Below are positions 1 through 31,369 of a DNA stretch of 31,369 nt, one piece after another. The notes below the pieces were generated by a model. That model saw only the letters and a list, made by a program, of their open reading frames with translations. It was not told where the DNA came from and ran no database searches. Location of the stretch: positions 1-31,369 of the IMG/VR virus record IMGVR_UViG_3300027740_000011; one strand, written 5' to 3'. The stretch comes from a virus (lineage: Duplodnaviria; Caudoviricetes). Made by a program: the position numbers and the translations under genes. How positions within the stretch are numbered: position 1 is the stretch's first letter; every line of letters starts with the position of its first letter.

Positions 1-151
1 TTGCGTCACAGAGGTTTGCGTCACAGAGGTCTGCGCCACGGAGGTTTGCGCCACGGAGGTCTGCGTCACAGAGGTTTGCGTCACGGAGGTCTGCGTCACA
101 GAGGTCCACTTCAATAATTAAATTCCCTGTCCAACGATTTAATATTTTCAT
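1..151 (-). CDS. Pentapeptide-repeat protein, copy 2 (partial, runs off the left edge)
   Basis: Manual translation from ATG at 151: MKILNRWTGNLIIEVDLCDADLRDANLCDADLRGANLRGADLCDANLCDA. AGGAG RBS at 159-163. A(D/N)Lxx repeats. Confidence 0.85.
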   Translation of the reverse strand, partial: MKILNRWTGNLIIEVDLCDADLRDANLCDADLRGANLRGADLCDANLCDA

Positions 152-557
152 TTTACTTTCTCCTTTGGGCTTTGCTCTGGGGTATTGGTTGAAGCTTGAT
201 TACCTCTTCTGCTGAGTGGACTCCTGAGAGATGACCATTGGCATTTGTCCAGTCCTTTCGATCTAAGATGAGCATAGGCGTCTTGCCATCTCTGGGTTTG
301 CGTCACGGAGGTTTGCGTCACAGAGGTCTGCGCCACGGAGGTTTGCGTCACAGAGGTTTGCGTCACGGAGGTCTGCGCCACAGAGGTTTGCGCCACGGAG
401 GTCTGCGTCACAGAGGTCTGCGCCACGGAGGTTTGCGTCACAGAGGTTTGCGTCACAGAGGTCTGCGCCACAGAGGTCTGCGCCACAGAGGTCCACTTCA
501 ATAATTAAATTCCCTGTCCAACGATTTAATATTTTCATTTTACTTTCTCCTTTGGGC
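97..557. repeat. 74-bp exact direct repeat (97-170 and 484-557, 387 bp apart) covering the RBS and first 17 codons of both pentapeptide genes
   Basis: CACAGAGGTCCACTTCAATAATT...TACTTTCTCCTTTGGGC is identical in both places. Confidence 0.95.
263..538 (-). CDS. Pentapeptide-repeat protein, copy 1 (repeat tract ends abruptly, probably truncated)
   Basis: 12 full A(D/N)L(C/R)(D/G) units encoded by the 15-bp repeat GCA RAC CTC YGT GRC. AGGAG RBS. Confidence 0.85.
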   Translation of the reverse strand: MKILNRWTGNLIIEVDLCGADLCGADLCDANLCDANLRGADLCDADLRGANLCGADLRDANLCDANLRGADLCDANLRDANPEMARRLCSS

Positions 558-681
558 GGGGTATCTGGGGGAATCTCGTTTGAGCCCCTTACTTACCTTG
601 CTGGCTTCAGCCCTTGTTTTTTGGAGCAGGAGTTGGTCGGGTGGATGTCCGGTTTGTCCAAGCCTTGCTCTATGTAAGTAA

Positions 682-710
682 AGTATACTAAATCCTGAAA
701 CAAAAGTAAA
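682..710 (-). promoter_or_regulatory. Sigma70-like leftward promoter
   Basis: TTTACT (710-705), 17 bp, TATACT (687-682), with an AT-rich upstream tract. The same motif recurs at 7676-7704. Confidence 0.7.
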
Positions 711-764
711 CAAAATAATACAGTTTTTTTTTAAGCATTAAAAATTAGTTTAGAATAATCGAAA

Positions 765-1001
765 CTATCTTGGGTCTGTCTTCCTGCCATTCTTCCAAGA
801 ATATTTACCATGTTGTTTATTAGTAAGCACTACAAGATTAATAACTCTATTGTCATGCCTTATACCATTCTTGTGATGGACGTGCTCTGTAGGTTTTAAT
901 TTCCTTCCTAAAATCTTTTCCATTATTTCTCTATGTTCAAATACAGCCTTGGCATTTCTATATCTTATTCTATATCCATCAGAACTTATATTATATTTCA
1001 T
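765..1001 (-). CDS. HNH endonuclease
   Basis: [30 protein letters not shown] motif. AT-rich. TAATG overlap with the helicase stop. Confidence 0.9.
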
Positions 1002-2332
1002 TACTTCCTCCTATTTCGTCGGGAAAGGATTATCTCAGCAAAGTCTTTGTCAGATTGAAGTACAGCAAGACAGTCTTCATCTATGGTGCCACGGCATACC
1101 ATATCTATATAAGTACAAGATATGGCTTCATTCATACCAGGTCTTGTGGTTCGATCTTCCAACTGCTGCCGGCATTCAGCACTGTAGTCGTTGGAATAAA
1201 TAATGACATAAGAGGCACCAGCAAGCTCATTCAAACCTCTGGCACCACTCTGGGCATTTGCTATGAAAATATCTGCTCCACCAGTATTAAATTTCTGCTT
1301 GGCCTCAACCTTTGTCTTATAGTTTACACCACCATAGTAAACTACTGACCGGTGTCCCTCTTTCAGCATACGCTCCTGGATAGATTCGATCTCTTTTCGG
1401 AAACGTGCCCAAATGACAATTTTCTCTTTCTGCTCTCGTAACTGGCCAACCACCTCAACCAATGACTCAAGTTTTGGGTTTGGCAAGATCGGCCTAGCAT
1501 CCATCTCACCAACACTTCCATCTTCACTCTGCTTAATTCCTGGGAAGAATCCACCTGCGATCTGAGAGCATCGAAGGAACTTTGTAATAACCATCGGAGC
1601 AGCACATGAGAAGTCATCATAAGATGATACAGCATCCTCATACATGGCTTGGTATGACTTCTCCTGCTCTTTGGTCATCTGAACATAGACAGTCTGATAA
1701 ACTTTTGGTGGAAGGGAAAGGCAGTCAGACTTCTTCACCCGATAGGCAATGCTGTAAAGCTCTTCATCAAATCCCTCTGGGTCCTTTACTGAGAGCACCT
1801 TGCCAAAATAGTCTACATCAAAATATCTCTCAACATGAGGATAATATTTAGAACCAAATACCCCTTCATCCACAAAGTGGTACTGAGAGAAAGCCTCATC
1901 AGCACCTTTGGGTATTGGATTGCCGGTCATGATTATCTTGAATGGTGCTTTCTTAAAATACTCCACCATGGTCTTTGTGCGTCCTGCTGTACGGGTCTTT
2001 ATGATTGTAGACTCATCCACCACCACAAGGTCAAACTTCGATCTGAGCAACTCAGGCAGTACACTATCAAGTCCCTCAGCATTTATAAGCACCCAGCAGA
2101 GAGTATCAGGATTGCTCTCTGAGAAAGTGTTAATGTCTTCTATAGCTCTCAGCCGTTCCTTCTTGCTACCTATGGCTGATGCCCAAATGGATCGGGAAGA
2201 ATGTTTATCCAGCTGACCGCCTTCTCCTCCCCATCCATCAACAATGTTAAGGATGGTGACAACTAAGACCTTTTGGACAAGGCCAATGGAGTTGAGGATT
2301 TCGCCGGTGTCAATGATGACTTTTGTCTTCAT
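1001..2332 (-). CDS. SNF2-family (SF2) helicase/ATPase, main fragment starting inside Walker A
   Basis: Motif Ia KVLVV, motif II VVVDES, motif [15 protein letters not shown], motif V GARGLN, motif [12 protein letters not shown]. The ORF starts at MKT. Confidence 0.9.
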
Positions 2333-2340
2333 TGTGCTCT

Positions 2341-2412
2341 TCAGCCCATGTCCATCAAGAGTGCAACTCCAAAACTCAATAGAGTTTCTTTTTTATCTTC
2401 TGGACGTGGCAT
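2341..2412 (-). CDS. 23-aa ORF carrying the first half of the helicase Walker A (MPRPEDKKETLLSFGVALLMDMG)
   Basis: Near-perfect Shine-Dalgarno AAGGAGGTGA at 2427-2418. ALLMDMG matches the SNF2 motif I pattern ALxMDMGTGKT. Confidence 0.7.
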   Translation of the reverse strand: MPRPEDKKETLLSFGVALLMDMG

Positions 2413-2568
2413 TGGCATCACCTCCTTTCTTTTTAATCCAATATTCTTTCAATCCTAGCATCATTTTATCATAATGCTTTTTATTATACATTGGATTATT
2501 CATTTTCATGCGCTTAGATTGTTCTGGACATTTCTTCCCATGATTTGTCTATATCTATTTACTCCCAT
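2393..2568 (-). pseudogene. Frameshifted small basic ORF with a NUMOD3-like motif
   Basis: MGVNRYR from ATG at 2568, then in the -1 frame TNHGKKCPEQSKRMKMNNPMYNKKH...ATSRR-stop. Very AT-rich. Confidence 0.4.
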
Positions 2569-2569
2569 T

Positions 2570-2908
2570 TCATTTCTCTTCTCTCACATGCTCCACAGAA
2601 CCATCAGGCAAGACCGGTCCCCACTTACGCTTCATGTTAATGGCCAGCTTCTTGAGAGTGGTATCAAAGAGCATGTCCACTGTCACCCCAGAATGGGCAG
2701 CATAGTCTAAGAGCAGCATGAAAATATCTGCCATCTCTGTGGGTGAGTTTGGCTTTGCTCTTAGCTCTTCTATTTCCTTGAGCATATGATTGAGCATGCC
2801 ATTTCTTCGATCTATTGGCATCTGCTTGCCATGACGATCTAAGATGCTTGACCCAAAGGTCTTATCACTCCAAGCTGCGATTGCATTTTGTAGCTGCTGT
2901 GCGTTCAT
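2570..2908 (-). CDS. DUF550-family dATP/dGTP pyrophosphohydrolase (MazG-like)
   Basis: WSDKTFG...LNHMLKEIEEL...EMADIFMLLLD...KLAINMKRKW...VEHVR signature. Confidence 0.85.
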   Translation of the reverse strand: MNAQQLQNAIAAWSDKTFGSSILDRHGKQMPIDRRNGMLNHMLKEIEELRAKPNSPTEMADIFMLLLDYAAHSGVTVDMLFDTTLKKLAINMKRKWGPVLPDGSVEHVREEK

Positions 2909-3153
2909 TCTTCTGTCTCCTTTTCGCTTCGATCTTTCATGACTTGCTTGAGACTGTACTTATCCACCTGTGACTTGAGAAGATCAACTGAATCATCCCT
3001 AAGACCTTCAGCAATACAATCCTTACAGACTACCTTCTCATACCTGACTAAGCAATCAGGACATACCTCAAAGTTGTCCCAGCATACAGCACAGATCTTC
3101 GAGACATATCCCAGATAAGACTTTTGACAATGAAGCACTTTACACTTAGCCAT
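2905..3153 (-). CDS. Cys-rich putative zinc-binding protein
   Basis: CxxxxC plus three CxxC pairs. Overlaps both neighbouring genes. Confidence 0.7.
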   Translation of the reverse strand: MAKCKVLHCQKSYLGYVSKICAVCWDNFEVCPDCLVRYEKVVCKDCIAEGLRDDSVDLLKSQVDKYSLKQVMKDRSEKETEE

Positions 3154-3475
3154 TTGGCCACCTATTCTCTATATGATTGTTGACTGAATAAGGAACTAAT
3201 TCTATGTGATCTGGATTGACACAATGCCTTCTCATACACTTGTGATGAATACAAAGATAAGAAGGAATAGAAGAGATGCCATTTACAATCCAATAAGCTA
3301 TTCGATGGGCATACTCTGCCTTACCATTAAACCAGAGAGCACCATACCCTTTCTTAGTGCATCCACCTAGCCATAACCAGCAATCATCATAGACCTCAGG
3401 ACTGGGATCAACTTTCTTGAGTGCTTGGATCTTGCTGAAGAATCTTTTTTGTACTGATTCTGAAATTGTGTTCAT
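3146..3475 (-). CDS. HNH homing-type endonuclease
   Basis: CWLWLG..KKGYG...AHRIAY...IHHKCMRRHCVNPDHIE motif. Confidence 0.9.
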   Translation of the reverse strand: MNTISESVQKRFFSKIQALKKVDPSPEVYDDCWLWLGGCTKKGYGALWFNGKAEYAHRIAYWIVNGISSIPSYLCIHHKCMRRHCVNPDHIELVPYSVNNHIENRWPNG

Positions 3476-3476
3476 T

Positions 3477-3788
3477 TCATTTCACCTTCATGCCAAACAT
3501 TGTGAGAGTAAACTCGAGAGCTTCAATCTGATGTGGAAGGCACTCTGTCTTAAAAGTATGCTTGTAGATGTGAATGACCTTCTTTCTCTTCTTCAGCCAT
3601 TCTTCTACCTCAGGATGACTCAGACCTAATGCCTTGAGCTTCTTATAGGCTACAGCAGTGAGGGGAAACTCCCATGCCTTGTATACCTTATTGAAAATGC
3701 CGCAATTCATTAATCTGATCTGAGTTACCAGAGCAGCATCATAAGGAAAGCGAAGCATGAACTTGCCATTCTCAATTGTTAGGTTCAT
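3477..3788 (-). CDS. N-terminal fragment of the SNF2 helicase (HARP-like domain plus Q motif)
   Basis: LRFPYDAALVTQIR...FNKVYKAWEFP (HARP-like) and FKTECLPHQIEALEF (Q motif). Start chosen at the ATGA overlap (3788). Confidence 0.7.
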   Translation of the reverse strand: MNLTIENGKFMLRFPYDAALVTQIRLMNCGIFNKVYKAWEFPLTAVAYKKLKALGLSHPEVEEWLKKRKKVIHIYKHTFKTECLPHQIEALEFTLTMFGMKVK

Positions 3789-4099
3789 TTGCCAAAACAC
3801 TCCGGCATGTCTTCTGGTATCCCAGGATGAAAATTAAACTCATAGCAATGGCGTCTCTCATGCCTCACCACAGCAGTATAGCAATCTGGGCTGTATCTAT
3901 CTTCTGACATGAGAGAGATATCACACAACACCTCATATTTATAGTCCTTCCATCGGGCATGCCCCAAATTAGATGCACCACCAGATATAGCCAGAAGTTG
4001 CTCAGGAGTTACTTCATGGTAGGTGATCTTTGTATGATTACCACAGCCAGGGCCAAGAAGAAACAAACCAAGCAGAATGGCATATATTATAATGGGCAT
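3785..4099 (-). CDS. Putative lipoprotein/exported protein with an HExxH motif
   Basis: Hydrophobic N-terminus ending LGPGC. HERRH motif. Confidence 0.6.
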   Translation of the reverse strand: MPIIIYAILLGLFLLGPGCGNHTKITYHEVTPEQLLAISGGASNLGHARWKDYKYEVLCDISLMSEDRYSPDCYTAVVRHERRHCYEFNFHPGIPEDMPECFGK

Positions 4100-4341
4100 G
4101 ATGTCTTCTCCAAGTCACCATCTTGGGTGACAGTATAATACTCATTGCAATTATTGCAGTAGAGATGGCCAACTCCTTGGATGGTAAGTCTGCCAACGCA
4201 GATCGGGCACTCCCAGTGTCTTCCCTCTCTATGTGCAGCCGGCAAAGGCTTGGGCCAACCGCTAGTGATGCTGTCTTGATAGCCTTGCTCTAGCTTCTGC
4301 TCTGCTATGACTGCGGCCTTGCTTGGCTTTTTGGTCTTCAT
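4087..4341 (-). CDS. Zinc-ribbon protein
   Basis: CPIC...CNNC. Lies in the gene run with overlaps. Confidence 0.7.
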   Translation of the reverse strand: MKTKKPSKAAVIAEQKLEQGYQDSITSGWPKPLPAAHREGRHWECPICVGRLTIQGVGHLYCNNCNEYYTVTQDGDLEKTSCPL

Positions 4342-4457
4342 GACTTCTCTCTCTTCTCTTTCCTATTCATAGGTATTTGAAAGGAAAGTCCAGCCAACCT
4401 ATCCATGAGCTTTCTGAACCATGACTTCTTAATTCCCTTCTCCATGTATTTGCTCAT
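4338..4457 (-). CDS. 39-aa hypothetical protein (not in the ORF track)
   Basis: MSKYMEKGIKKSWFRKLMDRLAGLSFQIPMNRKEKREKS. ATGA overlaps at both ends. Confidence 0.65.
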   Translation of the reverse strand: MSKYMEKGIKKSWFRKLMDRLAGLSFQIPMNRKEKREKS

Positions 4458-4906
4458 GGCAGTCTTCCCTCTTCAGTCTCAGCCACTATCTCTGGCATGG
4501 ACTTACCCAGTGCTTGCCTTGACTCCTCTGATATTGGGCCTGACTCCTCAAACGCTCCAACACACTTGGCATTTTCAAGATGTTCTTTATGCTCCTTAGC
4601 TATCTCAAGGAAGCCACCACCATAAAGGGAACGGATGGCATACCCACCAATAAGGCCCACCACATCAAATCCTTGTATGATATCTGTGATGAAGGTCTTG
4701 AATGTACGTCCTGTGGGAGCAAAATAAATAGCATCACCAGCATTACGAATATCTGACTTAACTTCAGTCAGCACCAAATCATCACCAACTTGGAACTGAC
4801 CAATGCTAAAGATGATGATACATTTCTGTCCACCTTCTTGGATACGATTGAACTCAACCTCTCCCACCTTTAGATCGTGCTTTCTCTTTTCCCTTTTCTG
4901 TTTCAT
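4454..4906 (-). CDS. ASCH/DUF3850-like domain protein
   Basis: HDLK...EFNRIQEGGQK...FQVGDDLVLTE...PTGR...ITDI pattern. Confidence 0.7.
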   Translation of the reverse strand: MKQKREKRKHDLKVGEVEFNRIQEGGQKCIIIFSIGQFQVGDDLVLTEVKSDIRNAGDAIYFAPTGRTFKTFITDIIQGFDVVGLIGGYAIRSLYGGGFLEIAKEHKEHLENAKCVGAFEESGPISEESRQALGKSMPEIVAETEEGRLP

Positions 4907-5096
4907 TGTGTGTGTCCTCCTCTTTCTTAGAGTTAGGTTTTATCTCTTCAAATGTAAGTCTCACATGCATATAGTTCTCATTGCGCTTTTCTTTATACAC
5001 AACTCCAAGGTGGAGCATGTCACCATTAGCGTTGGGACCCTTCATGAGCATGTTTACGTCATACGGGCTGATGTATCCCTCAAATATTCTAGCCAT
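4854..5096 (-). CDS. Hypothetical protein
   Basis: 80-aa ORF in the co-oriented gene run. Confidence 0.6.
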   Translation of the reverse strand: MARIFEGYISPYDVNMLMKGPNANGDMLHLGVVYKEKRNENYMHVRLTFEEIKPNSKKEEDTHNETEKGKEKARSKGGRG

Positions 5097-5277
5097 TATT
5101 GACTAGCCTTAAAGAGTGATGCACACCAGTGTTTTGATAGTCACGATAAAATCTGATGACTTTCGTATTAAGAGAGAAAGGAGAAGGAGTGACTTCAACC
5201 ACACCGGCCCTGAAAAGTTCATCTGATATCTCCACATCTTTTCTCCATCCATCAATCAGCAAAGTTATTGTAACCAT
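5089..5277 (-). CDS. Hypothetical protein
   Basis: GGAGGT RBS precedes the ATG at 5277, just after the primase stop. Confidence 0.6.
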   Translation of the reverse strand: MVTITLLIDGWRKDVEISDELFRAGVVEVTPSPFSLNTKVIRFYRDYQNTGVHHSLRLVNNG

Positions 5278-5278
5278 C

Positions 5279-7540
5279 TCAAAATACCTCCTTCTCGCCA
5301 GCAATCTTCTCTCGAATGTTAAATGTATACTGCCATGAGTTTGTAGTTATGTTTTTATAACGCTCATACCCATACATCTCAGCAAGTACAGTCACACGCC
5401 CATGGATCCACTTCCCAAAACCTTGGATGCTTATAGGGAAGCTCTTGAGATTTTTATCTTTTGCCAAAGGCATGAGATCGTTGTATAGGTCTTTTGCTGC
5501 TATCACTACCTTGCCAGTTTGATGATAGTTCTTACTGCTCTGGATCATCCAGTCATCTAGCAGGTCAAGCAATGGGTCAAACTCAGCACTGAATCCTTCC
5601 TGGAGCTTATTCATATTCTCGAATGTCTGCTGGCAAACCTCACGCTCTTTCGGGAAGACTTGGAATGCGAAGTCAGCCATCTCCACCTGCCGGCAATAGT
5701 TCTTTAATTCGATCTGCGCATTGCCATTCTCTTTGAGGTTAGCGAGTATGCTATTCAAGTTCAAGAGCAAGCTTGACCAGATTGTGCTACGTTCTTTTTC
5801 TAGGTTATTATAGAAGGTAAACTCATTGATCAACTTTGTCTTCTTAGCTGGATGGGATAAGCGAATGATACAAAGACGCTGAGCAATATCATTCTCTCTA
5901 ATCTTTGGTGAGTGAGCAGACACAGCCAGCCATACTTTTGGCCTGAACTTGATACTCTTCCGTGCATACTTCTCACGGAAGACAGACTCAGCGCCGGTAG
6001 CCAGCATGCGGAACTTTGTCTTGATACTTGGGTCACTCTCATTGAACTCATCGAAGAACAAATGGCGGGAAGACTTGATCATCTCAAGGAATATGTAGTC
6101 CTCTTCTGGGATGCTGTTGGGATTGAACCGGCCATCAGTGAATCCATTTAAGATGCCCTTTATGATTTTAAGGAGCATAGTCTTGCCAGACCCAGGCTCA
6201 CCAATGACACATAAGATGTTGCGCATCTGCGGTTCAAAGAAGGTCTGATAGAACCACGTCTTGAGCAGAAACTTCTGAGCATCACCCCCATCATGAAGGA
6301 ATAGATCGAAGAGACTCTCAAGGCTAGTGCCTGTCCTTATCCTGTGCATGTCTTCTATAAAGGATAGGTCAAGGTCATTGCTGGACTGAATATAGATGCC
6401 ATCAAAGCCCTGAGGCACTACAGATATGGCACTGATACTTCGATCGGATGTTATCCTGATCATGCCATTGTTCTTTGTACCTATATAGAGCAGACCGCCA
6501 TCATGGTCATAATGGCTAAAGGTATGAACCTTGCTATCAGTTGTTTGGAGTGCCAGCTGATACAAATGGTCATATATCTGACGCCAGAGAGTTACAGAAG
6601 GAAGGAACCCATACACACGACAGAGGTGGGTCTGAATACGCTCATCAGTTAAGATAGAAGTGCCATTAAGAGCTATGGCAAATTCCTGACTGCTATTATA
6701 TGGTATTATCTTGCCACCATTACTCTCTATGTCTTGCTGAATGAAGGTTGCTATGTTGACATACTTCTGCTCTGCTGTTCCTTGACTGTTTATTATTTCT
6801 GATATTGACTGCTGTGGGTTGAACTCTACCTCTTCAGCTTCTTCTATGAGAGAAGTAAGCAACCCATCAGCAAATGCCAATGAAGTTCTATGGTAAAGGT
6901 CACTGATGTCCTTGACTGCTATCTCTTCTCCATTGTATTCGATCTTCGATGGCAGGTGGATGCCCTTTACAAACCTAGCAATGCTGCTAAGTTTTATTGA
7001 CCACTTTCTTGCATATTCCTGCCCAGGCTTATCATTGTCAAATACAATGTACACTTCCTTATTTTCAAACAACTCCATCCACTCATCAGGAAAGTTGTTC
7101 ACTCCTGGGAGAGCCATAGCATATCTCTCCATCTCATACAGCGTAAGCATGTCCCAGAATCCCTCAGTCAAGAAGATTGTAGGAGCACTCATGCTGATGC
7201 CAAGCAAATTTAGATCGGGCTTTTGTTTCTGCTTATCTGAGGCATTGATGAAGCGGAGATTGTCTTGGTAGGTTGTATAGCTGACACAATGGTAACTGTG
7301 CTCACCCATCTTAATGCCGATGATAGGGTATGAGTTTTTACTCTTCTTGTCTGAGCTATCTGAACTGACAGCTTGGCCTTGTATAATGCCATGGGCAGTA
7401 AGAGTCTCAAACTTATAGTTCTTTGTAGTGATGAAATCCTTAAACAGCTTCTTGCTAAATGCAGCTGTGATGGGGATGGCATCTTCTATATGAAATTTTT
7501 TCTTGGATTTTGAAACAGTCTGCTGATTAGGGGAATACAT
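5279..7540 (-). CDS. DNA primase-helicase (TOPRIM domain plus SF3/D5-like P-loop helicase)
   Basis: TOPRIM: IFLTEGFWD, ALPG, IVFDNDKPG, KDISD. Walker A GEPGSGKT, Walker B LFFDE, RKSIKF/AQRL. Confidence 0.85.
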   Translation of the reverse strand: MYSPNQQTVSKSKKKFHIEDAIPITAAFSKKLFKDFITTKNYKFETLTAHGIIQGQAVSSDSSDKKSKNSYPIIGIKMGEHSYHCVSYTTYQDNLRFINASDKQKQKPDLNLLGISMSAPTIFLTEGFWDMLTLYEMERYAMALPGVNNFPDEWMELFENKEVYIVFDNDKPGQEYARKWSIKLSSIARFVKGIHLPSKIEYNGEEIAVKDISDLYHRTSLAFADGLLTSLIEEAEEVEFNPQQSISEIINSQGTAEQKYVNIATFIQQDIESNGGKIIPYNSSQEFAIALNGTSILTDERIQTHLCRVYGFLPSVTLWRQIYDHLYQLALQTTDSKVHTFSHYDHDGGLLYIGTKNNGMIRITSDRSISAISVVPQGFDGIYIQSSNDLDLSFIEDMHRIRTGTSLESLFDLFLHDGGDAQKFLLKTWFYQTFFEPQMRNILCVIGEPGSGKTMLLKIIKGILNGFTDGRFNPNSIPEEDYIFLEMIKSSRHLFFDEFNESDPSIKTKFRMLATGAESVFREKYARKSIKFRPKVWLAVSAHSPKIRENDIAQRLCIIRLSHPAKKTKLINEFTFYNNLEKERSTIWSSLLLNLNSILANLKENGNAQIELKNYCRQVEMADFAFQVFPKEREVCQQTFENMNKLQEGFSAEFDPLLDLLDDWMIQSSKNYHQTGKVVIAAKDLYNDLMPLAKDKNLKSFPISIQGFGKWIHGRVTVLAEMYGYERYKNITTNSWQYTFNIREKIAGEKEVF

Positions 7541-7596
7541 GATGTGTGTTCATCTCCTGTCTCACCATTTGTGTTATCTCTTCTCGTGATAATGGT

Positions 7597-7656
7597 TCCC
7601 TGCCCAGGCTCTTTAAGGGCTGCGCTTCCCTTATAGAGCCTGTAGGCGGGCAGGGA
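7597..7656 (-). promoter_or_regulatory. Long hairpin in the 5' leader of the primase gene
   Basis: Nested arms TCCCTGCCC/GGGCAGGGA, AGGCTCT/AGAGCCT and TAAGGG/CCCTTA. Confidence 0.6.
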
Positions 7657-7675
7657 GGAGAGACACACAGCCGAT

Positions 7676-7704
7676 AGTATATTAAATAACTTTTGTTAAG
7701 TAAA
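7676..7704 (-). promoter_or_regulatory. Sigma70-like promoter for the primase operon
   Basis: TTTACT (7704-7699), 17 bp, TATACT (7681-7676). Confidence 0.7.
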
Positions 7705-7710
7705 GAAGTT

Positions 7711-8025
7711 TTATATGGCGTTTTTTATAGCAGCTGTGATCTTCTCTGTTATCTCTTTCTTCACCTCTGCTATGAGCTTCTTGCTATCTGCTGAAGACTT
7801 ATCTGGCAGTGAGTGCTTCTGAAGATACTCATTCAACTTCTTCTGTCTAAGAACTTGCCATGCCTCTTCTGTCTGGTTACGTTTGAGTCCCCAGCCCTTG
7901 GGCTTTGATACTCCTGCTGCCACCTCTGTGAGAGCGGTGATTATTATCTTCGATCTGACCTTGCTGTCCAGAGTAATGATGTCCTTATAGAGTGCATCTT
8001 TTACATAAACTTGAATGACTGGCAT
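7711..8025 (-). CDS. Putative ribbon-helix-helix (CopG/Arc-like) regulator
   Basis: N-terminal alternating strand VIQVYV, then helices ...RSKIIITAL. AGGAG RBS. Confidence 0.55.
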   Translation of the reverse strand: MPVIQVYVKDALYKDIITLDSKVRSKIIITALTEVAAGVSKPKGWGLKRNQTEEAWQVLRQKKLNEYLQKHSLPDKSSADSKKLIAEVKKEITEKITAAIKNAI

Positions 8026-8075
8026 CTTGGGTCTCCTTTGAAACAGTATAGTAGTTGCCTTTATTACTAGGGCTG

Positions 8076-8104
8076 AATATATAATATTATATTTGGTAAG
8101 TAAA
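8076..8104 (-). promoter_or_regulatory. Sigma70-like promoter for the regulator gene
   Basis: TTTACT (8104-8099), 17 bp, TATATT (8081-8076). Confidence 0.6.
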
Positions 8105-8139
8105 GCGATTTTATATGTTTTATCTTACACCTAAGAAGA

Positions 8140-8495
8140 AATCCCGGTGGAAAAAAGGTGCACCGGTCCCACCGATAAAGAAAAAAGAGGAGTATATATA
8201 GAAGGAACTTGCAAACCTCCGGTGCCCGGTAGAAATCCTCTCCTACCTCTTTATATAGCTAATACTATTACTACACCTATACACCTATACCATATATATA
8301 TAATATAATATAGTTAATATAGTGAATTAGTATTTGCACCGGTAATTCTGTGTTTTTCTTTTTCTTTTAATAAGTTACAGCATCCGGTGCACAACGTTGT
8401 TACGGTGCAAATACAGAGTGTATTTAAGACAACATGAGAAACCTTGGGATAAACTAGGTGTGGAGTTTCCTTTCCTTTTAATTTGCACCGGTGGG
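8140..8495. other. Candidate replication origin or pac region: TGCACCGG-type repeats around an AT-rich tract
   Basis: Motif copies at 8144, 8159, 8219, 8332, 8384, 8403 and 8481 in both orientations. AT tract at 8292-8334. Lies at the strand switch. Confidence 0.5.
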
Positions 8496-8518
8496 CGAAG
8501 ATCGTCATGAAATAGTCC

Positions 8519-8559
8519 TTTACTCCATACTGAGTGGGCGAGTATACTTGCCCTCAGTA
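8519..8559 (+). promoter_or_regulatory. Rightward (late) promoter with a palindrome centred on the -10 box
   Basis: TTTACT (8519-8524), 18 bp, TATACT (8543-8548). Inverted repeat at 8528-8559. Confidence 0.55.
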
Positions 8560-8594
8560 CGACCCAATCATCTTTTTAATGAGCCAATATTGAT

Positions 8595-8894
8595 ATGCCA
8601 AGAAAGTTATACAAGAAAGGCGAACCAAGACATCCTAATGCTGGACGCAAGAAGGGAACGCCGAACAAATTCACTACAGTGAAGCAGGCATTCCTTGATG
8701 CGTTTGAAGAGCTTGGTGGCAAGGATTTCATAATCAAAGTTGCCAAGACTAGCAAAGGTAAGGCAGTAGTGATTCAGTCAATGACCCGTTTGTTACCAAA
8801 CAAAACTGAGATCACCGGCGAAGATGGTGGGCCAATAAAGACTAGCATGAAGGTGAGCATTAATCTTGTCAAGGCAAAGGAGATCAAGAAATGA
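8595..8894 (+). CDS. terS: Terminase small subunit
   Basis: PNAGRKKGTPNK N-terminal motif and EITGEDGGPI C-terminal motif. Upstream of terL. Confidence 0.8.
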   Translation: MPRKLYKKGEPRHPNAGRKKGTPNKFTTVKQAFLDAFEELGGKDFIIKVAKTSKGKAVVIQSMTRLLPNKTEITGEDGGPIKTSMKVSINLVKAKEIKK

Positions 8895-9097
8895 GTTATT
8901 CAATAGAACAGAAATGTGGCAAGTGTAAGAAGGAAACATCTTGTGCTGATGGGATGATCATCAGGAAGGCTGTGGAGATGATTCATATGCTGCCAAGCAG
9001 ATATGAAGGTACTGAGCGTGTTGGTGGCCACCAAGGTGGTGGAACAGTCATTCATGATTGTGTTTATAGTTTTGAGGAGAAGACTGAGAAAGAGTAA
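8891..9097 (+). CDS. Small Cys-containing hypothetical protein
   Basis: ATGA and TAATG overlaps with terS and terL. CGKC motif. Confidence 0.7.
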   Translation: MSYSIEQKCGKCKKETSCADGMIIRKAVEMIHMLPSRYEGTERVGGHQGGGTVIHDCVYSFEEKTEKE

Positions 9098-10344
9098 TGA
9101 CTCCACAACTCTTAGAAAATACACTTGAAATAAACGCTGACTTCCCTGAGAAGCTAGCACCACTGTTCTCTCCTTCCCGCTATAAGATACTTTATGGTGG
9201 GCGTGGTGGCGCTAAGTCTTGGGGAATTGCCCGTGCCCTTATCCTCTTATCTCTTCAGATGGAACTCCGCATACTCTGTGCCCGTGAATTTCAGAAGTCA
9301 ATCAAAGAGTCAGTTCATCACCTTCTTGAAGAGCAGATATATGCTCTTGGCCTTCAGGCATACTTCCGAATCACTCTCACCTCAATCACCTCAGTAAATG
9401 GATCTGAGTTCATCTTCTCAGGCCTCAAGACAAACATAACAGCAGTCAAGTCAATGGAAGGTATTGACATCTGCTGGGTAGAAGAGGCTGAGAAGGTAAG
9501 CAAGGAAAGCTGGGATGTCCTCATTCCTACTATCCGCAAGGCCAATTCAGAGATATGGATTAGTTTCAATCCTGATGCTGATACTGACCCCACATGGAAG
9601 AGGTTTGTTGAAAAGCCACCGGTGGACTCTGTTGTTATTGAGATCGGCTTCCGTGACAATCCTTTCTTCCCTGATGTTCTTAGGGCTGAGATGGAAGAAT
9701 GTCGGGCAATTGATCCTGAGACGTATGACTGGGTATGGGAAGGGAAGTGCCGGCAGATCAGTGATGCTAATATCATTAAGCGTGCTCGAATTGATACCTT
9801 TACTACTCCTGAGAAGGGCGTGCGTTTATTCCTTGGTGCTGACTTCGGCTTTGCTAATGACCCGAATACCTTAGATCGTGGTTTCATCATTGACAAGACG
9901 CTGTTCATAGATTATAGCATACATAAAGTACGGTGTGAGATTGATGACATACCGGCGATGTATGATCAGATACCAGGATCAAGACAGTGGCCCATTAAGG
10001 CTGACTGTGCTAGGCCTGAGACTATCAGCTATCTTCGACGGCAGGGATTCAATATCAGTGCTGCTGAGAAGTGGCAGGGTTCAGTCGAAGATGGCATTGC
10101 CCATATCAATGGGTTCAAAGAAGTAGTCATTCATGAGCGATGTACTACCTTAGATCGTAAGTGCCTCAATCCCTATCAAGAGACAAGAATGTATAAGTAT
10201 AAGATTGACCCTGTGACTCGTGAGGTGCTACCGGTAATTGTGGATAAGCATAATCATCACTGGGATGGCATTCGCTATATGCTGGATGGGTATATCCAGA
10301 GGCGTGGTAGCAATTCTAATTTATTGAAGGCGGTGAATAGCTAA
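9097..10344 (+). CDS. terL: Terminase large subunit, PBSX family
   Basis: YGGRGGAKS Walker A, CAREFQKSI, WVEEAE Walker B, SFNP, GADFGFANDP nuclease motif, HHWDGIRY. Confidence 0.95.
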   Translation: MTPQLLENTLEINADFPEKLAPLFSPSRYKILYGGRGGAKSWGIARALILLSLQMELRILCAREFQKSIKESVHHLLEEQIYALGLQAYFRITLTSITSVNGSEFIFSGLKTNITAVKSMEGIDICWVEEAEKVSKESWDVLIPTIRKANSEIWISFNPDADTDPTWKRFVEKPPVDSVVIEIGFRDNPFFPDVLRAEMEECRAIDPETYDWVWEGKCRQISDANIIKRARIDTFTTPEKGVRLFLGADFGFANDPNTLDRGFIIDKTLFIDYSIHKVRCEIDDIPAMYDQIPGSRQWPIKADCARPETISYLRRQGFNISAAEKWQGSVEDGIAHINGFKEVVIHERCTTLDRKCLNPYQETRMYKYKIDPVTREVLPVIVDKHNHHWDGIRYMLDGYIQRRGSNSNLLKAVNS

Positions 10345-10561
10345 TGCCATATTTTAAACAGGTTCAATGTCCAAAATGTGGTGGGGATGTATATGGGACT
10401 CATTTGAAGAATCTATAAAACATGAAGCAGCCCAAACCAAGCAACCAAAAGCCCATGTCTTTGCCGGCTTGTGATGATAAGCACAAAGAAGACAAAAGGC
10501 TGTTCTACTATTTTAATACAAGGCTTTTGTCCCATCTTAAACGAGCCATAACCGGAGAGCG

Positions 10562-12040
10562 ATGAAGCAAGCTAAATTCCAAAGAGCAGCAGTGAAAGAC
10601 TCCATCAAGCAAGCCAAAGCATTTATGACTTCTGATGGATACCAGAACTTATTTGCCCGTTTGGGTGTAGGTAATGGGGACAACCTTTCCTCTGGTAGCT
10701 CGTATGGCTTTGGTGGCTTCCTTACCCGTAACCGTGTGTTGTTGGATGCCATGTATCGTACCAGCTGGGTTGTGGGCAAGATCGTGGATGCCAAGGCTGA
10801 GGACATGACTCGTGCAGGCATTCAGATCAACTCAGAACTCAAGCCAGAGAACACAGACCTCATACAAAAGAAAATGGTCAGCCTCAATGTATGGCGTAAC
10901 ATTACCAACGCTATTAAGTGGGGACGTTTGTATGGTGGTGCTGTAGCTATTATCTGCATAGAAGGGCAGAAGATGGACAAACCCTTGAAGATAGAAACAG
11001 TGGGCAAGGATAGCTTCAAGGGCTTGCTGGTTTTAGATCGGTGGCTGCTAAATCCTTCTCTCAACAATCTTGTGCAAGACTTTGGTCCTGACTTCGGTAT
11101 GCCAAAGTATTATGATATCATTGCTTCCTCTTCAGTTCTTCCTACCATGAAGGTGCATCATACTCGTGTGTTGCGCTTTGATGGTATTGAGTTGCCCTCC
11201 CTCTGGAAACAAGCAGAGAACTTGTGGAGTGAGTCTGTGGTTGAGAGGTTGTATGACCGGCTGCTTGCCTTTGACTCTACTACACAAGGAACTGCCCAGT
11301 TAGTCTACAAGGCGCACCTGCGCACTATCCTTGTGGATGGTCTTCGAGATATTCTTGCTGCTGGTGGAGTAATGGAAGCAGCACTCATCAAGCAGTTTGA
11401 GTATATACGCTTGATGCAAAATAACGAGGGACTGACGCTCCTTGATAGCAAGGATCAGTTTGCTGCACATCAGTATAGCTTCTCTGGCCTGAGTGATGTC
11501 CTGCTTCAGTTTGGCCAGCAGCTTTCTGGAGCTTGTGAAATACCTCTTGTGCGCCTCTTCGGTCAGTCGCCCACCGGCATGAATGCCACTGGGGAGTCTG
11601 ATCTGCGCTTCTATTATGATGATATCAACAAGCTCCAGAACTATCAGTTGAATGAACCTTTGCTGACGATCTTACGGGTTATGAGCATGAGTCTTCTGTC
11701 TAAGCCCTTCCCTGAAGATGGAACTATTGCCTTCAATCCTCTCTGGCAGATGCAAGATAAAGAGAAGGTGGAACTTGCCAAGAACATTGGTGACTCACTT
11801 AACAACCTATTCAACTCAGGTATATTGAAGAAGCATCTGGTGCTTAAGGAATTGAAACAGAGCAGCAGGATCACTGGTATGTTCACCAACATAACTGATG
11901 AGGATATTACTGAGGCTGAGAATGAGCCTGATCTGGATATGGGTGAGGACGAGGTTGACCCTTTGACCAGTCTTCCTGTGGAGAAGGAAGAAGGTGTCGC
12001 GTCTAAGAAGAAGGTAGCAGCAAAGGAAGTTGAAGAATGA
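10562..12040 (+). CDS. Portal protein (DUF1073 family)
   Basis: WGRLYGGA, VHHTRVLRF, IPLVRLFGQSPTGMNATGESDLRFYYD, FNPLWQ. Follows terL. Confidence 0.92.
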   Translation: MKQAKFQRAAVKDSIKQAKAFMTSDGYQNLFARLGVGNGDNLSSGSSYGFGGFLTRNRVLLDAMYRTSWVVGKIVDAKAEDMTRAGIQINSELKPENTDLIQKKMVSLNVWRNITNAIKWGRLYGGAVAIICIEGQKMDKPLKIETVGKDSFKGLLVLDRWLLNPSLNNLVQDFGPDFGMPKYYDIIASSSVLPTMKVHHTRVLRFDGIELPSLWKQAENLWSESVVERLYDRLLAFDSTTQGTAQLVYKAHLRTILVDGLRDILAAGGVMEAALIKQFEYIRLMQNNEGLTLLDSKDQFAAHQYSFSGLSDVLLQFGQQLSGACEIPLVRLFGQSPTGMNATGESDLRFYYDDINKLQNYQLNEPLLTILRVMSMSLLSKPFPEDGTIAFNPLWQMQDKEKVELAKNIGDSLNNLFNSGILKKHLVLKELKQSSRITGMFTNITDEDITEAENEPDLDMGEDEVDPLTSLPVEKEEGVASKKKVAAKEVEE

Positions 12041-12900
12041 ACAAACAATCCTGGCAGACAAAGAAGCGCATTGAATCAGACTACTCATCCAGCATGATGA
12101 AGATGGCTAACTATTTCTTCAGCAAGTCTGTAGAAGGTATGGACAGCTATGATGAGCAGCTTGAGGTGCTTCGATCTGCCAGCAGCAAGCCAACCTTTAT
12201 GGAGTGGGCCAATACTGTAGCAAGAAGGATGATCACCGGCCTGTATGCCTCTTCTGCCAGCACTTGGAGAGAAGCAGCTAGCATAGGGACAGAAGGAAAG
12301 CAGATACACAAGATGCTCTCAAATGAGCTTGAAGGGGTAACTGGTCATAAGGTGCAAGAGCTTGTACGAAACAACGCTGACCTTATCTCTTCTCTTCCTC
12401 TTGAGGTATCAAAGAAGGTGACAGCACTTGTGCAGAAGCTGGCTGCTAAGGGCATGAGGTATGAAGCAATCAGCAAGCTCTTAGTAGAAAAGAAGCTGGT
12501 CAAGAAGCTAACCAAGCAGCGCATTACTCTGATAGCTCGTACAGAGACCAGCAAGGCGTCCACCGCCTTGACCAGAGCTAGGGCTGAAGACTTAGACCTG
12601 GACTGGTATGTATGGAGAACTTCTAAGGATGGAAGAGTACGTAATTCTCACAAACATATGGAAGGTGTGCTTGTGTCTTGGAGCGAAGCTCCTGCTCCTG
12701 AATTGCTTGCTGGTGTAAAGAGTAAATTGGGACACTACCATGCTGGAGATGCGCCGAATGACCGGTGTTATCCTCAGCCTGTGCTTTCTCTTTCCTCTTT
12801 ACAGTGGCCGATGAAAGTGTACTATGCTGGGCAGATCCAGTACATGACAAGATCGAAGTTTGAGAAAATAGCTGGCATAGAAATGAGGAAGGCAGCATGA
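12037..12900 (+). CDS. Head morphogenesis protein (SPP1 gp7 / Mu gpF family)
   Basis: IARTETSK, YVWRTSKDGRVRNSH, PNDRC. Confidence 0.9.
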   Translation: MNKQSWQTKKRIESDYSSSMMKMANYFFSKSVEGMDSYDEQLEVLRSASSKPTFMEWANTVARRMITGLYASSASTWREAASIGTEGKQIHKMLSNELEGVTGHKVQELVRNNADLISSLPLEVSKKVTALVQKLAAKGMRYEAISKLLVEKKLVKKLTKQRITLIARTETSKASTALTRARAEDLDLDWYVWRTSKDGRVRNSHKHMEGVLVSWSEAPAPELLAGVKSKLGHYHAGDAPNDRCYPQPVLSLSSLQWPMKVYYAGQIQYMTRSKFEKIAGIEMRKAA

Positions 12901-13235
12901 CAGCATTTGCTAAAAGCCCGAACAAAGTAAACCAAATTTCTATCACTACTCGTTCTCATGAGGACTTATGTGCTGGTTCCCGACCATATTCTGTTACTGC
13001 TGCAGAGCTAGCAGAGTTTTCTGGTGGAATATTAATTCCGGGCCAGAAGTATAGGATAACTGACCAATCAGATATTATTGTAATAGCAGAAACAAATTCA
13101 ACATACAAGTATGATATTCCAATTACACTTGCAGCCTATGCAGACAATGATGAAGCCCTGGCTGGTGGGTTAGTGGCAGGTCAGTGGTACAGAACATCTG
13201 CTGGCGTTGTGATGCAGGTTTATATAGCTTTATGA
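12897..13235 (+). CDS. Hypothetical protein, possible head fibre or decoration component
   Basis: LIPGQKYRITD and YADNDEALAGGLVAGQWYRT segments resemble phage fibre modules. Lies in the head cluster. Confidence 0.55.
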   Translation: MTAFAKSPNKVNQISITTRSHEDLCAGSRPYSVTAAELAEFSGGILIPGQKYRITDQSDIIVIAETNSTYKYDIPITLAAYADNDEALAGGLVAGQWYRTSAGVVMQVYIAL

Positions 13236-13247
13236 TAGGAGAAGCCA

Positions 13248-14108
13248 ATGGTCATCATCGTTGATTTTGGAATTGCTGGGTTGGTTATAGATGACTTGAC
13301 CTTTAATAGGTGTAAAAATATCACAGGAGTAGATGTGAGCACAGCAGGAGCAACCCTTACCCCGTGGGGTTTATCTGACCTTGGCAGGTACGAACTAGAG
13401 ATTCCGTTGGCGGCTGAGGGCACAACATTTGAAGTTTATGTGACTGATGACCCTAGCAATTATCAGTACGGGGAATTTTCAGACATCGCCAAAGAATCCA
13501 CCCTCCTCGCCCTAAGTGATCTAAGTACGATAATATACAATCGTATTGGTGCCTTCACAGGTACAGGCATCAACACAGTTCTCGGATTTTTTAAGGCACT
13601 ACTCAAGAAGGATGCAGCCATTCCATCAGATATAGGGGGCACATTTAGTCCTGTCACTGATAGCACAGAAGCAATATCAGACAAACAATCTGGTTCTTTC
13701 CTTGGTCTTTTATATTCAGTAATCTCTTTACCAGGAATTGAGACAGAATTTCTTCCTATTAAGATTGTAAAAGGTGAACACAAAACATTCTCATGGGAGA
13801 TAAAGGAAGGAGGTGTATCAAAAGACATATCAGCATATACAGCCAGTATGGGTGTGAAATTGAATCTTGATGATGTTATCTATCAGCTTGGTCCTTTTGA
13901 TGGAGTCATTAGTGCCAATGCTGATGGTGTTATGTCAATTCTCTCTTTCACATTTATGACAGCCGATACGAAAGATGAAGTTCCTTGTGATGGCCTTTAT
14001 GCCATAGCTTTATATAAGGATGGAGAGAAGTACAAATTGACGCAAGCTGGTGGAGTTGAATTTTCACTCAACGAGGACATTCTGGACATAGTTCCAGTAG
14101 TCCTATAA
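13248..14108 (+). CDS. Hypothetical virion-associated protein (beta-rich N- and C-terminal domains)
   Basis: 286-aa ORF with an AGGAG RBS. No family recognised. Confidence 0.6.
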   Translation: MVIIVDFGIAGLVIDDLTFNRCKNITGVDVSTAGATLTPWGLSDLGRYELEIPLAAEGTTFEVYVTDDPSNYQYGEFSDIAKESTLLALSDLSTIIYNRIGAFTGTGINTVLGFFKALLKKDAAIPSDIGGTFSPVTDSTEAISDKQSGSFLGLLYSVISLPGIETEFLPIKIVKGEHKTFSWEIKEGGVSKDISAYTASMGVKLNLDDVIYQLGPFDGVISANADGVMSILSFTFMTADTKDEVPCDGLYAIALYKDGEKYKLTQAGGVEFSLNEDILDIVPVVL

Positions 14109-14134
14109 TATAAACCCCAAAGGAGGAAGTTAAC

Positions 14135-14608
14135 ATGAAGAAGATTGGTGTACTTGCAATGATGTTGATTCTTGTAGTAGCTGTATTCAGTGCACTGGCT
14201 GGTCCGTCAGATACAGTGGTGATCTATCCGATTGCTGCTGATCCGTGCAGCAATCCCAGTGCTGCCAAGAGCAGTGCCATTTTCAGTACCGGTACAAATA
14301 CCACCTCAAGCGTGGTGGCCTTAACTGCTGCTAAGTCCATTTACATCTGTAATCTGACAGCATATCTTACTGGCACCACAACGCTAACAACGTTCAAACT
14401 TGTGAGCGGTACCACCACCACCACTCCTTGTGATACTGGTGCTGCTGATGTTACCCATACTGTCGGCGTAACCTCTGCCATTGGAACGAATGTGGCTGTT
14501 GGATATGGTGGTACGATTGCAAAGGTTCCCAGCGCCAAGACGCTATGCTCAACCACTACCGGTACAAGCTCTGCAGTTGTCGGTACAGTAACCTACATCA
14601 AGCAGTAA
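14135..14608 (+). CDS. Thr-rich protein with a Sec-type signal peptide
   Basis: MKK, hydrophobic core, then an ALA-G cleavage motif. Four Cys. Strong AGGAGG RBS. Confidence 0.7.
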   Translation: MKKIGVLAMMLILVVAVFSALAGPSDTVVIYPIAADPCSNPSAAKSSAIFSTGTNTTSSVVALTAAKSIYICNLTAYLTGTTTLTTFKLVSGTTTTTPCDTGAADVTHTVGVTSAIGTNVAVGYGGTIAKVPSAKTLCSTTTGTSSAVVGTVTYIKQ

Positions 14609-14626
14609 ACAGCGAGGACCGGCGCC

Positions 14627-15883
14627 ATGCTCTTTCATACTAAGGTTGACATAAGTAAGAATAAATCGCTTACGCCAGAGGGCTTCCTGATCTGTAGGAA
14701 TGTGCCCATCGCTCGCACTGGTGACCAAACCTATTATGAGGGAGAAGTGCCCATTACAGCAGACAGCCGTGGAGCAATAATCATTACACGGGATGCTGAG
14801 GACGTATTCAATGCAGATGCCATTGCCTCTTTTGAGGGCAAGCCCATTACCATGCACCATCCTGAGGATGCAGTCACCCCAGACAATTGGAGTGAGTTGT
14901 CTAAGGGTCATGCACAGAATGTACGGCGTGGTAGTGGGCTTGAGGCTGATTCCCTTTATGCAGATCTTCTCATCATGGAGAAAAGCACTATTGACTCTGT
15001 GATGAAAGGTGACATCAAGGAGATCAGCTGTGGGTATGATGCTGATTATGTTGAGACTGCAGCAGGAAGGGGTAAGCAGATGAACATAAGAGGTAATCAT
15101 ATTGCTCTTGTAGACAGAGGACGATGTGGAAGCTTATGTGCAATTCACGATGCAAAAACGAAAGACGAAAAAGGAGGGAGTATGAAAGAGAAGCTGAAGG
15201 CATTTTTCAAATCCCTTACCAGCGATGAGGCTAAAGACCTTGGGCTGGTTAAGGATGCCTCCTTGACAGTTGACCAGAGGCTTGACAAGATTGAAGGATC
15301 TGTGGCCCAGCTGGTCAAGATGTTCAAGGATGCAGGTGAAGAGGCAGAGGAAGAAGAAGCTGCTGCCAAGAAGAAGAAGGAGGAGACAGAAGACGCTGAG
15401 GAAGAGGAAGCTGCTGCCAAGAAGAAGAAGGAGGAGACAGAAGACGCTGAGGAAGAGGAGAAGGACAAGCCCTTTGGTAAGTCCAAAGATGCTGCTCCTA
15501 TCCTCCAGGAAGTCCTGTACCGGTCTTCGATTCTGGCACCTGACCTTTCCCGGCCCACCATGGACTCCATCAAGTCCATGAGCAAGAAGACGTTTGATGA
15601 AAGCATTTGCTTCCTCAAGCGCAAGTCTCTGGATGCTGCATATAAGACGGAAGATGGCAAGGATGCTATCTCTCCTTTCCTTATGGGCAAGCCGGCAGAC
15701 TTCATGACAATGGACTGCAAGTCCATGGATGTTGCCTTCATCGGAGCATCTGAGGTCATGAAGATCGGCAGCAAGCAGAATGTCCAGCACAAGACCTCTG
15801 ACATTATGAGGGGTGCTGTAACTGTTTCAAGCATCAATGATGCTAACAAAAAGTTCTGGGATGCCAGAAAAGGAGGGAAGTAA
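14627..15883 (+). CDS. DUF2213-family prohead protease/scaffold protein
   Basis: TPEGFLICRNVPIARTG, SFEGKPITMHHP, EISCGYDA, NHIALVDRGRCG. Charged C-terminal half. Confidence 0.9.
   Translation: MLFHTKVDISKNKSLTPEGFLICRNVPIARTGDQTYYEGEVPITADSRGAIIITRDAEDVFNADAIASFEGKPITMHHPEDAVTPDNWSELSKGHAQNVRRGSGLEADSLYADLLIMEKSTIDSVMKGDIKEISCGYDADYVETAAGRGKQMNIRGNHIALVDRGRCGSLCAIHDAKTKDEKGGSMKEKLKAFFKSLTSDEAKDLGLVKDASLTVDQRLDKIEGSVAQLVKMFKDAGEEAEEEEAAAKKKKEETEDAEEEEAAAKKKKEETEDAEEEEKDKPFGKSKDAAPILQEVLYRSSILAPDLSRPTMDSIKSMSKKTFDESICFLKRKSLDAAYKTEDGKDAISPFLMGKPADFMTMDCKSMDVAFIGASEVMKIGSKQNVQHKTSDIMRGAVTVSSINDANKKFWDARKGGK
15182..15883 (+). CDS. Probable nested in-frame scaffold protein
   Basis: AAGGAGGGAG immediately before the in-frame ATG at 15182, at the end of the protease domain. 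Confidence 0.55.
   Translation: MKEKLKAFFKSLTSDEAKDLGLVKDASLTVDQRLDKIEGSVAQLVKMFKDAGEEAEEEEAAAKKKKEETEDAEEEEAAAKKKKEETEDAEEEEKDKPFGKSKDAAPILQEVLYRSSILAPDLSRPTMDSIKSMSKKTFDESICFLKRKSLDAAYKTEDGKDAISPFLMGKPADFMTMDCKSMDVAFIGASEVMKIGSKQNVQHKTSDIMRGAVTVSSINDANKKFWDARKGGK
15347..15460 (+). repeat. 51-bp in-frame tandem repeat (EEEEAAAKKKKEETEDA, about 2.2 copies)
   Basis: Units start at 15347, 15398 and 15449. Confidence 0.9.
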
Positions 15884-15885
15884 AC

Positions 15886-16401
15886 ATGACACTCGGAAAT
15901 GCATACGTCACAAGGATGCCTGCAGGATTCCCTGGTATGGTAAACAGGGTATCTGAGGCATCGCTCCAGCAGGAAATTCTGGACACCACCCATCCTCCTC
16001 TTCTCTATGGAGAGTTTGTGAAGATTGTTGATGGCAAGATCCACATCCTGGAAAGTGGAGATGTTGCGGCCACTGTCATTTGTGGCCTGATCGCAAAGCC
16101 GTATCCTGTGCAGGAGACAACGGCTGCTGGTTCTGCTCTGGGTGCTGCTGCTGTTCCGAACAGCGCACTGCCGTGTGACATCCTCAAGCGTGGATATATG
16201 ATGGTCTCCTTCGGCGGCACGACTGCTGCCAAGCGTGGTCAGGTATATGTCCGTGTGACAGTGGGGGATAGCGGCAATGCTGTGGGCAGCATCGAAGAAG
16301 GTGCTGATGCTGGCGAGTGTGAGGCTGTCACCAATTGCTTCTTCATGGGAGCAGCAGACACAAACGGGATTGTCGAAATCTCGTACAACATCGAAAGGTA
16401 A
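15886..16401 (+). CDS. Capsid decoration/cement protein
   Basis: RMPAGFPG, DILKRGYM, GQVYVR, GIVEISYNI. Directly upstream of the capsid gene. Confidence 0.75.
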   Translation: MTLGNAYVTRMPAGFPGMVNRVSEASLQQEILDTTHPPLLYGEFVKIVDGKIHILESGDVAATVICGLIAKPYPVQETTAAGSALGAAAVPNSALPCDILKRGYMMVSFGGTTAAKRGQVYVRVTVGDSGNAVGSIEEGADAGECEAVTNCFFMGAADTNGIVEISYNIER

Positions 16402-16414
16402 GGAGGGAGATCAA

Positions 16415-17410
16415 ATGCACGTGATCAAGAAAAGAGGATTCACAAAGGATAGCCTGATGACTTTCGATGCTCGTACCATCGACAGCACCGGCGCATTCCT
16501 GATCGGAGAACTGGAGCGGTTGGATCAGACCATGCATGCTCCGCTCGTTTCAGTAACATGGAGCAGGGATATTGACCTGCGGGAAGACGTCAGCATTGCT
16601 GATGAGTCTTCGAGCTTCACCAACTCTGCGTTTGCAGCTGCCGGCGGCACCAAGCCTGGTGGCAAGTCGTGGATCGGCAAGGACACCAAGTCCATCACTG
16701 GCATCCAGCTGGACATCGCAAAGACTCCCCAGCCCTTGTTCTTGTGGGGAATGGAAGTATCTTACACCATCCCTGAACTGGAAAGTGCCATGCGTCTGGG
16801 CCGTCCCATCGATGTTCAGAAGCTCACCGGCCTTCAGCTGAAGCATCAGATGGACATTGATGAAATGGTGTACATTGGTGATGATGAACTGGGCCGGTAT
16901 GGTCTTCTCAATCGCACTGATGTCACCACTGGCTCTGTGGCTGCTGGTGCTGCTGGTCCGACATTCTGGGCTGATAAGACGCCTGATGAAATCCTGATTG
17001 ATGTCAATACCCTTCTCAATACGACCTGGGCTGCTGCTGGTTATGCAGTATGTCCTGACCGGCTGCTCTTGCCTCCGACGCAGTTTGCATACATCATCAG
17101 TCAGAAGGTGAGCGGTTTTGCTGACAAGTCCATCCTGTCCTACCTTGAAGACAACAGCTTGTCTCTCAAGATCAATGGCAGGAAGCTGGAAATCCTTCCG
17201 GTGAAGTGGCTTGAATCCCGTGGCGCCGGTTCCACTCAGCGCATGGTTGCTTACACCAAGGACCGTGAGCGTGTCCGTTATCCGATGGTTCCACTTCAGA
17301 GGACTCCGCTCGAATATCGTGGCATCTTCCAGCTGACCACCTACTTTGGACGGCTTGGCTGTCTTGAGCTGGTGTATCCTGAGACCATGCAGTATGCAGA
17401 CGGCATCTAG
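16415..17410 (+). CDS. Major capsid protein (DUF2184 family, HK97 fold)
   Basis: STGAFLIGELERLD, ELESAMRLGRPID, YIGD..GRYGLLN, PDRLLLPP, YPETMQYADGI. AGGAGG RBS before the ATG at 16415. Confidence 0.92.
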   Translation: MHVIKKRGFTKDSLMTFDARTIDSTGAFLIGELERLDQTMHAPLVSVTWSRDIDLREDVSIADESSSFTNSAFAAAGGTKPGGKSWIGKDTKSITGIQLDIAKTPQPLFLWGMEVSYTIPELESAMRLGRPIDVQKLTGLQLKHQMDIDEMVYIGDDELGRYGLLNRTDVTTGSVAAGAAGPTFWADKTPDEILIDVNTLLNTTWAAAGYAVCPDRLLLPPTQFAYIISQKVSGFADKSILSYLEDNSLSLKINGRKLEILPVKWLESRGAGSTQRMVAYTKDRERVRYPMVPLQRTPLEYRGIFQLTTYFGRLGCLELVYPETMQYADGI

Positions 17411-17421
17411 GAGGATGACCC

Positions 17422-17802
17422 ATGGCTAACAAGTATGATGTGAAACAAAAACTCATTGTCAAGATGAAGGGAAAGAAAGGATCATATGATCATGTCATCC
17501 CTTCTGGTCTTGGCATTGCCATCCCTTCTGAGGTGCTTGATGACTGGTTTGTCAAGGCTCACATTGAGAATGGTAACATTACCATATCAGGTGCCAAGAA
17601 GATCGAAGCTGCCAAGAAAGAAGATGGCAAGACTTCCTCAGTAGAGGCCAAGAAGATCATATCAGCTGCCAAGGAAGAGGCCAAGAAGATCGTATCAGCT
17701 GCCAAGGAAGAGGCTGATACGATCATTGCTGAAGCCAAGGAAGAGGCTGAGATGCTTAACAAGGCTGCTGAAGAAGCAGCCTTACAGAAAGTGCAGGAAT
17801 AA
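17422..17802 (+). CDS. Hypothetical head-associated protein with 11-aa helical repeats
   Basis: DWFVKAH motif, then AKKIISAAKEE-type repeats. Confidence 0.7.
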   Translation: MANKYDVKQKLIVKMKGKKGSYDHVIPSGLGIAIPSEVLDDWFVKAHIENGNITISGAKKIEAAKKEDGKTSSVEAKKIISAAKEEAKKIVSAAKEEADTIIAEAKEEAEMLNKAAEEAALQKVQE

Positions 17803-17805
17803 ACC

Positions 17806-18180
17806 ATGGCCATGGACAAAGAGGCATTCCGAAAGAACTTCCCTGAGTTTGCTAGCAAGGTAGACTATCCAGATACTGTAATGACATTCTGGGAGTCTGT
17901 TGCTGGTGCTTATGTCAGTGAGGTAAAGTGGACAACGCTTTATACTCAAGGGATGTCTCTTGTCCTGGCCCATTTTATTACCTTAGCAAAGAACAACCAA
18001 GCAGGTGCTCCAGGACAAGGGTCAGGTCTTATCAGCAACCAGTCTGTGGGTGATGTGAGTGCTGGCTTTGATACCTCTTCTACTATAGAAGACAAGGCTG
18101 GTCAGTGGAACCTTACCACCTATGGTCAGCAGTATATTCGTATGGCCAGAATGATCGGTGGGTGTGCGGTGCAATTATGA
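17806..18180 (+). CDS. Head-tail adaptor (DUF4054 family)
   Basis: FRKNFPEF, LAHF, SVGDVS, WNLTTYGQQY. Confidence 0.85.
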   Translation: MAMDKEAFRKNFPEFASKVDYPDTVMTFWESVAGAYVSEVKWTTLYTQGMSLVLAHFITLAKNNQAGAPGQGSGLISNQSVGDVSAGFDTSSTIEDKAGQWNLTTYGQQYIRMARMIGGCAVQL

Positions 18181-18542
18181 TGCAGATCGGGCGCATGATT
18201 TTGAATCCTCTCTTTGCCTCCAAGTTCACTGTGACTCGAAGCAATGGCAAGTTTGCTCTTGGGGGCTGGCAGGAAGGTGTACCTGAAGTAATTTCTATGG
18301 TGGGTGTTGTTTTTCCTTCTACTGCTAAGGAGCATGAGCTTTTACCTGAGGCTGAACGTGTCAAAGAGGCTTTTACTTTCTACTCAATCAAGCCAATATA
18401 CATGAGCCGCAATGCTGCTGGTGGCTCTGGAACTTCTGATAGCATAGATTATTTTGGAGTGGTTTATAGCATCCATTGGATAAAAGATTATTCAAAGTTT
18501 GGATACTATAAGGCCATTGGAGTGAGGACTGCTGGTGATTAA
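18177..18542 (+). CDS. Head closure/neck protein
   Basis: Start at the ATGA overlap (18177). LLPEAER and DYSKFGY motifs. Gene order. Confidence 0.65.
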   Translation: MMQIGRMILNPLFASKFTVTRSNGKFALGGWQEGVPEVISMVGVVFPSTAKEHELLPEAERVKEAFTFYSIKPIYMSRNAAGGSGTSDSIDYFGVVYSIHWIKDYSKFGYYKAIGVRTAGD

Positions 18543-19092
18543 AACCACTGTCAAGAAGCAAGATAATGGTAAACCTCTTGGAGAACTTCTCAAGAGCATA
18601 GCCAAGATGCAAGTATATGTAGGCATACCAGAGGAGAATACAGGAAGGAAGAAAGGCCCAGTCAATAATGCTCAACTTCTCTATATACATACAAATGGTA
18701 GTCAGCTGAAAGGAATACCTAAGAGGCCAGTCATTGAACCGGCCTTAGAAGCAAAAGAAAACAAGGAAGCAATAACATCAGAGCTAGGAGAGGCTGTAAA
18801 GAGTCTTCTTGATAAAAAGCCAGCACAAGCTAAGATGCACTTAAAGCGTGCTGGGATGATCGGTCAGAATGCAGCAAGGGATTGGTTTGAAGACTCTCGA
18901 AATGGATGGGTGCCTAATTCTCTTGAAACAGCAAGAAGAAAGGCAATGAAGATTAAAGGAAAAGGGAAGAAGCAATTTAATCAGCTAATATCTGAAGGAG
19001 CTTCTGTCCAGCATGTTGAAATATCAAGACCACTCATAGATACAGCCCAGATGCGCAAAGCTATAATATATGTGGTAAAAGACAATGGCTGA
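18535..19092 (+). CDS. Neck/tail-completion protein
   Basis: VYVGIPE, IPKRPVIEP, PNSLET..RK, RPLIDTAQMRKAI. Confidence 0.7.
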   Translation: MIKTTVKKQDNGKPLGELLKSIAKMQVYVGIPEENTGRKKGPVNNAQLLYIHTNGSQLKGIPKRPVIEPALEAKENKEAITSELGEAVKSLLDKKPAQAKMHLKRAGMIGQNAARDWFEDSRNGWVPNSLETARRKAMKIKGKGKKQFNQLISEGASVQHVEISRPLIDTAQMRKAIIYVVKDNG

Positions 19093-19672
19093 TACAATCC
19101 TGACACTTGCTCAGTTGAATATACTCTTCCAAACTCTAACCATGCAGATGCTTGGGCTGAGTTTGGTTCCTGGTCCTGCTCTTGACGCCTCTTCTTATAA
19201 GGTAAGAATAGCATGGCCACAGCAGGGTTCACCAGCATGGAAGATAACTGAAGATGTTATATTCCTTCAATGCTTCGAGATTGATAATCCTTATAACCGT
19301 CAGCGTGAAGATGTTATAACACAGACCGATACTGAAAACAATCTATCAGAGACAGGCTTCACAATTGTAAATTCAATCAACTGGGAAGTATATGGTCCCA
19401 ATTCATATGACAATATTCGTACCATAAAGAATAAAATATTCCTTCAAGAGTATCATGATATCCTTGCAAGAAGTAATGTATATCTTATTCCTGATGTACC
19501 TACACCAAGAAGGATGCCAGAGAAGTTTGAAGAGCAATGGTGGGAGAGGCAAGACCTTACAATGCTCTTCAATGAACTTGTTATAATACAGACAGCAGGG
19601 AAGTCAATTGCTAGTGCTGAAATTAACCTACAAGGTGAGAACGGTTCACCAATTATTACTACAATAGAATAA
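19085..19672 (+). CDS. Tail terminator/neck protein
   Basis: Lies before the sheath gene. YGPNS and QWWERQDL motifs. Confidence 0.65.
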   Translation: MADTILTLAQLNILFQTLTMQMLGLSLVPGPALDASSYKVRIAWPQQGSPAWKITEDVIFLQCFEIDNPYNRQREDVITQTDTENNLSETGFTIVNSINWEVYGPNSYDNIRTIKNKIFLQEYHDILARSNVYLIPDVPTPRRMPEKFEEQWWERQDLTMLFNELVIIQTAGKSIASAEINLQGENGSPIITTIE

Positions 19673-19684
19673 GGAGGACATACC

Positions 19685-20800
19685 ATGGCCGCACCTACCA
19701 CGTTCAGTTTAGACAGTTTGGTTCAAGTAGTTGTATATGTAAGTCCCTTGGCAGCACCAAGAGCAACCTTCAATCAGCTTCTGATTGTTGGCCCCAGTGC
19801 TGTAATCCCTGTGGGAGATCGTTTGAGGAAGTATGCTTCCACTGATGACATGGTGGCTGACGGGTTCCTCATCACTGATCCTGAGTACATAGCAGCAGCA
19901 CTCTACTTTGCTGCTGATCCTGCTCCTATGTATGTTTGGATCGGGATGGTAGATGCTGGAGAGTCTATCCTTGAGGCTATTCAAGCATGTCGCATAGAAA
20001 GTTCTGAGTGGTATGCTGTTATGGCCACTGAGGCTGTTACAGCAGATCATAAAGAAATAGCTCTCTACATTGAGACAGCAGAGCCCACCAGTGTGTATGG
20101 ATACACTACTGCTGATGCTGATGTGCTCAATGGTGTGGCTGGCAATCTCTGTGAGTACCTCAAGGACGCAGGGTTCAGCCGTACCATCGGGCAGTATTCC
20201 ACACAGTCTCTCTATGCCATTGCTGCCATCCTTGGATATGCCATGGGAGCAAACACTGGCCTGGCAAACTCTGCTTATACCTTGAAATTCAAGAATGAGG
20301 TTGGTGTGCTGACAGACGCAATATCAGCATCTGACCTTGCCACCATCGAAGGGAACAATGGCAACCTCTACCTTTCCTATGGCAACTACTATAACATTTT
20401 CGAGCAGGGAAAGATGGCCAACGGGCAGTTCTTCGATGAGATCATCAACCTTGACATGCTGAAGAACAACATTCAGCTTAATATCATGGATCTTCTCTAT
20501 GGCAATCCGAAAGTTCCCCAGACAGAAGCTGGTATCAACCAGATCATCCATGCTTGCAATCAGGCATGTGATATTGCTCAGGTGATCGGGTTCCTTGGTG
20601 CTGGCCAGTGGACTGGCAATGCTATCCTCAACCTGAACAATGGTGACTTCCTTCCCAACGGGTATCTTGTTCAGGCTGCTGCTCTTTCTACCCAGAGTGA
20701 TGCAGATCGGCAGCTGCGCAAGTCTCCTCCCATCTACATAGCAGTGAAGGAAGCTGGCGCAATCCACAGCGTACTCATCGGCGTGTACGTCAATCGCTAA
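19685..20800 (+). CDS. Contractile tail sheath protein (DUF3383 family)
   Basis: DPEYIAAALYF, TLKFKNEVGV, EQGKMANGQFFD, KVPQTEAG, RKSPPI, AGAIHSV. Confidence 0.9.
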   Translation: MAAPTTFSLDSLVQVVVYVSPLAAPRATFNQLLIVGPSAVIPVGDRLRKYASTDDMVADGFLITDPEYIAAALYFAADPAPMYVWIGMVDAGESILEAIQACRIESSEWYAVMATEAVTADHKEIALYIETAEPTSVYGYTTADADVLNGVAGNLCEYLKDAGFSRTIGQYSTQSLYAIAAILGYAMGANTGLANSAYTLKFKNEVGVLTDAISASDLATIEGNNGNLYLSYGNYYNIFEQGKMANGQFFDEIINLDMLKNNIQLNIMDLLYGNPKVPQTEAGINQIIHACNQACDIAQVIGFLGAGQWTGNAILNLNNGDFLPNGYLVQAAALSTQSDADRQLRKSPPIYIAVKEAGAIHSVLIGVYVNR

Positions 20801-20821
20801 ACATAAGAAAAGGAGAAGACA

Positions 20822-21262
20822 ATGGCAAAGCATACTACCTATTCATTTCTTGACCTTTCAGGTGCAGTGGCCCATCCTGAACTGGGTGCCTATTCCTTTG
20901 ATGGGAAAGGTGTTGGGCAGGTGACGGTGGCCATGGCTACTGACAAGACTGCTCATGATGTAGCTGCTGATGGCTCTGTAATGGTGAGTAAGATCGCAGG
21001 TAGCAATGGAAGTATCCAGATCCAATGCCAGCAGACCTCGAATGTCCATCGCTGGCTCCTTGCTGCCTATAATGCCTTGATGGTTGCACCGGCTGACCAG
21101 TGGGCACAGATGGGTGCAACCCTTCGCAATACGGCTGATGGCACAAGCCATTTGCTCCTGGGCATGAGCTTCCAGAAGGTGCCTGACAAGGTCTATCAGT
21201 CACATGGTCAGATGGTGACATGGACGCTTATGGCAGCAGACATTCAGAGCTTGACAGCATAA
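20822..21262 (+). CDS. Tail tube protein (DUF3277-like)
   Basis: TTYSFLD, VAADGSVMVS, QQTS, FQKVPD. Follows the sheath gene. Confidence 0.85.
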   Translation: MAKHTTYSFLDLSGAVAHPELGAYSFDGKGVGQVTVAMATDKTAHDVAADGSVMVSKIAGSNGSIQIQCQQTSNVHRWLLAAYNALMVAPADQWAQMGATLRNTADGTSHLLLGMSFQKVPDKVYQSHGQMVTWTLMAADIQSLTA

Positions 21263-21275
21263 AAGGAGAACTATC

Positions 21276-21491
21276 ATGGGTGTACTTATGCATTTGGAAG
21301 AGGCACATAAGAGGAAGACGAAAGATGCTGATGCAGAATTTGTCATTGAAGTTAAATATGGTAGTGCTGGCTATACTGGTGCCTGGTTTTATTATCAACG
21401 TGTTTTTGGCACAAAGTCAGATGCTGAAAGAATCAAGAAGGAAGCAGAACAAAGCCATCCATTGAGAACATACAGAATTGTTAAAAGGTGA
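21276..21491 (+). CDS. Small protein A: shared 18-aa leader plus unique 53-aa domain
   Basis: AAGGAG RBS. MGVLMHLEEAHKRKTKDA leader. Confidence 0.75.
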   Translation: MGVLMHLEEAHKRKTKDADAEFVIEVKYGSAGYTGAWFYYQRVFGTKSDAERIKKEAEQSHPLRTYRIVKR

Positions 21492-21497
21492 TATAAA

Positions 21498-21596
21498 ATG
21501 ACCACAAAACGTGAACCATTCAAGATTGTAGAACTGGCAGGCAAGAAGTGGCGCATTGGCCGGTTTGATGCTCTGACAGGGAGTTACATAGCTTGA
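21498..21596 (+). pseudogene. Truncated, diverged copy of the tail assembly chaperone 5' end
   Basis: MTTKREPFKIVELAGKKWRIGRFDALTGSYIA-stop. 29 of 32 aa identical to the ORF at 21865. Confidence 0.85.
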
Positions 21597-21617
21597 CAGC
21601 ATAAAAGGAGAACTATC

Positions 21618-21860
21618 ATGGGTGTACTTATGCATTTGGAAGAGGCACATAAGAGGAAGACGAAAGATGCATCAAGAGGACAAGAGACACCAAATGAATT
21701 GTGTGCCAAAATGACACAAGGCATTTGGTGCAGCACTGGTTGCTCTCTTACTCATAAAGGTACTGTTATGAAGGGAGATAGGTGTCCAATTGGCCAAGGT
21801 CTTTCTGATAAGGAAAGAGGTTGGGCACAAGCAGAGCAATGTACTTGCTCAGAGGTATAA
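21618..21860 (+). CDS. Small protein B: shared 18-aa leader plus unique 62-aa domain with six Cys
   Basis: Same RBS and leader as protein A. Confidence 0.75.
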   Translation: MGVLMHLEEAHKRKTKDASRGQETPNELCAKMTQGIWCSTGCSLTHKGTVMKGDRCPIGQGLSDKERGWAQAEQCTCSEV

Positions 21861-21864
21861 CATT

Positions 21865-22341
21865 ATGACCACAAAACGTGAACCATTCAAGATCGTAGAA
21901 ATAGCTGGCAAGAAGTTCCGCATTGGACGCTTCGATGCCTTAATAGGAAGCTACATAGCATTCACCGTTATGACAAAGATGCTGCCGATGATCGCAGAGC
22001 TTATGGGAGGGAAGTCTGAGACTCCTGATGTAAACGCTCTTGCGGCCGGTATGATGTCCAGCCGTGCCTCTATGAGCAAGGCTGACTTCCTTTCTCTACA
22101 GAAGGATTGCCTCAGCGTATGCCATGAGATGCAGATGGCCGGTACAGTGGAGGCTCCTGTGGCTGTCATGATGGAGAGTGGAGCTTGGGGAGTTGCTGAT
22201 CTGGAGTATGATGTTGGCACTGTTCTTGCTCTTACTGTCCATGCCCTATTCTTCAATGTGTCTTCTTTTTTCGAGGAAGCCACGCTGAAGGGGTTTGCGA
22301 ACGTGGCGCAGGGCCTGAACTTCTCCAGTGCAAAAGAGTAG
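21865..22341 (+). CDS. Tail assembly chaperone (gpG-like)
   Basis: Lies between the tube and tape measure genes. GAGGT RBS before the ATG at 21865. Slippery site near the 3' end. Confidence 0.8.
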   Translation: MTTKREPFKIVEIAGKKFRIGRFDALIGSYIAFTVMTKMLPMIAELMGGKSETPDVNALAAGMMSSRASMSKADFLSLQKDCLSVCHEMQMAGTVEAPVAVMMESGAWGVADLEYDVGTVLALTVHALFFNVSSFFEEATLKGFANVAQGLNFSSAKE

Positions 22342-22511
22342 ACATGTTTGCCTATGCTCCTTTTATGGCAGGAGCTTGGCAGCAGCACCAAGTCTTTGAT
22401 GGCACTTATTCCTTTGCAGATCTTCTGGACTGGCATGAAATGCAAACAGTAAAGAATGAAAACCAGAGACGCATTAAGGAATGGGATGAGATGATGAAAG
22501 GACAAGCATGA
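22266..22511 (+). CDS. -1 frameshift extension of the tail assembly chaperone (gpGT-like)
   Basis: T TTT TTC at 22266-22272. The -1 frame is open for 81 codons (..PFMAGAWQQHQVFDGTYSFADLLDWHE..) and ends in an ATGA overlap with the tape measure start. Confidence 0.8.
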   Translation, partial: FFRGSHAEGVCERGAGPELLQCKRVDMFAYAPFMAGAWQQHQVFDGTYSFADLLDWHEMQTVKNENQRRIKEWDEMMKGQA

Positions 22512-23824
22512 ACGGTCTTGATGTCTTGAAAAGCTATCTGGTATCCCTTGGGTTTGAACTGGACATGTCCTCTTATGCCAAGTTCAATAAAGCACTCAAG
22601 GACGTAGATGACAAGGTGGAGAAGCACACCACCGGTATGGCCAAGGAGTATCTCAAGGCCACCACTATTGTGACTTCTGCCCTTGCTTCTATCGGGTTTG
22701 CCACTATCAGCTTGATGAATAAGATAGCTGATGCTGACCTTGAATACCAGAAGTTTGCCATGCACATGTTCATGTCCAAGGATGCAGCAAAGGAGATGAA
22801 GATTGCTGCTGATGCCCTTGGTGAGTCCTTAGAAGACATTGCTTGGATGCCTGAGTTGAGGGAGAAGTTCTTTGCACTCAAGTCTCAGGCCAGAGGCATG
22901 GAGACTCCAAAAGAAGCAGAGGCCCAGCTGAAGTATATACGCTCCATCCAGTTTGAGTTCAAGCGTCTTCAGATTGAAATAACATATGGCATGGAGTGGA
23001 TTGGGCACCAGTTGTTCAAGTATCTAGCCGGTCCTCTCAAGGAGATCAAGGCTGGTCTTTCCGGTATGAATGATTGGATCCAAGCCCACATGCCTGAGTG
23101 GTCTGAGAAGGTAGCAAGGATCATAGCAGTAGTCATCCAGCTTATTGGGTCTGCTCTTCGCTTTGTCAAAAACCTTTTCATGGGCTTCAAAGAGATATGG
23201 GACATGATGCCAGACTGGGGCAAGAAGGTAGCAATAGCATTTGCTGTGGCGTTTGCTCCTATCTCTCCTGCTATAAAGATCGTGTCAGCCTTGCTGCTTC
23301 TCATTGATGACTTCTATGCTTATATAGATGGAAGGAAGAGCAGCAAGACTCTAGCTCCCATCTGGGGCTTGATGACTAAGGCTATTGACTTCATAACTCG
23401 TGGGATTGTATCTGCCATGGTGCTCATAGATAATCTCTATGGCAAGATCGAAGGAACTAACAAGAAGACCATCTCAGAGATTGTGGATGATGTTGCTGGT
23501 GCTTGGTCTGGCATTGAAGGATTCAGTACAAAAGGTTCAAAGACCACTCCTGGCAAGATAGCAGAAGGAATGACAACTATGGCTTCTGGTGCTGTTCGTG
23601 CCACAAGCAATTATCAGACGATGACATCACAAGGACTTCAGCAGTCAGCCGGTATGCCTACCTTGGGAGGAAGCCAGAAGACAGACATCAATGTGGGTGG
23701 GGTTACTGTAAATGTACAAGGCTCAAATGCTACAACCCAGGACATATTCAAGTCTGTGCGTGATGGTGTGATAAGTGCTGGTGAACGTCTTTCTCTTAAT
23801 ACAAGGCAGGTTGCGAGGCCATAA
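22508..23824 (+). CDS. Tape measure protein (short)
   Basis: SYLVSLGFELD N-terminus, helical body with LLLIDDF, gene order. Confidence 0.8.
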   Translation: MNGLDVLKSYLVSLGFELDMSSYAKFNKALKDVDDKVEKHTTGMAKEYLKATTIVTSALASIGFATISLMNKIADADLEYQKFAMHMFMSKDAAKEMKIAADALGESLEDIAWMPELREKFFALKSQARGMETPKEAEAQLKYIRSIQFEFKRLQIEITYGMEWIGHQLFKYLAGPLKEIKAGLSGMNDWIQAHMPEWSEKVARIIAVVIQLIGSALRFVKNLFMGFKEIWDMMPDWGKKVAIAFAVAFAPISPAIKIVSALLLLIDDFYAYIDGRKSSKTLAPIWGLMTKAIDFITRGIVSAMVLIDNLYGKIEGTNKKTISEIVDDVAGAWSGIEGFSTKGSKTTPGKIAEGMTTMASGAVRATSNYQTMTSQGLQQSAGMPTLGGSQKTDINVGGVTVNVQGSNATTQDIFKSVRDGVISAGERLSLNTRQVARP

Positions 23825-24495
23825 TGGGATTTCCAACTGCAGTAACAAGAGCTTCCACCGCATGGGCAGCAATTAATGCGATCTGGAATGTATGGAAGCT
23901 CTTAAAGAAAAGACCGCCAGAGGTGGAGCTTCAAAAGACTCCCTATCGTCCACCTCAGTGGACTCCATCAGCACAGACTTCAATCATTGAAGCAGGTGGA
24001 ACTGTGCATGTCTTCGATGCTATCTTGAAGACTAATCACACAACCTCTTTAAGAATAACAGAGCACCCTGTACAGAATGGTGCCAATATAGCTGACCATT
24101 CCTATGTACTTCCTGAACGTGTTGTACTTGAGATTGGCATGTCTGATGTCATGGACAGTTACCAGCCAGATCGGTGGAAAGAATATAGCACCAAGTCAAT
24201 ATCAGCATTTCAGAAGTTAAAAGAGCTTCAATACAAACGTCAGCCGGTTATTGTTGAGACTCGTTTGAACTTCTATGAGAACATGGTCATTGAGAACATA
24301 CAGACTCCTGATGACTACAAAACTATTGAAGGTCTGCGTTGTTCAGTTACCTTTAAGCAGATCATATCAGCACAGGTAAAGGTAGTAAGGGTAAGCTCAA
24401 GACCGCAGACAAGTGGGCAGTCTAAGAAGGGTGTTAAGCAGCCAAAGCCTATGACTGCTGAGCTTGGCAGTGCCCTGTCTGAGATGGGATTATAA
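23824..24495 (+). CDS. Distal tail/tube-initiator baseplate protein (Dit-like)
   Basis: FDA, ITEHPVQNGANIADH, YENMVI. Confidence 0.75.
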   Translation: MGFPTAVTRASTAWAAINAIWNVWKLLKKRPPEVELQKTPYRPPQWTPSAQTSIIEAGGTVHVFDAILKTNHTTSLRITEHPVQNGANIADHSYVLPERVVLEIGMSDVMDSYQPDRWKEYSTKSISAFQKLKELQYKRQPVIVETRLNFYENMVIENIQTPDDYKTIEGLRCSVTFKQIISAQVKVVRVSSRPQTSGQSKKGVKQPKPMTAELGSALSEMGL

Positions 24496-24825
24496 ATGAG
24501 ACAAATACTTCCCCTGACAAGTGATCCTAACCAGACCTTTCAATCAACCCTTACAGTTGACGGGGAAAACATTACCCTTGGATTCAAGATTATCTTCAAT
24601 GAGGTTGCTGGCTATTGGGTCATGACAATCTTAAATCCAAGCACCAATGTTACCATCCTTGATTCAATTCCTCTCCTCCCTTCTATGAATATCCTTGGGC
24701 AATATTCATACTTGAGGATTGGCAGTGCTTACCTAATAAATGCAAGCCATACTCAAGAAGAGTATCCAACTGACAGCAACCTTGGGACTGACTTTATTCT
24801 TGTGTGGGGAGATACTGTGTTTTAA
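24496..24825 (+). CDS. Baseplate protein
   Basis: PNQTF, IPL..NILGQYSYL.IG, NLG. Gene order. Confidence 0.7.
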   Translation: MRQILPLTSDPNQTFQSTLTVDGENITLGFKIIFNEVAGYWVMTILNPSTNVTILDSIPLLPSMNILGQYSYLRIGSAYLINASHTQEEYPTDSNLGTDFILVWGDTVF

Positions 24826-25769
24826 TGGACAACTACCTTCGCAAATATCGGATACTGATAGCTGACAATGACAACACTTCTCTTGATGTCTCTGATCTTC
24901 GATGCACTTTTACCATTGAGAAGAAAGCCATTCAGTCAGTAAACTATGCCAGCATTACGATCTATAACCTTTCTTCAGAGTCTGAGACAGCTATCATTCG
25001 AGAAGGGAATAGAGTTATAGTTGAGGCTGGATATGAGAGTGGAGCATATGGCAAGATATTTGATGGTGAAATATTCCAGCCTCTTTGGGACCGGGAGAAT
25101 GTAGTTGATTATAAATTAGGACTTCATTGTATTGATGGGGACAGTCTTCTTCATATGAATTTTGTCAACTTTGCTATGGGTGCTGGGTATGACTACAATG
25201 CTGTAATAACAAATATGGCAAAGAGCGCAAGGACAGCAATACCCATCAATCATATAACTGACGATCTAAAGAAGGGACAAGCACCCAGAGGTAAGATTGT
25301 ATTTGGTGATTGGAGAGATAAGGCACGGGAAATATCCTTGGATAATAGTGCTCAATTCTATATTAATGATGGGAAGCTTGATGTCATGAAAGTGACTGAT
25401 GTCTCTCAGGATGAAGCTCTTGTCATTACTCCTGAAACTGGACTCATAGGAACACCTCAGCAGATTGAAAATGGATTCAGGTTCAGATGTCTTCTCAATC
25501 CTGACATCAGACTAACAAATCCTTGTATGAGGATAAAGCTAGATCACTCCATCATACAGCAGGAGAAAGCTATACAAGGACAGTATATATCTATGCTTGA
25601 CCAGGACATGTTTGGTATAGTTATTGGGGTAACTCATACCGGCGACACTCGTGGTCAGGAATGGTACACTGATGCTATATGTCTTAACAAAGGTGGTAAG
25701 GCTCCTCTTGGTCTTTCTGGAGAAGCTATACCAGACTTTGTAAGAAGCAGCAAGGAGAATACAAATTGA
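24825..25769 (+). CDS. Baseplate hub protein
   Basis: ITIYNL, EAGY, PRGKIVFG, TGLIGTPQ, CLLNP, HTGDTRGQEWY. TAATG start overlap. Confidence 0.8.
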   Translation: MDNYLRKYRILIADNDNTSLDVSDLRCTFTIEKKAIQSVNYASITIYNLSSESETAIIREGNRVIVEAGYESGAYGKIFDGEIFQPLWDRENVVDYKLGLHCIDGDSLLHMNFVNFAMGAGYDYNAVITNMAKSARTAIPINHITDDLKKGQAPRGKIVFGDWRDKAREISLDNSAQFYINDGKLDVMKVTDVSQDEALVITPETGLIGTPQQIENGFRFRCLLNPDIRLTNPCMRIKLDHSIIQQEKAIQGQYISMLDQDMFGIVIGVTHTGDTRGQEWYTDAICLNKGGKAPLGLSGEAIPDFVRSSKENTN

Positions 25770-26458
25770 TAACTGTACCTGAAAGACTCCAGGATGAACT
25801 TGAGTTCCTTCGGAAGATGTTTGATGGCTTCTCTTCTTCCTTACGGGTTGCTGCTCCTGGAATAATACAGAGCTTCGATGCTGCCAAGCAGACAGCCACA
25901 GTCAGATTGGCCATTCGAGAGAAAGTATTGAACTCAGAATCACGCGAAGTTGAAGATATTGAAATTCCTATTCTGGTTGATGTTCCTGTCATCACAATGA
26001 GTGCTGGTGGATTCTCTCTTACTCTACCTGTGACTGCTGGGGATGAGTGCCTTGTCATCTTTGGGGACAATTGCTTTGATGCTTGGTACCAGTCTGGGGG
26101 AGTACAGAACCAGATGGATAGACGGCGCCACGATCTAAGTGATGGGTTTGCTATCTGTGGAGTAAAGAGCCAACCGGCTGTCATAACCTCTTACAGCACT
26201 ACAGCAGCAGAACTAAGGAATGCAGCTGGCACTGTTAAGGTAAGAGTTGAAGCTGCTAAGGTTGTGGTATCTGCTGATACTGTAGAACTTAGTAATGCTG
26301 CTGCCTTGAAGAAGCTCATTGATGAGAGGTTTGCTACTCTCTATGATGCCCATACTCATTCTGGTGTAGTTGCAGGTGGAGGAGTCACTGGCGTCCCTGC
26401 TGTTCTCATGACTCCTATTCTTGCAAACTACAGCACAACTAAAACAAAGGCGGGATAA
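25766..26458 (+). CDS. Baseplate central spike (gp138/gpV-like)
   Basis: PGIIQSFD, DVPV, GDECLVIF, RRHDLSDG, and a C-terminal HTH metal-binding motif. Confidence 0.85.
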   Translation: MITVPERLQDELEFLRKMFDGFSSSLRVAAPGIIQSFDAAKQTATVRLAIREKVLNSESREVEDIEIPILVDVPVITMSAGGFSLTLPVTAGDECLVIFGDNCFDAWYQSGGVQNQMDRRRHDLSDGFAICGVKSQPAVITSYSTTAAELRNAAGTVKVRVEAAKVVVSADTVELSNAAALKKLIDERFATLYDAHTHSGVVAGGGVTGVPAVLMTPILANYSTTKTKAG

Positions 26459-26815
26459 ATGAGCACTATTCGAGTGAGAAGACTTGATGCTGACTATGAA
26501 CCTGTCTTTGGTCAAGGGAAGAGTGATTATATTGAAGACCTTGATGCTGTGGTTCAGATCATCAAGTCAAGGCTGCTTCTCCTTATGGGGGAATGGTGGG
26601 AAGATACTGCTGATGGCCTTCCCCTTTGGCAGTCAATATTGGGACAAAGGAATAGCAAAACTGTTGTGGATAATCTTATTCAGCAGAGAATCCTTAAGAC
26701 ACAATATGTAACTGGCATTGAATCTCTTACCAGCACATATGACTCTAGCTCAAGAGCATATACATTCAGTGCTGTAGTAAATACTCAATTTGGATCTGTT
26801 GGTATATCCAACTAA
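26459..26815 (+). CDS. Baseplate wedge/sheath initiator (gp25/gp46-like)
   Basis: RLLLLMGEWWED..GLP, RILKT..V. Precedes baseplate J. Confidence 0.75.
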   Translation: MSTIRVRRLDADYEPVFGQGKSDYIEDLDAVVQIIKSRLLLLMGEWWEDTADGLPLWQSILGQRNSKTVVDNLIQQRILKTQYVTGIESLTSTYDSSSRAYTFSAVVNTQFGSVGISN

Positions 26816-26827
26816 AGGAGTCACATA

Positions 26828-28012
26828 ATGGCATACGTTGCTCCATACATCGATGAATCTGGGTTGACTATCCCTTCCTACCAGGATATTTTGGATGATC
26901 TTATTGAGCAAGCCAAAACGATCTATGGTCAGGATATTTACCTTGAGACTGATACAGCAGACTATCAGTTCATATCTGTGTTCGCTCTGAAGGTATATGA
27001 CTGTATGCTGGCTACTCAGTTGGCTTACAATAGCCGGAGTCCTCAGACCTCTATTGGTTCTGCTCTGGATGCTATTGTCAAGCTAAATGGTCTTTCACGA
27101 TTGGTTGCCACCTATTCAATATGTACTGTTACCTTAACAGGTACAGCCGGTACAGTAATCAATAATGGAATAGTAACAGACATAAATGGCAAGAAGTGGG
27201 ACTTGCCTGTTCTGGTTACTATAGGTGGAGGAGGAACTGTTGATGTAGTTGCTACCTGTCAGGAGATTGGCACAGTCACAGCACTTGCTGGTAACTTATC
27301 CATTATCTCTACTCCTACATATGGATGGACTTCTGTCACCAACGCTGCTGCTGCCTCTCCTGGTGAACCGATTGAAACTGACACTCAGTTGAAAGCTCGT
27401 CAGTCTGAGAGCGTTTCCCTTCCTTCTCAGAGCTTGGTTGCTGGCACTGCATCTGCTCTAGCTATCATAGATGGTGTTACTCGCCATAAGGTCTATGAGA
27501 ACTATACAGATGCCACTGATGCTGATGGCATACCTCGTCATTGTATTGCTGCTGTGGTTGAAGGTGGCACTGATGAAGATGTTGCTCAGGCTATCTTCAT
27601 CAACAAGACTCCTGGGTGTGCTATGAATGGGGAAGTTACTGTGGTTGTGACTGACCCCATTACTGCTGCCACTATGGATGTTAAGTTCCACCGCCCCACA
27701 GCAGTTCCAATATTTGTGACAGTAACCGTTCACCCGCTTGCAGGATGGACCACTGATACTGCTGAGCTTGTTAAGTTCTGGATAGCAGCTATGATAAACT
27801 CAAGGCAGATCGGAGATGATATTGAAAACTCCTTCCTGTATTGGGCTGCTATGACTTATCCTGAAGGCAATCCTTTGCTTCCTGCTTTCTCTATTACGAC
27901 TGTACTGGCAAACAAGACTGGTCTTCCTGGAACTTCAACTGCAACCATAGCTATTGCTTATGATGAAGTTGCACAGGGAGATGTCAATAATATAGTCATA
28001 ACAGAGGTATAG
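26828..28012 (+). CDS. Baseplate J-like protein
   Basis: GSALDAIVKLNGLSR, GWTSVTN, ETDTQLKARQ, GIPRHCIAAVVEGG. Confidence 0.9.
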   Translation: MAYVAPYIDESGLTIPSYQDILDDLIEQAKTIYGQDIYLETDTADYQFISVFALKVYDCMLATQLAYNSRSPQTSIGSALDAIVKLNGLSRLVATYSICTVTLTGTAGTVINNGIVTDINGKKWDLPVLVTIGGGGTVDVVATCQEIGTVTALAGNLSIISTPTYGWTSVTNAAAASPGEPIETDTQLKARQSESVSLPSQSLVAGTASALAIIDGVTRHKVYENYTDATDADGIPRHCIAAVVEGGTDEDVAQAIFINKTPGCAMNGEVTVVVTDPITAATMDVKFHRPTAVPIFVTVTVHPLAGWTTDTAELVKFWIAAMINSRQIGDDIENSFLYWAAMTYPEGNPLLPAFSITTVLANKTGLPGTSTATIAIAYDEVAQGDVNNIVITEV

Positions 28013-28013
28013 A

Positions 28014-28571
28014 ATGACAACTGACTATTCAATACTCATATCTTCTCAATACCAGATGTCATCTAAGTTCATGGCACATCTGGCAAACCATATTCAGAAG
28101 ATCGAAGATGCTACCTCCTTGATTAATGACCTATGGGAATATTTTGATATTGACTTAGCCATAGGGAAGCAGCTTGATGCTCTTGGTGTGATACTTGGAC
28201 AGTCTCGCATTATGTCATTCCAACCTACTGATGGCAGTAGTGCTACTCTTGATGATGAAACTTACCGGCTGTTACTCAAGGTCAAGGTGGCATGGAACCA
28301 TTGGGATGGGAAGACACAGAGCCTTATTCCTATATGGCAGGAGATATTCCCTGGTGGAACTATTATCATAAATGATAGCCTTAATATGTCAGCTGTTATA
28401 ACTATGTATGGATCTTTTTCTTCTATCATAGTTGATCTCATAAATAATGGATTAATAGTACCAAGGCCAGAAGGAGTGCAGTATACATATGACTTTGGTG
28501 CTGGTCCTTACTTCGGATTTGATTTTAACAATGCATACATATCAGGACTTGATGCTGGTAAATTTACCTAA
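28014..28571 (+). CDS. Baseplate wedge protein (DUF2612 family)
   Basis: FDIDLAIGKQLD.LG, LDDETYRLLL, PRPEGV, FGF. Confidence 0.85.
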   Translation: MTTDYSILISSQYQMSSKFMAHLANHIQKIEDATSLINDLWEYFDIDLAIGKQLDALGVILGQSRIMSFQPTDGSSATLDDETYRLLLKVKVAWNHWDGKTQSLIPIWQEIFPGGTIIINDSLNMSAVITMYGSFSSIIVDLINNGLIVPRPEGVQYTYDFGAGPYFGFDFNNAYISGLDAGKFT

Positions 28572-28585
28572 GAGGAGACTATAAC

Positions 28586-29293
28586 ATGCCTGGATCAACA
28601 AACTTCAAACAGTTCAACCCAAACGGTAATAATCAGGAAGATGATGCTGCTTACCTTGCTGATTCCTTTCGAGCAGATGGAGCACAAGCAGGAGTATTCA
28701 ACAAGGAAGTATTCAACAAGTTCGCATACCAGATGTCTTCCTTTGTGGCAGCCATGGGTGAGATGCTAGCTACTAAGGGGTATGCTGTCAGCGATGCTAA
28801 CTTTGCTGCTTTGAAGACAGTGCTGGCAAATATCCTTACTCCAGTTGATATAATTGCTAATCAGGCATTTAGTGCTTATCGGTCTGGATCAGCATTCGAT
28901 TTAACTGGGTTTGGAACAGTTGATGAAATAATTTTTAATTCTGAAGAATTTGATTTAGGAGCATCATATAATATAACAACAGGAAGATTTACTCCACAAG
29001 CACCTGGAAAGTATTTCATTATAGGAAGTCTTGCTATGACTTCATGGGCAAATATAGCTTCAACAAATATTATGAGACTATCAAAAAATGGTGTAGCAGT
29101 AAAGACTTTAACATTTCAGCAAAGTGCAGATGCAAATATGGATTATAGCACATACCATGGTTCCTGTATTATGGATATGAATGGAACTACTGATTATGCT
29201 TCCATAAGATTCTCAATTGGTAGGGAATCAAGCATACCAAAAGTAGCGCCAACACAAGATGAAAGTTATTTTCAAGGATTTAGGATCAGTTAA
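28586..29293 (+). CDS. Short tail fibre/receptor-binding protein with a C1q/TNF-like C-terminal domain
   Basis: N-terminal baseplate anchor (FNK..YQ.S). AFSAY...IIFNSEEFD...YNITTGRFTPQAPGKYF...SYFQGFRI matches the C1q-like pattern. Confidence 0.7.
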   Translation: MPGSTNFKQFNPNGNNQEDDAAYLADSFRADGAQAGVFNKEVFNKFAYQMSSFVAAMGEMLATKGYAVSDANFAALKTVLANILTPVDIIANQAFSAYRSGSAFDLTGFGTVDEIIFNSEEFDLGASYNITTGRFTPQAPGKYFIIGSLAMTSWANIASTNIMRLSKNGVAVKTLTFQQSADANMDYSTYHGSCIMDMNGTTDYASIRFSIGRESSIPKVAPTQDESYFQGFRIS

Positions 29294-29316
29294 AATACAA
29301 TCAAGGGAGAAAATAA

Positions 29317-29529
29317 ATGGAAGAGCATTACAATCCAGAGGCATGCCAGCTTCGACATGAGAGTGATGAAAGGAGGATTGTAAACTTGGAGAATATTCTT
29401 GCAAAGATATTTGACAAGCTAGATCGTTTTTCACAAAGACCATCATGGTTAACATCAGGCATCATAACATTCCTGGCTACTGCTCTTGGGATTGTTGTGA
29501 CTGTACTTCTATCAGGAGGAGCAAGATGA
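29317..29529 (+). CDS. Small membrane protein (coiled coil plus C-terminal TM helix), holin/antiholin-like
   Basis: One hydrophobic helix at the C-terminus. Precedes the endolysin. Confidence 0.6.
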   Translation: MEEHYNPEACQLRHESDERRIVNLENILAKIFDKLDRFSQRPSWLTSGIITFLATALGIVVTVLLSGGAR

Positions 29530-30116
29530 AGATAACAAACATCAGTGAGCCAATGAAAGAACTATTCCATGAGATTATTGTAGCTAATGAGCTTGGGGGT
29601 AATAAGGAACACATATATAAGTTCTCTGATCCTGATGGAGTGAGGACTGGCAAGAGTGGATGGAGCTTTGGCATCTGTCAGTATGACATAGCTAATAATC
29701 CAAATGCTGTTCTTGCTCTTCGAGAGATGGACTTTACCAGTGATCAGATCAAAGACCTAAGAGACCAAACTGGCAGTACATCTATGAATCATATGGACAG
29801 CAAGCTCCAGAATAATAAGGACACTGTGGATCGGTGGGACCGGCGCCAGTTGCAAGAGTGTCTTGACTTCCCTCTTCTCCTGTGTAATGAGATTGGTGTT
29901 GAGTTTGCATCTGAGGAGTCTTTCCTTCACATAGCAGACTACCACAACCAGTTCTATATGAGCAGAGGAGGAAAGCTCTATCAATGGCTGAAGAAGCAAA
30001 CCATTGAAGTTGCTCCTGAGATGATACGAGCCTTTAAGATGTCACTTCCTTGGGGATTTAAAAGACCTGATGATGTAGAGCGAAGATATAATACTATAAG
30101 GAGGATTTACAAATGA
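29526..30116 (+). CDS. Putative endolysin (lysozyme-like fold)
   Basis: Candidate catalytic E in ANELGG, SGWSFGICQYD hairpin, DYHNQ, C-terminal RR. GGAGGAG RBS and ATGA overlap. Lysis-cluster position. Confidence 0.65.
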   Translation: MKITNISEPMKELFHEIIVANELGGNKEHIYKFSDPDGVRTGKSGWSFGICQYDIANNPNAVLALREMDFTSDQIKDLRDQTGSTSMNHMDSKLQNNKDTVDRWDRRQLQECLDFPLLLCNEIGVEFASEESFLHIADYHNQFYMSRGGKLYQWLKKQTIEVAPEMIRAFKMSLPWGFKRPDDVERRYNTIRRIYK

Positions 30117-30226
30117 TTATTTACATTACTGTGTTTGTGGTGGGAGCAGTAGCAGGCATTATCTTTGACCGGTGGTTTATGAACAGAGGAGCAAAGGCAC
30201 TCAAGAATCAAGTCAACAAAATCTAA
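30113..30226 (+). CDS. 37-aa single-pass membrane protein (not in the ORF track)
   Basis: MIIYITVFVVGAVAGIIFDRWFMNRGAKALKNQVNKI. GAGGA RBS and ATGA overlap. Confidence 0.65.
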   Translation: MIIYITVFVVGAVAGIIFDRWFMNRGAKALKNQVNKI

Positions 30227-30237
30227 GGAGGACAAAG

Positions 30238-30564
30238 ATGATACCGCTTATCAAGAGGTTGATCAGATCGTTTTTGTTTGATGAAGGGGCAGTTACTGGT
30301 TGGATACGTGGCGCAATGCTCATGTTTGCAGCCTCAGGGATTGCATTTGCTGATCAGATCGCAGCAGTAATTGACATGCCAACTTCAGTAAAGACCATAA
30401 AACTGGCTGCTGTCATCTGTGGTTTTTTCGCCGGTGCAATTCGTGCTGGTGAAAAGAACATAACCACTCAAGAGCCAGGGAAAGTTATAGATGTAGGAGA
30501 TGATAATAAAGTGGAGACAGTAAAGACTCCACTCAAGGAGGAGCCCAGTGCGCCAGCTTCTTAG
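30238..30564 (+). CDS. Putative holin (two hydrophobic segments, charged tail)
   Basis: AAGGAGG RBS before the ATG at 30238. Two TM-like stretches. Confidence 0.55.
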   Translation: MIPLIKRLIRSFLFDEGAVTGWIRGAMLMFAASGIAFADQIAAVIDMPTSVKTIKLAAVICGFFAGAIRAGEKNITTQEPGKVIDVGDDNKVETVKTPLKEEPSAPAS

Positions 30565-31096
30565 CTTCTCCTTGGTAAGTCTTCTCATCGGGTTTGGTCT
30601 GGGCTTGTATATTCCTTCTTGCTCTGAAAAGAAGGTTGATGGACTGACTGCTCAGAAGGATGTACCAAAGACTCTCATCAGCATGGAGACAGATACCATC
30701 CAAGGTCTTGATGAGAAGGTCTTGCTGGAGCGTCATGCTGTCTCAAAAGAGATAGCCAAGGATGACACTAAGCAGGTGACTGCTGCTGCCACCTTGAAGG
30801 ATGACAGCGGCACAACCCACATCAGTTCTGTTATTGATACTAAGACTGGAGAGAGTGAGATTGTTGCCTTGCGATCTAAGGCTGAGTGGATGAGCAGGAA
30901 TGAGTTTGGATTGGGATTAACAGGAGGGAGTTTGGGGCTGGGGTATGAGATGGAATACCGGTGTGTGTTCGCTAGGGTCTGGAAATTCTATCCTGATGTT
31001 CGAGTCAATGGATGGAAATGGGTATATGGTTCCAGACTCGACCAAGGCTATAGGTATGATGCCCAGATTAGCACCTTGCTTACTCTTCGCTGGTAG
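30548..31096 (+). CDS. Membrane-anchored protein, possible spanin-like lysis factor
   Basis: GTG start with an AGGAGGAG RBS. N-terminal hydrophobic helix followed by Cys. C-terminal amphipathic beta strands ending in Trp. Confidence 0.55.
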   Translation: MRQLLSFSLVSLLIGFGLGLYIPSCSEKKVDGLTAQKDVPKTLISMETDTIQGLDEKVLLERHAVSKEIAKDDTKQVTAAATLKDDSGTTHISSVIDTKTGESEIVALRSKAEWMSRNEFGLGLTGGSLGLGYEMEYRCVFARVWKFYPDVRVNGWKWVYGSRLDQGYRYDAQISTLLTLRW

Positions 31097-31118
31097 AATT
31101 GCTACAACCTTGTAAGTT

Positions 31119-31159
31119 AAGGCTATACGGTCTTCCTTCGGGCCAGTATAGCCTTTTTT
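31119..31159 (+). terminator. Rho-independent terminator of the late operon
   Basis: AAGGCTATAC ... GTATAGCCTT stem followed by a T run. Confidence 0.7.
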
Positions 31160-31369
31160 CATATACCCTTGGTCTTTCGCAGCCCTAGAAGCTTCTAGGG
31201 CTGTTTTCTACCTTCTTATAGGGCCAGTATAGCCTTTTTTCGTATACCCTTGGTCTTTCGCAGCCCTAGAAGCTTCTAGGGCTGTTTTCTACCTTCTTAT
31301 AGGGCCAGTATAGCCTTTTTTCGTATACCCTTGGTCTTTCGCAGCCCTAGAAGCTTCTAGGGCTGTTTT
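31140..31369. repeat. 81-bp tandem repeat, at least 2.8 copies, each with a perfect 24-bp palindrome
   Basis: Units start at 31140, 31221 and 31302. CAGCCCTAGAAGCTTCTAGGGCTG at 31180, 31261 and 31342. One A/G difference (31161 vs 31242). Confidence 0.95.

Follow-up and report, generated by a model that had tools for sequence, protein, structure and literature searches.

The window analysed here, a phage record of 31,369 nucleotides (31 kb), has a minus-strand replication arm, and its terminase, portal, capsid and sheath-type genes are encoded by the plus strand. The gene of interest encodes the body of an SNF2-type helicase (1001..2335, minus strand; Pfam PF00176 and PF00271), which resumes at the Thr codon 2335-2333 and belongs to superfamily 2 (SF2), with both SNF2-rel_dom and Helicase_C scoring above the Pfam cut-off. 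Counted from ATG 2332, the downstream frame (2332-1001) is open for 443 codons. A preliminary description of this DNA had credited these 443 residues with motifs Ia to VI; motifs V and VI are indeed present, but deviate in the window copy. The helicase is a gene in pieces in this clade. A separate 107-aa ORF (3477..3800, minus) matches the N-terminal part of full-length homologs and contains an HQxEA segment that we take to be Q-motif-like, and the split is also seen in two relatives, L002 and L284 (L284:3688-4008/3992-5332). Some homologs are full length, but in many the protein begins immediately ahead of the strand that runs into Walker A. Between the two helicase pieces lie two passenger genes (2570..3153, minus), an 82-aa Cys-rich ORF and a dATP/dGTP pyrophosphohydrolase, both of which are present in L002 too. 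Further, two HNH endonuclease genes could be identified, one directly after the N-terminal piece (3146..3475, minus; Pfam HNH_3, E 1.4e-6) and one of 78 aa overlapping the helicase stop (765..1001, minus; HNH_3, E 1.9e-9), and both are absent from L002. Tandem pentapeptide-repeat genes occupy window 1-538 (minus), with a longer array in the relative L001.

The helicase gene is interrupted within its Walker A motif by 8 extra nt (2336..2343, minus). The insert begins with the stop codon TGA (2343-2341), followed by 2 nt and a candidate landing triplet, AGC (2338-2336). It is preceded by the Gly codon GGC (2344..2346, minus), the putative take-off site, and followed by the Thr codon ACA (2335-2333) and ATG (2332-2330). 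A flanking G/GC repeat lets the insert boundary slide by 1-2 nt. Upstream, a leader ORF of 23 codons (2341..2412, minus) comprises a short N-terminal extension, the pre-P-loop strand and the first half of Walker A. It reads ALLMDMG-stop, ending at 2341, and the TMKT frame resumes 8 bases past the Gly codon. An AlphaFold prediction for the helicase of L002 has a mean pLDDT of 82.8 and places the leader-encoded residues 14-20 in the strand that precedes the P-loop; this strand belongs to the core of RecA-like folds. The leader is preceded by a strong Shine-Dalgarno (SD) sequence (2419..2427, minus), whose anti-SD pairing of -12.6 kcal/mol before 2412 agrees with the near-perfect SD noted earlier, and the weak pairing before ATG 2332 (-4.0 kcal/mol) agrees with the reported lack of an obvious SD there. 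Two adjacent hairpins are predicted (2311..2345, minus; -11.8 kcal/mol, z -3.35): a mini-hairpin of 3 bp that contains the stop (2345-2336) and one that covers ATG 2332 (2334-2311). The whole leader region (window 2290-2430, minus) also folds more stably than shuffled sequences (z -3.83); this fold pairs the SD region with downstream sequence, and translational control is possible.

Comparison with close relatives indicates that the insert is natural. Over 6633 nt (700-7332), a stretch that includes the insert, L001 matches the window at every position; the 443-aa product is recorded on 6 contigs from JGI/IMG, Logan and ENA. L002 (91% aa identity) lacks exactly these 8 nt, reads through DMGTMKT and encodes one 467-aa ORF from the same SD and start as the window. 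The 8-nt insertion into Walker A proposed in the preliminary description is thus borne out. The Met in place of the second Walker A Gly is likewise natural, being shared with L002 and P0002-P0006, and is a clade trait. Intact genes keep a GTMK or GTRK Walker A with Met or Arg for the second Gly (L002, P0002-P0006; P0032, P0035, P0036). The six closest relatives of the window (L002, P0002-P0006) are without the insert, and a scan for its GTMK clade in 43 of the 64 IMG/VR parts returned only the sequences of L001 and L002. In the wider clade of the window, the N-terminus of P0008 reads as an out-of-frame Walker A, which suggests, from the protein only, about 5 extra bases after the second P-loop Gly; its DNA was not found in IMG/VR.

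At a distant locus, L360, a stop-containing 9-nt insert was found at the same codon, and IMG/VR was therefore scanned. A scan requiring a stop or TGG after the Gly codon yielded 52 loci, 38 of which are SNF2 helicases, and TGG followed the Gly codon in none of these 38. A second IMG/VR scan, in which nothing was imposed on the insert sequence, returned 50 distinct loci, including 37 SNF2 helicases, from now on referred to as carriers; as the carriers are related, these counts represent non-independent events. All 37 inserts after the first Gly start with a stop codon (TGA 21, TAG 13, TAA 3), a feature of none of the 13 non-helicase loci hit by chance. The unconstrained scan found no helicase with a stop-free in-frame insert at this site. 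The codon before the insert is GGC or GGT in 37/37 carriers vs 91 of the 119 uninterrupted sites retrieved; uninterrupted sites number about 2300 as estimated from 4 of the 64 IMG/VR parts. Among 401 Bacillota genomes there were seven matches, all following the rule of GGY, stop and Gly-compatible end (7/7); six were new, and all of these are helicases. One of the seven bacterial carriers, L579, has a further break after 135 codons. Ten of the 37 carriers have contig ids of the kind that IMG presumably gives to genomes, not metagenomes. No cultured phage or plasmid reaches 60% identity to the carriers, and THSA-485A and FP_Epona are annotated with a single helicase CDS across the site. The insert, whose presence in aligned relatives the preliminary description suggested checking, recurs in distant carriers, but the closest six relatives are without it.

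Sequencing or assembly error could be entertained because assemblies may share source material. It is opposed by the identity of L001, by the recording of the product by three assembly sources and by inserts of the same kind in 37 IMG/VR loci and 7 bacterial genomes; judged from the assemblies, error is effectively excluded, and we give it a negligible probability.

Related arrangements occur outside the first-Gly site. In another SNF2 family, 3 helicases among 25 hits follow the same rule at the second P-loop Gly. These three, L558, L559 and L568, carry 4- and 5-nt stop-first inserts after this Gly (near 2001-2028); their SNF2 family is unsplit, and no HNH motif was found in their fetched flanks. 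A different helicase, L399, which was not counted among the 37 carriers, has an 8-nt stop-first insert before LGKT (near 1021-1051), with only 84 open codons after it. Alignment-driven scans returned 241 loci, mostly distant relatives. Walker A was in frame in 228 of these, 9 lay at an edge, and the 4 flagged loci are one intein-like insertion, two motif-rule misses and L360 with its insert. The intein-like insertion lies at the same Walker A junction in L286 (L286:3540-4907), and this junction is evidently hit by more than one kind of element.

The carriers' inserts share a set of features beyond their position. The 19 distinct first-Gly inserts are 4, 5, 6, 8, 9 or 10 nt long and cover all three frames. 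With respect to tRNA-Gly(GCC), the last triplet is a fully matched GGY in 10/19 and matches at two of three positions in 9/19, with none worse. In the window, AGC pairs at 2/3 positions, the mismatch being at codon position 1, and the +1 triplet GCT pairs as well by the same count. L580, with an insert ending in GGC, and L579/L581, with inserts ending in AGC, have near-identical flanks, so AGC seems to be a matched site changed by one base. The window insert is itself one base apart from the 8-nt inserts of L366 and L368. The loop into which the inserts fall is uniform, its spacer being 2 residues in 98 of 102 scorable homologs. Given lengths of 4-10 nt across all frames, no single frameshift or readthrough event restores every gene, and either would add 1-3 variable residues per insert. 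A -1 shift onto GGG, or similar frame-specific recoding whose extra loop residues the enzyme tolerates, is consistent with the -1 frame being open through the window insert, and G runs before a stop can be shift-prone. However, the family would then need -1 shifts, +1 shifts and readthrough in different members, the Gly-compatible last triplet would be left unexplained, and a stop-free in-frame insert occurs in none of the 37; we regard this explanation as improbable. Recoding of TGA or a suppressor tRNA was rejected, as TGA ends 15 of 41 genes, no tRNA genes are present and readthrough would be out of frame. An intein or a group I/II intron was likewise rejected for an insert of only 8 nt.

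Both sides of the insert show signs of translation. The downstream frame runs for 429-445 codons in 35/37 carriers; L390 and L401, with longer frames of 547 and >837 codons, were for this reason excluded from the dN/dS groups. Among carriers of the same insert class, dN/dS downstream is 0.074, 0.054, 0.057 and 0.052, with pS up to 0.36, so that the purifying selection looked for downstream is found in these groups. Leu codons just upstream of the insert vary synonymously among carriers. Taken together, the low dN/dS and the synonymous Leu codons indicate that both flanks of the insert are translated under constraint. For the window, dN/dS vs L002 is 0.155 for the leader (23 codons) and 0.099 for the helicase body, similar to neighbouring genes; the latter value mostly records time before the insertion, and window and L001 are identical. 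Termination at TGA with reinitiation at ATG 2332 would instead give a 23-aa peptide and a 443-aa protein, acting apart or reassembled. The ATG lies 8 nt past the stop and the helicase gene is already in pieces, both of which would suit such a product. It would, however, use an ATG with a weak SD that sits in a predicted hairpin, and would part the pre-P-loop strand from the body. Most carriers lack a start codon where the frame resumes, and their TGKT is nonetheless retained and varies synonymously. We therefore hold reinitiation to be very improbable, the least likely of the explanations that accept the sequence as correct.

The reading that we consider best, and reasonably probable, is a programmed stop-hop of peptidyl-tRNA-Gly over the insert. 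With UGA occupying the A site, peptidyl-tRNA-Gly would detach from GGC in the P site, move 8 nt along the mRNA and re-pair on AGC; translation would then resume at the Thr codon and yield an intact MDMG-TMKT loop. The insert would thus be a non-coding gap in Walker A that the ribosome likely hops, as it likely does in dozens of other phages with an additional 4-10 bases at this position. Whatever the insert length, such a hop gives one chain, and a single chain without gap residues seems the simplest product. Bypass as proposed in the preliminary description is supported by the relatives, which share the codon, the leading stop, the Gly-compatible end, the spread over all frames and purifying selection. 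For the proposed take-off at GGC and landing on AGC, the stop directly after the Gly codon follows the pattern of 37/37 carriers and 7/7 bacterial matches, but AGC is unmatched at position 1. No shared strong or stimulatory RNA structure was found across 18 carrier contexts. We infer the hop, its efficiency and its purpose alike.

Removal of the 4-10 nt at the RNA level, by a micro-intron or polymerase skip followed by standard translation, would also give one chain. If the cut fell behind the first or the second G of GGY, every carrier would regain a Gly codon, and the freedom of the first base in the last triplet would be accounted for. What is conserved, however, is the meaning of the stop (three codons, never TGG) and not its sequence, which favours translation. 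There is no homopolymer run at the site, and we know of no bacterial machinery for such small and variable introns. RNA-level removal is thus quite improbable in our view, close to frame-specific recoding in this respect but slightly below it.

The carriers point to a link between the insert and HNH endonucleases. An HNH motif lies within 900 nt upstream in 21/35 carriers vs 0/59 non-carriers, a contrast that is confounded by kinship, as only 4/68 non-carriers are at least 49% identical to the carriers' group. All five of the carriers' HNH proteins tested by Pfam HNH_3 pass (5/5). The gene order in many carriers is Q-motif piece, HNH gene, new SD with short extension, strand with Gly codon, insert and body, and a GGAGGTG/AGGTGAT motif like the SD of the window is found before the leader in most carriers. 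In this arrangement the HNH gene splits the helicase just upstream, like T4 gene 39-mobA-gene 60 in miniature. Only 8/15 distinct inserts are accompanied by HNH, and some carriers have lost HNH or re-fused the first piece with the insert kept. The link between HNH gene and insert suggested for the window holds at the family level. Of the two HNH proteins of the window, it is the downstream one (1001-765; tblastn E 5e-5 to 8e-10), and not the upstream one, that those of the carriers resemble. A 38-aa ORF overlapping the leader's SD (2393..2509, minus) sits where the carriers' HNH gene ends and is a possible endonuclease remnant; its NUMOD3 match has an E-value of only 0.36, below cut-off, and no longer relatives were found. 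By analogy with the reported T4 gene 60 insert and MobA, the gap would likely serve to disrupt the target site of a homing endonuclease within a loop that has no room for extra residues.

The insert in the window lineage is probably a separate gain, because the six closest relatives are without it. In a quick tree of 44 rows, with P0008 labelled by inference, the insert label needs at least 8 changes, 7 of which are forced by well-supported branches. The window nests among insert-free relatives, and its identity to the main group of carriers is 29%. A 12-nt tandem duplication combined with a 4-nt deletion would suffice to generate the insert from the flanking sequence, a construction allowed by only 146 of 65536 8-mers, yet a single base separates it from inserts in that distant group. 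The first 120 nt after the insert are 78% identical to L002 vs 88-96% in the middle of the gene. A convergent local origin and import on a homing tract would both fit these observations. A divergent patch in motifs V-VI (window 1075-1260, minus) lies next to the downstream HNH gene and is a possible co-converted cleavage region.

It should be noted that the window copy could be dead or decaying, the insert having recently inactivated a dispensable helicase, whatever distant carriers do. In keeping with this, amino-acid change is in excess on the window branch (18 vs 5, p 0.011, for polarised changes against L002, and 28 vs 8), motifs V and VI deviate, with a motif VI Leu found in no other sequence among 228 examined, the insert can be assembled from local sequence, and the Walker A of the clade already has Met for Gly. 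Nonetheless, all 443 codons stay open, and three sources record the product, on 6 contigs. It is unlikely that random damage would strike this very codon, open with a stop and differ by a single base from inserts in carriers that are 29% identical. The excess changes cluster beside the downstream HNH gene (12/18 in codons 358-420) and involve multi-base codon swaps, a pattern that resembles an imported tract more than dispersed decay. The window copy may be under relaxed selection, or contain an imported tract. Recent inactivation, raised at the outset as an alternative, is thus excluded for the insert family and left standing in part for the window copy, where we consider it unlikely, although it is the likeliest of the competing explanations.

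Returning to the stop-hop, a broader proposal can be formulated, which we advance with even confidence. A minimal signal, consisting of a Gly codon, a stop and up to 7 nt ending in a near-cognate triplet, would have evolved repeatedly in phage SNF2 helicase genes without the apparatus of T4 gene 60. It would tolerate unmatched landing, arise by local duplication and deletion, and shield the P-loop from a linked HNH homing endonuclease. The 19 natural inserts of 4-10 nt, with matched and unmatched landing in one conserved loop, form a natural set of alleles with which to explore the minimal signal for a ribosomal hop and the looseness of P-site re-pairing that is tolerated. If the proposal is true, it would explain a class of apparently broken phage helicase genes; natural stop-hopping would be common and overlooked, and such genes would be misannotated as truncated or as pseudogenes.

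Utilised bypassing is known from few systems, namely T4 gene 60 and its homologs, a Streptomyces phage terminase and one yeast mitochondrion. In the full-text literature covered, which includes few subscription journals, no report of bypass in an SNF2 helicase was found. The Hau3 terminase of a Streptomyces phage has a short coding gap that is hopped from a Gly-ending context, and for a UAA variant the junction peptide was detected by mass spectrometry in E. coli (PMC10732093). As described in the available portion of that paper, which makes no mention of helicases, the natural Hau3 hop is triggered by the rare codon UUA, not by a stop, and concerns a different gene. A 2016 review, as far as its accessible text goes, describes synthetic stop-hops in E. 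coli and states that no natural in-frame stop hop was known at the time (PMC5009743). The mitochondrial byps of Magnusiomyces treated there differ in involving unused codons and a relaxed mitochondrial system. In phage Aeh1, nrdA is split by mobE, a free-standing HNH gene, and the pieces are separately translated, as described in bioRxiv 10.1101/2022.08.31.505936; this case has no bypass gap, unlike the window helicase.

The closest parallel is the T4 gene 39-mobA-gene 60 region. The accessible text of the preprint on the MobA element (bioRxiv 10.1101/2022.08.31.505936), in which helicase is not mentioned, reports that the element's insert blocks nicking and that T4-type bypass cassettes use matched landing codons. 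In T4 gene 60 and the carriers alike, a conserved gene has been divided by an HNH gene into ORF1 and ORF2, with a newly acquired N-terminal extension, and the gap follows a Gly codon and begins with a stop. They also share endonuclease loss, retained split and secondary fusion (L377, L405, L411; L366 group, L381), paralleling the progressive loss described for the MobA element. There are differences as well. The T4 gap lies in a topoisomerase TOPRIM domain, measures 20-50 nt, uses a tRNA-Gly for GGA, has a matched landing codon and follows a leader of about 45 codons, whereas the gaps described here lie in an SNF2 Walker A, measure 4-10 nt, follow GGY, have mismatched landing triplets in about half of cases and follow leaders of about 16-23 codons. 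In addition, no shared T4-type stem-loop or in-gap SD was found in the carriers. Instead of a topoisomerase large subunit with a 20-50 nt cassette, the window has an SNF2 gene with 8 nt. By analogy, the window insert would work like T4 gene 60 bypassing, but it is not a MobA element, because the gene is different, the gap far shorter, the tRNA-Gly another one and the landing often unmatched. If the hop is real, the window would present a rare natural case of very short translational bypassing and, next to T4 gene 60, a second case, independent of the first, in which a homing endonuclease is coupled to a bypass gap.
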